This document shows, piece by piece, positions 1 through 64,000 of a DNA stretch of 64,000 nt (positions are counted from its first letter, which is position 1; every line of letters starts with the position of its first letter). The notes below the pieces were generated by a model, which was not told where the DNA came from, did no database searches, and saw only the letters and a list, made by a program, of their open reading frames with translations. The position numbers were made by a program, and so were the translations under genes. This stretch comes from Chloroflexota bacterium. Lineage in GTDB: Bacteria; Chloroflexota; Limnocylindria; Limnocylindrales; CSP1-4. Location: NCBI GenBank assembly GCA_042408925.1, contig JBHOQO010000139.1, positions 3,655 to 67,654 on the forward strand, given 5' to 3'.

Positions 1-2
1 GG

Positions 3-776
3 ATGGACCTCGACGACCTGCGGGCGGGCGCGCGGGCGGCCGTCCGGTCGCCCCACCTCGAGCTCCTCGGCGTCCACGCGTTCGGCGCCTCGAACGTCCT
101 CGACGCCTCGGCCGTGGCGGCCCACGTCGCCGCGACGATCGAGCTCGGGGCCGAGCTGGCCCGGAGCGTCGGGTTCCCGCTCCGGCTCGTCGACGTCGGC
201 GGCGGGCTCGGGATCCCGTACGAGCCGCACGAGGAATCGCTGGACCTCGTCGGGCTCGGGGCCCGGCTCCGCTCGCTCGCCGCCCGGCTCCGCGACGACC
301 CGGTCACCCGCGAAACCCGGGTCCTCTTTGAGCCGGGCCGCTTCCTCGTCGGTCCGGCGGGGGCGTACCTCGCCCGGGTCGTCGACCGGAAGTCGGTGAA
401 CGGGACGGCGGTCGTCGTCCTCGACGGCGGCGTCCACCACGTCCTCCGCCCAGCCCTCGTCGGCCAGGAGCACCGGGTCCGACCCGTCGCTGGTCGGGGG
501 GTGTCGGGGAGCAAGCAGTGGCCGGTCACCGTGGCCGGGCCGCTCTGCTCGGGCCTCGACGTCCTCGCCTCGGCGGCGGTCATGGTCGTGCCGGAGCCGG
601 GGGATCTCGTCGCGGTCCTCGACGTCGGCGCCTACGGCTTCACCGAATCGATGCCGTTCTTCCTCTCCCACCCGATTCCGGCCGAGGTCGCGGTCCGCGA
701 CGGCCGGGCGGAGCTGATCCGGCCCCGGATCGAGCCGGAGGCCTGGTTGGAGCAGCAGCGGCTCCCCGACTGGTAG
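3..776 (+). CDS. lysA: Diaminopimelate decarboxylase (Orn/DAP/Arg decarboxylase family 2), C-terminal portion; 5' end lies outside the window
   Basis: The translation carries the PLP-fold decarboxylase barrel and C-terminal domain motifs: VDVGGGLGIPY, GPLCSGLDVL and EPGDLVAVLDVGAYGFTESMPFFLSHP. The ORF is open at the window edge. Confidence 0.7.
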   Translation: MDLDDLRAGARAAVRSPHLELLGVHAFGASNVLDASAVAAHVAATIELGAELARSVGFPLRLVDVGGGLGIPYEPHEESLDLVGLGARLRSLAARLRDDPVTRETRVLFEPGRFLVGPAGAYLARVVDRKSVNGTAVVVLDGGVHHVLRPALVGQEHRVRPVAGRGVSGSKQWPVTVAGPLCSGLDVLASAAVMVVPEPGDLVAVLDVGAYGFTESMPFFLSHPIPAEVAVRDGRAELIRPRIEPEAWLEQQRLPDW

Positions 777-879
777 GGGCACGTCGCGTCGCCGAGCACG
801 CCGGCGATCGGGGCCGCTGGCCGGGCAGCAGCGGATCCCGGACTGGTAGGCGTCACGTCGCGGACACGGATCTTCTCAG

Positions 880-1230
880 ATACTCCCACGGCGAGTGAAC
901 CGCGCGACGGGCCCGGGAATTTCCACGCCGTCGACGCCGTCTCCGTGCTCGGCCGTGCTCGGCGAGGGCCCGATCCGGCCCTCCTGACTTCTGGAACACT
1001 CCCAGCGTGAGTAACGAGGAAAAACCGACTCGCGGTCTACTACCCCGGCGAGTATTCGAGAATTCCCGCCGCCGGCGGCGCGACCCTTACTACCCCCAGG
1101 AGTAATCGAGAATTCCGACCGGCTCCGGCGGCCACGCCGAGCCTTCGACTGTCTCGGCCGCGGCGTTCGTCGCAGGAGTCATCGAGGATTCCGACCGGCT
1201 CCGGCGGCCACGGTACCGGCCCGCCGAGGC
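880..1230. repeat. Degenerate tandem repeat array, about 5 units of 55-65 bp with core CTACCCC-GG-GAGTA-TCGAGAATTCCGACCGGCTCCGGCGGCCACG. It is intergenic between convergent genes.
   Basis: Direct reading shows repeated blocks: 'tactcccacggcgagtgaac', 'acactcccagcgtgagtaacgag', 'ctaccccggcgagtattcgagaattcc', 'ctacccccaggagtaatcgagaattccgaccggctccggcggccacg' and 'cgcaggagtcatcgaggattccgaccggctccggcggccacgg'. Confidence 0.6.
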
Positions 1231-1264
1231 CCGAGCGCGAACCCGGCCGCCGGGCCCGGCGACG

Positions 1265-1678
1265 TCAGCTCCGCATCCGCAGATCGATGCTGAAGTCGAC
1301 GAAGGCCCGCAGCCGGGCGAGGGCGTCCGCCCAGCCTTCGATGGCCGCCGCCCAGGCCTCGAGGCCGCCCGGGGCGTCGAGCGGAAACGGGCCGTCCTCG
1401 AGGACGAGCCGGCTGCCGTACCCGTCGCGCTCGAGCCGGATCGTCGCCGTCGTCACGACCGAGTCGTCCGGCCCCCAGGGGCGGCGGACGACGAGGGAGC
1501 GGCCCGGTTCGATCGAGAGGACGTCCCACCAGACCCGCTCGTGCGGCCAGATGAGCGTCGAGCGCGTTCCGGCGGCGAGGGACCCTTCGATCCGTTCCGG
1601 GAACCAGCGGACGATCTCCTCGGGATCGGAGAGGCAGCGGAGGACCCGCTCCGGCGAGGCCGAGAAGCGTCGCTCCAT
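1265..1678 (-). CDS. SRPBCC superfamily protein (Aha1/activator-of-Hsp90-ATPase-like domain)
   Basis: The C-terminal 138 aa of track ORF 1265..2278 (MERRFSASPERVLRCLSDPEEIVRWFPERIEGS...) fit the AHSA1/SRPBCC fold pattern. The upstream low-complexity Arg/Pro part of the ORF is treated as a GC artifact. The ATG is at about 1676-1678. Confidence 0.55.
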   Translation of the reverse strand: MERRFSASPERVLRCLSDPEEIVRWFPERIEGSLAAGTRSTLIWPHERVWWDVLSIEPGRSLVVRRPWGPDDSVVTTATIRLERDGYGSRLVLEDGPFPLDAPGGLEAWAAAIEGWADALARLRAFVDFSIDLRMRS

Positions 1679-1755
1679 GCGGACCCAGCGCCTCGGCTCC
1701 ACCCCGGGCGGCACGGCGGCCGCGCCCGCTTCGTCCGGCGACGGGCCGACCCCGC

Positions 1756-2343
1756 TCACAGGCCGAGCTCCCGCTCGACGGTCCGGAGCCCCGCGATCAC
1801 GTTCGCGACGTGGGTCTCGAACGGGACCCCGAGCTCCGCCGCGCCGGCGGTGAGCTGCTCGCGGTCGACCTGCCGGGCGAAGCCCTTGTCTCGCAGCTTC
1901 TTCGTCACCGCAGCGACGTCGACCTCGGCGAGGCGCTTGTTCGGCCGGACGAGGGCCACGGCGATGACGAAGCCGGCCATCTCGTCGCAGGCGTAGACGG
2001 TTCGGGCCAGGTCGCTCGTCCGCGGGTGGCCGGTGTGGTCGCCGTGTCCGAGGACGGCGTCGACGACGGGCTCCGGGTAGCCGAGCCGGCGGAGCTCTTC
2101 CACGCCCCGGAGCGGGTGCTCGTCGGGGTAGCGCTCGTAGTCGAAGTCGTGGAGGAGGCCGGCGATCCGCCAGAGCTCGAGATCGGGGTCCCGGACGCCG
2201 AAGTGGTTCGCCCCGTACCAGGCGACGGCGGCCTCGACGGCCAGGCCGTGCTTGCGGAGCGAGGGCGAGGTCGTCCACTCGCAGAGGAGGCGCCAGGCGT
2301 CCTCCCTCGTCGGGGTGCCGGTGGGCGCGTCGCGGTTCGCCAT
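1756..2343 (-). CDS. HD-domain metal-dependent phosphohydrolase (HDIG-type)
   Basis: HD motif: GLLHDFDYERYPDEHPLRG ... VLGHGDHTG ... YACDEMAGF. I trimmed the start to the internal ATG (MANRDAPTG) at about 2343; the N-terminal part of the track ORF is low-complexity. Confidence 0.6.
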   Translation of the reverse strand: MANRDAPTGTPTREDAWRLLCEWTTSPSLRKHGLAVEAAVAWYGANHFGVRDPDLELWRIAGLLHDFDYERYPDEHPLRGVEELRRLGYPEPVVDAVLGHGDHTGHPRTSDLARTVYACDEMAGFVIAVALVRPNKRLAEVDVAAVTKKLRDKGFARQVDREQLTAGAAELGVPFETHVANVIAGLRTVERELGL

Positions 2344-2474
2344 GGCGCGATCGAGGGTAGCACCCGCGGCGATCCGCGGCGGGCCGAACCGGGACCGTAG
2401 GAAACGCCAGGGCGCCGCGGCCGACGAACCGGCCGCGGCGCCCGTCACACGGTGGGGCAGCGAAGGAGCGACGC

Positions 2475-3530
2475 CTAGCGGATCAGGCCGAGGAAGAGCT
2501 GCGGATCCCCCGGCTGCGGCGGCCCCCCGACCCCCGCCGAGACCGACGGCAGGCCGTAGTACTCGCTGAAGACACCCGAGAGCCAGGAGACGGCCGGCCC
2601 GTTGCCCTCGTACCCGGTCAGGGTAAAGGCCGCCGCCCCGACGATCGTGAAGACGGCGTTGTTGCCGTTGCACGGATCGCAGCCCGAGACGACCGGAATG
2701 AGGACGGTCTGGCCGACCCACTTGTCGAGGCAGGCCCGGACGTCGTTCGCGTTCGTCGCGCCGGGGTCGCCCGGGAAGTCGGCCGGGAAGTCGAAGGCCG
2801 GGTTGTTCGGATTGCAGATGGCCGCGGCGAGGGCGCCGGCGTTGTTCGAGCCGGTCCAGGAGATCCAGCCAAAGTTGCCGGGGCCGAAGTTCGGGCTGCT
2901 TCCGCCACCCTTGGTGGTCCCGGTCTCGGTGAGGACGTACTCCCGGCCCGGCTCGAACGGCTGGGGCGGATTCGTCCCGATCGGAAGGAGGATCCCGCCT
3001 GGGACTCCGGTCAGTCGCCCCGCGATCGCCGTCGCGCCGGCCCCGACGGTCCAGCTCGTCTGCCCGACGACCCCGAGGAAGAACGTCCTGGGGCTCCGGG
3101 TCACCGTCACGGCGACACCCTGGGTATTCGGTGGCAGGCCGCTCGGCTCGTTCACGACCGGTCCGAGAACGTTCTCCTGCCGGTCGACAAAGTTCGCCGT
3201 CCAGGTACAGGGCGGCGTCCCGGAGGCGCGGCAGCCGTTGGCCTGGGCGATCGAATCGATCGCGGCATAGACGGTTGCGCTCGTCACCGTCGTCAGCGGT
3301 CCCGCTTGGTAGTGGTCGGCGACGATCTTCGTCCCGGCCAGGGCGGCGGTGTCGGCGACGTTCTGGGCCTCGCGGCGGTTCAGGAAGGCGAAGCCGCCGT
3401 CGATGACGAGCCCGACGAAGAGGATGATCGTGATGAGTCCGCCCACGAAGACGACGAGGACCTGACCTCGCTCGGAGTCGCCGAGCACCGGGCGGCGGAG
3501 GTGACCGGCGACAGCGGAGAAGCGCACCAT
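2475..3530 (-). CDS. TadG-like / putative Flp-pilus-assembly TadE/G-like protein (Tad N-terminal domain followed by a large extracellular region)
   Basis: The N-terminus SERGQVLVVFVGGLITIILFVGLVIDGGFAFLNRREAQNVADTAALAG matches the Tad-like pseudopilin N-terminal domain. Confidence 0.55.
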   Translation of the reverse strand: MVRFSAVAGHLRRPVLGDSERGQVLVVFVGGLITIILFVGLVIDGGFAFLNRREAQNVADTAALAGTKIVADHYQAGPLTTVTSATVYAAIDSIAQANGCRASGTPPCTWTANFVDRQENVLGPVVNEPSGLPPNTQGVAVTVTRSPRTFFLGVVGQTSWTVGAGATAIAGRLTGVPGGILLPIGTNPPQPFEPGREYVLTETGTTKGGGSSPNFGPGNFGWISWTGSNNAGALAAAICNPNNPAFDFPADFPGDPGATNANDVRACLDKWVGQTVLIPVVSGCDPCNGNNAVFTIVGAAAFTLTGYEGNGPAVSWLSGVFSEYYGLPSVSAGVGGPPQPGDPQLFLGLIR

Positions 3531-3540
3531 CGTGACCTCG

Positions 3541-3984
3541 CTAGTTGTTGACGACCATCCGGGAGGTGGCCGAGAGGGTTCGGGGGCCGACGAGCTGGCC
3601 GATGATCGGGGTTAGCATCCCGACCGTCGTATCGACCCGGACGACGAGGACGTTGTCCTTCGTGCAGATCGAGCGGGCCGTCCCAAAGACGTCCTCGCAG
3701 GTGACCGTCACCGTGGGGTTCGGGACGGCGGCCATGAGGGTTCGCGTCTTGGTGGCGATGTTCGTCCGATCGGCGGCGCTGATCGAGCGACCCTGGACGA
3801 TCCCCCAGCGGGCTCCCTCGCGGGCGGCCTCGGCGATCGCGTTGTTGATGTAGGCGAGCCGGCCGAGGTCGACGAGCCCGAAGAGGAGGAGGATGAACAG
3901 GGGGAAGACGAGGGCGAACTCGACGAGGGCCTGGCCGCGGGAGCGGCGCCGCTCGGCTCGGGTTCGGGTGGAGCGTCGGATCAT
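3541..3984 (-). CDS. TadE-like pseudopilin
   Basis: GQALVEFALVFPLFILLLFGLVDLGRLAYINNAIAEAAREGARWG is a classic TadE N-terminal motif. The protein is 147 aa. Confidence 0.65.
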   Translation of the reverse strand: MIRRSTRTRAERRRSRGQALVEFALVFPLFILLLFGLVDLGRLAYINNAIAEAAREGARWGIVQGRSISAADRTNIATKTRTLMAAVPNPTVTVTCEDVFGTARSICTKDNVLVVRVDTTVGMLTPIIGQLVGPRTLSATSRMVVNN

Positions 3985-3985
3985 C

Positions 3986-4963
3986 TCAGTTCACCTGGAC
4001 GTACTCGGTCTTCGTGATCGTCGTCGCGCAGGTGAGGTCTTTCGTGTCGCTGGTCGTCCGGATGGTCAGCGTCACGGTGAACTTGCCCTTCGACGACCAG
4101 CTGTGGCTGACCGTCGGCCAGCTCGTCGAGTCGGTCGAGTTGTCGCCGAAGGTCCAGAGCCAGCTCGTCGGTGCCGGGTTCGAGGTGCCGGTGAAGGTGA
4201 CGCTCTGGCCGACGTTGACCATGACCCGCCCGTTCGATCCGGGTGCCGGGTTCGAGGTGAAGTCGCCGGTCGGCTTCGTGCACATCGGCGAGGCGATCGG
4301 CGTCGGGGTCGGGACCGGGGTCGGGGTGGGCGTCGCCGTCGGGGTCGGCGTCGGGCTGTTGTACGCCGCCGGGTTGAAGACGACGGCGCTCGCCTGGGCG
4401 CCGAGGGTGACGGCGTTGCCGAAGAAGGCCCGAACGAGCGGCGTCAGGAGGGTGAACGACCGCTCGACGCGGACCCGGTACGTGTCGCCCTTGACGCAGG
4501 CAGCGAGGCTGCTCCGGGCGGTCCCGTCGGGGGCGAGGCAGGTCACGGTAACGGTCACGCCCGTGCCCGTCTCCTGGGTCACCCGGTACGTCACGTTGTT
4601 CGGGTTCGGGCAGGCGCTCGCCGTGTCGCAGTCGGGGTTCATCCCGCCGAAGATGGCGCCTTCGCGGGCGCCGTTCGTGATCGCGACGTAGGAGAAGAAC
4701 ATCCTGCCTGCGTCGATGGCCGTCCCGAGGAGGACGAGGAAGACGGGCAGGACGAGGGCGAACTCGACGAGGCTCTGGCCGCGGCCGGCTCGGTGGGCCG
4801 GCGGTCGATCGGCCGCGCCGACCCGTCCGAGGTGCCGCCTCAGGGCCGGGAAGGGTCGCCGGTCAGGGGCGCTTCGAGGGTGGTCGGCTGGGGTGGGCGG
4901 TGGGCCCGGCGGCCGGGTTCGTGGTCGGTGCAACATCGGCATCCCCGTGCGGTGCATGAACAC
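3986..4963 (-). CDS. TadE-like pseudopilin with a Pro/Thr linker and a C-terminal PKD domain
   Basis: TadE motif: GQSLVEFALVLPVFLVLLGTAIDAGRMFFSY. It is followed by a PTPTPTATPTPTPVPTPTP linker and a PKD-like segment (VTFTGTS...WTFGDNSTDSTSWPTVSHSWSSKGKFTVTL). The true start within the ORF is uncertain. Confidence 0.55.
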   Translation of the reverse strand: MFMHRTGMPMLHRPRTRPPGPPPTPADHPRSAPDRRPFPALRRHLGRVGAADRPPAHRAGRGQSLVEFALVLPVFLVLLGTAIDAGRMFFSYVAITNGAREGAIFGGMNPDCDTASACPNPNNVTYRVTQETGTGVTVTVTCLAPDGTARSSLAACVKGDTYRVRVERSFTLLTPLVRAFFGNAVTLGAQASAVVFNPAAYNSPTPTPTATPTPTPVPTPTPIASPMCTKPTGDFTSNPAPGSNGRVMVNVGQSVTFTGTSNPAPTSWLWTFGDNSTDSTSWPTVSHSWSSKGKFTVTLTIRTTSDTKDLTCATTITKTEYVQVN

Positions 4964-5161
4964 GCCGGAGATGCTCGACCGCTTCCCTTACGGCCGGCCT
5001 TGAAATGGTGCGCCGCCGCATAGCCCATTCGTTCATACGGGGCTGGTGCCATCAACGGCGGAACCGGCGACCCACCGGCATCGGTTTCGAGCTCCCCGAC
5101 ATGTGGAGGCCGACGATACCGGCCGGCCCTTGCAGGTTACCTTACAGGGCCGGCACGCCCC

Positions 5162-6694
5162 CTAACTTTCCGTCGGCGGCTCCGCCGGGAGGTAGACGCT
5201 GAAGGCCGCGCCCGGCTCGCCCGGTCGCGACGGCTCGAGGACGAGGTCGCCGCCCATCGCCCGGCAGAGCTCCCGCGACACGTAGAGCCCGAGCCCGCTG
5301 CCGTCCTCGGCCGTGCCGCCTCCGCGCCCGAACCGACTGAAGAGGCGCGGCCGATCGGCGTCGGCGATCCCGGGGCCCCGGTCGGCGACCGTCAGCCGAA
5401 GGCGGCCGCCCTCGACGTCGCGGGCGACCTCCACCTCGACGGCGGCGCCCCGGCCGTGCCTCGTGGCGTTGTCGAGGAGCGCCCAGAGGACCTGGTCGAG
5501 CTGGTCCGGATCGGCGATGGCGAGCCAGCCCTCGGAGCGGTCCTCGAGCCGGAAGGGGACGTCGCCGGCGGCGAGCGCCTCCCAGGCCCGCCGGACGCGC
5601 GGCCCGAGGGCGACGACTTCCGCCTGAGGCTTGAGGGCTCCCGATTCGAGCCGCGAGACGGTGAGGAGCTGGCGAACCATCCGCGAGAGGCGGTCGGCCT
5701 GCTCGACGATGATCCCGAGCCTTCGGTCGGCGCGTTCGCCGGCAAGCTGGTCGGCGTAGGCCCGGATCCGGGCGAGCGGGGTCTGGAGGTTGTGGCTGAC
5801 GCCCCGGAGGAAGTCGTCCTTCGCCGCATCGAGGGCCCGGAGCTGCTCGTTTTGGGCTTCGACTCGGGCGAAGAGCTCGGCGTTCCGGATCGCGATCGCG
5901 ACCTCGCGGGCGAAGAGCTCGAGGAGGTCCTGGTCGGCCCGCTCCCAGTGACGGGTCGCCGGGAGGCGACCGACGAGGACGCCGAGTCGCTCGTCCCCGA
6001 TCCGGAGCTCCGCGCGGACCGGTCGGCTCAGGCCCGGGACGACCTCTTCCTCCGGGACCCGGCCCGGGTCGCCGAGGACGACGCTCGCGTCGAGGAGGCC
6101 GAAGGCCTCGCGGGCATCGACGGCGGCGCGGCCGGCGAGGAACTCGACGCCGTCGCGGATCGAGATTTGTTCGATGGCGGCCCGGATCCGGGCGAGCTCG
6201 CGGTTCCGGCGCTCGAGGTCGGCGGCGAGGCGGTTGTGGCTTTCGGCGAGTCGGGCGATCTCGTCTTCGCCGCTGATCTCGAGAGGCGTCGAGAGGTCCC
6301 CGGCCGAGACGCGCTCGACGGCCGAAGCGATCCGCCGCAGGGGCGCACCGAGGTCGGCGGCGAGGGCGAAGGCGAGGAGGACGGCGACGACGATCGTCAC
6401 CGCCAGGGCGAGGAGGAGGAGGCGGAGGACGGTATCGTCGGAGAGCCCGGGGCGGCCGACGAGGAGGACGACGGCCCCGAAGGCGGTGAGGGGGAGGACG
6501 GCGGCGCCGACGAGGGCCAGGGTGAGGCGGACCCGGAAGGGAAGGCCGAGACGCGGCCGCCAGGTCTCGGCCTCGCCGCCGGGCTGCTCTTCGGCGGCGC
6601 CGGGTTCGAGCAGCACCCCGGACGAGCTCGTCGCGCCGAGGGTGCTCGGGCCGCTGGCTCTCGGGTCGGGGGCGCCCGGGGGTTCGGTCATCGC
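5162..6694 (-). CDS. Sensor histidine kinase (TM-HAMP-GAF-like-HisKA-HATPase)
   Basis: HisKA H-box FLRGVSHNLQTPLARIRAY; HATPase motifs DNATRHG and GSGLGLYVSREL; a hydrophobic TM segment and a HAMP-like segment. I set the start at the internal ATG (MTEPPGAPDP) at about 6694 to avoid overlap with the response-regulator gene. Confidence 0.7.
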   Translation of the reverse strand, partial: AMTEPPGAPDPRASGPSTLGATSSSGVLLEPGAAEEQPGGEAETWRPRLGLPFRVRLTLALVGAAVLPLTAFGAVVLLVGRPGLSDDTVLRLLLLALAVTIVVAVLLAFALAADLGAPLRRIASAVERVSAGDLSTPLEISGEDEIARLAESHNRLAADLERRNRELARIRAAIEQISIRDGVEFLAGRAAVDAREAFGLLDASVVLGDPGRVPEEEVVPGLSRPVRAELRIGDERLGVLVGRLPATRHWERADQDLLELFAREVAIAIRNAELFARVEAQNEQLRALDAAKDDFLRGVSHNLQTPLARIRAYADQLAGERADRRLGIIVEQADRLSRMVRQLLTVSRLESGALKPQAEVVALGPRVRRAWEALAAGDVPFRLEDRSEGWLAIADPDQLDQVLWALLDNATRHGRGAAVEVEVARDVEGGRLRLTVADRGPGIADADRPRLFSRFGRGGGTAEDGSGLGLYVSRELCRAMGGDLVLEPSRPGEPGAAFSVYLPAEPPTES

Positions 6695-6731
6695 CGCCTC
6701 CCTCCGTCCGCTGGCGGCTCGAGCGACCTGA

Positions 6732-7529
6732 TCACCGATCCGGGCCTCGGGCTGAGCGCTGCTCGTCCGACGCCGGGGTCGTCGGCGTCGTGTCGGCCGA
6801 TGAGGCGGGCGGACTGGCGACGAGTCGATACCCGACGCCACGGACGGTCAGGAGGTGCCGGGGTCGGTCGGGGTCCGGCTCGATCTTCTGGCGGAGCCGT
6901 CGCATCGTGACCCAGACGTAGGACGGGTCGGCATCGTCGGTCTCCGCCCAGCCGCGGGCGATGAGCGTCTCGGTCGGGACGGTCTGGCCGAGGTTCGCGG
7001 CGAGGGCGTAGAGGAGGCGCGACTCGGTCGGGGTGAGGGCGACGACGCGGCCGCGGACCGAGGCGGTCCGGCGGTGGAGGTCGAGGGAGAGGTCGGGCCC
7101 CAGGACGAGGCTCTGGCGGGGCACGCGATCGCCGAGCCGGCGGAGGACGCGGTTGATCCGGGCGCGGAGCTCGGGGTAGTGGAAGGGCTTGGTGACGTAG
7201 TCCTCGGCGACCTCGTCGAGGAGGTCGGCCTTGCTGTCGGCGGCGTCGATGGCCGAGAGGACGATGATCGGGAGGTCGGCGATCGCCTTGATCTCGCGGG
7301 CCAGGGACAGGCCGTCGAGTCGCGGCATCATCATGTCGAGGACGATGAGGTCGGGCCAGCCGGACCGAAGGCGGCGGAGAGCTTCCTGGCCGTCGCGGGC
7401 GGTGGCGACCGCGAAGCCGTCGTCGCGGAGCTGCTCGGCGAGGACGACGAGGAGGTTCGGGTCGTCGTCGACGAGCAGGATGCGCGGGGCGTTTGGGCCG
7501 TACGGTGCACCCGCCCTGCCGGGGAGCAT
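6732..7529 (-). CDS. OmpR-family response regulator (receiver plus winged-helix)
   Basis: Receiver domain: RILLVDDDPNLLVVLAEQLRDDGFAV...DLIVLDMMMPRLDG. Winged helix: VRGVGYRLV. Confidence 0.8.
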   Translation of the reverse strand: MLPGRAGAPYGPNAPRILLVDDDPNLLVVLAEQLRDDGFAVATARDGQEALRRLRSGWPDLIVLDMMMPRLDGLSLAREIKAIADLPIIVLSAIDAADSKADLLDEVAEDYVTKPFHYPELRARINRVLRRLGDRVPRQSLVLGPDLSLDLHRRTASVRGRVVALTPTESRLLYALAANLGQTVPTETLIARGWAETDDADPSYVWVTMRRLRQKIEPDPDRPRHLLTVRGVGYRLVASPPASSADTTPTTPASDEQRSARGPDR

Positions 7530-7599
7530 GGCCCGAGGATAGCAGCGCCCGGGGGCCGATCGGCGCTGCGGGCGCTGGGTGCGGGTCGGGCGGCCGTCA

Positions 7600-7812
7600 A
7601 CGTGACCTCACCTCCGCTCTATGGGTGCGCTCGGTGACGCCGTGGCTGGACACTTCGCCTGGGACGTGCCGTTCGGTGCGCTCGGTGACGCCGTAGCTGG
7701 ACATCTCGGCCAGCTCGGGACGTAGTCGCTCCAAGTGTCCAGCTAGGCCGTCACGGGCGGCGGGGAACGAACCCGGGACCTCCAAGTGTCCAGCTAGGCC
7801 GTCACGGACGGC
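7600..7812. repeat. Intergenic repeat cluster with 4 copies of a roughly 22-bp motif (GTGACGCCGT[A/G]GCTGGACA[C/T]YTCG): 2 direct and 2 inverted, spaced about 50 bp apart
   Basis: Read directly: 'ggtgacgccgtggctggacacttcg', 'ggtgacgccgtagctggacatctcgg', and two copies of 'caagtgtccagctaggccgtcacgg', which is the reverse complement of the same motif. The cluster lies in the promoter region of the two-component-system operon. Confidence 0.7.
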
Positions 7813-7852
7813 GGGGAACGCACACCCCGCGCACCCCCGCGCACCCCCGCCC

Positions 7853-8740
7853 CTACGGCGCTCGCGGGTCGACGAAGCGGCAGCGCGGCGCGACCGGGCA
7901 GGCCCTGCAGTTCGGCCGCCGCGCCTCGCAGATCCGCCGGCCGTGCGTGATCAGGTTGACGTGCGCCTCGTACACCTGGTCGGGCCGCAGCAGTTCCAGG
8001 TAGATGTCGTGGCACTCGTCGGCCGTCGCCGTCGCCGGCACGAGCCCGATCCGCTTCGAGACCCGCTCCACGTGCCGGTCGACCGGCATGAGCGGCATCC
8101 CGAAGCAGAACATGAGGATGACCGAAGCCGTCTTCTTGCCGATCCCGTCGATCGACGTCAGCCAGTCGCGGGCTGCGAGCGGCTCCATCGCCCCGAGAAA
8201 CTCGAGCGAGAAGTCGCCCCGCTCGTCCCGGATCCGGCGCAGCGCGGCGACCAATCGCGGCGCCTTCTGCCGGGCGAGCCCCCCGGGCCGGATCGCCTCC
8301 TCGACCTCCTCGATCGGCGCCTCGGCGATCGCCGCCCAGTCCGGCGCCGGCGCCAGCTCGATCCCGAGCCCGCCCCAGCCGTCGGGCGGCGTCCCGTTCG
8401 CCCGCCGGTCGCCGACGACCGGCCCCGAGCCAGGGAAGCGGGCCCGGAGCGACTCGAAGGCCTGCTCGGCGTTCGTGTCGGCGCTGTTCTGGGCGAGGAT
8501 CGTGAGGACGAGCTCGGACGTCGGATCGAGCCGACGGCGCCAGGTCGGTCGCCCGTAGAGCGTGGCGAGCGCGTCGAGGACGAACGCGACGAGACCGGGC
8601 CGGGTTCGTGCGAGGCGCCGAGCCCAGGTTCGGGCCGGGTTCGCGGGCCGGCGTCGGCGGGTCGGCCGCCGGACCGCACGGGCGGACCGTCTCGGTCGCT
8701 TCGAGCCCTCCGGCGGCGCCGTCTCGACCTCCTCGCTCAC
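7853..8740 (-). CDS. nth: Endonuclease III (HhH-GPD base-excision glycosylase with 4Fe-4S cluster), with a basic N-terminal tail
   Basis: HhH-GPD core: LVLTILAQNSADTNAEQAF...DGIGKKTASVILMFCFGMP. Cluster ligands C-x6-C-x2-C-x5-C: CEARRPNCRACPVAPRC. The proposed GTG start at 8738-8740 overlaps the upstream gene's TGA (GTGA); the rest of the 525-aa track ORF is low-complexity. Confidence 0.7.
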   Translation of the reverse strand: MSEEVETAPPEGSKRPRRSARAVRRPTRRRRPANPARTWARRLARTRPGLVAFVLDALATLYGRPTWRRRLDPTSELVLTILAQNSADTNAEQAFESLRARFPGSGPVVGDRRANGTPPDGWGGLGIELAPAPDWAAIAEAPIEEVEEAIRPGGLARQKAPRLVAALRRIRDERGDFSLEFLGAMEPLAARDWLTSIDGIGKKTASVILMFCFGMPLMPVDRHVERVSKRIGLVPATATADECHDIYLELLRPDQVYEAHVNLITHGRRICEARRPNCRACPVAPRCRFVDPRAP

Positions 8741-9981
8741 GCCCCCGAGTGTAGGGCGACCGAAGCCCCGAGGGAGACGCCGAGGGAGACGAGCCGGGCG
8801 ATCCGTTCGCCGCAGCGCTCGAGCGGCGCCGTCCCCGCCGCCATCGCCTCTGCCACCGAGATCGGCGCCTCGACGACCGGAACGACAACGACCCCGAACT
8901 CGCCGAGATCCCGGATCCCCTCCTCCGTCACCCCGCCCCCGACGGCGACGACGGCCCGCCCGGCCGCCCGAGCCCGTCGGGCGACCCCCATCGCCGTCTT
9001 GCCGAAGGCCGTCTGGGCGTCGATCCGGCCCTCGCCGGTGAGGACGAGGTCGGCCGCCTCGAGCTTCGACTCGAACCCCGTTTCGGCCATGACGAGCTCG
9101 ACGCCGGGCTCGAACCGGAGACTCCCGAAGCGCCCGGCGAGGCAGAGGAGGGCGAAGCCGACCCCGCCGGCCGCCCCCGCCCCCGGCGTCGTCCGTTCCC
9201 GACGGCCGGTCGCCGCCTCGAGCCGATCCGCCCAGCGCGCGAGCATCGCGTCGAGGACCGCGACGTCGCCCGGGGCCGCGCCCTTCTGCGGCCCGTACGT
9301 GGCGGCCGCGCCCGTCGGGCCGAGGAGCGGGTTGCCGACGTCGCAGGCGACCGAGAGCTCCACCTCGGCGAGCCGGGGATCGAGATCCGACAGGTCGACG
9401 GTCTCGAGGGCCTCGACGACCGCCGGCCAACCGCCCCCGCCCGGCAGCCCGTCAGCGGCGAGGAGGTCGCCCGATCGGCCCCGCAGCCGCGCCCCGAGGG
9501 CGACGAGGAGCCCGGCCCCGCCGTCGGTCGTCGCGCTCCCGCCGATCCCGAGGGTGATCCGCCGCGCCCCGCCGTCGAGGGCGGCCCGGAGGAGCTCGCC
9601 CGTCCCCCCCGTCGAGACCCGGAACGGATCGCGCTCGGAGGGCGCGAGCCGCGAGAGGCCCGAGGCCTCGGCGAGCTCGACGACCGCTCCCCGTGCCGCC
9701 CCCGCCGCTGCCTCGAGCCAGCGGGCCTCCACCTCCCGGCCGAGGGGGTCGCGGACCCGTGCCGCCCGCCACGCCCAGCCGCCGGCCGCCTCGATGGCGA
9801 CGAGCGTCCCTTCGCCCCCGTCGGCGAGCGGAGCGAGGAGGACCCGATCCCCCGGCCGGGCCCGCCCCCAGCCGGTCGCCAGGGCCCGAGCGACCTCGAC
9901 GGAGGTGAGCGACCCCTTGAACGAATCCGGCGCGACAAGGACGACGAGGCGAGGCTCGTGTCGAGCGGCCGAGCCCGCCAC
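8737..9981 (-). CDS. glxK: Glycerate kinase (GlxK/GarK family)
   Basis: Strong family motifs: VLVAPDSFKGSL, PLADGGEGT, TLGIGGSATTDGGAGLL, VACDVGNPLLGPTGAAATYGPQKGA, GAGAAGGVGFALL and LVLTGEGRIDAQTAFGK. The GTG start is at about 9979-9981. Confidence 0.8.
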   Translation of the reverse strand: MAGSAARHEPRLVVLVAPDSFKGSLTSVEVARALATGWGRARPGDRVLLAPLADGGEGTLVAIEAAGGWAWRAARVRDPLGREVEARWLEAAAGAARGAVVELAEASGLSRLAPSERDPFRVSTGGTGELLRAALDGGARRITLGIGGSATTDGGAGLLVALGARLRGRSGDLLAADGLPGGGGWPAVVEALETVDLSDLDPRLAEVELSVACDVGNPLLGPTGAAATYGPQKGAAPGDVAVLDAMLARWADRLEAATGRRERTTPGAGAAGGVGFALLCLAGRFGSLRFEPGVELVMAETGFESKLEAADLVLTGEGRIDAQTAFGKTAMGVARRARAAGRAVVAVGGGVTEEGIRDLGEFGVVVVPVVEAPISVAEAMAAGTAPLERCGERIARLVSLGVSLGASVALHSGA

Positions 9982-9986
9982 CGCCC

Positions 9987-12007
<2,021 letters not shown>

Positions 12008-12011
<4 letters not shown>

Positions 12012-13435
12012 GCGGGCCGACCCTCCGCCACGGGCGCTGCCACCGTCCCCTGCTCGGCCGGCCCGCGCTCGGCCGTCCAGCGCTCGACGAGGTACGGCTT
12101 GAGGAGCTCGAACTGGCGAGCCAGCCGCTCGACCCGCTCCTCGGCCTGTTCGGACGTGGCGGTCCGGTTCTCGACGACGAAGCCGCCGGCCCGGCCGAAG
12201 TAGATCGGGACGAGGGCGGCGACGAGCTCGGCCCGGGGGCGGTCGCGGTGCCCGGCGGCGACGATGAGGTCGTAGACGACCCGGGTCCAGATGTCGTCCG
12301 GGAAGCCGAAGGCGGCGGCCGCCTCGGCCATCTCGAGGGTCGACGGCCCGCCCGACCCGGCGGTCACGCTCGAGAGCCCGAGCCGGGTCCGGGCCTGGTC
12401 GGCGATCGTGCTCGCCTCGGCGGCGAGCTCGAGGACCGCCTCCGCCGTCGCCGGGGCGAGGATCTCCCGCCAGGTCGGGGCGAGGGTCAGGGCACCGGCC
12501 CCGAACTCGGCGAGGAGTCGGAGGGCGTTCACCTCGAGGGGCGGCGGCTCGAGGATCCGCTCGAAGCCGTAGACCGGGACCGGGTGGCTGCCCCGGATCG
12601 GGAGCCAGCGGTCGGCGTGCTCGATGGCGAGCCGGAGCGTCGTCCCGAGGACCTGCCGAAACATCGGCCCGAGGTCGGCCCCGGGGTCCTTCGGGTCGTG
12701 GACCTTCGCCCCGAGCCGGGTCTGGCAGACGGCGAAGCCGCCGATGAGGGCGTGGGTCGTCATCCAGATGTCGATCCCGAAGCGGCTGACGTCCTCGTCC
12801 CAGTCGTCGAGGCTCAGGTAGTGGCGGACGAGGTCGCCGGAAACGCCGAAGTCGCCGCCGATGGGCTGGCGGATCCGGCGCCCGTAGAGGGCCCGGGTCA
12901 GCGGGTAGGTGACGCTGTTCGTGATCGTGCCGTCGAACTTGTAGCGGGCGTAGAGGGGGGCGACGAAGTCGTAGCCGCCTTTGAGGATCGGGCCGGCGAG
13001 GAGCTCGATCCACTCGGGGAGGATCGAGCGGAGGTCGGAGTCGACGACGATGAGGGCCTCGACTTCGAGGGCGGCCGCGATTTCGAAGATCGTTCGGAGG
13101 GCGGCCCCCTTGCCGCCGACGCCGTCGATCTCCGGGTAGGTAAGGCTGAGGCGGGCGAGGCGGTTCGTCGGCCGGACGAGGAGGATCTGCTCGATGTAGT
13201 CGGGCGGCTCGGTCTCGACGACGACCCGCTGGGTCGCATCCGGGGAGCCGGCGTCGGCGTTGACGAGGACGGGCCGGAGGTCGGGGAAGTACTGGACGAG
13301 GCCGGCCTGGGCGGCGCGAACGACGTAGCCGATGGTCGCCGCGTTCTTGTAGCTCGGGATGCCGACCATGATGTCGGCTCGGCCAAGGCGCTCGACCTCG
13401 TCTCGGATCGCCGGGGTGAGGGTCGTCGCGGGCAC
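12008..13435 (-). CDS. GT81-like (GpgS/MpgS-family, GT-A fold) glycosyltransferase paralog with a roughly 170-aa C-terminal extension
   Basis: Collinear with the GpgS fold: IMVGIPSYKNAATIG (where GpgS has SLVLPTLNEEETIG), GKGAALRTIF (GKGEALWKSL), LIVVDSDLRSILPEW (DxD), APLYARYKFDGTITNSVTYPLTRALYG and QPIGGDFGVSGDLV (QPLSGEYA). The N-terminal Ser/Arg-rich part of the 619-aa track ORF overlaps the upstream gene and is treated as an artifact. The start is uncertain. Confidence 0.5.
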
Positions 13436-13517
13436 GGCTCCACCGTAGCACCCCGAGCGCGCGGCGTCCACGTGACCGACCGGATCGGCTGAGGTGCCGT
13501 GGGTCTGGCCGCGGCCG

Positions 13518-14276
13518 TCAGCGGCGAGGGATCGGGGCGAGGGTCCAGCCGCCGTTCGGGCGGCCCGGTTCGTAGCGGCTGTTCGCCGCCTTGTAGACGA
13601 CGGAGCGGAAGCCGAGCGCCCGCCAGGCGCCGAGCCAGGGCTCGATCGGGAGCCGGACGAACGCCGTCCGGCGGACGAGGGGCCCCTCGGCGAGGACGCT
13701 TTCGAGGAGCCGCTTTCGCTCGAGGAGCGGGACGTCGAGGAGCGGCTCGCCGTCGAGGGCGAGGAGGTCGATGGCGACGAAGGCGAGCCGGTCGCCCGGC
13801 CGGCGTTCGAGGGGCGGGCCGGCATCCTCGCGGCCGCGGCGTCGGCCGAAGACGAGCTGGGCGGCAAGCTCGCCGGCCGTCGGGACCTCGACCTCGCCCG
13901 GCAGGATCCCCTCGCCGCTCCGACTCGCCTGGAGCGTCAAGAACCCGTCGAGGACGGCGTCGGCGGCGCGGATCGCGGCGCGGAGGGCCTCGACGAGGGC
14001 CTCCAGCTCCGCACGGCCCGCCGCCGAGCTCGGATCGGGGTGGGCATCGGGACCGGTCAGGGCCGTTCCCTCGGCGTCGATGATCCGGAGGCCCGCCGCC
14101 TCGAGGTGGACGAGGACCCGTCGGCCCTCCCAGAGCGGCTCGACGATCGGGTCGACGATGTCGCGCGGACGCCGGTCGCCGAAGGCGGCCGGTCGCCAGG
14201 CGGCGCGGTCGGCGAGGGCGGTACGAGGCGCAAGATCCGGGTGGCCCACACTTGGATCGTACTCCCGGCGGGCCAC
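13518..14276 (-). CDS. ATP-dependent DNA ligase-like nucleotidyltransferase-domain protein with degenerate catalytic motif I (KxDG becomes LWEG); probable pseudo-enzyme
   Basis: Ligase motifs are recognisable: EPLWEGRRVLVHLEAAGLRIIDAEG (motif I position), AVLDGFL (III), LAFVAIDLLALDGEPLLDVPLLERKRLL (IIIa), RSVVYK (IV) and NSRYEPGRPNGGW (V). There is no OB domain. The start is uncertain. Confidence 0.45.
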   Translation of the reverse strand: MARREYDPSVGHPDLAPRTALADRAAWRPAAFGDRRPRDIVDPIVEPLWEGRRVLVHLEAAGLRIIDAEGTALTGPDAHPDPSSAAGRAELEALVEALRAAIRAADAVLDGFLTLQASRSGEGILPGEVEVPTAGELAAQLVFGRRRGREDAGPPLERRPGDRLAFVAIDLLALDGEPLLDVPLLERKRLLESVLAEGPLVRRTAFVRLPIEPWLGAWRALGFRSVVYKAANSRYEPGRPNGGWTLAPIPRR

Positions 14277-14295
14277 CGGGCGTGATGAGGGGGCC

Positions 14296-15294
14296 CTACG
14301 GTCCCTCGTACCCCGTCGGATGGTCGAGGAGCCAGGCCCAGGCCGAGCCAATCATCGCCTCGAGGGAGCTCCGGGCAGGGCGCCAGCCGAGGACCTCGGC
14401 CGCGCGCCGGTTCGAGGCGACGAGGATCGGCGGATCGCCGGGGCGGCGCGGGCCGACCCGCTGCGGGATCGGGCGGCCGACGACGGCCTCGGCGGCGGCG
14501 AGGACCTCGCGGACGCTGTAGCCGCGCTCGGTCCCGAGGTTGCAGACGAGGGGCGCCGCGGTCCGCGGGTCGTCGGGCGCGGTCGCCTCGAGGGCGGCCA
14601 GGTGGGCCTCGGCGAGATCGGCGACGTGGATGTAGTCGCGGATGCACGTCCCGTCCGGGGTCGGGTAGTCGTCGCCGTAGACGACGACCTCGGGGGCTCG
14701 TCCCTGGGCGGCGGCGAGGACGTTCGGGATGAGGTGGGTCTCGGGGACGTGCCATTCGCCGACCCGGTCGGTCGCCCCGGCGACGTTGAAGTACCGGAGG
14801 CTGACGCTCCGGAGGCCGTAGGCGTGGCCGTACCAGGAGAGGGCGGCTTCGAGGGTCCGCTTCGTCTCGCCGTACGGGTTGATCGGGCGGAGGGGAGCGT
14901 CCTCGGTGATCGGGACCGCGTCGGGGATCCCGTAGACCGCGGCCGTCGAACTGAGGACGAAGCGCCCGACGCCGGCCCGCCGACAGGCCTCGAGGAGGGC
15001 GATCCCGCCGGCGACGTTGTCGCGATAGTAGCGGGCCGGATCGGCGATCGATTCCCCGACGAGGGAGCGGGCGGCGCAATGGAGGACGGCCTCGATCCCC
15101 TCCTCGCCAAGGAGGTCGCCGACGGCCGCTTCGTCGGCGTACGTCCCGACGACGAGGCGGGCGGCCTCGGGGACCGCGAGCGCGTGGCCCGTCGTGAGGT
15201 CGTCGAGGACGACGACGGTGTGGCCCACCTCGACGAGGCGTTCGACGCTCGCGGCACCGACGTAGCCGGCGCCGCCGGTCACCAGGATGCGCAT
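14296..15294 (-). CDS. galE: UDP-glucose 4-epimerase
   Basis: MRILVTGGAGYVG Rossmann motif, the YxxxK active site in NPYGETKRTLE, and full-length similarity to the GalE pattern (332 aa). Confidence 0.85.
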   Translation of the reverse strand: MRILVTGGAGYVGAASVERLVEVGHTVVVLDDLTTGHALAVPEAARLVVGTYADEAAVGDLLGEEGIEAVLHCAARSLVGESIADPARYYRDNVAGGIALLEACRRAGVGRFVLSSTAAVYGIPDAVPITEDAPLRPINPYGETKRTLEAALSWYGHAYGLRSVSLRYFNVAGATDRVGEWHVPETHLIPNVLAAAQGRAPEVVVYGDDYPTPDGTCIRDYIHVADLAEAHLAALEATAPDDPRTAAPLVCNLGTERGYSVREVLAAAEAVVGRPIPQRVGPRRPGDPPILVASNRRAAEVLGWRPARSSLEAMIGSAWAWLLDHPTGYEGP

Positions 15295-15383
15295 CGGCGG
15301 AGCGAGCGGGGGTTCGGGCGGGCGATCGGAGCGAGCGCGAGGATCATTGAGCGGATGGTAGCCGGCCGGGATGGTGACGGGCC

Positions 15384-15839
15384 TCAGGGCCGGCGGAGGA
15401 GCCGGCCCAGCCAGCCGCGCCGTCGTCGCGCGGGGGCATCGGCGTCGCGCGGCGCGGGCGGCCGGGCGTCCGGGTGCGCTTCGGGTGCCGCCCGGGTCGC
15501 GGGTGCCACACCGGTCTCGGGTGCCGCCCCGGTCTCGGGTGCCGCCCCGGTCTCGGGTGCCGCCCCGGTTGCCGCCGCCCGGGTCGCTCGAACCTCCTCG
15601 AGGCGGGCGACGAGCCGCTGCGCCGCGACGTTCTCGGGATCGGCCGCCAGGGCCTGCCGTGCCAGCTCGAGCGCTCCCGCTTCGTCACCGCGCTCGAGGG
15701 CGACCCGAGCGAGCCCGACGATGGCGATGGCGTTCCCGGGGTCGGCGGCGAGGACCTGCCGGTACGTCTGCTCGGCCCGATCGAGGAGCCCGGCGACGAG
15801 GGCCCGCTCGGCGTCGAGGAGGAGCTCGATGGTCGTCAC
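15384..15839 (-). CDS. TPR-repeat protein with a C-terminal AAPETG tandem repeat
   Basis: TPR-like helices: YRQVLAADPGNAIAIVGLARVALERGDEAGALELARQALAADPEN. The C-terminal AAPETG x3 is encoded by an 18-bp tandem repeat at about 15485-15560. Confidence 0.45.
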   Translation of the reverse strand: MTTIELLLDAERALVAGLLDRAEQTYRQVLAADPGNAIAIVGLARVALERGDEAGALELARQALAADPENVAAQRLVARLEEVRATRAAATGAAPETGAAPETGAAPETGVAPATRAAPEAHPDARPPAPRDADAPARRRRGWLGRLLRRP

Positions 15840-15845
15840 GATCCG

Positions 15846-17250
15846 CTACGCCTCGTCGGCGGCCAGGGACCGGGCGAGGAGGAGGAGGGTCGGTCGCTCG
15901 TTCAGCGACGGGTCGGCGACGACCCGCTCGAGGAGGGCGTCGAGGATTCGACCGAGGCGCGGCCCCGGCTCCACACCGAGCTCGGCGATGAGGTCGTCGC
16001 CGTCGACGGCGAGGTCGCGTCGGTCGAGGACGACCGGGCCGGCGAGGATCGCCGCGACGCGCGCCTCGAGCTCGGCCACGCCGGTCGCTTCGGGCGGCAG
16101 GCCGCTCCCGACGTTGTCGGCCCGTCGCAAGGCGAAGAGCTCGTCGAGGGCGTCGGGGCCGATCCGGGCGATGAAGCGTCGGACGGCGGCGTCGCTCCAG
16201 CTCCCCTCGTAGGAGAACATGTGGTGACGGACGAGGTGGGCGACCCGCTCGATCGTCTCGCGGGGCAGCCGGAGGCGCCGGAGGATCACCTCGCTCAGCT
16301 CCGCCCCCCGGAGCTCGTGGCCCGGGAAGTGCCCCTCGGCGGCCGTTCCGGGCTTGCCGACGTCGTGGAGGAGGGCAGCGAGCCGGACGATCGGCCGCTC
16401 GGCCGGTGCGGCATCGACGGTCCGGAGCGTGTGGGCCCAGAGGTCGTCGCCGGGAACCTTGGCCTGGGGGACCCCGCGCTGGGCGGCGAGCTCGGGGAGG
16501 AGGCGTTCGAGAAGGCCGGTCGCCTCGAGGAGCCCGAGGCCGATGGACGGCCGGCGGGCGGCGAGGAGCTTCGTCAGCTCGGCCGCGATCCGTTCGCCCG
16601 AAAGGTGGCGGACGAGGTCGGCCCGCTCCCGGATCGCCGCGAGCGTGGCCGGCTCGATCTCGAACTCGAGGACGGCGGCGAGGCGGATCGCCCGGACCAT
16701 CCGGAGGGCGTCCTCCCCGAAGCGGTCGAACGGGTTGCCGACGGCCCGGATCCGGCGGGCGGCGAGGTCGGCGAGGCCGCCGTGGGGGTCGACCAGGCGG
16801 ATCTCGGCGGGCGTGCCGTCGGGGCTCGGCTCGGCGCCCCAGGCGAGGGCGTTGATCGTGAAGTCGCGGCGGGCGAGGTCGTCCTCGATCCGCTCGCCAA
16901 ACTCGACCCGGTGGGGGCGGCGGAAGTCGGCGTACTCGTGCTCGGAGCGGAAGGTCGTGATCTCGTGGACGCCGTCCCGGCGGCGGACGCCGACGGTCCC
17001 GAACTGGTTCTCGTACGACGCGTCGGGGAAGACCGCCAGGACCTCCTCGGGGCGGGCGGCGGTGGCGAGGTCCCAGTCGGCGGCCGGGCGGTCGAGGAGG
17101 ACGTCGCGGAGCGAGCCGCCGACGAGGTAGGCGGCGTGGCCGGCGGCCCAGAGCCGGCGGAGGAGGTCGAGGACGGGTTCGGGGACGGCGGCGGCGATCT
17201 TCGCCCGGGCGGCCTCGGGATCGAGCGGCTCGGCGGGCGTGTTCGGCTCG
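15846..17250 (-). CDS. cca: CCA-adding enzyme / poly(A) polymerase-family tRNA nucleotidyltransferase with a C-terminal HD domain
   Basis: Pol-beta nucleotidyltransferase head GGSLRDVLLDRPAADWDLAT; RDFTINALAW; HD region HLVRHHMF...LRRADNVGSG. The start is approximate; the upstream part of the track ORF runs through a 17-bp tandem repeat and the HNH gene in another frame. Confidence 0.65.
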
Positions 17251-17254
17251 GTCG

Positions 17255-17345
17255 GCCTTCGTCCTGTGGTGGGCCCTCGCCCCGCGGTCGACCCTCGCCC
17301 CGCGGTCGACCCTCGCCGCGCGGTCGACCCTCGCCGCGCGGTCGA
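17255..17345. repeat. 17-bp tandem repeat (CGCGGTCGACCCTCGCC) x4
   Basis: Read directly: 'ccgcggtcgaccctcgccccgcggtcgaccctcgccgcgcggtcgaccctcgccgcgcggtcgac'. Confidence 0.8.
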
Positions 17346-17368
17346 CTCGTCCCGTCCCCGACCGGCGC

Positions 17369-17884
17369 TCAGCTCCGGCCGAGGAAGAGGTACGTCCGCC
17401 ACGCCTCGTTCCGCGAATCGGCGAGGTACGGCGTGAACAGCGAGTAGACGTCGCTCCTCGGCTCGAAGGGCTGCCGGATCAGGCGCATCCGAGCCTCCTC
17501 GAGGGTCTTGCCGCCCTTGCGGTGGTTGCAGCTCTTGCAGGCCGTCACGAGGTTCTCCCAGGTGTGGCCGCCGCCGCGGTGGCGGGGCACGACGTGATCG
17601 AGGGTCAAATCGTTCGTCTGGCGGCCGCAGTACTGACAGGTGTAGTGGTCGCGGGCGAAGACCTCGCGACGGGCGAGCCGGACCCGCGGTCGCGGTCGCC
17701 GGACGAGGTGCTGGAGGCGGATTACGGACGGCGCCCGGAACTCGGTCCGCGGCGTCCGGACGACCTGGTGGTCGTATTCGATGACCTCGGCCTTGGCGCC
17801 CAGGATGAGCCGGAACGCGCGCGGCAGGTTGCACACGTTCAGCGGCTCGTAGTTCTGGTTCAGCACGAGGACGACGCCGTCCAT
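17369..17884 (-). CDS. HNH endonuclease
   Basis: HNH motif YTCQYCGRQTNDLTLDHVVPRHRGGGHTWENLVTACKSCNHRKGG, preceded by the conserved LVLNQNYEPLNV N-terminus. I trimmed the start to the internal ATG (MDGVVLVL). Confidence 0.7.
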   Translation of the reverse strand: MDGVVLVLNQNYEPLNVCNLPRAFRLILGAKAEVIEYDHQVVRTPRTEFRAPSVIRLQHLVRRPRPRVRLARREVFARDHYTCQYCGRQTNDLTLDHVVPRHRGGGHTWENLVTACKSCNHRKGGKTLEEARMRLIRQPFEPRSDVYSLFTPYLADSRNEAWRTYLFLGRS

Positions 17885-17989
17885 GATGGAGGCGATGGTA
17901 ATCGAGCCGAGCCCGGCGTGTTGTCCGCGCGGGTGCCGGTCGTCCTCGGCCGCGTCCGCGGCCCCGCCCCGTGCCGGCCCGCCGCGCCC

Positions 17990-18295
17990 AGCCATTCGTC
18001 CGGTGCATGGAATGTCGTGCGGCACCGGCCGCGACGCGCCACCTATTCACCCGGCGCATCTCCGCCCCGGTCGGCGGCCCTCCGCCGCTCCGCGCATTCC
18101 CGAGGCGAATACAAGCCGGCCCGCAACCGGCCGCGACCGACCGTGCATTCTCCCGGCGAATGGGCGACCAGGCCGGCCGCCCATCGGCGCCCGTACATTC
18201 ACCGCCCGCATGATCGACCGGGGTCGGCCGCGTCGCATCACGCCAGCATGCGCCCGATGAATGTCCGACGATCTCCGGACGTCAGTCCCGGGCTC
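17990..18295. repeat. Six-unit tandem array with about 51-bp period; each unit carries an imperfect CATTC-N7-8-GAATG inverted repeat
   Basis: Units begin near 17993 (cattcgtccggtgcatggaatg), 18044 (tattcacccggcgcatc), 18096 (cattcccgaggcgaata), 18146 (cattctcccggcgaatg), 18196 (cattcaccgcccgcatga) and 18247 (catgcgcccgatgaatg). The array lies in the roughly 500-bp gap between the HNH gene's 5' end and the liu operon's 3' end. Confidence 0.7.
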
Positions 18296-18391
18296 GGCCA
18301 CCCAGGGCCACTCCGCCGCCCCCGGCCCCCTTCGTGGCGCCGCTCCCGGCGACCGCCCGGCCGCCCGCAGCACCCGACCGCCTGCCGCCCC

Positions 18392-19381
18392 TCAGTCGGG
18401 CCGAACCGGCCACCCGCCGGCCTGGCCCACCTTCGAGGCCAGCGGCCGCCCGAGCGCCCCGCTGATGAAGCGACCCGCCTCGAGGACCCCCGCCAGGTCC
18501 ACCCCGTGCTCCCAGCCCTCGCCGTCGAGCAGGTAGACGAGGTCCTCCGTCGCCAGGTTGCCGGCCGCGCCCGGGGCGTACGGGCAGCCGCCCGTCCCGC
18601 CGCTCGAGGCGTCGAAGCAGCGGACGCCCGCGGCCAGGCCCGCCACCACGTTCGCGAGCGCCGTCCCTCGAGTGTCGTGGAGGTGGAGGGCGAGCCGGTC
18701 GAGTCCGATCCCGGCGTCCACCGCCCGCCCGACGAGGTCGCCGACCTGGCTGGGCACCCCGACCCCGATCGTGTCGCCGAAGCAGACCTCGTCGACCCCG
18801 AGCTCGAGGAGGCGGGCCCCGACGGCGACCGCCCGGGCCGGGTCGACCCGCCCCTCGTACGGGCAGCCGAAGGCGGTCGAGACGTAGCCGCGGACCCACC
18901 AGCCCCGCTCGCGGGCCGCGGCGACGACCGGGCCGAACGTCGCCAGGCTCTCGGCGACGGTCATCCCGATGTTGTGGCGGGTGAAGGCGTCCGTGGCGGC
19001 CGTGAAGACCGCGATCGCCTCGATCCCGGCCCGTTCCGCCCGCTCCAGGCCCCGGAGGTTCGGGACGAGGGCGACGTAGCGGATCCCCGGGCGCCGCGGG
19101 AGCCCGGCCGCGACCGCCTCGGCGTCGGCGAGCTGGGGGACGGCGCGGGGCGAGACGAAGCTCGTCGCCTCGATCTCCCGGAGTCCGGCGGCGACGAGCA
19201 GCTCAAGGTACCGGAGCTTCGCCGCGGTCGGGATCGGGGTCGCCTCGTTCTGGAGGCCGTCGCGCGGCCCGACCTCGTAGATCCGGACCCGACGGTCCGC
19301 GGCCGCCGGCGGGTCGGCGCCCGGTTGCCGGGCGGTCGGGTCGGGCCCGGTCCCTTCGGCTCCGGCCCCGATCCCGCCCAC
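18392..19381 (-). CDS. Hydroxymethylglutaryl-CoA lyase
   Basis: VRIYEVGPRDGLQNE, TSFVSPRAVPQ, the HLHDTRGTALANV motif and C-terminal GGCPYAPGAAGN are characteristic of HMGL. The start may be internal. Confidence 0.75.
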   Translation of the reverse strand: MGGIGAGAEGTGPDPTARQPGADPPAAADRRVRIYEVGPRDGLQNEATPIPTAAKLRYLELLVAAGLREIEATSFVSPRAVPQLADAEAVAAGLPRRPGIRYVALVPNLRGLERAERAGIEAIAVFTAATDAFTRHNIGMTVAESLATFGPVVAAARERGWWVRGYVSTAFGCPYEGRVDPARAVAVGARLLELGVDEVCFGDTIGVGVPSQVGDLVGRAVDAGIGLDRLALHLHDTRGTALANVVAGLAAGVRCFDASSGGTGGCPYAPGAAGNLATEDLVYLLDGEGWEHGVDLAGVLEAGRFISGALGRPLASKVGQAGGWPVRPD

Positions 19382-19400
19382 GACCTCGCTCCCGAGCGGC

Positions 19401-19676
19401 CTACAGCCGCGGCGGATCCGCGGTCCGGTCGAGCTCGGCGATGGCGACCTCGATCCGGGCGATCTCCTGGACGGCGGCGACCCACTCCTCGCTCCCGAGC
19501 GGCGCCGCGTTCCGACGCCGCCGTGCCGCGGCGTGGGCGGCGAGGAGCGCCTCGCGGGTGGGCCGCTCCCCGCCCGATGCGGCGGCGGTCGTCGGGGGAT
19601 CGGTGACTGGTGGTCGGTTCGGCGTCGGCATCGCGAATGTCGGTCCCGTCTGGCGATCGAGCTTCGGCTCGATCAT
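19401..19676 (-). CDS. Small hypothetical protein (about 91 aa) between the methylcrotonyl-CoA carboxylase alpha gene and the HMG-CoA lyase gene
   Basis: An ATG-initiated ORF MIEPKLDRQTGPTFAMPTPNRPP...EEWVAAVQEIARIEVAIAELDRTADPPRL fills the gap. No family was recognised, so this could be a GC artifact. Confidence 0.25.
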   Translation of the reverse strand: MIEPKLDRQTGPTFAMPTPNRPPVTDPPTTAAASGGERPTREALLAAHAAARRRRNAAPLGSEEWVAAVQEIARIEVAIAELDRTADPPRL

Positions 19677-19708
19677 CGTAGCGCCTCTAGCGCCTCGGCT
19701 GAGGAGCC

Positions 19709-21850
19709 TCAGGCCTCGATGAGGGCGATGAGGTCGCCCCGGGCGAGCTGGTCGCCGCGCCCCACGGCCAAGTCGACGACCCGGCCCGGCCCCGGAGCGG
19801 CGACGACGTGCTCCATCTTCATCGCCTCGAGGGTGACGATCGGGTCGCCGGCTTCGACGTGGTCCCCGACCGCGACGTGGACGACGCCGACGAGGCCCGG
19901 CATCGGCGCCTCCACGACCTGGGCGCCGCCGGCGTGGCCGCGCTCGGCCGTCCGGACCGCGGCCTCGACGTCGGGCGGTGGGGCGAGCCGGAAGGCGACC
20001 GAGCGGCCCGCAACGTCGACGTGGGCAACGAGTCCGTCGACGGCCGCGGCCGGGAGGGGCTCGCCCGCCACCGAGCGGTCGTCGGCCCCTCCACCCTCCG
20101 GGTCGAGGAGGACCGTTCGAGCGGTCCCGTCCTCGGCGACGAGTCGCAGGGACGCTCCGAACGGTCGCCAGCCGCCGCCCCACGGGTCGCCGCGCCGGGC
20201 TGCCTCGGCCTCGAGCGCGCCCCGCAGGGCCTCGCCGGCCGCCCGCCAGACCGCCTCGGCCTCGCCGGCCCTTCGAACCCGTTCGGCCCAGTCGTCCGGC
20301 GGCCAGATGGCGGCGAGCGTGTCGGTTCGGGCCAGCCCCTCGCGGACGACCGGCTGCCGAACGAGCCACCGGAGGAAGCGGAGGTTCGTGACGAGCCCGA
20401 GGAGGCGGGTCGCCTCGAGGGCCGCCGCCAGCCGATCGAGGGCGGCCTCGCGGTCGGGGCCGTGGGCGGCGATCTTGGCGAGGAGCGGGTCGAACCGTCC
20501 GCCCACGACCGAGCCGACCTCGACGCCCGCGTCGACCCGTATCCCCGGCCCCTCCGGCCAGGCGAGGTCGAGAATGCGACCCGTCGCCGGCAGGAAGCCC
20601 GCCTCGGCGTCCTCGGCGTAGAGGCGGACCTCGACGGCATGGCCGCCGGCCTCGAAGGCCCGAAGGACGTCGCCCTGGTCGAGCCCGAGCGGCTCGCCGG
20701 CGGCGACCCGGAGCTGGTCGGCGACGAGGTCGCGACCCGTGACCGCCTCGGTGACGGGGTGCTCGACCTGGAGGCGGGTGTTCATCTCGAGGAAGACGAA
20801 CCGGTTCGTCTCGTCGAGGAGGAACTCGCACGTTCCGGCTCCGACGTAGCCGACGGCCGACGCAAGCCGGAGGGCCGCCTCGCCGAGGGCCGCCCGCAGC
20901 TCCGGGGTCAGCCGCGGCGCCGGCGCCTCTTCGAGGATCTTCTGGTGGCGCCGCTGGAGCGAGCAGTCGCGCTCGCCCAGGTGGACGCCCCGACCGTGGG
21001 CATCGAAGAGGACCTGAACCTCGACGTGGCGAGGGTGCTCGAGGTAGCGCTCGAGGAGGAGGCGGTCGTCTCCGAAGGCCGCCCGGGCCTCCCGACGGGC
21101 CGCGGCGAGGACCGCTCCGAGACCCTCGAGGCTCCGGACGACCCGCATCCCCTTGCCGCCGCCGCCGGCCGCCGGCTTGACGATGAGCGGAGGGCCGAGT
21201 CGCTCGGCCGCGGCGAGGAGCGAGGCGTCGGATTGGTCGGCGGGGGCGTCGCCCTCGGCGACCGGGATTCCGAGGCGGCGGGCGAGCTCGCGGGCGCGGG
21301 CCTTGTCGCCCATCGCCTCGATCGCCTCGGGCGGCGGGCCGACCCAGCGGATCCCGGCGGCGAGGACGCGGCGGGCGAAGTCGGGATTCTCGGCGAGGAA
21401 GCCGTAGCCGGGGTGGAGGGCGTCGGCGCCGGCGGCGAGGGCGGCAACAACGACCTCCTCGGGGTCGAGGAGGTCGAGAGGTTCGGGCGATGCGGACGCG
21501 GGCAGGGCCGGCCGGCCGTCGTCGACGAGGGGAAGCACGGCTTCGATCCCGAGGCGGTGGCAGGTTCGGGCGATCCGGGCCGCGATCTCGCCCCGGTTCG
21601 CGACGAAGCAGCGGCGGATCGGGCGGGCGGGTGCCGTGGCCGTCGTCTGTGCGGCCCCACGAGCGGTCGATCCCGCAGCGCCGAGCGCGGCGAGGGCGGC
21701 GACGGGCACCCGCCACCGACCGCCGACCCGCCGGGCCGGGAGGCGGCCGGCAGCGATCCAGCGCTGGACGGTTCGGGTGCTCGTCCCCAGGCGGCGCGCC
21801 GCTTCGGACGGCGAGCACTCGAACCGATCGTCAGCCGGTCGCGCGGTCAT
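19709..21850 (-). CDS. Methylcrotonyl-CoA (acyl-CoA) carboxylase alpha subunit: biotin carboxylase plus BCCP, with an N-terminal excisionase/MerR-type HTH extension
   Basis: Biotin-carboxylase motifs: IRRCFVANRGEIAARI, the ATP-grasp fold, and C-terminal BCCP EAMKMEH. The first roughly 45 aa (RRLGTSTRTVQRWIAAGRLPARRVGGRWRVP) match HTH_17/excisionase-type DNA-binding helices. They sit in the same frame as the carboxylase with no intervening stop. Confidence 0.75.
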   Translation of the reverse strand: MTARPADDRFECSPSEAARRLGTSTRTVQRWIAAGRLPARRVGGRWRVPVAALAALGAAGSTARGAAQTTATAPARPIRRCFVANRGEIAARIARTCHRLGIEAVLPLVDDGRPALPASASPEPLDLLDPEEVVVAALAAGADALHPGYGFLAENPDFARRVLAAGIRWVGPPPEAIEAMGDKARARELARRLGIPVAEGDAPADQSDASLLAAAERLGPPLIVKPAAGGGGKGMRVVRSLEGLGAVLAAARREARAAFGDDRLLLERYLEHPRHVEVQVLFDAHGRGVHLGERDCSLQRRHQKILEEAPAPRLTPELRAALGEAALRLASAVGYVGAGTCEFLLDETNRFVFLEMNTRLQVEHPVTEAVTGRDLVADQLRVAAGEPLGLDQGDVLRAFEAGGHAVEVRLYAEDAEAGFLPATGRILDLAWPEGPGIRVDAGVEVGSVVGGRFDPLLAKIAAHGPDREAALDRLAAALEATRLLGLVTNLRFLRWLVRQPVVREGLARTDTLAAIWPPDDWAERVRRAGEAEAVWRAAGEALRGALEAEAARRGDPWGGGWRPFGASLRLVAEDGTARTVLLDPEGGGADDRSVAGEPLPAAAVDGLVAHVDVAGRSVAFRLAPPPDVEAAVRTAERGHAGGAQVVEAPMPGLVGVVHVAVGDHVEAGDPIVTLEAMKMEHVVAAPGPGRVVDLAVGRGDQLARGDLIALIEA

Positions 21851-22027
21851 GATCGCGACCCGGAGCCTGCCGGCGGCCCGATCACGCGCGTCATTCCGGG
21901 CTCCGTCGCTCGCTGCGCCGCCGCCGCCGGCTGGGGCACCAACGCTGGCTGCCGCTCGGTCATGGCTGTCGCGATTGTCGCGTTTGACGCGCCCGCTCGC
22001 AAGCCCGGCCGACGCTTCGAGCGAGGG

Positions 22028-22924
22028 TCAGTCGGTCGGCGCGCCGTCGTCGGGCGCCCAGCTCGGGCGGCGACGATCGAGGAACGCCCGGATCCCCTCC
22101 CGCGCCTCGGCGCTCGCCCGCTGCCGGGCGAGGACCCGGGCCGTGTGCCAGCGGGCCGAGCCGTAGGAGAGCCCGCGGACCTCCCTGACGATCGCCTTCG
22201 CCGCCCGGACGGCCGTGGGCCCGCCGGCCAGGATGTCGGCGACGACGGCGTCGACGGCCGTGTCGAGGGCCGCCGCTCCCTCGACGACCTCGTGGACGAG
22301 GCCGATCCGCTGGGCGCGGAGGGCATCGAAGCGCCGCCCGGTGACGAAGAGGGCTCGGGCCTCGCTCTCGCCGAGCTTGGCGACGACGAACGGCGCGATG
22401 ACAGCCGGCAGCAGCCCGAGCCGGACCTCGCTGAACCCGAACCGCGTCCCGCTCTCGGCGACGACGACGTCGGCGACGGCGCAGAGGCCGACGCCGCCCC
22501 CGAGGGCCGCGCCGTGGACCCGCGCCACGACCGGCACCGGGCAGGCGTCGATCGCCTCGAACATTTCGGCGATGGCGAGGGCGTCCTGCTCGTTCGCCTC
22601 GAGGTCGAGCTCGGCCGCCGCGAGCATCCCGCGGAGGTCGGCTCCCGCCGAGAAGACCGGGCCGTCGGCGGCGAGGACGACGGCCCGCAGCTCGCTCGGC
22701 GCCTCGCGGGCCAGGGCCGCGAAGGTGGACCGAAGGGCCCCGACGAGCTCGGCGTCGAAGGCGTTCCGGGTCTCGGGGCGGGCGAGGACGACCCGGGCGA
22801 CGCTGCCGCGGGGGCCGGTCCGCTCGACGCGAAGGGCAGGGCTCACCGCCCGGATCGTATCAGCCACGGGTCGGCCGCTCGGTGCCGTGCCGGCCCCTCG
22901 GTGCCGTGCCGGCCCCTCGGCCAT
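22028..22924 (-). CDS. Enoyl-CoA hydratase/isomerase (probable methylglutaconyl-CoA hydratase)
   Basis: Crotonase fold motifs: VVLARPETRNAF, AVVLAADGPVFSAGADL, HGAALGGGVGLCAVADVVVA and FGFSEVRLGLLP. The start is uncertain (ATG at about 22924 or GTG at about 22846). Confidence 0.7.
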   Translation of the reverse strand: MAEGPARHRGAGTAPSGRPVADTIRAVSPALRVERTGPRGSVARVVLARPETRNAFDAELVGALRSTFAALAREAPSELRAVVLAADGPVFSAGADLRGMLAAAELDLEANEQDALAIAEMFEAIDACPVPVVARVHGAALGGGVGLCAVADVVVAESGTRFGFSEVRLGLLPAVIAPFVVAKLGESEARALFVTGRRFDALRAQRIGLVHEVVEGAAALDTAVDAVVADILAGGPTAVRAAKAIVREVRGLSYGSARWHTARVLARQRASAEAREGIRAFLDRRRPSWAPDDGAPTD

Positions 22925-23129
22925 CGGTCCGGTGCCGTTTCTTCGGCCTTCGGCGCCGTGCCGGCTTGTCGGCGTTCCGGAGACGCGGCGATCCTCGTCG
23001 GGGTCGCCGGCCGTGCGGGCGCACACCGTTCCGAGAGCGCCGGCGCTGGTGACGCGCACCGACCGTGACGACTCCCGTCGTGGCCGGCCCCGGTGGACAC
23101 CGTTCCCAGAGCACCACCGTGCGGATGAC

Positions 23130-23147
23130 TGGACTTAGCTAAGTCCA
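23130..23147. promoter_or_regulatory. Perfect 18-bp palindrome TGGACTTAG|CTAAGTCCA, 19 bp upstream of the phd start; candidate TA autoregulatory operator
   Basis: Read directly at 23129-23148: 'ctggacttagctaagtccat'. Confidence 0.55.
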
Positions 23148-23165
23148 TCAGCTACGCTCCCACGC

Positions 23166-23399
23166 ATGCAGGTGAACATCCACGAAGCGAAGACGCACCT
23201 CTCACGGCTCGTCGATCGAGCGGCCGCCGGCGAGGACATCGTGATCGCCAGAGCCGGCCGGCCGGTCGCCCGCCTCGTCCGCTTCGAGCCGCCGCGTGAG
23301 GCCCGACGCCTCGGTATCTGGCGGGGTCAGGTCCGGATCGGCCCCGACTTCGACGCCGTCGATGACGCCCTCGCCGACCTCTTCGAAGGCGAGCGGTGA
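23166..23399 (+). CDS. Type II antitoxin, Phd/YefM family
   Basis: MQVNIHEAKTHLSRLVDRAAAGEDIVIARAGRPVARLV is a canonical Phd/YefM N-terminus. Its stop overlaps the toxin's GTG start (GTGA). Confidence 0.8.
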   Translation: MQVNIHEAKTHLSRLVDRAAAGEDIVIARAGRPVARLVRFEPPREARRLGIWRGQVRIGPDFDAVDDALADLFEGER

Positions 23400-23773
23400 G
23401 GCTCCTCCTCGACACGCACGCGTTTCTCTGGGCACTCGCCCTGCCGGATGAACTGCGACTCGAGGCGAGACGGGCGATCGAGGATCCCCGGAACGACGTC
23501 TTCGTCAGTGCCGCATCTGCCTGGGAGATCGCGATCAAGCGCGCCCTCGGACGCCTGGAGGCGCCCGACGATCTCGGTGATGCCATCGGAGCGGTCGGCT
23601 TCGTCGAGCTGCCGATCACGATCGGGCACGCGCTCGCCGTCGAGCGGCTGGCCCGCCACCATCGCGATCCCTTCGACCGGATGCTCATCGCCCAGGCCCT
23701 CGTCGAGGGCTTGATCATCGTCACCCGCGACGCTCGCTTCGAGCCGTACGGCGTGCCCGTCCTCCGTGCTTGA
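23396..23773 (+). CDS. vapC: Type II toxin VapC (PIN domain ribonuclease)
   Basis: MRLLLDTHAFLWAL..., with acidic residues in PIN positions (D6, E, D near the C-terminus: IVTRDARF). Confidence 0.8.
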   Translation: MRLLLDTHAFLWALALPDELRLEARRAIEDPRNDVFVSAASAWEIAIKRALGRLEAPDDLGDAIGAVGFVELPITIGHALAVERLARHHRDPFDRMLIAQALVEGLIIVTRDARFEPYGVPVLRA

Positions 23774-23821
23774 CGCGCCGGCTCGGCCGCGTGGCGCTGG
23801 CGCGGCGGGGGAGTTGGCTTT

Positions 23822-24000
23822 GTGCCCTCGGATGTTCGGCCGCGCTGCGGCGGCCCGCCCGAGTCGTTCGGCTACGGCTGCGCCCGTGGGTATCCCCTGC
23901 GAGTCGCGGCCGCCCGCCGGAGCCGGTCCATGACCGCCCGCCCGAGTCGTTCGGCTATGGCTGCCCCGGTGGGTGCCCCCTCCGAGCGGCGGCCGCCCGC
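23822..24000. repeat. Tandem duplication (about 90 bp x2) that copies the last roughly 24 codons plus stop region of tsaC/sua5
   Basis: Units at about 23822-23911 and about 23912-24000 are nearly identical: 'gcccgagtcgttcggcta[c/t]ggctgc[g/c]cc[c/g]gtgggt[at/gc]cccct[gc/c]gag[t/c][c/g]gcggccgcccgccggagccggtccatgaccgcccgcccgag'. The reverse complement encodes LGRAVMDRLRRAAA(A/T)RRG(H/Y)P. Confidence 0.7.
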
Positions 24001-25007
24001 CGGAGCCGGTCCATGACCGCCCGCCCGAGGCCGACCTCGGGGACGGGCTGGGCGACGATCCGATCGAGCTCGGCCGCGTCGAGGGCGTGGAGGGCGACGA
24101 AGAGGCGAGCTGCCGCCTCGACTGGGTCGCCGGTCGGGCTCAGGACTTCGACGGCGACGAAGGGACCGCCGACGGCCTCGGCGATGCGCCGTCCTTCGGC
24201 GTCGGCGGCGAGGAGGCCGAGTCGCTCGCCGGGCTTCGCCCGCGGCGTCGCGTCGGGCGCGAGCAGGACCAGCGTCGCCCGCGGGGCATAGTGGCCCGCT
24301 GCCCGGCCGGGGGAGAGGGATCGGGCCTCGTGCTCGGGCGGGATCTCGACCGGGCCGACGACCGCTTCGAGTGCCTCGAGGGGCGTGCCGCCCGGCCGGA
24401 GGAGGACGGCCCGGTTGGGGGCGAGGAGGAGGACGGTCGATTCGACGCCGATCCGGCATGGCCCGCCGTCGAGGATGAGGCCGACCCGGCCGTCGAGCTG
24501 GCGGGCGACGTGCTCGGCCCGGGTCGGGCTGACCCGGCCGAAGCGGTTCGCCGAGGGGGCGGCAATCGGGACGCCGGCGGCCCGGATGAGGGCGAGGGCC
24601 ACCGGGTGGTCGGGGATCCGGACCCCGACGGTCTCCAGGCCGGCGGTCACGACGCCCGGCACGACCCTCCGCTTCGGAACGACGAGGGTGAGGGGGCCCG
24701 GCCAGAAGCGCTGGGCGAGGGCTCGAAGGCGGGGGTCGGCGAGGGCTTCGGGCCGGACGACGGTTGCGAGGTCGGCGGGCTCGGCGAGGTGGACGATGAG
24801 GGGATCGAAGGCGGGGCGTTCCTTGATCTCGAAGATCCGGGCTGCGGCGAGCGGGTCGAGGGCGTTCGCCCCGAGACCGTAGACGGTCTCGGTCGGGAAG
24901 GCGACCGGCTCGCCGGCCCGGATCCTGGCGGCCGCCTCGGCGATCGCCGCGGGGTCGTCGCCGGGCAGGATCCGGGGTCGGGTCGAGGCGGGCTCGTCGG
25001 TCGTCAC
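23955..25007 (-). CDS. tsaC: L-threonylcarbamoyladenylate synthase (YrdC domain plus Sua5 C-terminal domain)
   Basis: YrdC motifs VAFPTETVYGLGANAL, IFEIKERPAFDPLIVH and SANRFG; the Sua5 C-terminal domain follows. Confidence 0.8.
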   Translation of the reverse strand: MTTDEPASTRPRILPGDDPAAIAEAAARIRAGEPVAFPTETVYGLGANALDPLAAARIFEIKERPAFDPLIVHLAEPADLATVVRPEALADPRLRALAQRFWPGPLTLVVPKRRVVPGVVTAGLETVGVRIPDHPVALALIRAAGVPIAAPSANRFGRVSPTRAEHVARQLDGRVGLILDGGPCRIGVESTVLLLAPNRAVLLRPGGTPLEALEAVVGPVEIPPEHEARSLSPGRAAGHYAPRATLVLLAPDATPRAKPGERLGLLAADAEGRRIAEAVGGPFVAVEVLSPTGDPVEAAARLFVALHALDAAELDRIVAQPVPEVGLGRAVMDRLRRAAAARRGHPPGQP

Positions 25008-25084
25008 GGCCCGAGTCTACGGTCGGGTCCGGGGTCGGCGGCGGACTCGGCGATCGTCGCCCTCGGACGGCCGAGCTCGCCGCT

Positions 25085-25540
25085 CCATCCCCGTGACGGC
25101 TTCCTGGACATCTGCGGACTCGGCCTTGCGCGGGTGTCGAGCGCGACGGCCTGGCTGGACATCTCACCTCGGTCGGGCCCTTCGGTGCGCGCCATGACGG
25201 CCTGACTTGACATTTGGTGGTGCCGTCTCGCTCGGCTGCTGCGCGTGACGGCCTGGCTGGACATCTCACCTCGGTCGGGCCCTTCGGTGCGCGCCGTGAC
25301 GGCCTGACTTGACATTTGGTGGTGCCTGCGGGCCTACGAGCGTGAACTGTCCAGCTACGGCGTCACGGCCGGCACCGGGCCGGTCCGAATGCGTGAACTG
25401 TCCAGCTACGGCGTCACGGCCGGGCTGCCCGAGCCCCTGAGCTGCGAACTGTCCAGCTACGGCGTCACGGCCGGGCTGCCCGAGCCCCTGAGCTGCGAAC
25501 TGTCCAGCTACGGCGTCACGGCCAGGACCTGACACGACCC
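25085..25540. repeat. Intergenic repeat cluster with about 9 copies of the same roughly 22-bp motif family seen at 7.6 kb (GTGACGGC-TGGCTGGACATCT and inverted GAACTGTCCAGCTACGGCGTCACGGCC), spaced about 51-52 bp apart
   Basis: Direct copies near 25092, 25141, 25194, 25245 and 25297; inverted copies near 25350, 25393, 25445 and 25497. Two larger roughly 105-bp units are duplicated (25137-25240 and 25243-25345). Confidence 0.75.
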
Positions 25541-25552
25541 CACGAACGAGCC

Positions 25553-26893
25553 TCAGCGCCTCGTGCCGCCCTCGCTCGTGCCCGTCAACTGGACCAGGCG
25601 TCGCTCGGCGATCCGAACGAGCCCGGAGGCCACGAGCCGATCGGCCCCAAGGACGCCGGCCCGGGCGAGCCCACCAGACGGTCGCCCACGCCCGAGCCAG
25701 CCGACCGCCGCCACGAGGTCGCAATCGAGCCCGGCCGCCAGCTCGGCGGCTCGGTGGATCAGGGCGGCTGAGATCGCCTCGGTCCCGCCCGGGGCCCCGG
25801 CCCCATCCTCGACCACGGCAAGGTGCCGAACGAGGCCGACCCGCCGCCGGGCGACGACGAGGGCTGCCCCGATCACCTCGCTGCCCGCGAGGGCGAGGAG
25901 GGCGGCGTGGCCGGGCAGATCGGGCAGCGCACGGAAGATCGCGCCGAGCGGGCCGGAGCCGCTCGACCTCCCGGCGAGGAGCGCACCGACGACCGCCGCA
26001 TCGTCGCGATCGGCCTCCCGGACGAGGACACGGCGAGCATCGATCTCGGGCGGGCGCTGAACCCGCTCGGGCTCGACGGCGAAGACCCCGAGCCGCCCGA
26101 CCGAGCGGGTCGCCGGCCGCGGCACGCCCTCCGGCAGCCCCTCCCGAGGGAGCGGCAACCAGCCGACCGAGCCGACCCGCCGGAACGTGCCGACGACCCG
26201 CTCGATGAGATGCGGAACCGTCCGGAGCCCGTCGACCCAGTTGAATGCCGGCCCCAGGAGCCGCGTCGAGGCGCCGATCGCCAGCTCACCGTCGTCGACG
26301 ATCTCGACGGGCCAGCCGAGTCGGGCCGCCGCCCGCCAGCGCTCCCGGTCGGCGAAGCGCTCGGCCGTCTCGATACGATCGAGAAGGAGGTGAACGGGCG
26401 CGTCGCTGTCGGAGCGCGGCGGTAGGACCCGGATCGGATCGCCCGGTCGAACCGGCCCTTCGACGAGGACCCGCGCATAGACCCGAGCGTCGGCGGGGTG
26501 GAGCTCGGCCGAGATCCGGGCGAAGCGACCGTCGGCGAAGGAGCCGGCGATCGTCTTGCAGGGGGTGACCGGCTTGCTCAGCTCCAGGACCAGGCGCTCG
26601 CCGACGGCGAGCCGGGTCCCGGGCGCGAGGAGCCCGAGCTCGATCCCTTCCGTCGTGAGGTTCTCGCCGCAGCTCCCGGGGACGATCGGGTGGCCCTCGG
26701 CGGCGACTCGGCGGATCGCCTCGACGGCGAAGAGGCAGACGGCCCGCAGCGGCCCCCCGTGCTCGGTCGGCTCGGCGTGGCCGTCGCCGACGAGCCCGAG
26801 CCGCCCGACCCAGGCCTCGGCGACGGGCCGTTTCGGCACGCCGCCCGGCGAGACATTGACCTGGAGGACCCGGCCGGTGGGTTCGTCAGCCAT
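25553..26893 (-). CDS. MOSC-domain protein (YiiM-like) with a long C-terminal region of unclear function
   Basis: The N-terminal roughly 160 aa fit MOSC: VLQVNVSPGG...GDGHAEPTEHGGPLRAVCLFAVE...GENLTTEG...LELSKPVTPCKTI. The C-terminal half has no family I can name with confidence. Confidence 0.55.
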   Translation of the reverse strand: MADEPTGRVLQVNVSPGGVPKRPVAEAWVGRLGLVGDGHAEPTEHGGPLRAVCLFAVEAIRRVAAEGHPIVPGSCGENLTTEGIELGLLAPGTRLAVGERLVLELSKPVTPCKTIAGSFADGRFARISAELHPADARVYARVLVEGPVRPGDPIRVLPPRSDSDAPVHLLLDRIETAERFADRERWRAAARLGWPVEIVDDGELAIGASTRLLGPAFNWVDGLRTVPHLIERVVGTFRRVGSVGWLPLPREGLPEGVPRPATRSVGRLGVFAVEPERVQRPPEIDARRVLVREADRDDAAVVGALLAGRSSGSGPLGAIFRALPDLPGHAALLALAGSEVIGAALVVARRRVGLVRHLAVVEDGAGAPGGTEAISAALIHRAAELAAGLDCDLVAAVGWLGRGRPSGGLARAGVLGADRLVASGLVRIAERRLVQLTGTSEGGTRR

Positions 26894-27063
26894 GCGCCGA
26901 GCATACGGAGCAAACGGGCGCCGTGCCCGACCGGGGTGGTCGGCTGCCTGCTCCTGCTATCGTCGATGGGACTTCGGCCCGGAAGGAGGAGGACGGTCTC
27001 GCGGATGGCACCGAACGGAGCGTCATCGAGCGCCAGCAACCGGCCGTGCGCCGACCGGCGGCG

Positions 27064-27870
27064 ATGATCACCGGCATCGACCACCTCGTCATCGCCGTCG
27101 GCGATCTCGATGAAGCGGCCGCAGCCGTCGCCCGGAGTGTCGGCCTGGCGGTCGTGCCGGGCGGTACACATCCCGACCACGGGACGGCGAACCGCCTCGT
27201 CTGGCTCGGCGACACGTACCTCGAGCTCGTCGCGGTCGTCGATCCCGACCGAGCCTGGCACTCCTGGTTCGGTCGCCTCGTCCTCGACCGGCTCGCGGCG
27301 GGTGGCGGTCTGGCGGCCCTCTGCCTCGCTTCGGATGACCTGGCCGCCGACATCGCCGCGGCCCGCGGACGGGGCGTCGACGTCGCCGGTCCGTTCCCGG
27401 GGGAGCGGCGTCGCCCGGACGGACGGGTCGTCCGCTGGCGGCTGGCACTCCCCGACCCTCTCGGGGTCGATGCCGCGCCCTTTCTCATCGAGCACGATCC
27501 GACGGCCGCCGAGTGGACGTCGATCGAGCGAGCCGAGCGGGCCGCGTTCGTCCACCCGGTCGGGGGGCCGGTTCGCCTCGAGCTCGTGGAGCTCCCGCTC
27601 GGTGACGTCCGACGAACCCAGGACCGCTACCTCCGGACGTGGGGCCTCCTCGCCCGCCCGTCGCTGGCGGGAGGAGGGGCACGGGATGTCAGCGTCGGCC
27701 GGCAGATCATCCGGCTCCGCCGTCGGGTCGGGGCCGAGTCGGAGCTGCCGACCGTCGGTCTCGCCGCACTGGCGCCACCGGGCTGGTCCCGAGCCGGTCA
27801 GCTACCCGGCACCGACGCTGCCGAGGTCCTCAGCCTCGAGTTCCGGTGGCGGCCGGCGGGCAGCGCCTGA
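27064..27870 (+). CDS. VOC-family (glyoxalase/bleomycin-resistance/dioxygenase fold) protein
   Basis: MITGIDHLVIAVGDLDEAAAAVARSVGLAVVPGGTHPDHGTANRLVWLGDTYLELVAVV shows the paired beta-alpha-beta-beta-beta module pattern typical of VOC proteins. I trimmed the start to the internal ATG. Confidence 0.55.
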   Translation: MITGIDHLVIAVGDLDEAAAAVARSVGLAVVPGGTHPDHGTANRLVWLGDTYLELVAVVDPDRAWHSWFGRLVLDRLAAGGGLAALCLASDDLAADIAAARGRGVDVAGPFPGERRRPDGRVVRWRLALPDPLGVDAAPFLIEHDPTAAEWTSIERAERAAFVHPVGGPVRLELVELPLGDVRRTQDRYLRTWGLLARPSLAGGGARDVSVGRQIIRLRRRVGAESELPTVGLAALAPPGWSRAGQLPGTDAAEVLSLEFRWRPAGSA

Positions 27871-27872
27871 CT

Positions 27873-28475
27873 TCAGCCCTCGACCCGCAGCTCGGCCAGG
27901 ACGAGGAGGTGGTAGCGGGGGCCGTCGCAGCCGTTCCCGAGGTAGCCGTCGGCGGTCGCGGAGAGCCGCCAGCTGCCGGGCGGGAGGCGGAGGAGCGGGT
28001 CGGCGAAGAAGGCCCGGTACCAGGCGGCGTTCGGGTCGTCGTTCGAGAAGCCGCCGGACTTTCGGTAGGGGACGACGACCGGGACGCCGCGCTCGAGGGT
28101 CCGGGGCACGCAGTCGGCCGTCGCCGCGCCCAGGAGCCGGATCGGGCCCTCCACCTGCTCGAGGCCGAAGAGGACGAGCCCCGAACCGGAACCGGAGACC
28201 TCGATGCGGTCCGCGGGGCCGAGATACGTCAGGCTCGCCTCCGCCTCGATCGGTTCGCCCGCCGCCCACGTCAGCCGCGGGAGGCGAAGGACGAGCTCCA
28301 ACCGGGCGTCGCGCGCCCGCGCTTCGACCGGGGCGGTGCCGTCCTCGGGGGCCCCGCTGGGGTTCTGGCTCGGACGAGCATCGCCGCAGGCGGCGCCGAG
28401 GAGGACGAGGCCGAGGGCGACGCCGAGGAGGCCGGCGCCGCGGGCCGCGGGCAACTGCAGGTTCGAAGGAGCCAT
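27873..28475 (-). CDS. Putative lipoprotein (signal peptide plus lipobox LLGAAC)
   Basis: MAPSNLQLPAARGAGLLGVALGLVLLGAACGD is followed by a roughly 160-aa domain of unknown function. I trimmed the start to the ATG at about 28473-28475. Confidence 0.5.
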   Translation of the reverse strand: MAPSNLQLPAARGAGLLGVALGLVLLGAACGDARPSQNPSGAPEDGTAPVEARARDARLELVLRLPRLTWAAGEPIEAEASLTYLGPADRIEVSGSGSGLVLFGLEQVEGPIRLLGAATADCVPRTLERGVPVVVPYRKSGGFSNDDPNAAWYRAFFADPLLRLPPGSWRLSATADGYLGNGCDGPRYHLLVLAELRVEG

Positions 28476-28504
28476 CGACCCTCCGACGACCTCGTCCCGC
28501 CGCG

Positions 28505-28523
28505 GGTTCCCGCAACCCGCCCG
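28505..28523. promoter_or_regulatory. GC hairpin / inverted repeat GCGGGTT-CCCGC-AACCCGC between the lipoprotein gene and the AbrB-type antitoxin gene
   Basis: Read directly: 'gcgggttcccgcaacccgc' (7-bp stem, 5-nt loop). It could be an operator or a structural element. Confidence 0.35.
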
Positions 28524-28579
28524 CCGAAAGGCAGCCCGGCACCACGGCTGGTGGATGGTCTCGTGGTATGTTCCGTGGC

Positions 28580-28822
28580 ATGAGGACGAGCGTTGACAGA
28601 GCCGGACGCCTCGTGATCCCGAGGCGCCTCCGCGAGCAAGTCGGCCTCGTCGGCGGCGGCGAGGTTGAGATCGAGCTCGACGGCCTCGGGCTCCGGATCG
28701 AGCCGATTGCCGGCGATGAGGTTCGTGAAGAGGCGGGCCTTCTTGTCGTCCCTGCTCGCGGCCGCCCGATCGACGTCGAGGCCGTTCGGGCCCTCGTCGA
28801 TGCCGACCGAACCCGACACTGA
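28580..28822 (+). CDS. AbrB/MazE/SpoVT-family (looped-hinge helix) antitoxin, VapB-like
   Basis: MRTSVDRAGRLVIPRRLREQVGLVGGGEVEIELDGLGLRIEP is the swapped-hairpin AbrB-fold signature. The ATG is at about 28580. Confidence 0.7.
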   Translation: MRTSVDRAGRLVIPRRLREQVGLVGGGEVEIELDGLGLRIEPIAGDEVREEAGLLVVPARGRPIDVEAVRALVDADRTRH

Positions 28823-29042
28823 GCCGCAGGCGGATCTGCTCCCGGCTACGGTCTTCCTCGACCCCGCAGACTCGGCCGCCCTCGGCGAGGAGCTCGCGCA
28901 ACTCGGGATCGGCGGCGGTGCCGTGTACGATGCCCTCGTGGGGGCGGCGGCCCGACGCGCCGGGACCCGGCTTCTCACCGCCGACGGTCGCGCCCTCCCC
29001 ACGTACGAGACCCTCGGGGTCAACGTCGAGCGCGTCGGGTGA
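28797..29042 (+). pseudogene. Truncated PIN-domain (VapC-like) toxin remnant: only the C-terminal half is present
   Basis: LLPATVFLDPADSAALGEELAQLGIGGGAVYDALVGAAARRAGTRLLTADGRALPTYETLGVNVERV corresponds to the second half of a PIN domain. The N-terminal (D-x-N/S) half is missing. Confidence 0.4.
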
Positions 29043-29124
29043 GGCGCAGTCGATCATGAGGGTCGACTGCCATCATCGCTAGAGCCAGCGGGCGCCCCAG
29101 CGCCCGGCGCTCCGCCTGACCGTC

Positions 29125-29478
29125 CTACCGGACGGGGCGGTGATGGCGGCGGGCGAGGAGGAAGACGGCGACACCCTCGACGAGTCCGAGGGCGGTGACG
29201 GCCGCCAAGGGCAGAAGATTCGTGTTCCCGCAGAAGTCGGTCGTGCTCCGGCAGGCGGCGTACGTGGACACCGATCCGTAGGCGAGGACGAGCCCCGCTC
29301 CCACGAGCAGGCCGCCAACGAACGCCGCCTGCGACGCATCGTGACGCCAGATGGCGACCGGACCGTACAACATCGCTCCGACAACCACGGCGATCGCGAG
29401 CGGTGGCATCAGGCTCAGACCGACTGCCACGAGTAGCCCCGCCGCAAGTCCGAGAATTGAACGCGCGAGGAGGGTCAT
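29125..29478 (-). CDS. Small integral membrane protein (3-4 TM helices) in the low-GC islet
   Basis: MTLLARSILGLAAGLLVAVGLSLMPPLAIAVVVGAMLYGPVAIW...FVGGLLVGAGLVLAYG...LPLAAVTALGLVEGVAVFLLA. The start is uncertain. Confidence 0.4.
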   Translation of the reverse strand: MTLLARSILGLAAGLLVAVGLSLMPPLAIAVVVGAMLYGPVAIWRHDASQAAFVGGLLVGAGLVLAYGSVSTYAACRSTTDFCGNTNLLPLAAVTALGLVEGVAVFLLARRHHRPVR

Positions 29479-29485
29479 CCTCGCA

Positions 29486-30319
29486 TCAGCCCCACTGTCC
29501 ATATCCCGCCTCGATGTCAACGTGCAACGGTAGGCACTCGTCAACCGAGTCGCTGGATTGCCCGACGGTCGCGTTGCCGTTGTAGGCACCCCAGACACGG
29601 TTGTAATAGTAGTAGGTGTACACGGTGGGTAGGGGAGCGCAGAACCACGAGTTGCTGAAGGTCGCGTGCGTCTCGCCGCGGTAGAACGTATTGCCGCTCA
29701 GATAGGTCCCGTACCCGCCGTGCTCCCCGAGCTGCCATCTGGTGGCAGTGTTCCAGAACCAGCCACCCGAGGTGCTCCCACCAGCAACCGTTGAGCCGTT
29801 GTAGCTCCAGGTGATCTGAGTGAGATCAGCGTTCACAAGGAGCCCAACTGCGTCTCTCCAGACCACGCGTTGCCAGGCGCTGCGGGTGCTCGTGACCAGC
29901 ACAGCCTGTTGTGCCGGGGCATTGCCTGTGACTAGAAGCTCGCGGACTGAGGTGATCGCTGAGCTCCATTGGCCGACATCGGTGGGTCCACCCGCGGGAC
30001 TTCCCTCCTCCATCAGCTTGCGGCAGCCCACTGGATCAAGCGCTATGCTCCGTAGGGTCCACCCAGCCGCCGGGATCTCCCGAACCTCAGTGGTGTACTG
30101 ATAGCGACACCCACCTCCTGCGAGTCGAGTTCCCTGCAGGATCCAAGTGCGCGAGTCAGTCAACGGCGGCAGCGCTGCTCGCGTGTAACTGAAACCACTA
30201 GCGAGTGTGGTCGCGGAGACCGTTGGACGCGACGCCCCGAGCGCCAGTCCGAGCGCTAGGGAAGCAAGCACTGCGCTTCGGAGCATCCTCCAAGATTGCC
30301 TCGTGTCTCGCCGCCTCAT
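29486..30319 (-). CDS. Secreted protein of unknown function (Sec signal peptide; Trp/Tyr/Gly/Thr-rich; 4 Cys) in the low-GC islet
   Basis: Signal peptide MRRRDTRQSWRMLRSAVLASLALGLALGASRP, then a Cys-containing mature region (GGGCRYQY, PVGCRK, NSWFCAP, DECLP) rich in W/Y/G. Local GC is visibly lower than the flanks. Confidence 0.5.
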   Translation of the reverse strand: MRRRDTRQSWRMLRSAVLASLALGLALGASRPTVSATTLASGFSYTRAALPPLTDSRTWILQGTRLAGGGCRYQYTTEVREIPAAGWTLRSIALDPVGCRKLMEEGSPAGGPTDVGQWSSAITSVRELLVTGNAPAQQAVLVTSTRSAWQRVVWRDAVGLLVNADLTQITWSYNGSTVAGGSTSGGWFWNTATRWQLGEHGGYGTYLSGNTFYRGETHATFSNSWFCAPLPTVYTYYYYNRVWGAYNGNATVGQSSDSVDECLPLHVDIEAGYGQWG

Positions 30320-30580
30320 CGAGTCCCTCCTATTGTTCTTACGACCGTGGACCGTACTCTCTCTGTCTCCCTCTGTCTGTCTGTCAAGTGACACCCAACG
30401 GCACGAGTCTTATGCCGAGCCCGTGCGACTTCGATCCAGCTCAAAGGCAGCGAGGCGTACTCTTGACGCAGGGTCGACAGCGATGCAACGTTGCCAGGCC
30501 GCAACCGGCTCTTGGACGCGGGATCGTGATCGCTGGGCGATGTTCTCGCCCGCCTCGCGCTGACCGAGCGGACGCCCGCC

Positions 30581-32221
30581 CTACATCCGGAAGACCCCGA
30601 AGCGCGTCTCCCGGATCGGGGCCTGGAGAGCGGCCTCGATCCCCATGGCCAGGACCCGCCGCGTGTCGAGCGGGTCGATGACCCCGTCGTCCCAGAGCCG
30701 GGCTGTTGCGTAGTACGGGTTGCCCTCCCGCTCGTACGTCTCGAGGATCGGTGCCTCGAAGGCCGCCCGCTCCTCCTCGGACGTCCACCGCCCACCCGGC
30801 AGCGACGCCTCCCGGACCGTCGAGAGGACCCGGGCTGCCTGGGCGCCGCCCATGACGCTGATCCGGGCGTTCGGCCAGGTCCAGAGGAAGCGCGGCGAGT
30901 ACGCCCGCCCGGCCATGGCGTAGTTCCCGGCCCCGAAGCTCCCCCCGACGATGACCGTGAACTTCGGGACCTCGGCGCAGGCGACGGCGGTCACCATCTT
31001 CGCCCCGTCCTTCGCGATCCCGCCGGCCTCGTAGTCGCGGCCGACCATGAAGCCGGTGATGTTCTGGAGGAAGACGAGGGGGATCTGCCGCTGGGCGGCG
31101 AGCTCGATGAAGTGGGCACCTTTGAGCGCCGACTGGGAGAAGAGGACGCCGTTGTTCGCCAGGATCGCGACCGGATAGCCCTCGAGGTGGGCGAAGCCGC
31201 AGACGAGGGTCTCGCCGTAGAGCGGCTTGAACTCGTGGAAACGGGAGCCGTCGACGAGGCGGGCGATGACCTCCCGAATGTCGAGGGAGCGACGGAGGTC
31301 GGTCGGGATCGCGGCGTAGAGGTGGGCGACGCCGGCCCTCGGGTCGCCCTCGGCCGGGACGGCCGGCGGTTCGGGCGGCCGGCGTTCCCAGGGCGGTTCG
31401 GGCGGGCGGCGGGCGAGGTGGCGAACGATGTCGCGCCCGAGGGCGATGGCGTGCTCGTCGTCGAGGGCTTCGTGGTCGACGACGCCCGAGCGGCGGGCGT
31501 GGACCTCCGCTCCGCCCAGTTCCTCGGCGCTCACCTCCTCGCCGGTTGCGGCCTTCACGAGCGGCGGCCCGCCGAGGAAGATCGTCCCGGTCCCGCGGAC
31601 GATGACGGTCTCGTCGCTCATCGCCGGGACGTAGGCCCCGCCGGCAGTGGAACTCCCCATGACGAGGGCGATCTGGGGGATCCCGGCCGCCGACATCCGG
31701 GCCTGGTTGTAGAAGATCCGCCCGAAGTGGTCGCGGTCGGGGAAGACGTCGGCCTGGAGGGGGAGGTAGGCGCCGCCCGAATCGACGAGGTAGACGCACG
31801 GGAGCCGGTTCTCGAGGGCGATCTCCTGGGCCCGGAGGTGCTTCTTCACCGTCATCGGGTAGTAGGTCCCGCCCTTCACGGTGGCGTCGTTGGCGACGAC
31901 GACGCAGAGGGTCCCCTCGATCCGGCCGATCCCGGTGACGATCCCCGCCCCGGGGGCCTCGTCGTCGTACATGCCGGTGGCGGCGAGGGGCGAGAGCTCG
32001 AGGAAGGCGCTCCCGGGGTCGAGGAGGCGCTCGATCCGTTCGCGGACCGGGAGCTTGCCGCGCTCGCGGTGGCGAGCGATCGCCCGCTCGTCGCCGGCGG
32101 CGCCTCGCTCGACGAGGGCGCGCTGGCGGGCGCGGAGGTCGGCGACGAGGGCGCGCATCGCCGCCTCGTTCGTCCGGGCCTCGGGGTCGGCGGGATCGAG
32201 GCGGCTCCGCAGGACGGCCAT
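30581..32221 (-). CDS. Methylcrotonyl-CoA carboxylase beta subunit (carboxyltransferase)
   Basis: Full-length match to the acyl-CoA carboxyltransferase beta pattern: [58 protein letters not shown] and [14 protein letters not shown]. Confidence 0.85.
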
Positions 32222-32460
32222 GGCGAGCCGATGATACGGGCCGGCGGCTGGTTCCGAGCCGCGTGGCCGTCCACGCGAAGGGCGGCGCCTTTGGTGCCTC
32301 CTCGGTCAGGGAGGCGGCCAGGAGTTCGGAGACGAGGCGCCCAAGCGACTTGCCTTCGCGGCGCTGCCGCTCCTTGAGTCGCCGCAGGACGACCGGGTCG
32401 ATGTCGATCGTCGTCCGCGTCATAAGCGTGACGATCGAGCAGACGTCATCAGATGTCAAG

Positions 32461-33027
32461 TCAGCGGCTGGTCGGGCTTGGGCCGCGCGTCGCCCAGAGC
32501 GGCCAGCCGTCGGGGCCGACTCGGAGGTCCGGGTGCGGCTCGTGGGGCTCCGGCGCTCGGCCCGCCCGGAGGTGGACGACCGAGACGCCGCGGACGGTGA
32601 GGGCGTCGGCGACGAGCCGCCGGTGGCAGCGGCGCCAGTCGAGCTCGGCGCACATGACCGCGAGCCGTTCGCTCGCTCGAGCCCGTCGGACGAGCGCCTC
32701 GACGGCGTCGCGGAAGATCGGGCTGTCGGTGTGGTCGGCGTAGCCGCGGAAGGCCCGGTCTTCCCAGGCGGTGTGGCGGGTCGGCCCGGGGCGGGGCGAG
32801 CGGCGGCCGCCGAGGCCCTCGCCGGCCCACTCGTAGGCGATGCCGAGGGCGGGCAGGTCGGCGGCGAGACGGTCCCGGGTCAGGTGCAGCGAACGGCGCG
32901 AGGTCGGGAAGCGGCGGATGTCGACGACGGTCCGGACGCCGGCGGTGCGGAGGGCCGCGGCGATCGCCTCGGTCGAGAGGGTGCCGTGGCCGATCGTCCA
33001 GATCGTCGGCGCTTCGCCGTTGGCCAC
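32461..33027 (-). CDS. DUF488-family protein
   Basis: IWTIGHGTLS...VVDIRRFPTSRR...AYEW...AVMCAE..WRRCHRRLVAD is the DUF488 signature arrangement. Confidence 0.6.
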   Translation of the reverse strand: MANGEAPTIWTIGHGTLSTEAIAAALRTAGVRTVVDIRRFPTSRRSLHLTRDRLAADLPALGIAYEWAGEGLGGRRSPRPGPTRHTAWEDRAFRGYADHTDSPIFRDAVEALVRRARASERLAVMCAELDWRRCHRRLVADALTVRGVSVVHLRAGRAPEPHEPHPDLRVGPDGWPLWATRGPSPTSR

Positions 33028-33057
33028 CGCAGGAAGAATCGACGCCGACCGGCGCCC

Positions 33058-34513
33058 TCAGGCCGCCCAGGCCACGTGCCAGACCCGCCAGAGGGCGGTC
33101 GGGTCCGAGGTCGGGTCGCCGTGGACGAGGACGAAGTCGGCCGGGCCGCCCTCGACGATGACTCCCGCCGTCGGTTCGCCGAGGAGCTCGCCGCCCCGCC
33201 AGGTCGCGGCCCCGAGGGCTTCCCACGGCTCGAAGCCGGCGGCGACGAGGGACTCGACCTCCCAGGCGAGCTGGTTCGCCCGGGCCGAGCCGCCCCCGAA
33301 GTCGGTCCCGGTGCAGACGGCGACGCCGGCCGCTCGGGCCGCCCGGACGCTCGCTTCGGCCCGCTCGAGGCGCTCGGCGATGGCCGTCCGACCGGAGGGG
33401 GAGGCGAACCGCTCGATGCGCGTCGTTCGGGCGAAGGTGAGCCAGGAGCGGAGGACGGTCAGGGTCGAGACGAGGGCGACGCCGTTCGCGGCCATCGTCC
33501 GGGCGACGGCGCCATCGAGGACGAAGCCGTGCTCGACGGCATCGACGCCGGCTGCCGCGGCGACGCCCGCCCCCTCGAGGTTCGTGGCGTGGGCGGTCAC
33601 CTTCGCGCCGCGGGCGTGGACCGCCTCGACGACCCGCCGGACCTCGGCCGCCGTCCAGGGGGAGCGGCCGGGATCGGGCCCGTCGAGGTAGAGCTTCACG
33701 AGATCGGCGCCCTCGTCGAGCTGGGCGAGGGCGGCCCGGAGGAGGCCGTCGGCGTCGTCGACGCCGATGGTGATCTCGGCGGGGCGGGTGCCGCTCCGGA
33801 CGAGCCAGGTCCCGGCGGCCCGGATCCGGGGCATCTCGGGCCGCTCCCGCCAGCGATCCCGGACCCCGAGGCTCAAGGCCCGGATCCGGCCGTCGACGGG
33901 ATCGCGGCCGCGCGGCGCGCCGACGTCCCGTGCCCACCGGACCCCGGCCGCCGTGAGGAGCCGCCCGTTCGCTTCGGCGTAGGCGAGGAGCCGCTCCGGC
34001 GGGTCGCTCCCCCGGTCGATCCAGTGGGCGCCCCCCGGGAGCGTCACGTGGCTGTGACAGTCGACGAGACCTGGCACGATGGTCGAGCCCGAGGCGTCGA
34101 CGATCTCGAGGCCCGACCGTGATCCGAGCGGCCCCTCGTCGTCGCTCGGACGGATCCAGCGGACGACGCCGTCCTCGACGAAGACGCTTACCCCGACCGT
34201 GAGGCGATCGGAGCGCCCGTCGGCGAGGGCGCCGTCCCGGTAGAGGACGCGCCGGCGGGCAGGCGGCGGACTCGGCGTCGGCCCGGCCGTGGCGGGCGAG
34301 GGGCTCGGGAGCTCGGTGGTCGTCTCGGCTGGGGAACGCGCGGGGCTGCCGTCGGCCGCCGAGGGGAGCGGGGTCGGCGCGACGAGGCTCGGTCGTCGGG
34401 GGTTCGGCGCCAGCTCGCAGCCGACGAAGAGGGCGGCGGACGCCGCGGCCGACCAGGCGAGGAAGCGTCGGCGCGCCAGATCGACGGACTCCCGATCGAG
34501 CGACCCGGTCATC
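33058..34513 (-). CDS. Amidohydrolase-family metal-dependent hydrolase with a Tat/lipoprotein-type signal
   Basis: Signal [19 protein letters not shown]; metal-binding DCHSHV; and the amidohydrolase C-terminal pattern (HATN..., [13 protein letters not shown]). I trimmed the start to the ATG at about 34511-34513. Confidence 0.65.
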
Positions 34514-34701
34514 GTGGTCGGAGCGTACACCACGGCCAAGAGCGCCGAGTGCGCCGCGCCGGCAGTCGCCGCCGGCAGTCGCCGCCGGCAGCCGCTGCCG
34601 GCAGTCGCCGCCGGCACCGATCGCCGGGATCGGCGAAGATGGGGGCCGTGCCGCCGCCGGCGGCCGAGCCCTCGGTGGAGGGAGCGCAGAGGGAGCGTCC
34701 C

Positions 34702-35817
34702 ATGAGCAGCGTTCGCGTCCTCGTCGGCACCCGGAAGGGTGCCTTCGTCCTGAGCGCCGACGGCGCCCGCCGGTCGTGGTCGATCGACGGCCCCCACTTC
34801 GGCGGCTGGGTCGTCCATCACGTCAAGGGCTCGCCCGCCGACCCGAACCGGATCTGGGCTGCCCAGTGGACGGACTGGCACGGCCAGGTGATCCAGCGCT
34901 CCGACGACGGCGGCCGGACGTGGCGGGCGGTCGGCAACGCCTTCCTCTACGACGGCGACGCCGGGACCCATCAGTGGTACGACGGCTCGCTCCGGCCCTG
35001 GGAGTTCAAGAAGGTCTGGCACCTCGAGCCGTCCCTCACCGACCCGGACGTCGTCTATGCCGGGGTGGAGGATGCCGCCCTCTTTCGTTCCTCGGACGGC
35101 GGCGAGACGTGGACGGAGCTCGCCGGCCTTCGGCGCCACGGAACCGGCCCGAGCTGGCAGCCGGGCGCGGGCGGCCTCTGCCTCCACACGATCATCCTCG
35201 ATCCCCGAACTCCGGACCGGATGGTCGTTGCCATCTCCGCGGCCGGAGCCTTCCGGACCGACGACGGTGGGGCGAGCTGGCAGGCGATCAACCGCGGTCT
35301 CCGCTCCGATTACCTTCCCGACGAGGACGCCGAGGTCGGCCACTGCGTCCACCACGTGGCCGCCCACCCGGCGCGGCCCGACGTCCTCTTCATGCAGAAG
35401 CACTGGGACGTCCTGCGGAGCGACGACGGCGGCCGGCAGTGGGTCGAGGTCAGCGGCAACCTGCCGTCGGACTTCGGCTTCGTCGTCGACGTCCACGCCC
35501 ACGAACCCGAGACGATTTTCGTCGTCCCGATCAAGAGCGACACGGAACACTACCCGCCCGAGGGTCGGCTGCGGGTCTATCGAAGCCGGACCGGCGGCCA
35601 CGAGTGGGAAGCCCTCACCGAGGGGCTTCCCCAGCGGGACTGCTACGTGAACGTCCTCCGCGATGCCATGGCGGTGGATCGCCTCGATCCGTGCGGGGTC
35701 TACTTCGGGACGACGGGCGGTCAGGTCTACGCCTCGGCCGACGGCGGCGACCACTGGACGGCGATCGCCGAGCACCTCCCGCCGGTCCTCTCCGTGGAGG
35801 TCCAGACACTGCCGTGA
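34702..35817 (+). CDS. BNR/Asp-box repeat protein (Ycf48/sortilin-like beta-propeller)
   Basis: Repeated SxDGGxTW motifs: [31 protein letters not shown] and SADGGDHW. Confidence 0.65.
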
Positions 35818-36176
35818 CGACGGGCGGGGCGAGCGGGTCGTCCGGGGTGGCGCCGGCGCCGGACGGGCGGCGACCGATCCGGGTCGTCCTGCCGCATCAC
35901 CTGCGCAGCCTGGCCGGGACGGGGGCCGAGGTCGTCGTCGAGGTTGCCGAACCGGTGACGATCGCCGCCGTCCTCGACGCCCTCGAGGCCCGCTACCCGC
36001 CGCTTCGGGGCACGATCCGCGACCTCCGGACGGGGGCGCGGCGGGCCTTCATCCGCTACTTCGCGGCCGGCGACGATCTCTCGTTCGAGGCGCCGGACGC
36101 GGTCCTCCCGGCCGCGGTCGTCGGGGGCGCCGAGCCGTTCCGGATCCTCGGGGCGATCGCCGGGGGCGACGGCTGA
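35814..36176 (+). CDS. MoaD/ThiS-family ubiquitin-like protein ending ...GAIAGG-DG
   Basis: [45 protein letters not shown]...[10 protein letters not shown]. The GTG start overlaps the upstream TGA (GTGA). Confidence 0.5.
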
Positions 36177-36259
36177 CGGTCGGCGACGGCCCGGCGGCCG
36201 GTGTTACCCTTCGCGTCAGCGTGACCGAAGCCGTCGCCCTCGAGTCCACGACGCCTCCG

Positions 36260-37129
36260 ATGCCGAGCGGTGACCGCCCCGGCCGAGGATCGAGACCCTC
36301 GTCGCCGCACGCCGAGGCCGTCCGCCTCCGGCTGGCCGACGCCTGGGGCGAGCTCGGCGCGGCCTGGGGCGTCGCCCCGGCCGTCGCCCGCGTCCACGCC
36401 TACCTGATGAGCCGCGCCTGCCCCCTGACCGAGCGCGAGGTCCGCGAGGCCCTCGGCCTCTCCCACCGGGCCACGAGCCGGGCGCTGGCCGAGGCCGTCG
36501 CCTGGGGCCTCGTCGAGCGGGTCGAGGAGCCCCGCCGGGTTGGACGGCGGGGGCCCCCGGGCGCTGCCTACGCCGCCGTCTCCGATCCCTGGCGCTGGTT
36601 CGGGCGGATCGTCGCCGAGCGCAAGACCCGCGAGGGGGACCCGATCGTGGGAGCCCTCCAGGGCGCCCTCACCGACGCCGACGCCCTCGCCGCCGCCCAC
36701 CCCGACGACGCCGAGCTCGTGGGCCTCCGGGACTGGCTCTCCGCGTTTCTCGCCTTCGTCCGACTCTTCGACCGGGCCGTCGGCCTCCTGCCGCGGCTCG
36801 AACCGCGCTCCCTGGAGCGGGTCATGCGCCTCCTCGGGGAGGTCCCCGACGAGACCGTCCTCCGCCTCGTCCATCTCCTCGATAATCTCGACGACGAGGA
36901 CGTCCTCGCCCTCGTCACGAGCCTCTCGCGCCTGTCGCCGGAACGAGCGCGGCAAGCGACGAAGCTCATGTCCGGCGTCCTCCGGACGGTCGGCGGGCCT
37001 CTGGGACGCCAGCCCGGCCGGCCCGCGAGGGGCCCTCGACGGCCAGCGTGCGATAATCAAGCCGAACCCCGTTCGCCCGCGCGGGCTCGAACGGGTCCTT
37101 CCCGAGATCGGCCGGCGGGCGGCCGGTAG
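36260..37129 (+). CDS. Winged-helix transcriptional regulator (MarR/GbsR-like)
   Basis: HTH segment [36 protein letters not shown] in an otherwise helical protein. Confidence 0.45.
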
Positions 37130-37154
37130 TACAGGCAGAGGAACGCACGCAGCG

Positions 37155-38042
37155 ATGAGCGTCGAAACGTCCACCTGGGCCACGAAGAAGGGCCTGGCCC
37201 AGATGCTGAAGGGCGGCGTCATCATGGACGTCGTCACGCCCGAACAGGCCAAGATCGCCGAAGATGCCGGTGCTGTGGCCGTCATGGCCCTCGAGCGGGT
37301 GCCGGCGGACATCCGGGCCGCCGGCGGGGTCGCCCGGATGTCGGACCCGGCCCTCATCGAGCAGATCATGGCCGCCGTTTCGATCCCCGTCATGGCGAAG
37401 TGCCGGATCGGCCATTTCGTCGAGGCCCAGATCCTCGAGGCGATCGGCGTCGACTACATCGACGAATCCGAAGTCCTCACGCCGGCCGACGAGACGAACC
37501 ACATCGACAAGCACGCCTTCAAGGTCCCCTTCGTCTGCGGCTGCCGGAACCTCGGCGAGGCCCTCCGGCGGATCAACGAAGGGGCGGCCATGATCCGGAC
37601 GAAGGGCGAGGCCGGGACCGGGAACGTCGTCGAGGCGGTCCGCCAGCTCCGCACCGTTCTGGCCGAGATCCGGCGCCTCCAGTCGATGCGGGAGGACGAG
37701 CTCTACGTCGCCGCCAAGGAGCTCGACGCCCCGTACCACCTCGTCAGGGAGGTCGCCGAGACCGGCCGGCTGCCGGTCGTCAACTTCGTGGCCGGCGGGA
37801 TCAGCACCCCGGCCGACGCGGCCCTCGTCATGCAGCTCGGCGCCGAAGGCGTCTTCGTTGGCTCGGGGATCTTCAAGAGCGAGGACCCGGCCCGCATGGC
37901 GTCCGCCATTGTCCAAGCGACGACCCACTACGACGACCCGAAGATCCTGGCCGAGGTGAGCAAAGGGCTCGGCGCCCCGATGCGTGGGATCGCCCTCGAG
38001 ACGATCCCCGAGGCGGAGCGCCTCGCCGTTCGGGGTTGGTGA
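37155..38042 (+). CDS. pdxS: Pyridoxal 5'-phosphate synthase, lyase subunit
   Basis: Near-complete match to the PdxS pattern: [66 protein letters not shown] and [11 protein letters not shown]. Confidence 0.9.
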
Positions 38043-38047
38043 CGGGA

Positions 38048-38160
38048 CCGTTGCGCTGCGGACGGGACCACGGAGCTGGTGACGGGACCGTTGCGCTGCG
38101 GACGGGACCACGGAGCTGGTGACGGGACCACGGAGCTGGTGACGGGACGACCGCGCCGAC
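38048..38160. repeat. 40-bp tandem repeat (GGTGACGGGACCGTTGCGCTGCGGACGGGACCACGGAGCT), about 2.6 copies immediately after pdxS
   Basis: Read directly at 38048-38160. Confidence 0.75.
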
Positions 38161-38206
38161 GAAGGGTCCACCGTCGGGCTGGACGGAGATCCGACCCGGG
38201 AGGTCG

Positions 38207-38878
38207 ATGGTGAAGATCGGGGTCCTCGCCCTGCAAGGTGCCTTTGCCGAACACCTCGCCGTCCTCGAGACCCTCGGCGTCGAGGGGGTGCCGGTTCGGC
38301 TGCCCCGCGATCTCGAGGGCGTGAGCGGCCTCATCCTGCCGGGCGGCGAGAGCACGACGATGCGCACCCTCATCGATCGCTGGGGGCTCCGCGAGCCACT
38401 CCTCGACCTCGCCCGGTCCGGGGCCCCGATCTTCGGCACCTGCGCCGGGATGATCCTTCTCGCCCGACAGATTCGCGACGGCGATCCTCCGGTCCTGCCG
38501 CTCCTCGACGTCGTCGTCAAGCGGAACGCCTTCGGTCGCCAGCTCGACTCTTTCGAGACAGACTTGGCCGTGCCTCTTCTCGGCGACCAGCCCGTCCACG
38601 CTGTCTTCATTCGGGCTCCGATCATCGAGGCGACCGGCCCCGGGGTCGAAATCCTCGCCCGCCTCGAGGATGGCCGGATCGTCGCCGTTCGGGAGCGGAA
38701 CGTCCTCGCCACGGCCTTCCATCCCGAACTCGCCGGCGAGACCCGTTTCCACCGCCTCGTGGCGACCATGGCCGCCGAGCACGCCGAACCCGGCGAGGGG
38801 GCTGGACGTCGTCGGCACCCCCTCCGTCGCACGAGCGTTGCTGACGAATCGGTCGGGGAGGGCGACCCGGAGCGATGA
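38207..38878 (+). CDS. pdxT: Pyridoxal 5'-phosphate synthase, glutaminase subunit
   Basis: [36 protein letters not shown] and TAFHPEL (class I glutamine amidotransferase triad). Confidence 0.85.
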
Positions 38879-38948
38879 CGACGAGAGCGGGCCACGCCTG
38901 CCGCTCGGAGCGGCACGTTGGCCGGTGCAGGCGGCCCAAGGAGGAGCG

Positions 38949-40010
38949 ATGACGACCCGAACGGCCCGCGTCCGCCTTGCCCGCCTCACCGATCTGGCCG
39001 CCCTCGGGGAGCTGTCGCGGATGTGCCAGGGCGAGGCGAACGGAACCCGCTCCCTCGGCCTGCCGGTGGCCGGGCCGCCGATCCGAGCCTTCAGCCTCTT
39101 CCGGCTGCCCCTCGGGGCCTTCCGGCCGAACGACCTCCTCTACGTCTACGAAGACCGAGGCCGCGTCGCCGGCCTCCTCCGGGTGGAGCGGGAGAGCTTC
39201 CGCGACGAGTGGACGATCGTCGAGCTCGATGCCGTCTGCGCGAGCGAGGCCGGTGACATCCGCTTCCGGCTCGTCCAGCACCTCATCCGCGACGGGGTTC
39301 GACGCGGCGCCATCCGCTTCCACGTCGCCTGCGCCGACGTCGACGAGAACGTTGAGCTCTTCATGCAGGCCGGCTTCGTCCGGTATGGCGACGAGAAGAT
39401 CCTCTTCCGGCAACCGCGGGAGCCGCTCCCCAAGCCGTGGTCGACGGAAGCGACCGCCGCGGCCCGGATCCGCGAGGCGACCCCCCTCGATGCCCAGGCC
39501 CTCCACCGTCTCTACGCCGCAGCGACGCCGCCGCCCGTCCAGCGGCTCGAGATGTACCGCCTCGCCGACTGGGAGCGCCAGGGTCTCCAGTGGCGGGTCC
39601 CTCGGAGCTCCCTCGCCCCGATCCTCCGCTTCGCCGACATCGAGGCCTACGTTCAGACGTCCGAGGGCGGCGGCTCCGACGGGACGGGCCTCGACGGTCT
39701 CGTCCAGGTCGGCGTCGCCCGCGAGGACCAGCCTCACTACCTGAAGGTCCTCGTTCGCCCGGGCGTCGACGCGAGTCCGCTCATCGGCTTCGGGCTCGGC
39801 CTCATCGCGGCTCGGACCGGACGGGGGGAGGGGCGGACAGGAGAGCGCCACGACCATGGGGTCATCGCTCCCGTTCGGACCTACGAATCGCCCGTCGATC
39901 GGCGCCTCGAGGAGGCGGGCTTCGAGACGGTTGCGACGGTCACCCTCCTCCTCAGGGAGGCCCTCGTCCGGGTCGCCGAGCCGGCCCTTGTGCCGGCAGG
40001 GGTGCGCTGA
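38949..40010 (+). CDS. GNAT-family N-acetyltransferase (two-domain)
   Basis: GNAT-like core: [16 protein letters not shown]...[56 protein letters not shown] trimmed the start to the internal ATG at about 38949. Confidence 0.55.
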
Positions 40011-40146
40011 TGGCGGACCGAAGCCCGATGCCCGAGCCGGAACGCCGAACGCCGTCGCGAGGCGCCACCGCGTCGACAGGACGGGCGATGGCGACGACAA
40101 TGTGGATCGCCGGCCGGTCACCGACGACCGGCCGAGGGAGGCGAGC

Positions 40147-42468
40147 GTGAACGGAAACGAGCGGCGCCGCGAGGCGATCGACGATCTCGATGCCCTCCTC
40201 GCGGCCCTCCCGCCCGAGATCGTCGAGGCCGTCCATGCCATTCCGAACCGAGAGGATCTCATCGAGGTCGTCCTCGATCTCGGTCGTCGACCGGAGGCGC
40301 GCTTCCCGGACTCCGAAATCACCCTCCTCGACCGAGAGGTAACGGAGGCGGACATCGCCTACGTCGTCGACCACATCGGCACCTTTGGTGACGACAACCG
40401 AGCCGGGATCGAGCGGACCCTCCACCGGATCAGCGCCATCCGGAACCGGAACGGCAAGATCGTCGGGCTGACCTGCCGCATCGGGCGGGCCGTCTTCGGG
40501 ACCATCGAAATCATCGAGGACCTCGTCGCCTCGGGGCGGTCCATCCTCATCATGGGCCGGCCGGGGATCGGCAAGACGACGATGCTCCGCGAAGCCGCCC
40601 GTGTCCTGGCCGACGACTTCGGGAAGCGGGTCGTTGTCGTCGACACCTCGAACGAGATCGCTGGCGACGGCGACATCCCGCACCCGGCCATCGGCAAGGC
40701 CCGCCGAATGCAGGTTCGAACCCCCTCGCTCCAGCACGAGGTCATGATCGAGGCCGTCGAGAACCATATGCCCCAGGTCATCGTCATCGACGAGATCGGG
40801 ACCGAGCTCGAGGCCCAGGCGGCCCGGACGATCGCCGAACGGGGTGTCCAGCTCATCGGCACCGCCCACGGGAACACCCTCGAGAACCTCATGCTCAACC
40901 CGACCTTGTCGGACCTCATCGGCGGGATCCAGACGGTGACCCTCGGCGACGAAGAGGCGCGCCGTCGCCGAACCCAAAAGAGCGTCCTCGAGCGGAAGGC
41001 GCCGCCGACCTTCGACGTCGTCGTCGAGATCCAGGACCGTGACCGGGTCATCGTCCACACCGACGTCGCCGAGACCGTCGATGCCCTCCTCCGGGGCGAC
41101 CCGATCGCTCCGGAGCTCCGCTGGCGGGACGAGGCTGGCGTCCACCGGACCCAGGCCCGGCTCCGGCCATCACCCCGCGAGTCGGCGGTCGGGGAGCGGT
41201 TCGCCGGACTCGTCGGCAGCGGGCCCTCGTGGCGGACCGAGCCGGGCTGGCGGGGAGCGAGCGTCTATCGGCTCCCGTCGGGGATCGAGCGAGCCGGCGG
41301 GACGGGTCGCGGGGGCGGCTGGCGGCCGGTCCGGGATCGGGAGCTTCGAGCGGTCGGTGGTGAGGGGCCCTTCACCGGCGGCGGCTTCGCCGATCGGGGC
41401 CCGCTCGAGCGGGGCGAAGAGGCGGCCCCCGAGCTGCGAGCCCGCGACCTCCGGGAGCTCGAACGGCAGCGGAGCTGGCGCGAGCAGGCGAGCCGGGCCA
41501 TCGAGGCGCTCCGGGCCGACGAAGGGACGTGGCCCGTGAACGCCGTCGGCGCGGGAGGTCCGGTCGTCGGCACACCGGATCGGGCGGTCGCGCCCGAACG
41601 GGCGGCGGCACCAGAACGGGCGGTCGCGCCCGAACGGGCGGCGGCACCAGAACGGGCGGTCGCGCCCGAACGGGCGGTGGCGCCCGAACGGGCGGCGGCA
41701 CCAGGACCGGGTGCGGCGGAGGGTCTCGAACCCTCGCCGGCAGCTGATGGCGGGTCGGCCGTCGAGCTCGGCGGCCGGCACGGTCGACCAGACGGTCTCG
41801 AGGAGCGGACCGCTGTCGAGGCCCGGGCGGAGTCGCCAGGGGGGACCGGGTTCGGTGCCACACCGGGCGAGGTGACCGCCGTCTCCGAGGAGCTCGAGGA
41901 AGCCCTCGTCGCCGACGACGAGGCCGTTGCCGATCGCGAGCGAGCGGAAGCGATCGCCACCGAGGGGGAGATGCTCCGCGTTCGCGACGGGATCCTGCCG
42001 ACCCTCCGGCTCCTGCCCTACGGGATCAGCCGGAAGCGGCTCGAGCAGGCGATCCGGGAGCTCCAGCTGCCGGTCATCATCGCTCGCGACATCGACGAGG
42101 CCGATGTCGTCATGACCCTCCGGAGCGAATACCGTCAGAAGGCCGGCCTTGTTCGGGAGGCAGAAGAGCGCGGCATCCCGATCTACGTCCTGAAGTCGAA
42201 CACGATCCTCCAGATGCAGTCCTCGCTCACCTCGATCTTCTCCCTCGAGGTCGATCCGCGCGAGGCGGCGCTCCGGGAGGCGGAGGAGGCGATCGGGATC
42301 GTCCTCGAGCGGGCCGAGCCCGTCGAGCTCTCGCCCCAGAACGCCTACATCCGCCGGTTGCAGCACCAGATGGCGGAGCGGGCGAACATCGTCTCGCGCT
42401 CCCGGGGTCGGGAGCCGTACCGGCGGGTTCGTCTCTACCCGGATCCGGCTCGGACGAACTGGCGGTAG
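40147..42468 (+). CDS. R3H-domain / AAA-type P-loop ATPase (Ycf45/SpoIIIAA-like) with an internal tandem-repeat insertion
   Basis: P-loop [15 protein letters not shown]; DxD VIVIDEIG; C-terminal R3H-like domain ([23 protein letters not shown]). An 18-bp tandem repeat (about 41575-41702) encodes [12 protein letters not shown] x7. The GTG start is at about 40147. Confidence 0.6.
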
Positions 42469-42585
42469 GGCGGCCGCGGTCTTGGCGGGCGGGGTCTCGG
42501 CGGGCGATCAGCGCAGCGGGCGCCTCCCCTGGGCTTCGATCGCCAGCCCTCGGCCGCACGCTCAAGCGCACGCTCCTGTCTGTGT

Positions 42586-42792
42586 ATGCTCGATCGACGG
42601 GTGCACATCCTCCTCGACGCCGACCGGTATCGCCGCCTGGTGGCGGAAGCGGCCGCCCGGGGGACGTCCGTGGCGGCCATCGTCCGCGACGCCATCGATC
42701 GCGCCTTGCCAGGAGATCCGGCTGCCGCGCCGCCGCCGCTCGACGGATCCTCGACGCTCCGGACACGCCCGTACCCGACGTCGAAGACCTGA
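42586..42792 (+). CDS. Ribbon-helix-helix (CopG/VapB-like) protein; apparently an orphan antitoxin
   Basis: RVHILLDADRYRRLVAEAAARGTSVAAIVRDAIDRAL is an RHH beta-alpha-alpha motif. No adjacent toxin ORF was recognised. Confidence 0.45.
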   Translation: MLDRRVHILLDADRYRRLVAEAAARGTSVAAIVRDAIDRALPGDPAAAPPPLDGSSTLRTRPYPTSKT

Positions 42793-42879
42793 AGGCTGAA
42801 CTGCGGTCGATCCGCTCACGGGGCAGATGATCGTTCCCGACGTCGAGACCCGAGCGAGACGAGGGCGCTGCCCGGGCCG

Positions 42880-44328
42880 CTACCGGAGCTCGTGCCGGAG
42901 CGCCGAGCGGGCCGCGTGCCAGCCGCACATCCCGTGGACACCGGGACCCGGTGGGGTCGCCGACGAGCAGAGGTAGAGCCCCGACCCGATCCGGTACGGA
43001 TCCGACGACGGCAGCGGCCGGAAGAAGACCTGGCGGAGGTCGACGAGTCCGCCGCCAATGTCGCCGCCCACGCAATTGCTGTCGTAGCGTTCCATGCCCG
43101 CTGCATCGATCGTGTGCCGGGACATGATCCGCTCCCGAAAGCCCGGGGCGAAACGTTCGACCTGGGTCTCGATGGCGACCGTCATGTCGACCGTGGAGCC
43201 GTTCGGGACGTGGCAGTAAGCCCAGGCGGTGTGGCGGCCGGCGGGAGCCCGGGACGGATCGAAGCGGGACGGCTGGACGAGGATGACGAAGGGTCGCTCG
43301 GGGTGGCCGCCGGTCGCGACGGTCGCCTCGGCGGCGGCGATCTCCTCGAGGCGCCCGCCGAGGTGGACCGTGCCGGCCCCTTCGACCCCGGGTGCCGACC
43401 AGGGGATCGGCCCCTCGAGGGCCCAGTCGACCTTGAAGACGCCGGGTCCGTACCGGTACCGCTGGAGCCAGCGCCGCTGCCAGCCCCCGAGCCGTGGGCC
43501 GGCGATGCGGAGCGCCTCGCGTGGGGCGACGTCGAGGAGGACGACCCGCGCCGAGGGCAGCTCGGCGATCGACTCGACCCGGTGCCCGGTCGTGAGTTCG
43601 CCACCGAGGGCAACGAGTTCCTCGACGAGGGCTGCGGCGACCGTCCCGCTGCCGCCCCGAGCGACTGGCCACCCGACGCTTTGGGCCAAGGCTCCGAGGA
43701 CGAGCCCGAAGGCGGCCGAGGGCGATCGATCGAGGCGGAGCATCGAGTGCGCGGCGAGGCCGGCGAAGGCGGCCTGGGCGGGGGCGGTTTCGAAGGCGGC
43801 CCGGGCGAAGCACGTCGCCGGCAGGAGGGCCAGCAGGCCGAAGCGGGCCAAGGCGAGGGGATAGCGGGGGCGTCGGAGAAGGGGACCGAGGAGGGCCGAC
43901 AGAAGCCGCTCGAGGTCGGCGGCGAGGGGGCCGAAGACCCGCCTCCATCGCCGTCGGTCGCGTCCGAGACGGGCGGCCGTCACCTCGACCGAGGTTCCGG
44001 CGATGACCGCCGTGCCGTCGTCGAAGGGATGGGCGAAGGGCGCCTCGGGATGGAGCCATTCGACGCCGTGCCGGGCGGGGTTGTGGGCCCGGAAGAAGGG
44101 GGAGATCGGAGCGAAGGGGTGGACGGCCGCGCAGACGTCGTGGACGAAGCCTGGCAGGGTCAGCTCCGCCGAGCGAAGCCCGCCGCCGGCGGTCGCTGCG
44201 GCCTCGACGACCCGGACCGATCGGCCGGCCTGGGCGAGCTCGATGGCCGCCGCCAGGCCGTTCGGTCCCGCCCCGACGACGAGGGCATCGAGGCCGGCCG
44301 CCAGCGACCGACCCGCCGGACGGGCCAT
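42880..44328 (-). CDS. NAD(P)/FAD-dependent oxidoreductase (phytoene-desaturase-like)
   Basis: Dinucleotide-binding motif ALVVGAGPNGLAAAIELAQAGRSVRVVEA and family-wide length of about 480 aa. Confidence 0.65.
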   Translation of the reverse strand: MARPAGRSLAAGLDALVVGAGPNGLAAAIELAQAGRSVRVVEAAATAGGGLRSAELTLPGFVHDVCAAVHPFAPISPFFRAHNPARHGVEWLHPEAPFAHPFDDGTAVIAGTSVEVTAARLGRDRRRWRRVFGPLAADLERLLSALLGPLLRRPRYPLALARFGLLALLPATCFARAAFETAPAQAAFAGLAAHSMLRLDRSPSAAFGLVLGALAQSVGWPVARGGSGTVAAALVEELVALGGELTTGHRVESIAELPSARVVLLDVAPREALRIAGPRLGGWQRRWLQRYRYGPGVFKVDWALEGPIPWSAPGVEGAGTVHLGGRLEEIAAAEATVATGGHPERPFVILVQPSRFDPSRAPAGRHTAWAYCHVPNGSTVDMTVAIETQVERFAPGFRERIMSRHTIDAAGMERYDSNCVGGDIGGGLVDLRQVFFRPLPSSDPYRIGSGLYLCSSATPPGPGVHGMCGWHAARSALRHELR

Positions 44329-44333
44329 GCCTC

Positions 44334-44888
44334 TCAGGGCCGGGCGCGCGTCGCGGCGAGGGCTCCCCGGTCGAACCAGATCCGCTCGCCGAGGAAGCGC
44401 CCCGTCGCCGGATCCCAGGGAAAGAGGATGAGGATCTCGAGATCGATGGGCAGTCCGGAGGCCGGCGCCCCGGCCCAGGGTCCGAGGTTCGTCCCCGTCA
44501 AGCGAGCCGCCTCGAAGACGCCCTGCGGCCCGACGACGATCTCCCGGAGGGCGAAGCGGTTATCGGGGAAGGCGGCGAAGAGCTCGCCGTAGAAGGCCAG
44601 GGCACCCTCGTGGCCCTCCCAGCGCTGGCCGGTCGGCACGATCTCGTAGACGCAGTCGGGGGCGAGGGTGGCGACGAGACCGTCGATGTCGCGCCGGTCC
44701 TCGGCAATGGAGTGGCGGACCCAGAGGCGCTTGATCCGCCGGAGCTCGACCGGGTCGAAGTCCCGCCCGAGGCGGGCCCGGACCGCGGCCGTCTCGCTAC
44801 CCCGAGAGGCGGCGAGCTCGTCGGAGCGGGACCCCGCCCGCCGCCCGCGACCGGGGACGCTCACTCGGTGGCGCCGGTGAAGGTCCAT
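44334..44888 (-). CDS. SnoaL-like / NTF2-fold protein
   Basis: The alpha+beta barrel pattern (DIDGLVATLAPDCVYEIVPTGQRWEGHEGALAFY) is typical of SnoaL-like polyketide-cyclase-fold proteins. The start probably lies inside the ORF, because it overlaps the PmbA gene's 3' end. Confidence 0.45.
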   Translation of the reverse strand: MDLHRRHRVSVPGRGRRAGSRSDELAASRGSETAAVRARLGRDFDPVELRRIKRLWVRHSIAEDRRDIDGLVATLAPDCVYEIVPTGQRWEGHEGALAFYGELFAAFPDNRFALREIVVGPQGVFEAARLTGTNLGPWAGAPASGLPIDLEILILFPWDPATGRFLGERIWFDRGALAATRARP

Positions 44889-46243
44889 GATCCGATCCGG
44901 ACGGCCGGCACGGCGACCCCACCGAGAAACCCCCGCACGGTTCGCTGCTCCCGCCCGATGGCCTCGACCCCGGCCAGGGCGTCGAGATAGCTCTGGGTGT
45001 AGCGGAGATTCCGGACCGGGCCGACGATCCGTCCGTCCTCGACGAGGAACGTCCCGTCGCGGGTCATCCCGGTCACGATGGCGAGCTTCGGGTGGACGGG
45101 GTTCGTGTAGTGGAAGCGGGTCACGAGGAGGCCGCGGTCGAGACCGCCGAGGAGCTCCTCACGGCTTGCCGCCCCAGCTTCCAGGAGCATGTTCGTCGGG
45201 AAGGGGCCCCAGGGGTTGGGTGCCGGCAGACCGTGGCCCGTCGAGCGCCGACCCGCCCGGGCCGCCGTCTGGGCGTCGTAGACGACGTCCCGGCAGATAC
45301 CCTTCTCGACGAGGGTGACGGGCGTCTTCGGGACGCCCTCGTAATCGAAGGAGGCCGGGAGGGTGGCCGGGTTCGTCGCGTCGTCGCGGATGGTGACGAG
45401 CTGGCTCCCGATCCGTCGGCCGGGCTCGAAGAAGGAGCGGCCCTCCTGGACGGCGAGGGCCGAGAAGCCGAGGGAGCCGAGCATGTCGAGGAGGTCGACG
45501 ACGGCGTACTCCTCGAGGACGACCGGGTAGTCGCCCGGGGCGAGGGCGATCGGGTTGGCCGCTGCCCGAGCCTTCGCCGCCGCCTCGCGGCCGATGGCCG
45601 CCGGGTCGATCGCCTCCACCGACGTCGCCGCCGCCTCGGCGTAGCCGGAGCCCCCGTCGGGACCGATGGCGACGACGAGGAGGTGGCTCGCTGTGCGGGC
45701 CTCGGCCGCCCGGATGCCCTTCGAGTTGGCGACGGCGACCCCTTCGACGCCGGTGGCGAACGAACCGAAGGCGAGAACTCCCTCCGCGTCGGCAGCGGCG
45801 ATGACTGCTCGGGCACCGTCGGCTCGGAGTTCTGGTGTCGCCTCGAGCGTCGCCTCAGCGAAGGCCGTCGGGAGCAACGAGACCGGAGCCGGTTCCGGGA
45901 GGCCGCCCCAGTCGGCGAGCTCGACGGCGTTCCGAGCGATGGCGGCGGACCGCTCGACGAGGGCGCGGAGGCCATCGGCGTCGGTCCGCCCCGAGGCGGC
46001 GACGCCGACCCGGCGCCCGAGGACGAAGCGGAGGCTGGAGCGGATGTTCTCCTCGGCGACGTTCTGGTGGATCTCGCTGTTCGCGAAGCGGGTGAGGGCC
46101 GAAGCCTCGGCGATGACGACCGCCTCGGCCTCCGTCGCCCCGGCCCGGGTGGCGTCGGCAACGAGCCGCTCGGCGAAGGCGATGAGGGCTTCAGGGTCGT
46201 GGGCGGTCGGCGCCGTCGTCCCGGCGCTCATCCGTGCCTCCAC
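44861..46243 (-). CDS. pmbA: TldE/PmbA metalloprotease-family protein
   Basis: Paralogous to the adjacent TldD. PmbA/TldD family motifs are present (GYAEAAATS...LVTRFHYTNPVHPKL...IGSWTFTGA). Confidence 0.75.
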   Translation of the reverse strand: MEARMSAGTTAPTAHDPEALIAFAERLVADATRAGATEAEAVVIAEASALTRFANSEIHQNVAEENIRSSLRFVLGRRVGVAASGRTDADGLRALVERSAAIARNAVELADWGGLPEPAPVSLLPTAFAEATLEATPELRADGARAVIAAADAEGVLAFGSFATGVEGVAVANSKGIRAAEARTASHLLVVAIGPDGGSGYAEAAATSVEAIDPAAIGREAAAKARAAANPIALAPGDYPVVLEEYAVVDLLDMLGSLGFSALAVQEGRSFFEPGRRIGSQLVTIRDDATNPATLPASFDYEGVPKTPVTLVEKGICRDVVYDAQTAARAGRRSTGHGLPAPNPWGPFPTNMLLEAGAASREELLGGLDRGLLVTRFHYTNPVHPKLAIVTGMTRDGTFLVEDGRIVGPVRNLRYTQSYLDALAGVEAIGREQRTVRGFLGGVAVPAVRIGSWTFTGATE

Positions 46244-47685
46244 TTCCCGACCCCGACCTGGACGTTCCGGAACCGGGCCCCCGGGACTCCGTGGCCGACG
46301 TGGGCCACCTGGCCCGGCTCGCCCTTCCCGCAGTTCGGGGTCCCGAGCATCCGGTAGCTCCGCTCGTCGCCGACGGCGTCACAGGAGCGCCAGAACTCGG
46401 GGGTGATGCCGGTGTAGGTCGGGTTCTTGTAGAGCCGACCGAGCTTGCCGTTGCGGATCTCGTAGGCGACCTCCGTCGCGAACTGGAAATTCAGACGTCG
46501 GTCGTCGATCGACCAGCTCCGGTTGAAGGCGAGGTAGAGCCCCTCGTCGGTGTCGGCGACGATGTCCTCGAGGCTCATGCCGGGCTTCGGAAGGAGATTG
46601 ATGTTCGTCATCCGAATGAGCGGGATCCGGTTCCAGCCGTCGGCCCGCACCGCGCCACCCGAGCGGCGGCCGATCCGTGGGGCGGTCTCCCGGCTCGAGA
46701 GGTAGCCGACGAAGATTCCCTCCTTGACGAGGGGCACAGCCTGGGCGGCGACCCCTTCGTCGTCCCAGCCGAAGGTCCCGAGGCCACCCGGGGCTGTCGC
46801 GTCGGCGACGATGTCGACGAGCTCGCTCCCGTAGCGGAAGCCAGCCTCGAGCTTGTCGACGGTGAGGAAGCTCGTCCCGGCGTAGCTCGCTTCGGTGCCG
46901 AAGACCCGGTCGAGCTCCGTCGGGTGGCCGCAGCTCTCGTGGACCTGGAGGTAGAGCTGCGAGGGGTCGAGGACGATGGTGAAGCGCCCCGAGGGGCACT
47001 GGGGTGCCGACAGGAGGGCGACGGCTTCCTCGGCCACGGCCGGAGCGCGGCCGACGAGGTCGAGACCTCGAACGTACTCGTAGCCCGCCGCCTGCCAGCC
47101 ACCGCCGGCGTCGGGGTAGCTTCGGCGCTGGTGCTCGTCGCCCTCGACGGCGTTCGCCTCGATCCCGGCGCCGACGTGGGTGATGACCTGCTCGGTGTAG
47201 CTGCCCTCGAGGTCGGCGTACGTCTTCCATTCCCGTTGGGCCCCGTACATCGCCTCGCTGAAGGCGAGGGGGGCTGCTCGCCGCATCGCCTCATCGGCGG
47301 CGAGGAGGTCGGCGATCTTCGTCTCGAGGGGGACGGCAAAGGGGTCGTCGGTCACGGGGGTCTCGTAGCGACCGACGGCTGGTGGCCGGTCGTCGAGGAC
47401 GACGGGGCGGCGAAGGGCGGTCGCCGAGGCTCGGGCGATGCGGACGGCGCGAGCCGCGGTCTCGTCGGCGGCGGCCGGCTCCAGGCGATGGGTGGCCGCG
47501 AAGCCCCAGGCCCCCTCGACGATGACCCGGACGCCGAGGCCCTCGGTCTCGCTCAGGGCGACGGCTTCCACGCGGCCGCTCTTGACCGAGATCGACTCCT
47601 CGAGGCGACGGACAATCCGAACATCGGCGTAGGCCGCCCCCCGGAGTCGGGCGGTCTCGAGGGCGCGCTCGGTCAGCTCACGCAC
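46228..47685 (-). CDS. tldD: TldD metalloprotease
   Basis: The HESCGH metal-binding motif and GxC motif are present: LQVHESCGHPTELD ... GTPNCGKG. Confidence 0.85.
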   Translation of the reverse strand: MRELTERALETARLRGAAYADVRIVRRLEESISVKSGRVEAVALSETEGLGVRVIVEGAWGFAATHRLEPAAADETAARAVRIARASATALRRPVVLDDRPPAVGRYETPVTDDPFAVPLETKIADLLAADEAMRRAAPLAFSEAMYGAQREWKTYADLEGSYTEQVITHVGAGIEANAVEGDEHQRRSYPDAGGGWQAAGYEYVRGLDLVGRAPAVAEEAVALLSAPQCPSGRFTIVLDPSQLYLQVHESCGHPTELDRVFGTEASYAGTSFLTVDKLEAGFRYGSELVDIVADATAPGGLGTFGWDDEGVAAQAVPLVKEGIFVGYLSSRETAPRIGRRSGGAVRADGWNRIPLIRMTNINLLPKPGMSLEDIVADTDEGLYLAFNRSWSIDDRRLNFQFATEVAYEIRNGKLGRLYKNPTYTGITPEFWRSCDAVGDERSYRMLGTPNCGKGEPGQVAHVGHGVPGARFRNVQVGVGKWRHG

Positions 47686-47855
47686 GGACCGGCGTGGGGT
47701 CCGGGGGCCGAGACGTGGCGGCTCGGCGCTCGGGCGTGCTGGATTTGTCGGCCATCGGCTGGGTCAGCCTACCACGGCCGGCCCGCCCCCCGGGATACGC
47801 CTATCGACTGATCCGCCCCGGCCGCCCTGGCCGGCACTCCGGTACGCTGGGTGCC

Positions 47856-48545
47856 GTGAGCGGTTCGCGGCCGCGGCGCGGCTGGTTCGTCACCTTCGAG
47901 GGGCCCGACGGGGCCGGCAAGACCCTTCAGGCTCGCCGGCTCCACGATCTCGCCGTCGAGGCGGGCGTGCCCGTCGTCCTGACCCGCGAGCCCGGTGGAA
48001 CCGCCCTCGGCGAAGCGATCCGGGATCTGCTCCTCGCTCGTGGTCCGGCGTTCGCCGACCCGCGAGCCGACGCGCTCCTTTTCAATGCGGCCCGAGCTCA
48101 GCTCGTGGCCGAGGTCGTTGGACCGGCCCTGGAGCGGGGCGCGCTCGTCGTCTCGGCCCGCTTCGCCGATTCGACTCTCGCCTACCAGGGCTATGGTGCC
48201 GGGCTGCCCCTCGACGAGCTCCGGGCCGTCGCCGCCTTTGCCACCGGCGGCCTCGTCCCGGACCTGACGATCCTCCTCGATCTGCCCGTCGCCGACGGCC
48301 TTCGCCGCAAGGCGGCGAGCGCCGACGAGAACCGCTTCGAGGCCGACGTCGACGCTGCCTTCCACGAGCGGGTTCGGGCCGGCTTCCTCGCCCTCGCGGC
48401 CGCCGAGCCGACGCGCTTCGTCGTCGTCGATGCGCGAGCCGATCCAGACGCAGTGTTCGGCGCTGTTCTCCGAGCCCTCGAACGGCTGCCCGACCTGGCC
48501 CGGCGCCTCCTGGGACCGCGGGTTCTGGCGGGACGGAAGGGCTGA
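47856..48545 (+). CDS. tmk: Thymidylate kinase
   Basis: P-loop FVTFEGPDGAGKT, the TREPGGT motif and LID region. The GTG start is at about 47856. Confidence 0.8.
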   Translation: MSGSRPRRGWFVTFEGPDGAGKTLQARRLHDLAVEAGVPVVLTREPGGTALGEAIRDLLLARGPAFADPRADALLFNAARAQLVAEVVGPALERGALVVSARFADSTLAYQGYGAGLPLDELRAVAAFATGGLVPDLTILLDLPVADGLRRKAASADENRFEADVDAAFHERVRAGFLALAAAEPTRFVVVDARADPDAVFGAVLRALERLPDLARRLLGPRVLAGRKG

Positions 48546-48706
48546 CGTCGATCGGGTCCCGAGGCCGGGCCGGGTCGGAGCGGGCAGGTCCTCGGGAGCA
48601 GCCCTCGGTGCCGTCCTCGGTGCCGTCCTCGGGAGCAGCCCTCGGTGCCGTCCTCGGGAGCAGCCCTCGAAGCGGTCGGCGCTGGCGTTCGAGCGCGCTC
48701 CCTGCT

Positions 48707-49674
48707 TCAGTCGGTCGTCGGGGTCGATGGCGCCGCTGCGAGGCGGTTTCGGGCGACCGCGAGGAGTTCGTCGCCGGTCGTGCCGTCGGCGGGGAAGCGG
48801 GCGACACCGGACCGCACCCGGATCGGTGTGCCGGCCACGGGCGGTAGGGCGGCGACCCCGTCGGCGATCCGTTCGGCGACGGCCGCACCGGCCGAACCCG
48901 GAGCGACGACCCCGAACTCGTCGCCGCCGAGCCGGGCGACGGTGTCGACGAAGCGGACCGACTCGGCGAGGACCGCAGCCACGGCTCGCAGCGCGTCGTC
49001 GCCGGCAGCACGACCGGCGCTGGAGTTGAGGGTGGCGAACTCGTCGATATCGAAGACGACGACCGACACCTCACCGCCCTGCCGGCTGGCGCGGGCGAGC
49101 TCCAGCTCGAGGACGCGCCCGAAGGTGCGGGCGTTCGCGAGGCCGGTCAGGGGGTCAGTGTGGGCGAGGCGCTCGAACCAGTCGGCCCGCTCGGCGACGA
49201 GCGAAGCGAGTCGGGCTCGGTCGATGGTAACGGCGGCGAGATCGGCGAGGGCGGTGAGGGTCGCCCTGACATCCTCGGCAAGCTCGGGTCGACGGCGCCG
49301 CCAGGCGAGAGCGCCGACGATCTGCTCGACGCCGTCGCGGCGGATCGCGAGGGGAAGCTCGGTCGAGATGAGGCCGCTCACCGGATCAGGTCGCTGCCAG
49401 TTCGGTCGGCCGTCGCGGGCAGCGACGACGGTCGGATGGTCGGGTCGGGTGACGGTCCGGGCGAGCTCATCGGCGGCGAGGCGGCCGACGGGGCGGCCGG
49501 AGGCGTCGACGGCGACGGCGAGGGAGGGGGCGGGTTGATCGGGATCCCAGACGAGGGCGAAGCCGTCGACGGCTTCCGCCTCCCGACAGCCGGCGGCGAG
49601 GATCGCCGTCAGCGCCGTGTCGAGGTCGTCCCGGGCGAGCGCCGCCGCCAGTGCTGTCAGGTCCTTCGCCAGCA
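48707..49674 (-). CDS. GAF-domain diguanylate cyclase (GGDEF)
   Basis: GGDEF active site ARLGGDEFGVV; RxxD-like upstream; N-terminal GAF-like region. I trimmed the start to the internal ATG (MLAKDL) at about 49674. Confidence 0.7.
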
Positions 49675-49839
49675 TTCGTGAGTCCCTCCACCGGTGGGCT
49701 GGTGTGGCCGGCTCCGCGGAACCGTGCTCCTCGTCGGGCCATGATACGGGGTGGCCGCGCCCTCGGTCGGGCATTCGTCCGGCACGACCCTCGAACCGTG
49801 GCACCGGACACGAACTCCTCGCCGCCGACCCGCCGGCGT

Positions 49840-50260
49840 GTTCACGGAACACCAAAGGGGCCGTATCCCCCGACCGCACCTCCCCCACACCCGCCGTTCG
49901 GTGTTCGTCGCACAGCAAAGCCGCCGAATCGGTCGTTCCCGTCATCTCCTCACCCCCGGTTTGGTGTTCTGAGCGCACGGCCCCCAGACGGGGAGCGGGC
50001 GTGGCCCCGGGCGGGGTCCGGGGGCTGCCCCTGGGCGGAGCGGTGAGCGCACGGTCCCCGGGCGGAGGGGGGGTGGTCGCCCGCGTCGTCGAGCGGCGGG
50101 TCACCGAGCGCACGGCCCCCAGACGGGGAGCGGGCGTGGCCCCACGCGGGGAGCGGGCGTGGCCCCGGACGGGGAGCGGGCGTGGCCCCCCAGGCGGAGT
50201 GGGCTCGGGGCCGCCCCGGCAGGCGTCCTTCGGAGCGGCCGCCCTTCGAGGGGGCGGAAC
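49840..50260. repeat. Repeat-rich divergent intergenic region: GTGTTC-N3-GAACAC palindrome and relatives, plus tandem GGGGAGCGGGCGTGGCCCC units
   Basis: Read directly: 'gtgttcacggaacac' (about 49838), 'ggtgttcgtcgcacag', 'ggtgttctgagcgcacgg'; 'gagcgcacggcccccagacggggagcgggcgtggcccc' x2; 'ggggagcgggcgtggcccc' x4. Confidence 0.65.
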
Positions 50261-50298
50261 GGCTGTGCCGCCCCCGACCCGATCCCTATACTCGAACG

Positions 50299-50628
50299 AT
50301 GAAGCTCGTCGTTGCCATCGTCCACAACGAGGACGCTGGTGCCCTCGTCGATGCCCTGCTGGAGCGCGAGTACCGGGCGACGCGGCTCCACAGCTCCGGC
50401 GGCTTCCTGAAGCAGTCGAACGCGACCGTCATCGTCGGTGTCGAGGATCACCAGGTCGACGACGTCCTCGCCATCGTCCGCGAGAACTGCACCGCCCGGA
50501 CCCAGGTCGTGAACCCCATGCCGCCGATCATGGAGCCCGGCGAGTTCTTCATGCCCTATCCCCTGGAGGTCGAGGTCGGCGGGGCGACCGTTTTCGTCTT
50601 GCCCGTCGAACGCTTCGAGCGTCTCTAG
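50299..50628 (+). CDS. darA: c-di-AMP receptor, PII-like signal-transduction protein DarA/PstA (YaaQ, DUF970)
   Basis: MKLVVAIVHNEDAGALVDALLEREYRATRLHSSGGFLKQSNATVIVGVEDHQVDD...PYPLEVEVGGATVFVLPVERFERL is near-identical in pattern to Bacillus DarA. Confidence 0.85.
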   Translation: MKLVVAIVHNEDAGALVDALLEREYRATRLHSSGGFLKQSNATVIVGVEDHQVDDVLAIVRENCTARTQVVNPMPPIMEPGEFFMPYPLEVEVGGATVFVLPVERFERL

Positions 50629-50629
50629 C

Positions 50630-51145
50630 GTGGCCCGGCGCCCCGACCTCGTCGAGTGCTGGGTCTTCCGCGTCCCCGCCCCCGGTGCTCCGGCCGAGTT
50701 CCTCCTCATCCGCCGCGCTCCCGACCGCATCTTCGCCGGCCTTTGGCAGTGCGTGACCGGCGGCATCGAGCCGGGCGAGCGGGTCCCGCTCGCCGCCCTC
50801 CGGGAGGTCGAGGAAGAGACGGGTCTCGGGCGCGAGGCGCTGGAAGGGTTCTACGACCTCGATCAGACGTACGAGTTCTACGACGAGGGCACCGACGCCG
50901 TCGTGACCGCCGTCGCCTTCGCCGTCCGGGTTCGCCCGGATGCCGAGCCCCGGCTCTCGACCGAGCACGACGCCTGTCGATGGGCGACCCGGGACGAGGC
51001 CCTTGCCCTCGCCGTCTGGCCAGCCTACGCTGAATCCGTCGAGCGGATCGAGCGCCGCCTCCTCGATCCGGCGACCGCTCGGTGGTTCGAGCTCACGCCC
51101 GACGGAGCCCGAGTCGCCAGGCGACCGGAGCGTCCGACGCGGTAG
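50630..51145 (+). CDS. NUDIX hydrolase
   Basis: Nudix box GGIEPGERVPLAALREVEEETGL. Confidence 0.7.
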   Translation: MARRPDLVECWVFRVPAPGAPAEFLLIRRAPDRIFAGLWQCVTGGIEPGERVPLAALREVEEETGLGREALEGFYDLDQTYEFYDEGTDAVVTAVAFAVRVRPDAEPRLSTEHDACRWATRDEALALAVWPAYAESVERIERRLLDPATARWFELTPDGARVARRPERPTR

Positions 51146-51179
51146 ACTGCCGAACCACGACGACAGCGGAGGACCCCGA

Positions 51180-52418
51180 TTGCTCGATCGCAGCGGCACC
51201 CCCGGCGGCCTCGAGCCGCCGCCGACATCGATCCCGGTCTCCACGCCGACATCACCCGATCTCGGCGCTCGTCGGCGGGCGTTTCGGAGCAAAGTCGATT
51301 CGATCCGACCGACGTACGGCTTCGACGACGTCTCGCTGGCGCCCGGGACGGACACCATCGAACCCGCCGACGTCGAGCTGGCCCAGACCTTTTGCGGTCT
51401 CCGGCTCGAGATTCCCGTCCTGGCAGCGGCGATGGATGCCGTCGTCGACGTTCGGCTGGCCGCGACCCTCGCCCGTCTCGGCGGCCTCGCCGTCCTCAAT
51501 CTCGAAGGGGTCCAGACCCGCTACGACGATCCGGACGCCGTCCTGGCCCGGATCGCGGCCGCCAAGGACGACGAGGTCCAGGCGGTCCTGACCGAGGCCT
51601 ACGCAGCGCCGATTCGGGAGGACCTCGTCGCTCGACGGATCGACGAGCTCCACGCTGCCGGCGCGGCGGCCGCCGTCGCCGCGACCCCGGCCGCCGCCCG
51701 CCGCTGGGGCCCCTTCTGCGCTGAGCATGGGGCCGACCTCTTCCTCGTCCAGTCCCAGGTCTCGTCGGCTCGCCACCTGGCGACCGGCTACGAGCCGCTC
51801 TCCCTCGCCGAGTTCACCCGCTTCATGCCGATCCCCGTTGCCGTCGGGAACACGACGAACGCCGAGGCGGCCTTCGCTCTCATGGAGCAGGGGGCGGCGG
51901 CGATCTTCGTCGGGGTCGGCCCCGGAGCCGCCTGCACGACCCGCGAGGTTCTCGGGATCGGCGTTCCCCAGGTCACGGCCATCAGCGACGTCGCTGCTGC
52001 CCGGGACGCCTACCTCGCCGAGACCGGACGGTACGTGCCCGTCGTCGCCGACGGCGGGATGCGCCGCGGCGGCGAGATCGCGAAGGCGATCGCCGCCGGG
52101 GCCGATGCGGTCATGCTCGGTTCGCCCCTCGCGCGGGCCGAGGAGGCGCCGGGTCGAGGGATGAACTGGGGGATGGCGGCGCCCTCGCCGGTCCTGCCTC
52201 GCGGGACGCGGATCCGGGTCGGAACCGCCGGGCCGCTCGAACGGATTCTCTTCGGGCCGGCCCGGGTGACCGACGGCTCGGAGAACCTCGTCGGTGCCCT
52301 TCGCCAGTCGATGGCTGCCCTCGGCGCCCGGACGATTCGCGAGATGCAGGCGGTGGAGATCGTCTACGCCCCGGCGATCGTCAGCGAAGGCAAGAGCTGG
52401 CAGCTCCGTCGCGGCTGA
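51180..52418 (+). CDS. guaB3: IMPDH/GMPR-family protein lacking a CBS pair (GuaB3-type)
   Basis: TIM-barrel IMPDH-family motifs: YGFDDVSLAPG, IPVLAAAMDAV, the catalytic loop GVGPGAACTTREVLGIGVPQ, and GGMRRGGEIAKAIAAGADAVMLGS. The putative TTG start is at about 51180. Confidence 0.65.
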   Translation: MLDRSGTPGGLEPPPTSIPVSTPTSPDLGARRRAFRSKVDSIRPTYGFDDVSLAPGTDTIEPADVELAQTFCGLRLEIPVLAAAMDAVVDVRLAATLARLGGLAVLNLEGVQTRYDDPDAVLARIAAAKDDEVQAVLTEAYAAPIREDLVARRIDELHAAGAAAAVAATPAAARRWGPFCAEHGADLFLVQSQVSSARHLATGYEPLSLAEFTRFMPIPVAVGNTTNAEAAFALMEQGAAAIFVGVGPGAACTTREVLGIGVPQVTAISDVAAARDAYLAETGRYVPVVADGGMRRGGEIAKAIAAGADAVMLGSPLARAEEAPGRGMNWGMAAPSPVLPRGTRIRVGTAGPLERILFGPARVTDGSENLVGALRQSMAALGARTIREMQAVEIVYAPAIVSEGKSWQLRRG

Positions 52419-52508
52419 GCCTCGGTCGATCCACGGTTGGGAGCGGGACGCGAACAGGAGTCCCGGAAGCCGAGCTCGGAGGCCGGCCTCGATCTCGTCG
52501 CCGAGGCG

Positions 52509-52868
52509 ATGGTGGCGACCGGCCGAGCTGCCCGGCTCGTGACGAGAGGCCGGCGGACCGGCCGCCCGGTCCCCGTCGCCGTCGGCTTCGTCGAGGAGCC
52601 TGACGGATCGCTCCTCGTCGCCGCCGGCCGCCCCGACGCCGACTGGGCCCTCAACCTCCTCGCCGAACCGCGTTGTCGGGTCGCCATCGGCGAAGACTCC
52701 TTCGATGCCGAAGCCGAGCCCCTGAAGGGCGCTGACGCCGGCCGGGCGGTTCGGGAGCTCATCCTCCGCTACGGGACCCCGGCTGAACGGCTCGGGTCCG
52801 GGCCTGCCTTTCGGCTCCGGCCTCGAATCCCCCGGGCTCCGTCGCGGCCGGCGGGGCCGCTATCCTGA
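52509..52868 (+). CDS. Deazaflavin (F420)-dependent nitroreductase-family protein (DUF385)
   Basis: RLVTRGRRTGRPVPVAVGFVEEPDGSLLVAAGRPDADWALNLLAEPRCRVAIGEDSF matches the RTGxxR...NL motif arrangement of the DUF385 split-barrel family. Confidence 0.5.
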   Translation: MVATGRAARLVTRGRRTGRPVPVAVGFVEEPDGSLLVAAGRPDADWALNLLAEPRCRVAIGEDSFDAEAEPLKGADAGRAVRELILRYGTPAERLGSGPAFRLRPRIPRAPSRPAGPLS

Positions 52869-52898
52869 TCCCATGGCGAAGCCAGGAGCCTGCGACCG

Positions 52899-54695
52899 GT
52901 GACGGACCGACCCGACGAGGAGCCGAGCGCCCCGCCCGTCGCCCACGACCCTCCCGCCGAGGGAGGAGCGAGGCCGACGACCAGGGGCCGAACCGTCCAC
53001 GGCGAGCCGGCGAACGCCGGTCACCGCGTCCTCGCCCCTGACGACGCCGAGGTCGAGGTCTACCTCGAAACCGCCCTCAAGGCCCCGCCACCGGCCCGTC
53101 CCGCCGACGATCGGCCGGGGAGTGGTCGGGCAGAGCCCGACACCGTCGTCGTCCTCGACTTCGGCAGTCAGTACGCTCAGCTCATCGCGCGCCGAGTTCG
53201 GGAGCTGAACGTCTATTCCGAGCTCCTGCCCTTCGATACCCCCTGGCCGGAGATCGAGCGGCGCCGGCCGAAGGCGATCATCCTCTCCGGTGGGCCGGCC
53301 TCGGTCTACGAGCCCGGCGCGCCGCGACCCGACCCCGCCATCTGGACCGGCCGGGTCCCGGTCCTCGGGATCTGCTACGGCCTCCAGCTCATGGCCCACG
53401 AGCTCGGCGGGGACGTCGCCCCGGCGACGAAGCGGGAGTACGGACCGGCCTCGGTCACGATCACCGCCGACGATGGCCTCTTCGCCGGGCTCGAGCGGGA
53501 GCAGCCGGTCTGGATGAGCCACGGCGATTCGATCCTCCGCCCGCCGCCCGGCTTCCACGCCACGGCCCAGACCTCGGCAACCCCCTACGCCGGCCTCGCC
53601 GACCCGGCCAGGCGTCTCTACGGCATCCAGTTCCACCCCGAGGTCGTCCACACCCCGCGCGGCCGGGACATCCTTCGGAACTTCGTCCTCGGCGTCGCCG
53701 GCGCCCGGCCGACGTGGACGCCGGCGAACTTCATCGAGCAGGCGATCGAGGACATCCGGCGCCGGGTCGACGAGCACGCCCGGGCGACGGGCTCGGAGGG
53801 GAAGGTCATCTGCGCCCTGTCGGGCGGCGTCGATTCGGCCGTCGCGGCGACCCTAGTCCACCGGGCCGTCGGCGACCGGCTGACCTGCATCTACGTCGAC
53901 CACGGCCTCATGCGCAAGAAGGAGTCGGAGCTCCTCCGCCAGACCTTCGAGCGGAACCTCGGGATGCACCTCGTCATGGTCGACGCCAAGGAGCGCTTCC
54001 TCGCCCGTCTCGCCGGCGTCGTCGATCCCGAGCAGAAGCGGAAGATCATCGGCGACGAGTTCATCCGGGTCTTCGAGGAGCAAGCGGCGAAGCTCGGCCG
54101 GATCGACTTTTTGACACAGGGAACGCTCTACCCGGACGTCATCGAGTCGACCGCTCCCGAGACGAAGGCGGCGGCGAAGATCAAGACCCACCACAACGTC
54201 GGCGGCTTACCGCCGGACCTCCGCTTCCAGCTCATCGAACCGCTCCGCTATCTCTTCAAGGACGAGGTCCGGGCGGTGGGCCTGGAACTCGGCCTGCCCG
54301 AGGCGATGGTCATGCGGCAACCCTTCCCGGGTCCTGGACTCGCCATCCGGATCATCGGCGAGGTGACGGCGGAGCGCCTCGAGACCCTCCGCGAGGCGGA
54401 CTGGATCGTCATCGACGAGATCAAGGCGGCCGGTCTCTACCGGAGCCTCTGGCAGAGCTTCGCCATCCTCACCCCTGTCCGATCGGTCGGGGTCATGGGC
54501 GATGGTCGGACGTACGCGAACGTCGTCGCCGTTCGGGCGGTCACCTCCGAGGACGGCATGACCGCCGACTGGGCGAAGCTGCCCTACGACGTCCTGGCCC
54601 GGATCAGCTCCCGGATTGTCAACGAGGTACCCGGGGTGAACCGGGTCGTCTACGACATCAGCAGCAAGCCGCCGGCGACGATCGAGTGGGAATGA
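52899..54695 (+). CDS. guaA: GMP synthase (glutamine-hydrolysing), with a roughly 85-aa N-terminal extension
   Basis: GATase domain [20 protein letters not shown]...GICYGLQLM; ATP-PPase SGGVDSAV; C-terminal dimerisation domain. A GTG start at 52899 gives the extension, and I found no in-frame alternative start closer to the GATase domain. Confidence 0.85.
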
Positions 54696-54873
54696 GCGAG
54701 CCGAGCTGAGTAGCAGCCGCCGCTGCCTGCCGCGGCGGCTGCCTACCTCGTCGGCTGCCTACCGCGGCGGCCCGGCACCGCCTGTCGGTCGGTCCCCGTG
54801 CGCCGCCGGGGGCGATGGCGGCCGGGACGATCGGGCCATGACGCGCCGGCCGCGGGGCAGTATCGTTCGCACC

Positions 54874-55326
54874 ATGAGCGTGGAGGCCTCGGGCTCGCAG
54901 ACGAACAGCGCGAGGTGCACCTGGTGCTCTGCGCCGGTCACGCCCGGCACAGAGCGCTGTCCAGCTTGCGGGGCCACCCTCCAGGCAGCCGAGGAGCCAC
55001 AGCTGCCCGGGGTGACCGCCGTCGACCCCCAGGCGGTCCTCTGGAGCGTCCGCTCGATGGAGCGACGCCGACGAAGCAAGCTCCTGACGTGGCTGAGCGG
55101 CGACGCCGAACCTGAGGCCACGACGCCGGCGGCTCCGGGAGCCCTCGATCCGCCACCGCCGGATGTCCAGCGTGAGATGCTCCGGTTGGCGATGGCGGCG
55201 GAGCTCTCGGATCTCTCGGCGGAGGTCGGGGCCATCGCGGCCGACGAGCTCATCGAGGGAGGGCGGCTCCCCGACGACCCGGGCGCTCGCCCGAGCTCCT
55301 CCCGAGGCGAGCCGGGCGCTCCGTAG
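54874..55326 (+). CDS. Zinc-ribbon hypothetical protein
   Basis: CTWCSAPVTPGTERCPACGATL is a C-x2-C ... C-x2-C ribbon. The remainder is low complexity. Confidence 0.35.
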   Translation: MSVEASGSQTNSARCTWCSAPVTPGTERCPACGATLQAAEEPQLPGVTAVDPQAVLWSVRSMERRRRSKLLTWLSGDAEPEATTPAAPGALDPPPPDVQREMLRLAMAAELSDLSAEVGAIAADELIEGGRLPDDPGARPSSSRGEPGAP

Positions 55327-55513
55327 GACGCGACCCGAGGGGAGTTCCGCGGGCGGCGAGGACCCGCTCGGAGGGGGCGGCATCGTCGAGCGACCCGAGC
55401 GGGGCTGGAGCACACGACGGCCGCGCAGAAGACGGCCGCGCAGAACCGGTGCCAGCGGCACGCGGCAGCCGGGCGAGACCGGGGCTGGCGGCCGCGGCGG
55501 CTAGACTGGGGGC

Positions 55514-57040
55514 GTGGTTGCCGACGACCGACCCGCTACGGACCGCGAGCCGGGCATCACCCGGGATCAGCTCCTCGTCAGCCTCGGCGTCATGGCGGGG
55601 ATCGCCGTCGCGGCCCTCGACTCGACCGTCGTCGGCACGGCGATGCCGACCATCATCGGGCAGCTCGGGGGGATCGAGCACTACGGCTGGGTCTTCGCCG
55701 CCTACCTCCTCACTGCGACGACGACCGTCCCGATCTTCTCGACCCTGGCCGACCAGCATGGCCGCAAGCCGATCTTCCTCGTCGGCCTGGCGCTTTTCGT
55801 CGGTGGCTCCGCGCTCTGCGGCCTCAGTGGTTCGATGCCCGAACTCATCGCCTTCCGGGCCATCCAGGGTCTCGGAGCCGGGGCCGTGCAGCCGATCGCT
55901 TTCACGATCGTCGGCGACATCTTCGAGCCCCGCCAGAGGGCGCGGATGCAGGGTCTCTTCAGCAGCGTCTGGGGCGTGGCCGCCGTCGTGGGCCCGCTCC
56001 TTGGTGGGATCATCACTGGGACGGTCGGTTGGCGATGGGCCTTCTACCTCAACGTCCCGGTCGGCTTCCTGGCCGCGATGCTCATCACGACCTTCCTTCG
56101 CGAGGGCGGTGAGCGTCGCCGGCACCGGCTCGACCTCGTCGGCGCGACCACCCTGACCGCCGGCGTGGCCCTTCTCCTTCTCTTCGCTTCGGAGGTCAGC
56201 GAGTCCCGGTCGGTGACGCCGACGGTCGCCCTGACGATCTTGGTGTCGATCGTGCTCCTGGCGGCCTTCGTTCGGAACGAGGGGCGAGCGTCCGAACCCC
56301 TCATCTCACCTGCCCTCCTCCAGCGTCCGATCGTTGCGGCTGGCCTGGTCGTCGGGTCGCTGGCCGGCATCGTGATGTTCGGCGTGACGGCCTACGTGCC
56401 GCCCCTCGTGCAGGGTGTCATGGGCGGCACGCCCCTCGAGGCCGGTCTCGCCGTTGGAGCGATGAGCCTCGGCTGGCCGATCGGCTCCATCGTGGCCGGC
56501 CGGGCGATCCTCCGCGTCGGCATTCGGCCGGTCGTCCTCGCCGGGACGTTCTTCCTCGTCCTCGGTAGCGGGTCCTTGATCGGGGCAGGAGCGGTGGCGT
56601 CCGTCTTGGTGGCGGCCGGTGCGGCCGCCGTGGTCGGCCTGGGAATGGGCCTCACGACGACCCCCCTGCTCGTCGGTGTCCAGACCACGGTGGCGTGGAA
56701 CGAGCGGGGACGGGCAACCGGGCTCCTCCAGTTCAGCCGGACGATCGGTGGCGCGGTCGGAACTGGCTTGCTCGGGGCCCTCCTGGCCGCGGCCGTCGGT
56801 CCGACGGCGAGCGCCATCCTCGATCCGATCGCCAGGCTCCAGATCCCGGCCGTCGATCTCGAGGCCGTTCGGGTCGCCCTCGCGGCTGGGCTGACCTCCA
56901 TCCACGCGGCGCTCGCTGCGGCTGCCATCGGCGCGTGGCTGCTTGCCATTCGCCTCGTGCCCGCCGACCGCATCGGCCAGCGGGACCTGGCCCCGGTCGC
57001 GCCTCGCGAGCCCGGCCAGGGCCCGGCACTGGAGCCCTGA
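55514..57040 (+). CDS. MFS transporter (DHA2/EmrB-like, 14 TMS)
   Basis: DHA2 N-terminal motifs: LDSTVVGTAMPTIIGQLGG, GWVFAAYLLTATTTVPIFSTLADQHGRK and GLGAGAV. About 14 hydrophobic segments. Confidence 0.8.
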   Translation: MVADDRPATDREPGITRDQLLVSLGVMAGIAVAALDSTVVGTAMPTIIGQLGGIEHYGWVFAAYLLTATTTVPIFSTLADQHGRKPIFLVGLALFVGGSALCGLSGSMPELIAFRAIQGLGAGAVQPIAFTIVGDIFEPRQRARMQGLFSSVWGVAAVVGPLLGGIITGTVGWRWAFYLNVPVGFLAAMLITTFLREGGERRRHRLDLVGATTLTAGVALLLLFASEVSESRSVTPTVALTILVSIVLLAAFVRNEGRASEPLISPALLQRPIVAAGLVVGSLAGIVMFGVTAYVPPLVQGVMGGTPLEAGLAVGAMSLGWPIGSIVAGRAILRVGIRPVVLAGTFFLVLGSGSLIGAGAVASVLVAAGAAAVVGLGMGLTTTPLLVGVQTTVAWNERGRATGLLQFSRTIGGAVGTGLLGALLAAAVGPTASAILDPIARLQIPAVDLEAVRVALAAGLTSIHAALAAAAIGAWLLAIRLVPADRIGQRDLAPVAPREPGQGPALEP

Positions 57041-57064
57041 TCGGAGCTCGGTCGACCTCGATCG

Positions 57065-57523
57065 ATGGCCCAGCGCCTGCCGCCGCCCGGGCCCTCGCAC
57101 CTGAAGCCGCTCGCTCTGTCCGTCGCCGGCCGGAGCCTCGAGGTTGGGATGACTCGACCGAGCGCGTCCGACGACGGCTGGTGGCTCGCCGTCCTCTGGG
57201 TCGCCGATGCCGACGGTGTCGTCAGCTTCCGTGATCTCGCCTCGCCGGCCGGGCCGCCGCCGGAGCCGCCGGCCGCCCGTCTCGGGCCGATCCTGGCCGG
57301 TGGGCTGTCCGGTCTCATCCGCGAGGAAGGCGGTCGATTGGCCATTCGTCTCGCACCGGTCGTGCCGCCCGACGATCCAACCCGTCCTTGGCGCTCGCCG
57401 GCCGCGGTCCGCCTCGCCATCGGCTTCGAGCCGCTCCGGGCGGCGACGATGGCGCCGAACGAGCTCGCCCTCGCCGTCCTCGACGCCTTTCGGCGGGCGG
57501 TTGCCCGGCTTTCCGAGCGCTGA
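57065..57523 (+). CDS. Hypothetical protein
   Basis: ATG-initiated ORF between the MFS gene and the UPF0182 gene. No family was recognised. Confidence 0.3.
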   Translation: MAQRLPPPGPSHLKPLALSVAGRSLEVGMTRPSASDDGWWLAVLWVADADGVVSFRDLASPAGPPPEPPAARLGPILAGGLSGLIREEGGRLAIRLAPVVPPDDPTRPWRSPAAVRLAIGFEPLRAATMAPNELALAVLDAFRRAVARLSER

Positions 57524-57596
57524 GGCGGTGGGCCGCTCCCACGCCGACCGCTCCACCGGGTGGCACCCCTGGCCCGGCGGGTAGACTGGCCCGACG

Positions 57597-60500
57597 ATGC
57601 GCGATCTCTTCGACGAGTTCCTCGAGGAACTCCGCCGGGAAGCCGAGCGCCGCCGCCGGGAAGCCGGGCGCCGCCGGGAAGCCGAGCGCCGCCGGGAAGC
57701 CACGGAAGGTGGCGGTTCGGCTGCCGAGGCCCACCCGTCCGACGATCTCGACGAGGCTCCGGCTCCGACCGAGGAGGCCGAGGGGACGACCCGCAACCGG
57801 GGAGAGACCCGGGGACAGGAGGGCAGCGAGGGGCGGGAGGAGACGCCTGGGGATCGGGAAGAGCCCCTCGTCATCCGGGTCGGGGGTGGGTCCGGCCGGG
57901 GTCGCCCACCGCGACGCCGATCTCCCGGCGGCCCGAACGACGGCGCCCCGACCGGCGGCGAGATCCTCCGAGGCTTCCTTCGCCGCCTCGGGTTCGTGGC
58001 CGTCTTCGGCGGTGCCCTTCTCGTCGTCGCCCTCTTCGCCTTCGGCCTCGACCTGTGGACCGACGCCATCTGGTTCGAGAGCGTCGGCTACGCGGCGGTC
58101 TTCTGGACCCGGCTCTCGGCCCAGGGGACCCTGTTCCTCGCCGTCCTCGTCACCGCCACACTCGTCATCCTCGGCAACCTCTGGCTGGCCGGGCGGCTCA
58201 CGCCGCCGCCGGGCGTGGGCCGAAGCGCCGTCGCGGCCTTCCTCGAACGTCTCACCGAGGTCGCCCGGGCCGCTGAACGTGACCCCTTCTCGGGCGGCGG
58301 TTGGTACCGGGGCCGCCCCGTCGGCCCGCGCCCCGTCGATGCGGGCTTCGAGCCCCCGAACCTCGTCCCCGTCGCCATCGTCACCCTCGCCGCCGTCGGC
58401 CTCCTCCTCGCCTTCGGCCTGGCGGGCTCGGCCGGTGCTCGCTGGGAGCTCGTCCTCCTCTGGCTGAACCGGGTGCCCTTCTCGCCGGCCGGCGAGGGTG
58501 CCGTCGTCGACCCCATCTTCGGGCGCGACATCGGATTCTTTCTCTTCGACCTTCCCTTCTTCCGGCTCGTCCAGTCGATCGCGAACGGGATCGTCCTGGG
58601 CTCCGTCGTCGTCGCCCTCGGCCGCTACCTCGCGGCGAGCCTCCAGGGGGCCGTCCCGTTCACGACCCCGATGCGGGTCCACCTCGGCGTCCTCGGCGCT
58701 CTCTACCTCCTGTCCGTCGCCGTCGGCTACCAGCTCGACAAGTACGAGCTCGTCTACAGCACCCAGGGGGTCGCCACGGGCGTCTCCTACACCGACGAAG
58801 CGGCCCGCTTCGTCGCCCTCGACACGCTGACGGTCATCGCCGCCCTCGCCGCGGCGTTCCTCGTCGGGGGTGCCTTCACCCGTTTCATCTGGCCCCTCGG
58901 CGGCGCCCTCGTCGTCTGGTTCGGGGCGTCCATCGTCCTCGGGACGATCTACCCCGAAGTCGTCCAGCGCTTCATCGTCGTCCCGAACGAGCTCGCTCGG
59001 GAGGAGCGGTACATCGCCAACAACATCGCCATGACCCGCCTCGCCTACGGCCTCGATACGTGGGAGCAGCGGCGCTACCAGGGGGAGGGTTCCCTCGACG
59101 AGGCGAAGGTCGCCGCCGAACAGGCAACCTTCCGGAACGCCCGCCTCTGGGACTACCGGCCCTTGCGGATCACCCTCGACCAGCTCCAGACGATTCGCCG
59201 CTACTACGAGTTCGTCGACGTCGACACCGACCGCTACCGCATCGATGGGGAGCTCCGACAGGTCATGCTCTCGGCCCGCGAGCTGGCGAAGGAGCGGAAC
59301 CCGCAAGCGACGAGCTGGGTGAACCTGAAGATCACCTACACCCACGGGGTCGGCGTCGCGATGGTACCGGTGAACGAGGTGACCCCCGAGGGGCAGCCTC
59401 GCCTCCTCATTCGGGACATGCCGCCGGTCTCGAGCTCGGGGGCCCCGCGCCTCGACGAATTCCGGATCTACTTCGGGGAGCGGCCGAGCGACTACGTCAT
59501 CGTCGGCGCCGTCCAGTCGGAGTTCGACTACCCGGCCGGAACAGAGGACGGGAGCGCCGACCTTGGGACCCGAACCCGCTGGCGGGGGACGACGGGGATC
59601 CGGCTCGACACGACCTTCGCTCGCCTCCTCTTCGCCCTCCGGTTCCGCGACCTCAACCTCCTCATCAGCGACCAGATCACCGCCGAGAGCCAGCTCCTCT
59701 TCCACCGCTCCCTCGGCGACCGGCTGCCCCGAATCGCGCCCTTCCTCCGCTACGACAAGGACCCGTACGTCGTCGTCCACGACGGGCGGCTCGTCTGGAT
59801 CCAGGACGCCTTCACGGTGAGCTCCCGTTTCCCCCACGCCGAGCCCTTCGATCCGACGACCCTCGGTCCAGAGACGGGGCTCGGATCGGCAAGCTTCAAC
59901 TACATTCGAAACAGCGTGAAGGTCGTCGTCGATGCCTACGACGGAACGACGACCTTCTACGTCGCCGATCCGAACGATCCGCTCATCCGGGCCTACGAAC
60001 GCATCTTCCCGACCCTCTTCCGACCGATCGCCGAGATGCCGGCTGACCTCCGGGCCCACGTTCGCTACCCCGAGGAGCTCTTCAACGTCCAGACCCGGGT
60101 CTTCGCCCTGTACCACGTCACGAGCCCGGCCGCCTTCTACAACCGCGAGGACCTCTGGACCGTTCCGGCCGAGGCGCCGAGCCCGGGCCAGCAGAACCTG
60201 CCGATGGAGGCGTACTACGTCGTCATGCGGATGCCCGGCGAACCGGAGCCGGAGTTTCTCCTCCTCCAGCCGATGGTGCCGGTGAACCGACCGAACATGA
60301 TCGCCTGGGTCGCAGCTCGGAACGACGGCGAGGCGTACGGCCAGGTCCGCTACTACCAGTTCCCCGAAGAAACGACGGTCTTCGGGCCGACCCAGATCGC
60401 GGCCCGGATCGACCAGGACCCGGTCATCAGTGCCCAGATCACGCTCTGGAGCCAGGCCGGCAGCGAGGTCATCCGGGGCAATCTCATCGTCGTTCCGGTC

Positions 60501-60950
60501 CAGGACGCCATCATCTACCTCCAGCCGATCTACCTCCAGTCCACGGGGAGCGCCTTCCCGGAGTTCCGGAAGATCGTCGTCGCCTCGCCGACCAGGGTCG
60601 TCTGGGGTGACAGCCTGGCCGAGGCGCTCCGCCTCCTCATCGCCCCCGGGCCGAGCCCGTCCCCGGGCCAGACGCCGTCTCCGGGTCCGACGCCGTCTCC
60701 GGGTCCGACGCCGTCTCCGGGTCCGACGCCGTCCCCGGGTCCGACGCCGTCCCCGGGCCCCTCGGTCGGGCCCGAGCCGTCGCTACCGAGCGACGTGGCG
60801 GGCCTCGTGGAGTACGCGAATCGCCACTTCCAGCTCGCCCAGGAGGCCCTCCGGAGCGGCGACTTCGCCCGCTACGGCGAAGAGATCCGGCTCGTCGAGG
60901 AGGCCCTCCGTCGCCTCGATGCCCTCGTTCGCCTTTCCCCGGCGCCGTAA
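57597..60950 (+). CDS. UPF0182-family large membrane protein (COG1615), with a C-terminal (PSPGPT)n repeat
   Basis: N-terminal multi-TM region, then a large conserved extracytoplasmic domain typical of UPF0182. An 18-bp tandem repeat at about 60655-60770 encodes PSPGQTPSPGPTPSPGPTPSPGPTPSPGPTPSPGP. Confidence 0.8.
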   Translation: MRDLFDEFLEELRREAERRRREAGRRREAERRREATEGGGSAAEAHPSDDLDEAPAPTEEAEGTTRNRGETRGQEGSEGREETPGDREEPLVIRVGGGSGRGRPPRRRSPGGPNDGAPTGGEILRGFLRRLGFVAVFGGALLVVALFAFGLDLWTDAIWFESVGYAAVFWTRLSAQGTLFLAVLVTATLVILGNLWLAGRLTPPPGVGRSAVAAFLERLTEVARAAERDPFSGGGWYRGRPVGPRPVDAGFEPPNLVPVAIVTLAAVGLLLAFGLAGSAGARWELVLLWLNRVPFSPAGEGAVVDPIFGRDIGFFLFDLPFFRLVQSIANGIVLGSVVVALGRYLAASLQGAVPFTTPMRVHLGVLGALYLLSVAVGYQLDKYELVYSTQGVATGVSYTDEAARFVALDTLTVIAALAAAFLVGGAFTRFIWPLGGALVVWFGASIVLGTIYPEVVQRFIVVPNELAREERYIANNIAMTRLAYGLDTWEQRRYQGEGSLDEAKVAAEQATFRNARLWDYRPLRITLDQLQTIRRYYEFVDVDTDRYRIDGELRQVMLSARELAKERNPQATSWVNLKITYTHGVGVAMVPVNEVTPEGQPRLLIRDMPPVSSSGAPRLDEFRIYFGERPSDYVIVGAVQSEFDYPAGTEDGSADLGTRTRWRGTTGIRLDTTFARLLFALRFRDLNLLISDQITAESQLLFHRSLGDRLPRIAPFLRYDKDPYVVVHDGRLVWIQDAFTVSSRFPHAEPFDPTTLGPETGLGSASFNYIRNSVKVVVDAYDGTTTFYVADPNDPLIRAYERIFPTLFRPIAEMPADLRAHVRYPEELFNVQTRVFALYHVTSPAAFYNREDLWTVPAEAPSPGQQNLPMEAYYVVMRMPGEPEPEFLLLQPMVPVNRPNMIAWVAARNDGEAYGQVRYYQFPEETTVFGPTQIAARIDQDPVISAQITLWSQAGSEVIRGNLIVVPVQDAIIYLQPIYLQSTGSAFPEFRKIVVASPTRVVWGDSLAEALRLLIAPGPSPSPGQTPSPGPTPSPGPTPSPGPTPSPGPTPSPGPSVGPEPSLPSDVAGLVEYANRHFQLAQEALRSGDFARYGEEIRLVEEALRRLDALVRLSPAP

Positions 60951-61086
60951 CCCACCCGCCGCCTCCGCCGGAGGACGAACGGCTCTGGCGGTCCCCGAGG
61001 CTCGAAGCTCGGAGGCGCGAGCCTCGGAAACGGTCGGCGGTGCCGTCGTTGCCAGCGTCCTCTTCGTCCTCGAACGGCCGGGCCTC

Positions 61087-61980
61087 GTGCCCCTCGGCCT
61101 GGCCGGTTTCCTCGTCCGGGGCGGCATCGTCCCACTCCTCCTGCCCATCGTCGTCTTGCCGACGCCCGTCGGTTTGGCCACGATCTTCGGGCCCGACATC
61201 GTCTCCGTTGCCCTCGCCGGGCCGAACCCGGGCATCATCCGGCTGGCGATCATCGGCACCCTCATCGCCGGCCTCTGGCTCGTCGCCAGCGGCGTCCTCG
61301 GCGCGGCTACCGACGTGGCCCTCATCGAGGCGGCTGGGGAAGCGCGCCAGGAGCGGTTCGAGGCTGTCGGGGCGGCGATGGAGGGACTGAGTCGAAGGCG
61401 TCTCATCGTCCGGGTGGCCATCGTTCGCTGGCTCGCTCACCTCCCCCTCGTCGTCGCCCTGGCCTGGGGGGTCGTGCGGATCATTGAGGCGACGTACGCC
61501 GAGCTCGTCCTCCCCTCGGACACGGCGACCCCGCTCGTCCTCCGGGTCCTCGCCGCGAGCCCCGATGCCGTCACGGCTGTCGCCCTCGCCTGGCTCGTCG
61601 GCGAGACGTGGGGCGGCCTGGCTGCCCGCTTCGTCGTCCTTGGCGGTCGCTCGGTCGTTGGCTCCCTCTGGGCAGGGCTTCGATGGCTCGCCGTCGCTCC
61701 GCTGCGCGGGTTGGCGACCATGGTCGTCACGATGGTCGTGCTCGGCCTCGTCGTCGGGGCCGGGATCGCTGGCTCCTCGACGGTCTGGTCGAGCCTCCGG
61801 CCGATCGTCCGCATTGACCCGGGCGGTTTCGGCATGGGGGCGGCGGTGCTCCTCCTCGTCGGAGTCTGGCTCGTCGGGGCCGCCGTCGTGGGGCTGATCG
61901 TGACCTGGCGAGCCGTCGTGTGGAGTCTCGTCGTCGACGTCGGGACGGAGCGGCACCGCCCCGGGAACCCGATCCGGTGA
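61087..61980 (+). CDS. Hypothetical polytopic membrane protein
   Basis: Multiple hydrophobic helices (GLAGFLVRGGIVPLLLPIVVLPTPVGL..., LAIIGTLIAGLWLVASGVLGAA...). The start is uncertain. Confidence 0.3.
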   Translation: MPLGLAGFLVRGGIVPLLLPIVVLPTPVGLATIFGPDIVSVALAGPNPGIIRLAIIGTLIAGLWLVASGVLGAATDVALIEAAGEARQERFEAVGAAMEGLSRRRLIVRVAIVRWLAHLPLVVALAWGVVRIIEATYAELVLPSDTATPLVLRVLAASPDAVTAVALAWLVGETWGGLAARFVVLGGRSVVGSLWAGLRWLAVAPLRGLATMVVTMVVLGLVVGAGIAGSSTVWSSLRPIVRIDPGGFGMGAAVLLLVGVWLVGAAVVGLIVTWRAVVWSLVVDVGTERHRPGNPIR

Positions 61981-62095
61981 TGAGACGAGGGAGCCAGGGC
62001 GCCGGATCCGAAAGGGGCCACTTCCGTCGGCGGCTCGGATCTGGCAGGCTTGTCCTGGCCTCGGCGAACGACGATCCGCCGGGGATGCGGAGGAT

Positions 62096-63013
62096 GTGAT
62101 GACGAGCGCCATGAAATGCCCGGCGTGCGGCAGCTCGGTCGCCAGCGGTCGCCTCTCGTGCCCGGCCTGCGGGGCGATCCTGGCCGCCGTCCGGGGTGGG
62201 CCGCGGGACGTCAGTCTGACCGGTGCTGGCCGTTCGAGCGGCCCGGCATCGTCGGCAACAGGGCCTCCGACCGAAGCGACCGCTGGTCAAGGCCCGAGCC
62301 CGGCGAGTGACCTCGCCGGCAGCTCCGCGCCGCCACCTCCCAGGGTCGACCGAGCGCTCGGCCTCGGACCGCCGCCGATTCGCCGCGATTGGGCAGGACC
62401 CGAGCCCTCCTCCGCGCTCGCCGAGTCGGTGCCCGGGTCCTATCTGCCGCCGAGCGCGATCTCCTCGTCGCCGCGAGCCGAACCGTCCCCATCCGCCTCG
62501 CTGGGCCGGGGCGAGACCCAGGCGTCCGGGGTGCCGGTCACACCGGGCGGCACCCCGGGCTCGAGCTCCATGGGGCGACCCTCCGCCCTCACCCTCCGCG
62601 CGCTCGGAGAGCCGACGGCGAGCTGGCTCGTCGTCGCCGGCTCGGCCCTCGGGCTCGTCGCCTTCCTCTTGCCCTGGTCCCCGAACGGGGTCATCGGCAG
62701 CCCGGGCGACGGGGGCTACCTCGGCCGGTGGGGACTGGCGAACGGTGCCTACATCGTCGTCATGGCGGCCGCCTTCGGCTGTCTCGCCGTCCAACTGCTG
62801 GAGACGCGGTTGCCGGCCGCCGTGCGCGACGGCGTCCTCCCGCTCGCCCTCGGGGGCTTCCTCCTCGGCCTGGCGTGGACCTACGTCGCGGGGCCCTTCG
62901 GAGCGGACCTCGGTGTCCAGGCGACCATCGTCGGCGGCCTCCTTCTCGTCCTGGGCGGCGGCCTTGGGGTCCGGACCGCGGCGTCACGCTCGGCCGGACC
63001 TCCCACGTCGTAA
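62096..63013 (+). CDS. Zinc-ribbon membrane protein (N-terminal double C-x2-C, Pro/Ser-rich linker, C-terminal TM helices)
   Basis: MMTSAMKCPACGSSVASGRLSCPACGAIL; C-terminal hydrophobic helices. Confidence 0.45.
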   Translation: MMTSAMKCPACGSSVASGRLSCPACGAILAAVRGGPRDVSLTGAGRSSGPASSATGPPTEATAGQGPSPASDLAGSSAPPPPRVDRALGLGPPPIRRDWAGPEPSSALAESVPGSYLPPSAISSSPRAEPSPSASLGRGETQASGVPVTPGGTPGSSSMGRPSALTLRALGEPTASWLVVAGSALGLVAFLLPWSPNGVIGSPGDGGYLGRWGLANGAYIVVMAAAFGCLAVQLLETRLPAAVRDGVLPLALGGFLLGLAWTYVAGPFGADLGVQATIVGGLLLVLGGGLGVRTAASRSAGPPTS

Positions 63014-63103
63014 GGCAGACGAGCAAGCCGCCGCTCGCCTGTTACACTGCCCGGCAGCCGTCTTCCGGGCAGGAGCGGCGGGCACGGAGGCACCTGGCCC
63101 CTG

Positions 63104-63796
63104 ATGATCGATCTTCAACCGCTCTTCGACTCGATCGGCGAGATCCTCGCCAGCCCGATCGTCCAGCTCGCCGTCCAGGCGACGGCGCTCTACGTCGTCG
63201 TCGTCTGGCTGGCGGCAGCGTACTGGGCCTTCCGCGACATGCAGCTTCGGACGGAGAACCCGATCCTGCCCTATGTGGCTGCGAGCTTCATCGTCCTCTT
63301 CACGCCGGTCTTCTTTCCCCTCGCCGTCTTCGTCTACCGGGTCATCCGACCACAGGAGAAGATCGACGAGGTGTACGAACGGACGCTGGCCGAGGAAGCG
63401 CTCCTCAACGAGGTCGAAGCCGTTCCCCACTGCCCGACCTGCCAGCGGCGCGTCCATCCGGAGTGGATCATCTGCCCGACCTGCCGGACCCGGCTGAACC
63501 GGGTCTGCCCGAACTGCTCCCGCCTCGTCGGCCTCGACTGGTCCCTTTGCGCCTGGTGTGGCAAGGACTTCGAGCGGCGCGATGTCGTGGCGGCGACCCT
63601 CGAGCCGCTGCCGGGCGGGCGCGAGGCGCTTCCGGCGGGTCGGGCGAGCCCGCTCCCGCGACTCGCCAGCGACCCGACGGCCGCCCTCGCCGCCGGGAAC
63701 GGCCCCGTCGACGTCGAGGCGCGAACGGGGATCCGCGCGAGCACCCGGCGCTCGGCCCGATCGGCCGGCTCGGCTGACCCACTCCCGGAGCGTTGA
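63104..63796 (+). CDS. Membrane protein with double zinc-ribbon
   Basis: Two TM helices, then CPTCQRRVHPEWIICPTCRTRL and CPNCSRLVGLDWSLCAWCG. Confidence 0.5.
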   Translation: MIDLQPLFDSIGEILASPIVQLAVQATALYVVVVWLAAAYWAFRDMQLRTENPILPYVAASFIVLFTPVFFPLAVFVYRVIRPQEKIDEVYERTLAEEALLNEVEAVPHCPTCQRRVHPEWIICPTCRTRLNRVCPNCSRLVGLDWSLCAWCGKDFERRDVVAATLEPLPGGREALPAGRASPLPRLASDPTAALAAGNGPVDVEARTGIRASTRRSARSAGSADPLPER

Positions 63797-64000
63797 CCGG
63801 GTCGGAGCGACGTCCCGAAGGCTCGACGAGCTCCCGGCGCCGACCTCCCGGCCTCTTTTCCTTCACCATCGAGGGTCGACGGGCGCCCGGTCTCTTCGTC
63901 GTCGGCTGGCTGGCGTCGGTCGCCGGGGCAGGGCTTCTCATCGTCGGGCTCGGAGCAAGCGGCTTCCCGGCGACCGTTCTCGGCCTCGCGGGGCTGGCGG

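Follow-up and report, generated by a model that had tools for sequence, protein, structure and literature searches.

Convergent 51-bp repeat arrays between genes of Candidatus Limnocylindrales: a putative family of dispersed non-coding elements

Two intergenic arrays of a short conserved motif, repeated every 51 bp in two opposed arms, were found in a 64-kb window (the whole stretch of DNA analysed here), and arrays of the same build occur at unrelated sites in related genomes. These arrays probably represent a family of dispersed, non-coding repeats specific to the lineage Candidatus Limnocylindrales, with the core of the motif as a putative protein recognition site; we assign this reading a probability of roughly 0.6. 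The family is restricted to this clade, has a fixed architecture and comprises several motif subfamilies. It is best read as a previously undescribed, foldback-like minisatellite, that is, as an expandable repeat rather than as regulator sites for tsaC.

Almost nothing is known of the genome biology of Limnocylindria, which are abundant, uncultured Chloroflexota of soil and freshwater. A family of repeats that interrupts operons, disrupts short-read assemblies and differs in its number of units is useful for the assembly and quality control of MAGs and for strain typing (VNTR). If a partner protein exists, the arrays would offer a ready-made DNA target for it and a route to a new mobilisation or DNA-organising mechanism.

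Two phased arrays in the window

The window is chromosomal DNA with a GC content of 73%. Homologues of its Sua5 and response regulator genes were labelled Chloroflexota or Candidatus Limnocylindrales, which places the window in the latter. At a threshold of at most three mismatches, 12 sites of GTGACGSCNTRGCTGGACA were found in the 64 kb, compared with 0.13 ± 0.37 expected from shuffled sequences (0 of 100 shuffles gave 12 sites), and one additional, decayed copy was found in array 1. Every motif copy in the window is intergenic and belongs to one of two arrays, at 25094–25519 (array 1) and 7634–7805 (array 2). The arrays, their copies and the adjoining genes are as follows.

25085..25545, no strand: array 1, whole; five forward units with the beta-type centre GGCCTG[GA], then four reverse units with the alpha-type centre GCCGTAG; 51-bp period
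25094..25111, plus: array 1, outermost forward copy GTGACGGCTTCCTGGACA; decayed, with a 1-nt deletion; also kept in the 94% relative L110
25143..25161, plus: array 1, forward copy GCGACGGCCTGGCTGGACA
25194..25212, plus: array 1, forward copy ATGACGGCCTGACTTGACA
25245..25263, plus: array 1, forward copy GTGACGGCCTGGCTGGACA; with the next unit, a 102-bp duplicate of the preceding two units
25296..25314, plus: array 1, innermost forward copy GTGACGGCCTGACTTGACA
25348..25366, minus: array 1, innermost reverse copy GTGACGCCGTAGCTGGACA
25399..25417, minus: array 1, reverse copy, exact
25450..25468, minus: array 1, reverse copy, exact; 51-bp unit identical to the previous unit
25501..25519, minus: array 1, outermost reverse copy, exact
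7621..7821, no strand: array 2, whole; two forward units with the alpha-type centre GCCGT[GA]G, then two reverse units with the beta-type centre GGCCTAG; about 4 × 51 bp
7634..7652, plus: array 2, forward copy GTGACGCCGTGGCTGGACA; 23 of 32 spacer positions agree with unit 25143
7685..7703, plus: array 2, forward copy GTGACGCCGTAGCTGGACA
7736..7754, minus: array 2, reverse copy GTGACGGCCTAGCTGGACA
7787..7805, minus: array 2, reverse copy GTGACGGCCTAGCTGGACA
23955..25007, minus: Sua5/TsaC-family gene, downstream of array 1; context, outside the element
25553..26893, minus: MOSC-domain gene, upstream of array 1; context; where relatives lack the array, it overlaps Sua5 or stops ≤ 32 bp short of it
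25014..25019, minus: TAGACT, 6 nt upstream of the GTG of Sua5; candidate −10 box of a leaderless-type promoter
6732..7529, minus: OmpR-type response regulator gene, downstream of array 2; context
7536..7541: TATCCT, 6 nt before the response regulator ATG
7853..9430, minus: HhH-GPD glycosylase gene, whose stop adjoins array 2; context

Array 1 consists of five forward and four reverse copies, and the first-pass annotation, which had counted about nine copies (five direct, four inverted) at roughly 51-bp spacing beside tsaC, was thus accurate in both counts and period. The second cluster that it had placed near 7600–7812, with four copies in both orientations, corresponds to array 2, with two forward copies (7634, 7685) and two reverse copies (7736, 7787). 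Both orientations are indeed present, but they are not interspersed, since in each array all the forward copies come first and all the reverse copies follow.

The start-to-start distance between window copies is 51 bp, and this period carries on across the flip in orientation, the exceptions being 52 bp at the forward/reverse junction of array 1 and 49 bp beside the decayed copy. TRF independently returned periods of 51 and 102 bp, and 51 bp was the top distance for 15-of-17 self-matches among the distances of 30–124 bp tested (nine clusters, seven of them inside the two arrays). A coding repeat, for which 51 bp would equal 17 codons, was rejected: array 1 contains stops in all six frames and lacks the GC3 signal of real genes.

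Anatomy of the unit and of the two arms

Forty-five units from four genomic sources were aligned in register to obtain a conservation profile. The fully conserved core measures 19 bp, and conservation reaches about 27 bp, cGTGACGSCSTRGCTKGACAnyTCRCGC (positions −1 to +26). The core comprises two boxes (GTGACG and CTKGACA-nyTCRCG) on either side of a variable hexamer and is asymmetric and non-palindromic, and the remaining ca. 24 bp of the 51-bp unit are nearly free in sequence. Most core positions accordingly hold 1.2–2 bits of information, and most spacer positions < 0.7 bits. Approximately 36 of 42 intervals are exactly 51 bp, with almost no indels, even though most adjacent spacers are unrelated. 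The spacers are not wholly random, as in-register identity between arrays was slightly higher than in shifted controls.

All eight complete arrays (window arrays 1 and 2, L014b, L089, L097, L108, L109 and L112) are convergent, and in each of them the central hexamer differs between the two arms. One arm carries an alpha centre (CCGTAG or GCGTAG) and the other a beta centre (GCCTGG, GCCTGA, GCGTGG or GCCTAG). The number of units per arm ranges from 2 to 11.

Some spacers are shared between arrays of one genome, namely those of window units 7634 and 25143 (23/32 positions) and those of L014a and L014b (26/32), which shows that whole units have moved between loci. Similarly, some adjacent 51- and 102-bp units are identical, indicating recent tandem duplication of both lengths. 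To judge from these shared sequences, units have been copied between loci of one genome, and the arrays grow and shrink through 51- and 102-bp tandem duplication. The outermost motif copies tend toward more decay. In a comparison of the window with its 94% relative L110, two outer motif copies had changed no more slowly than the flanks; concerted evolution inside the arrays may contribute to the apparent conservation of the motif.

Arrays in related genomes

A single-copy motif scan of genome contigs returned mostly chance matches, and arrays were among the matches listed in at least two MAGs. Exact motif copies with a 51-bp period were found in two Chloroflexota MAGs, A0_42 and KatS3mg065. 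MAG A0_42 carries two arrays in L014, one of them at a contig end, and one array of 5 + 5 units in L097; MAG KatS3mg065 carries one of 6 + 4 units (L089). The genes beside these arrays are unrelated (Ku, a glycosyltransferase, a sugar transferase, LytR and an XRE-family HTH protein). Intergenic arrays thus occur at unrelated loci in at least three genomes. Within the window, the motif is confined to two loci, a pattern that the first-pass annotation regarded as speaking against a dispersed element; across genomes, this confinement does not hold.

Two sister subfamilies share the 51-bp period and the two-arm plan. The first, GTGACG-N6-GCGAACAGAAC, was found in L108 (4 + 4 units) and L112 (3 + 2 units), and the second, GCGTCG-N6-GCGAACAGAAC, in L109 (3 + 2 units), L111 and L117. 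The window subfamily and a sister subfamily are present together in MAG A0_42.

Two arrays lie in the 64-kb window and none in a 20.7-kb stretch of the relative L118. Five contigs (L014, L110, L111, L116 and L117) end inside an array, a sign typical of multi-copy repeats. No such array was detected in 752 kb of unrelated genomes used as a control. A scan with a two-copy pattern found no match in IMG/VR, and its single match among JGI metagenome contigs, L105, was a 13-bp simple tandem repeat attributable to chance. At an Omnitrophota locus (L075), the motif recurred every ca. 150–160 bp in one orientation and looked more like a coding repeat.

Filled and empty orthologous junctions

Array 1 lies between the stop of the MOSC-domain gene and the start of the Sua5/TsaC-family gene, and array 2 between the stop of the HhH-GPD glycosylase gene and the start of an operon encoding the OmpR-type response regulator and a histidine kinase. 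With its array, the MOSC–Sua5 gap measures 545 bp in the window. This junction is also filled in L110, whose Sua5 is 94% identical and whose array has the same motif, and, with a sister motif, in L109 and L111. It is empty in L106/107, L108 (= MAG A0_42), L112/113, L114 and L115, in which the two genes overlap or lie ≤ 32 bp apart. The glycosylase–response regulator junction is filled in the window, L116 (identical response regulator) and L117 (93% identical, sister motif), and is empty in L118, with a gap of 64 bp. This presence and absence at orthologous junctions indicates that the conserved regulatory DNA of these genes does not include the arrays. The Sua5 tree of the ca. 83%–87% relatives is star-like, and hence array gains and losses cannot be ordered. 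No target-site duplication was seen by eye flanking either window array. The empty sites were too diverged for base-by-base alignment, and no clean empty-site boundary could be defined at either junction.

The first-pass annotation had proposed either a novel repeated extragenic element family or the regulon signature of a single regulator. The former is borne out by the occurrence of the same 51-bp arrays at unrelated sites in relatives, by their presence or absence at orthologous junctions and by the lack of matches in Rfam and in plasmid, phage and viral records. A feature of the regulon type is present, as the 51-bp period (ca. five helical turns) is compatible with cooperative binding on the same face of the helix. 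Nevertheless, a single regulon is not supported: the neighbouring genes are unrelated in function (Sua5, response regulator, Ku, glycosyltransferase, LytR and XRE-family HTH), the orthologous Sua5 and response regulator genes of close relatives have no array, and the distance between array and start codon is variable (ca. 63 to 161 bp).

A broader host role is also unlikely. The arrays might be binding platforms on which an architectural nucleoid protein or a transcription factor oligomerises at phased sites, insulating or tuning adjacent leaderless promoters, and might be kept for host benefit rather than as selfish DNA. Such a role would suit the 51-bp spacing, which is maintained without indels despite randomised spacers and continues across the orientation flip, and the identity of the core between species. 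It would also suit the position of both window arrays 87–105 bp upstream of start codons preceded by TAnnnT-N6, as well as the looser array of palindromic sites, also spaced at ca. 51 bp, that occurs in the window and in L106. However, the arrays are wholly absent at orthologous genes of close relatives, the adjacent genes are functionally unrelated, and neither the number of units per arm nor the distance to the start codon is fixed. Moreover, the order of the alpha and beta arms is opposite in arrays 1 and 2, even though minus-strand genes flank both.

The response regulator start reads TATCCT-N6-ATG in the window and TATACT-N6-ATG at the same place in the array-free L118, and the box before this gene thus looks like a native −10 element of the leaderless type. 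TAGACT-N6-GTG precedes Sua5 only in the four array-bearing loci, a pattern that might fit an array breaking the operon, with the downstream Sua5 gene then using its own promoter. Sigma-70 promoters formed through a TTGACA variant of the core were also considered, as were intrinsic terminators, and no such pattern was found.

RNA-level and CRISPR-like readings

An RNA-level role appears very unlikely. Under this explanation, the arms of a transcript read through from the upstream gene would form a long, imperfect hairpin, and this would cause termination, stabilise the mRNA or be cut out of it by processing, as in enterobacterial REP/BIME. A co-directional gene does lie upstream of every array with clear flanks, and Sua5 has its own −10-like box only where an array is present. 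The whole arrays fold 2.2 and 3.0 sd more stably than shuffled sequences, as inverted motifs must. Single units, however, showed no excess stability: folding z-scores of spacer plus flank averaged 0.0, and RNAalifold found no consensus structure on either strand, so that a hairpin per unit or a REP-like stem was rejected. In addition, the arm centres are always mismatched, the 32-nt spacers lack complementarity, a search for T-runs resembling a terminator found none, and Rfam gave no match at either gathering or permissive thresholds. The long RNA stem-loops suggested by the first-pass annotation are accordingly at best weakly supported at the scale of whole arrays and not supported at that of single units, and the unlike arm centres would make any pairing imperfect.

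A CRISPR-like reading, in which a short repeat alternates with fixed-length spacers from foreign DNA, is effectively refuted: a conserved 19–27-bp repeat does alternate with a variable segment of constant length (24–32 bp), but each array contains both orientations, the spacers are duplicated and weakly homologous to each other, two spacers searched in IMG/VR had no exact match, no cas gene occurs among ca. 45 window ORFs, no Rfam CRISPR repeat family matched, and the arrays are many, small and sited between housekeeping genes.

Comparison with known repeat systems

The arrays are dispersed bacterial intergenic repeat elements whose anatomy (non-palindromic core, 51-bp phasing and unlike opposed arms) fits none of REP/BIME, MIRU, MITE or CRISPR. 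REP, BIME and REPIN sequences of enterobacteria and Pseudomonas are short GC-rich extragenic dispersed repeats (Bertels and Rainey 2011, PMC3116915; Di Nocera et al. 2013, PMC3733652), and in REPs one end of the stem carries a GTAG or CGTC tag that stays unpaired (PMC3733652). The present arrays resemble them in their shortness, GC richness and dispersed extragenic occurrence, frequently 3′ of genes within operons, and in having inverted ‘head-to-head’ partners, usually of two subtypes (heterodimers), amplification as ordered clusters and several subfamilies per genome. They differ in that the unit is neither a palindrome nor a stem-loop and hence fails the defining stem-loop test. In the present arrays, GTAG is confined to alpha-type cores and CGTC arises solely from the complement of box A, and neither flanks a stem. 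Orientation alternates in BIMEs, whereas here a forward block is followed by a reverse block. Furthermore, no single or double copies were seen (the minimum being 2 + 2), and no RAYT gene is present in the 64-kb window.

MIRUs of mycobacteria are 40–100-bp tandem units located between operon genes (Supply et al. 1997, as summarised in PMC3184786). The likeness extends to tandem units of this size between operon genes of a high-GC bacterium, to filled and empty orthologous sites and to VNTR-type copy variation. MIRUs reportedly all point the same way, as direct repeats, and contain small ORFs overlapping the genes on either side. The arrays described here, compared with MIRUs by description, have two opposed arms and stops in all frames and belong to another phylum.

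The closest likeness in architecture is to foldback-type elements (Drosophila FB and Galileo), which have inverted arms of tandem subrepeats (PMC3573991). Both have two long inverted arms of tandem subrepeats with little or nothing between them, and the mutual inversion of the arms in all eight complete arrays is also a foldback/MITE trait. Presence/absence polymorphism is shared as well, and the arm length of foldback elements varies by unequal exchange. Foldback and Galileo elements are, however, found in eukaryotes, and their termini are defined, their transposases known and their insertions marked by target-site duplications; no counterpart of these features was seen for the window arrays.

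A tentative parallel may be drawn with the multi-site ends of the Mu, Tn7 and Tn402 families and the iteron or centromere arrays of plasmids, which likewise consist of several asymmetric sites of ca. 19–22 bp in direct repeat, in two inverted sets, a layout that implies cooperative binding of one protein. In contrast to the transposon ends, the arms described here have neither cargo nor a transposase between or near them, and the centre-to-centre spacing of 51 bp is far larger than the ca. 22 bp of iterons. The window arrays have no similarity to plasmid or phage records, and an origin from a known mobile element, plasmid or phage was rejected on the same grounds and on the lack of matches in IMG/VR. 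DnaA boxes, PhoB/MtrA-type direct repeats, Xer/dif-like sites and IS5-like terminal repeats were also considered and were dropped, as the likeness extends over only a few bases.

A possible mechanism

Considered as a dispersed repeat family, the arrays would insert or arise in intergenic DNA, including that within former operons. Species whose neutral DNA is saturated with changes still share an identical core, and the spacer is randomised at a fixed length; from this we infer that a sequence-specific DNA-binding protein recognises the core. Such a protein would most likely be an enzyme of mobilisation or recombination that belongs to the element and is encoded at another site of the genome, and less likely a host regulator. 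It is predicted to bind the units in phase, one unit per ca. five helical turns, and the motif subfamilies might track shifts in its specificity. Effects on neighbouring genes, such as the splitting of MOSC–Sua5 into two transcription units, would be a by-product. A Pfam survey of ca. 45 ORFs in the window showed ordinary housekeeping genes, and no transposase, RAYT, recombinase, cas or other candidate partner gene was found among them.

A more specific version of this mechanism is put forward only tentatively. The arrays could be the cis half of an undescribed bacterial system, in which a sequence-specific protein (a factor of transposase/recombinase-like or architectural type), with paralogues for each motif subfamily, polymerises on 51-bp-phased asymmetric sites in opposed hetero-arms. 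This protein might either mobilise the arrays (as a ‘foldback minisatellite transposon’) or rely on them as landmarks for chromosome organisation or insulation, with motif and protein co-evolving between sister lineages.

As a separate observation, the looser array of palindromic sites mentioned above occupies orthologous positions in the window and L106, and phased site arrays may be a general habit of this clade.

Promoter-like boxes and surroundings of the Sua5 gene

Each of the two intergenic arrays of 51-bp units lies next to a gene preceded by a promoter-like box:

Window 25014-25019: TAGACT-N6-GTG, before Sua5
Window 7536-7541: TATCCT-N6-ATG, before the response regulator

The 'cgggcc' linker is identical in both, and by the appearance of the sequence the two boxes look like leaderless-mRNA promoters. 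The Sua5 box was found only in array-carrying genomes.

On the other side of Sua5, an additional gene was located:

Window 23366-23773, + strand: PIN-domain toxin gene, flanked by the genes for Sua5 and enoyl-CoA hydratase

PIN/PhdYeFM pairs occupied the same variable spot in two relatives carrying Sua5 homologues (L112 and L114), and none was present at the matching spot in a third (L106). Small insertions appear to have a hotspot at the Sua5-enoyl-CoA hydratase locus. An 83-bp tandem duplication (window 23853-24029; 2.1 copies, 91% identical) was also observed; it covers the 3' end of Sua5 as well as part of the spacer that follows.

Other repeats and site clusters

A second type of phased site cluster was observed in the HMGL-HNH intergenic region (window 18045-18270) and in L106 (15540-15760 and 20350-20770), with an orthologous intergenic position common to the window and this relative. 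The sites are near-palindromic and ca. 19 bp long (yATTCrYC...GrGAATr, e.g., GTATTCGCCTCGGGAATGC), and follow one another at about 50-60 bp. This cluster may be distantly related to the 51-bp family or, alternatively, may represent an ordinary operator array.

Several short tandem repeats were also recorded in the window:

7819-7850: 10-bp repeat CGCACCCCCG, about 3 copies, directly adjoining array 2 (7621-7821), next to the glycosylase stop codon
38037-38148: 20/40-bp unit in about 5.6 copies, preceding a SNO/PdxT-like gene
50117-50204: 23-bp unit in about 3.8 copies, preceding a c-di-AMP receptor-like gene
15482-15569, 41581-41695, 60644-60757: 18/36-bp repeats inside long ORFs (epimerase-like, AAA/R3H protein, UPF0182)
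17249-17346: 18/36-bp repeat just outside the HNH ORF

The arrays at 38037-38148 and 50117-50204 showed no evident kinship with the 51-bp family, and the 18/36-bp repeats, probably coding low-complexity linkers, are unrelated to the 51-bp arrays. In MAG A0_42, a GC-rich tandem repeat (...CAGGCGCTGGGCC...CAGACGCGCAGCC...; L108 4230-4420) was observed straight after the sister-subfamily array, from which it differs in repeat unit.

Biotin carboxylase gene

Window 19709-22027, - strand: biotin carboxylase/biotin-carrier gene

In the stop-to-stop frame, this gene has an apparent N-terminal MerR/HTH_17-like segment (residues ~70-115), which could be either an artefact of upstream extension or a real fusion.

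Follow-up and report, generated by a model that had tools for sequence, protein, structure and literature searches.

A conserved mobile two-gene module in a low-GC islet, possibly encoding a secreted toxin and a membrane immunity protein, in probable Chloroflexota DNA

Results

The islet and its setting

The window, by which we mean the whole 64-kb stretch of DNA analysed, contains two overlapping minus-strand genes, here designated A and B, which encode a secreted protein and a small membrane protein (Table 1). The preliminary description had placed these genes in a low-GC islet amid GC-rich DNA, and a uniform GC content is ruled out by measurement. The lowest GC in the 64 kb is found at 29.3–30.6 kb (0.625 vs 0.73); the segment 29400–30560 has a GC content of 0.625 against a whole-window average of 0.731. 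Among all segments of 1160 bp, the minimum (0.622) is at position 29331, and those outside the islet have a mean of 0.734 (sd 0.023) and a minimum of 0.666. Codon usage is also atypical, with GC3 values of 0.71 for gene A and 0.80 for gene B vs 0.95 for the adjacent carboxyltransferase gene; since the drop extends to third codon positions, amino-acid composition alone is not its cause. The AT-rich string quoted in the preliminary description corresponds to ~30327–30393 and is the reverse complement of the 5' leader/promoter region of gene A.

Table 1. Coordinates of genes and other features in and around the islet
Feature	Position	Strand	Basis and remarks
Antitoxin gene of the MazE/AbrB type, convergent with A-B and lying in the same variable interval	28571..28822	+	Pfam PF04014, E 2e-7
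80-aa remnant of partner toxin gene (VapC/PIN-like by motif only)	28800..29042	+	Shortened vs 132-aa version in L105
Gene B, 125-aa membrane protein, 4 predicted TM segments	29125..29502	-	ORF; ATG 29502, stop 29125-29127
Gene A, 277-aa secreted protein precursor	29486..30319	-	ORF; ATG 30319, stop 29486-29488
Segment missing in L107 (98% identical to window)	29587..30573		blastn coordinates; junction in alignment A2
Segment missing in L105 (99.2% identical to A+B+ contig L106)	29747..30547		blastn and alignment; 5' two-thirds of A lost
Gene A 5' leader and putative promoter	30320..30400	-	SD GGAGGG 30325-30330, -10-like TACGGT 30351-30356, TTGACA 30382-30387
Low-GC, poorly conserved intergenic spacer, rest of the gap between A promoter region and carboxyltransferase stop codon	30401..30580		GC profile; weak/absent alignment to L106
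Acyl-CoA carboxyltransferase gene (methylcrotonyl-CoA carboxylase beta-like, MCC-beta), core flanking gene	30581..32221	-	80-82% identity to Chloroflexota / Limnocylindria MAGs; GC3 0.95

The carboxyltransferase gene served as the synteny anchor and as the basis of the taxonomic placement, by which the host DNA of the islet is probably a Chloroflexota chromosome. The antitoxin gene has the same arrangement in contig L105 and is missing from the syntenic site in relatives. Its truncated partner had no Pfam match, and the PIN label derives solely from an LLLDTS N-terminal motif in the L105 version. An Rfam search of the region gave no match.

In its atypical composition, its location between conserved core genes and its position beside a MazE-type TA module, the islet is similar to the hotspot islets that collect such modules. 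Unlike those, it is adjoined in this window by no integrase, transposase or tRNA gene, its neighbours being metabolic genes and the TA module. A tRNA search of the 64 kb found none, and the sole repeat bracketing the islet is an imperfect 15-nt direct repeat, possibly due to chance, with no clear att repeats in the window. The recombinases that adjoin the pair are found at homologous loci elsewhere.

Gene A and its product

The start of gene A was assigned to the ATG because an 8-nt indel in the ortholog on contig L106 lies upstream of this codon; for the same reason, a 302-aa ORF with a GTG start was rejected as gene A. The SD-like GGAGGG is located 5 nt upstream of the ATG. Further upstream, the leader contains a purine-rich (GA)n/(GACA)3 tract at 30357–30381, within which the L106 leader is 8 nt shorter, giving TTGACA-17 nt-TATGGT; homology with L106 stops at ~30400. 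A strict promoter/terminator scan of the region had no match, so that the promoter role of the leader is one that we infer.

All motifs that had been quoted for the secreted protein (GGGCRYQY, VGCRK, WFCAP, DECLP, YTYYYYN and WFWN) are present in the 277-aa ORF. The mature length of 278 aa given with them was wrong: 277 aa is the length of the precursor, and the mature protein would have ~241 aa after removal of a ~36-aa signal peptide, predicted at ~residues 1–36. At the N-terminus, an n-region rich in Arg leads into a hydrophobic core of 14 residues, followed by VSA; residues 12–31 are the sole hydrophobic stretch by hydropathy, AF2 models have a helix at residues 8–26, and the N-termini of all A homologs are equivalent. 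By these features A appears to carry a Sec-type export signal, as had been proposed.

The signal is followed by an N-domain (~residues 45–110) holding C71 and C99. A linker that is variable and disordered (residues 111–143) leads from there to an eight-stranded C-domain (residues 144–277) holding C227 and C262; C71–C99 and C227–C262 are the putative disulfide pairs. The beta strands are rich in W/Y/G and the protein as a whole in W, Y, G, S and T, with 5.0% W and 5.8% Y in the mature protein and 6.7% W and 8.2% Y in the C-domain. AF2 gave a pLDDT of 85.9 for A at full length and of 95.5 for its C-domain, which is modelled as eight long antiparallel strands, each connected to its nearest neighbour. 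In this predicted strand order the C-domain resembles the eight-stranded meander beta-barrels of OmpX, Ail and NspA. These were also its top Foldseek matches, at non-significant values (TM-scores 0.2–0.23, E above 0.05), and no significant neighbour was found for the full-length model in the PDB and BFVD or for the C-domain model in the PDB. Unlike these barrels, A has predicted disulfides and its strands, read directly from the sequence, have no alternating hydrophobic pattern; with the low TM-scores, this led us to reject an outer-membrane beta-barrel for A. Chloroflexota are generally regarded as having no outer membrane. The model had no structural similarity to beta-pore-forming toxins (aerolysin/ETX-MTX2) or membrane beta-barrels (OmpX/Ail), and A has no recognisable catalytic motif.

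Gene B and its product

The co-oriented small polytopic membrane protein that had been noted beside A is confirmed as gene B, which shares the minus strand with A, begins with a 17-nt overlap of the A end and encodes four predicted TM segments. The hydropathy segments are at residues 9–52 (two helices split by PP), 58–80 and 94–118. The inside loops are Arg-rich, and the loop between TM3 and TM4, which carries C84 and C91, is predicted to be outside. This outer loop is ~12–16 residues long with a conserved C-x(5-9)-C, and G22, G68, C84 and C91 are invariant in a 14-member alignment. Searches with B against Pfam (14 relatives) and the PDB gave no match.

Families and database searches

We identified 50 close homologs of A, in all of which the four Cys are conserved, and a wider family of 890 clusters at 50% identity, without annotation. 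Relative to a 90%-identical ortholog, dN/dS is 0.28 for A and 0.45 for B, which places both under purifying selection; from these values, the close homologs and the 890 cluster representatives, both ORFs can be taken as real genes. The dN/dS of the A C-domain is 0.057 and the N-domain varies (small counts). This pattern of a conserved C-domain and a variable N-domain, also to be read as one of small counts, is the opposite of the usual toxin/immunity specificity diversification and was counted against a toxin. Identities among relatives range from 18 to 34% for B vs 37 to 61% for A, and the greater divergence of B was counted for one.

The statement that the secreted protein has no recognisable family was borne out. 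For A and B, Pfam and NCBIfam returned 0 families at E<=1, PADLOC 0 matches and PHROGs nothing significant (best E=0.12). With 109 diverse A relatives, the sole Pfam match was the unrelated N-terminal CBM96 of the protein P0194. PDB sequence-profile searches with alignments A1, A3 and A4 gave no match, a homology search with a broad alignment added no named proteins, cluster look-ups returned only "hypothetical protein", and a search of the literature turned up no account of a family of this kind. That A has no sequence or fold similarity to known toxins was counted against a toxin. No relative was found among the 2.9 M viral contigs of IMG/VR, and tblastn gave no match for A in 72 k plasmids and 50 k INPHARED phages, or for the remote member P0170 in the plasmids; there is thus no annotated mobile carrier.

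Most relatives are stand-alone proteins of 250–290 aa. P0194 (764 aa), which contains the CBM96 domain and has the whole A module as its C-terminal domain (537–759), is the only clear large-protein case among 150 listed relatives. Its A module sits where polymorphic toxins hold their toxin domains, an observation counted for a toxin. Remote members of the A family are solitary or have a different small TM neighbour, so the wider family need not be toxic; for example, the member at L108 is in a housekeeping context and that at L102 adjoins a restriction enzyme.

Pairing and mobility

In every A-subfamily locus with enough sequence (~20 distinct loci; hmmsearch), a B-like ORF is found directly downstream of A, with an overlap or a short gap between the two. 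No third gene is common to 15 loci within 4 kb either side. A and B are adjacent, co-oriented and co-inherited, as expected of toxin and immunity genes.

The neighbourhoods of the pair differ from locus to locus. For example, in L004 the pair comes directly after a polymorphic toxin of the RHS/LamG type with its small TM protein, and in L111 it lies beside CBASS, Mrr and an integrase. Elsewhere it adjoins integrases, D5 primase and ISL3 (L112), an integrase and a relaxase (L001), a serine recombinase and RusA (L002) or IS21 (L118), and in both the window and L105 it is beside the MazE module. The GC content of the pair was below that of its flanks at 17 of the 17 loci measured, as it is in the window.

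At the syntenic site between MCC-beta and a glyoxalase-like gene, A-B is missing from six Chloroflexota MAGs related at family level (L006, L007, L008, L013, L014 and L015) in which the flanking genes are conserved, and the cargo of this interval differs between relatives. The islet is therefore accessory, not core; it is common to species-level relatives, hence not unique to one strain. Horizontal acquisition, as put forward in the preliminary description, agrees with the atypical composition and the absence from the syntenic site, but not with the borders in the window, which have no mobility genes, tRNA or att. A-B is a conserved mobile two-gene module.

Alleles without A

Two natural alleles have lost A and kept B. 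In L107 the deletion takes the A promoter and ~245 of the 277 codons, leaving B, full length and 98% identical, 92 nt after the carboxyltransferase stop. In L105 B is likewise intact, and the B protein is identical to that of L106. The two deletions are independent, with different breakpoints, on contigs ~91% (L105) and 98% (L107) identical to the window. These alleles are two contigs only, each from a single short metagenomic assembly, and the retention of B after the loss of A could be recent and neutral.

At other loci, what is left of A is degraded and fused to an intact B (L099–L101), or a B-like gene is an orphan without A (L011), and in L110 the whole locus appears to be decaying. Immunity-only genotypes or orphan immunity genes, as expected of a toxin and immunity pair, are thus represented in the population by genotypes with B alone. 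We had also considered that L106 carries the cassette in unrelated flanks, as a 1.3-kb mobile unit (29082 to 30400). This was rejected because the left flank is a diverged intergenic spacer and the right flank is 99% identical to L105, itself syntenic with the window.

Discussion

We tentatively favour, as a quite possible explanation, that A-B encodes a horizontally mobile secreted toxin and its membrane immunity protein. Besides the strict pairing, the alleles without A and the points counted for a toxin above, the mobile and conflict-system neighbourhoods, the foreign composition and the purifying selection on both genes speak for it. On the other side stand the missing catalytic motif, the remote members in other settings, the decay in L110 and the lack of an annotated mobile carrier. 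In this scheme, A would be translated with its Sec-type signal peptide, exported and folded outside the cell into a ~26 kDa protein with two stabilising disulfides, in which a flexible linker joins a small beta domain at the N-terminus to an eight-strand, aromatic-rich domain at the C-terminus. The folded protein might then act as a diffusible, bacteriocin-like toxin against competing cells, at their envelope or membrane. B, translationally coupled to A, would be a four-TM protein with a tiny disulfide-bonded outer loop that shields the producer and any cell retaining B. The pair would be mobile cargo, carried by integrative elements, IS elements and conflict-system islands, and here would have settled next to a toxin-antitoxin module, in the variable interval that lies downstream of the gene for the carboxyltransferase. 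The toxicity of A, its envelope or membrane target and its neutralisation by B are all three points that we infer. Of the candidates listed in the preliminary description, an immunity partnership or bacteriocin fits best, because A and B form a strict two-gene unit and A was deleted twice with B intact; with a Sec-type signal of its own, A does not call for a secretion partnership.

A somewhat unlikely alternative is an accessory cell-surface module, in which A would be a lectin-like protein, adhesin or envelope protein that B retains, matures or senses, and which would be mobile through altered surface properties, with no killing involved. The W/Y/G/S/T-rich composition of A is typical of carbohydrate-binding beta proteins, the P0194 relative is fused to a carbohydrate-binding module, and the strong conservation of the A C-domain, the solitary remote members in housekeeping contexts and the extracytoplasmic Cys pairs in both A and B are all consistent with such a role. 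However, an outer loop of ~12–16 residues is small for an anchor or receptor, the three instances in which B was kept after A loss are unexpected if B only serves A, and association with RHS toxin, CBASS, TA and integrase genes is more typical of conflict genes.

Two further explanations involve phages. Small membrane proteins are common exclusion factors, and A-B could be a phage-resistance or superinfection-exclusion moron on integrative elements, with A masking or modifying a receptor or B blocking DNA entry. The company of CBASS and Mrr in a defence island (L111), the position of the pair at the integrase end of elements with D5 primase or with RusA and a recombinase, and the B genes retained alone or orphaned all point in this direction. 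We consider it distinctly unlikely, as PADLOC and PHROGs gave no match and IMG/VR and the INPHARED phages no relative; moreover, a secreted 26-kDa protein is unusual as an exclusion component, and a B that excludes phage by itself would not need strict coupling to A. It is highly improbable that A-B is what remains of the lysis cassette of a defective prophage, in which B would be holin-like and A a secreted lytic enzyme. Such a cassette would account for a small multi-TM protein beside a signal-peptide protein and for the phage-like character (RusA, D5 primase) of some loci, but A has no muralytic domain (Pfam) or fold match, the enzyme-first order with overlapping genes and the extracytoplasmic Cys loop of B are atypical for holins, IMG/VR and INPHARED hold no homologs in viral contigs or phage genomes, and the surrounding part of the window has no phage structural genes.

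Returning to the toxin and immunity pair, a more far-reaching form of it is doubtful though conceivable: A may represent a new class of Sec-exported, disulfide-locked beta-fold envelope/membrane toxins and B a new family of four-TM immunity proteins, together a mobile kill/protect cassette in soil Chloroflexota and neighbouring lineages. Chloroflexota are abundant, mostly uncultured bacteria of soil and freshwater in which interbacterial antagonism is essentially uncharted, and the module is small (1.2 kb), self-contained, widespread and unannotated everywhere. If the cassette is real, it would be among the first systems of interbacterial antagonism defined for Chloroflexota, probably with a new protein fold, and toxin-minus, immunity-plus cheaters would already have been seen in metagenomes. 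A toxin and an immunity protein would also mean a new toxin fold, a new immunity family and a compact marker of strain-level competition in metagenomes, and the A-deleted, B-retained alleles lead to a testable population-genetic prediction on cheater dynamics. Even if A is not toxic, there remain two new conserved families and a clear two-gene cargo unit that moves between mobile elements.

Large Sec-secreted bacteriocins with small polytopic membrane immunity proteins include the pore-forming colicins with their immunity proteins, the SdpC/SdpI type and CdzC/D-CdzI. By analogy, not homology, A-B resembles these in the tight linkage of a secreted-protein gene to a small multi-TM gene and in its patchy occurrence on mobile DNA with immunity-only genotypes. 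Unlike these bacteriocins, with which it has no sequence or structure similarity, A is predicted to be all-beta and disulfide-bonded with an unmatched fold, and has no accompanying genes for lysis, export or processing. Another point of comparison is found in polymorphic toxin systems, where an RHS/LXG-type toxin is followed by downstream immunity cassettes (Zhang et al. 2012, PMC3482391). Unlike these, most A proteins are not the C-terminal tips of large delivery proteins but separate proteins that bear a signal peptide themselves, and the A domain is not among the toxin domains catalogued in Pfam. Like them, the pair in L004 lies downstream of an RHS/LamG toxin, the A module of P0194 is C-terminal, and the partner gene comes directly after A on the 3' side.

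Gene structure and base composition of the islet

The islet comprises two minus-strand genes that overlap by 17 nt: gene A, for a secreted Trp/Tyr/Gly-rich protein with four cysteines, and gene B, for a small membrane protein. The drop in GC reported in the preliminary description is real and is the deepest in the window, with the lowest-GC 1160-bp stretch starting at 29331 (GC 0.622), against a window mean of 0.731 and, for 1160-bp windows outside the islet, a mean of 0.734 (sd 0.023, minimum 0.666). Checking codon usage showed that the dip reaches third codon positions, where GC3 is 0.71 for A and 0.80 for B, compared with 0.95 in the adjoining carboxyltransferase gene (methylcrotonyl-CoA carboxylase beta-like). 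The A-B pair had a GC of 0.59–0.68, under that of its flanks, in 17/17 loci measured.

Gene A starts with an ATG that has GGAGGG 5 nt upstream. A 302-aa ORF with a GTG start was ruled out as gene A, because an 8-nt indel precedes the ATG in the 90%-identical ortholog of contig L106. All of the peptide motifs quoted in the preliminary description were found in protein A, but its "278-aa mature protein" was off in size and state; the 277-aa product is a precursor, with a mature form of ~241 aa (26 kDa, pI 5.9). The AT-rich string quoted there is the opposite-strand reading of the gene A leader/promoter region. In this region, a purine-rich tract lies within the 25 nt between TTGACA and a TACGGT hexamer; the L106 tract is shorter by 8 nt, which leaves TTGACA-17 nt-TATGGT. 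Judged from sequence, length variation in this putative promoter spacer could tune or switch gene A expression. An imperfect 15-nt direct repeat, AGGGTCGAC(T/A)GC(C/G)AT, flanks the A-B module and promoter, and could be either an insertion scar or chance.

Features of the A-B islet and of related loci
Feature	Contig	Position	Strand	Length
Gene A	window	ATG 30319 to stop 29486-29488	-	277 aa
Gene B	window	ATG 29502 to stop 29125-29127	-	125 aa
TTGACA, (GA)n/(GACA)3 tract and TACGGT	window	30351-30387	-	
Direct repeat copies	window	29059-29073, 30470-30484		15 nt
MazE/AbrB-type antitoxin gene	window	28571-28822	+	
Partner-toxin remnant	window	28800-29042	+	80 aa
Carboxyltransferase gene	window	30581..32221	-	
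Short ORF upstream of carboxyltransferase	window	32222-32459	-	
Orphan B-like gene	L011	2227-2556	+	109 aa
Trypsin-like fragment and A remnant-B fusion	L100	1727-2688		
First copy of A-B repeat	L002	7396-9387		1992 bp
RHS/LamG toxin and multi-TM protein	L004	1-7740		>2400 aa, 153 aa
WNDRISSF-type protein	L118	4827-5366		174-179 aa
WNDRISSF-type protein	L110	7433-7957		174-179 aa

Protein A

The Arg-rich N-terminus of protein A is followed by a 14-residue hydrophobic core and a VSA cleavage-type motif, a predicted signal, and hydropathy found no second hydrophobic segment beyond it. The first search returned 50 homologues at 34–61% identity, all unnamed and with no Pfam domain. This word-seeded search can overlook close relatives; it missed the L106 ortholog (best match 61%), which was revealed by searching with B. 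With clusters at 50% identity, an exhaustive profile search retrieved 890 representatives at a cutoff of E<=1e-3, of which 456 also passed E<=1e-10; most of the representatives are stand-alone proteins of 250–290 aa. The module had a Pfam match in 0/109 sampled representatives. The earlier statement that A has no recognisable family holds, with no significant match in Pfam, NCBIfam, PADLOC or PHROGs. In one relative, the 764-aa P0194, the entire A module forms the C-terminal part and is preceded by a CBM96 domain. All aligned sequences share C71 and C99, at least 90% of them keep C227 and C262, and PLPTVYTYYYYNR.WG..NG.A...QSSDSVDECLPLH is highly conserved.

The AlphaFold2 model is confident and all-beta (pLDDT 85.9, pTM 0.77), with four predicted strands (53–108), a disordered variable linker (110–143) and eight long meander strands (144–273); the C-domain modelled alone reached pLDDT 95.5 and pTM 0.88. 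Neither the full model nor the C-domain had a Foldseek neighbour in the PDB at E<=1e-3, the top match being a hypothetical Listeria protein (TMq 0.36), with OmpX/Ail at ~0.23. Foldseek against BFVD gave two matches at E ~5e-4, yet with TMq of 0.12–0.18. Sequence-profile searches of the PDB with the A alignments gave no match.

Protein B and its pairing with A

The small co-oriented polytopic membrane protein described beside A is indeed present as the product of gene B, with hydrophobic segments at 9–52 (split by PP), 58–80 and 94–118. By the positive-inside rule, its Arg-rich loops assign the N-terminus, the TM2-TM3 loop and the C-terminus to the inside, and place the short TM3-TM4 loop, with invariant C84 and C91, outside. 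Relatives of B share only 18–34% pairwise identity and are therefore more divergent than those of A; Pfam and PDB searches with B gave no match.

A B-like ORF directly follows A in all A-subfamily loci with enough downstream sequence, among the four large contigs first inspected, 19 JGI metagenome loci, and L111, L112–L117 and L118–L123. The same pattern emerged when all retrieved loci were searched with a B profile (hmmsearch), and an all-against-all ORF comparison of 15 loci found no third conserved gene within 4 kb on either side. Among remote A-family members without B, L102 has none, and in L108 A is instead preceded by the gene for a different protein, of 70 aa with two TM segments. An orphan B-like gene (loop ACDVDCVGPD, hmmsearch E 1.7e-12) occurs on the 9.9-kb L011 contig of Limnocylindrales MAG ant_bin.103, where gene A was not found; it lies ~3.5 kb upstream of the carboxyltransferase gene, next to a large membrane protein and a divergently transcribed 256-aa ORF.

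Selection and loss of gene A

Against the L106 orthologs, dN/dS is 0.45 for B and 0.28 for A overall; within A, the C-domain has 0.057, the N-domain 0.81 and the linker 0.54 (small counts). Both genes are functional. The B query retrieved two close relatives, one 98% identical and the other 86%. Both genes are present in L106, where A is intact and shares 90% amino acid identity with the window version. In L105, which is 99.2% identical to L106 in their overlap, the carboxyltransferase 3' region is joined to the equivalent of window position 29746, with the loss of ~800 bp comprising the A promoter and the 5' two-thirds of A. L107, which shares 98% identity with the window, runs from the carboxyltransferase stop codon through 8 further nt directly into window position 29586, with ~987 bp lost. 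The two deletions are independent, as their breakpoints and backgrounds differ, and B is full length in both contigs, where it now lies immediately after the carboxyltransferase gene and in the same orientation. In a third lineage (L099–L101), a degraded C-terminal A remnant is fused in frame to intact B, preceded by a trypsin-like fragment (SAGHC motif) and followed by an ABC-transporter ATPase gene. In contrast, L110 has a frameshifted A and a weakly detectable B, so that the entire locus seems to be decaying.

Genomic context

The adjoining carboxyltransferase is 80–82% identical to versions in Chloroflexota MAGs labelled Limnocylindria/Limnocylindrales, so that, judged from this one gene and synteny, the window probably belongs to the same lineage. 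Six such relatives keep the downstream glyoxalase-like or lipoprotein-like genes, yet A, B and the MazE toxin-antitoxin module are missing in 6/6, which bears out the presence/absence pattern expected of an islet. The interval is a cargo hotspot: depending on the relative, it is empty or holds a MOSC gene, an ECF sigma factor or a 1142-aa protein. No tRNA gene occurs in the window, and the islet has no recombinase gene next to it. Elsewhere, A-B lies at the integrase end of an element with D5 primase, excisionase-like HTH and ISL3 (L112), or beside integrase and relaxase (L001), serine recombinase, RusA and PDDEXK (L002, where it is duplicated 9 kb apart), IS21 (L118), or CBASS, Mrr and integrase (L111); in L004 it directly follows an RHS/LamG polymorphic toxin and its small TM protein. 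IMG/VR, the INPHARED phages and the PLSDB plasmids yielded no relatives.

Possible function

The most economical reading, which we favour tentatively and infer from context, is that A is a Sec-exported toxin and B its membrane immunity protein. This reading draws on the strict two-gene coupling, the repeated loss of A while B is retained, the conflict-system genes and mobile elements among the neighbours, the C-terminal position of the A module in P0194, a larger secreted protein, and the faster divergence of B. Since hardly any of B is exposed on the outer side of the membrane, any neutralisation of A would probably occur within the membrane or at its surface, which suggests the membrane, or an envelope precursor bound to it, as the putative target; the aromatic-rich C-domain would suit interfacial binding.

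Against a toxin and its immunity protein stand the dissimilarity of A to any known toxin, the solitary remote A homologues in housekeeping contexts and the unusually conserved C-domain; moreover, the deletion evidence consists of two short contigs. An accessory surface, lectin or adhesin module with a membrane partner is possible, though rather doubtful; a phage-exclusion module is unlikely, and a lysis cassette very improbable. The toxin and immunity reading would make A-B like bacteriocin/immunity and polymorphic-toxin cassettes in function, but the pair lies outside all of these by sequence and predicted fold, and none of the homology-based tests placed it in a known system. Its two proteins represent undescribed families, and the fold of one of these may be new. 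To our knowledge, antagonism in the phylum of its host is unexplored, and A-B offers a clean, widespread and testable system.

Neighbouring genes and repeats

The toxin-antitoxin module beside A-B appears to be decaying, with an intact antitoxin gene followed by the toxin remnant. The L105 ortholog of the remnant has 132 aa, with an LLLDTS PIN-like N-terminus, a low-complexity middle and no Pfam match. The short ORF upstream of the carboxyltransferase gene starts MTRTTIDIDPVVLRRLKERQRREGKSLG, resembling a ribbon-helix-helix antitoxin, also with no Pfam match. In L004, the gene for the multi-TM protein overlaps that of the RHS-repeat toxin, immediately upstream of A-B. In one lineage (L118, L110), a signal-peptide protein with a WNDRISSF-type motif is encoded just upstream of A-B and has a weak, sub-threshold beta/gamma-crystallin match (E 0.008). 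The L002/L003 duplication (ENA ERZ25039539 contig_46887) is a direct repeat of A-B plus ~600 bp upstream, at 97.9% identity, with the second copy 9067 bp downstream at the contig end and AAA_25, PDDEXK, RusA and serine recombinase genes in between; a 468-bp repeat (93% identity) with small GerE/LuxR-like ORFs flanks the first copy.
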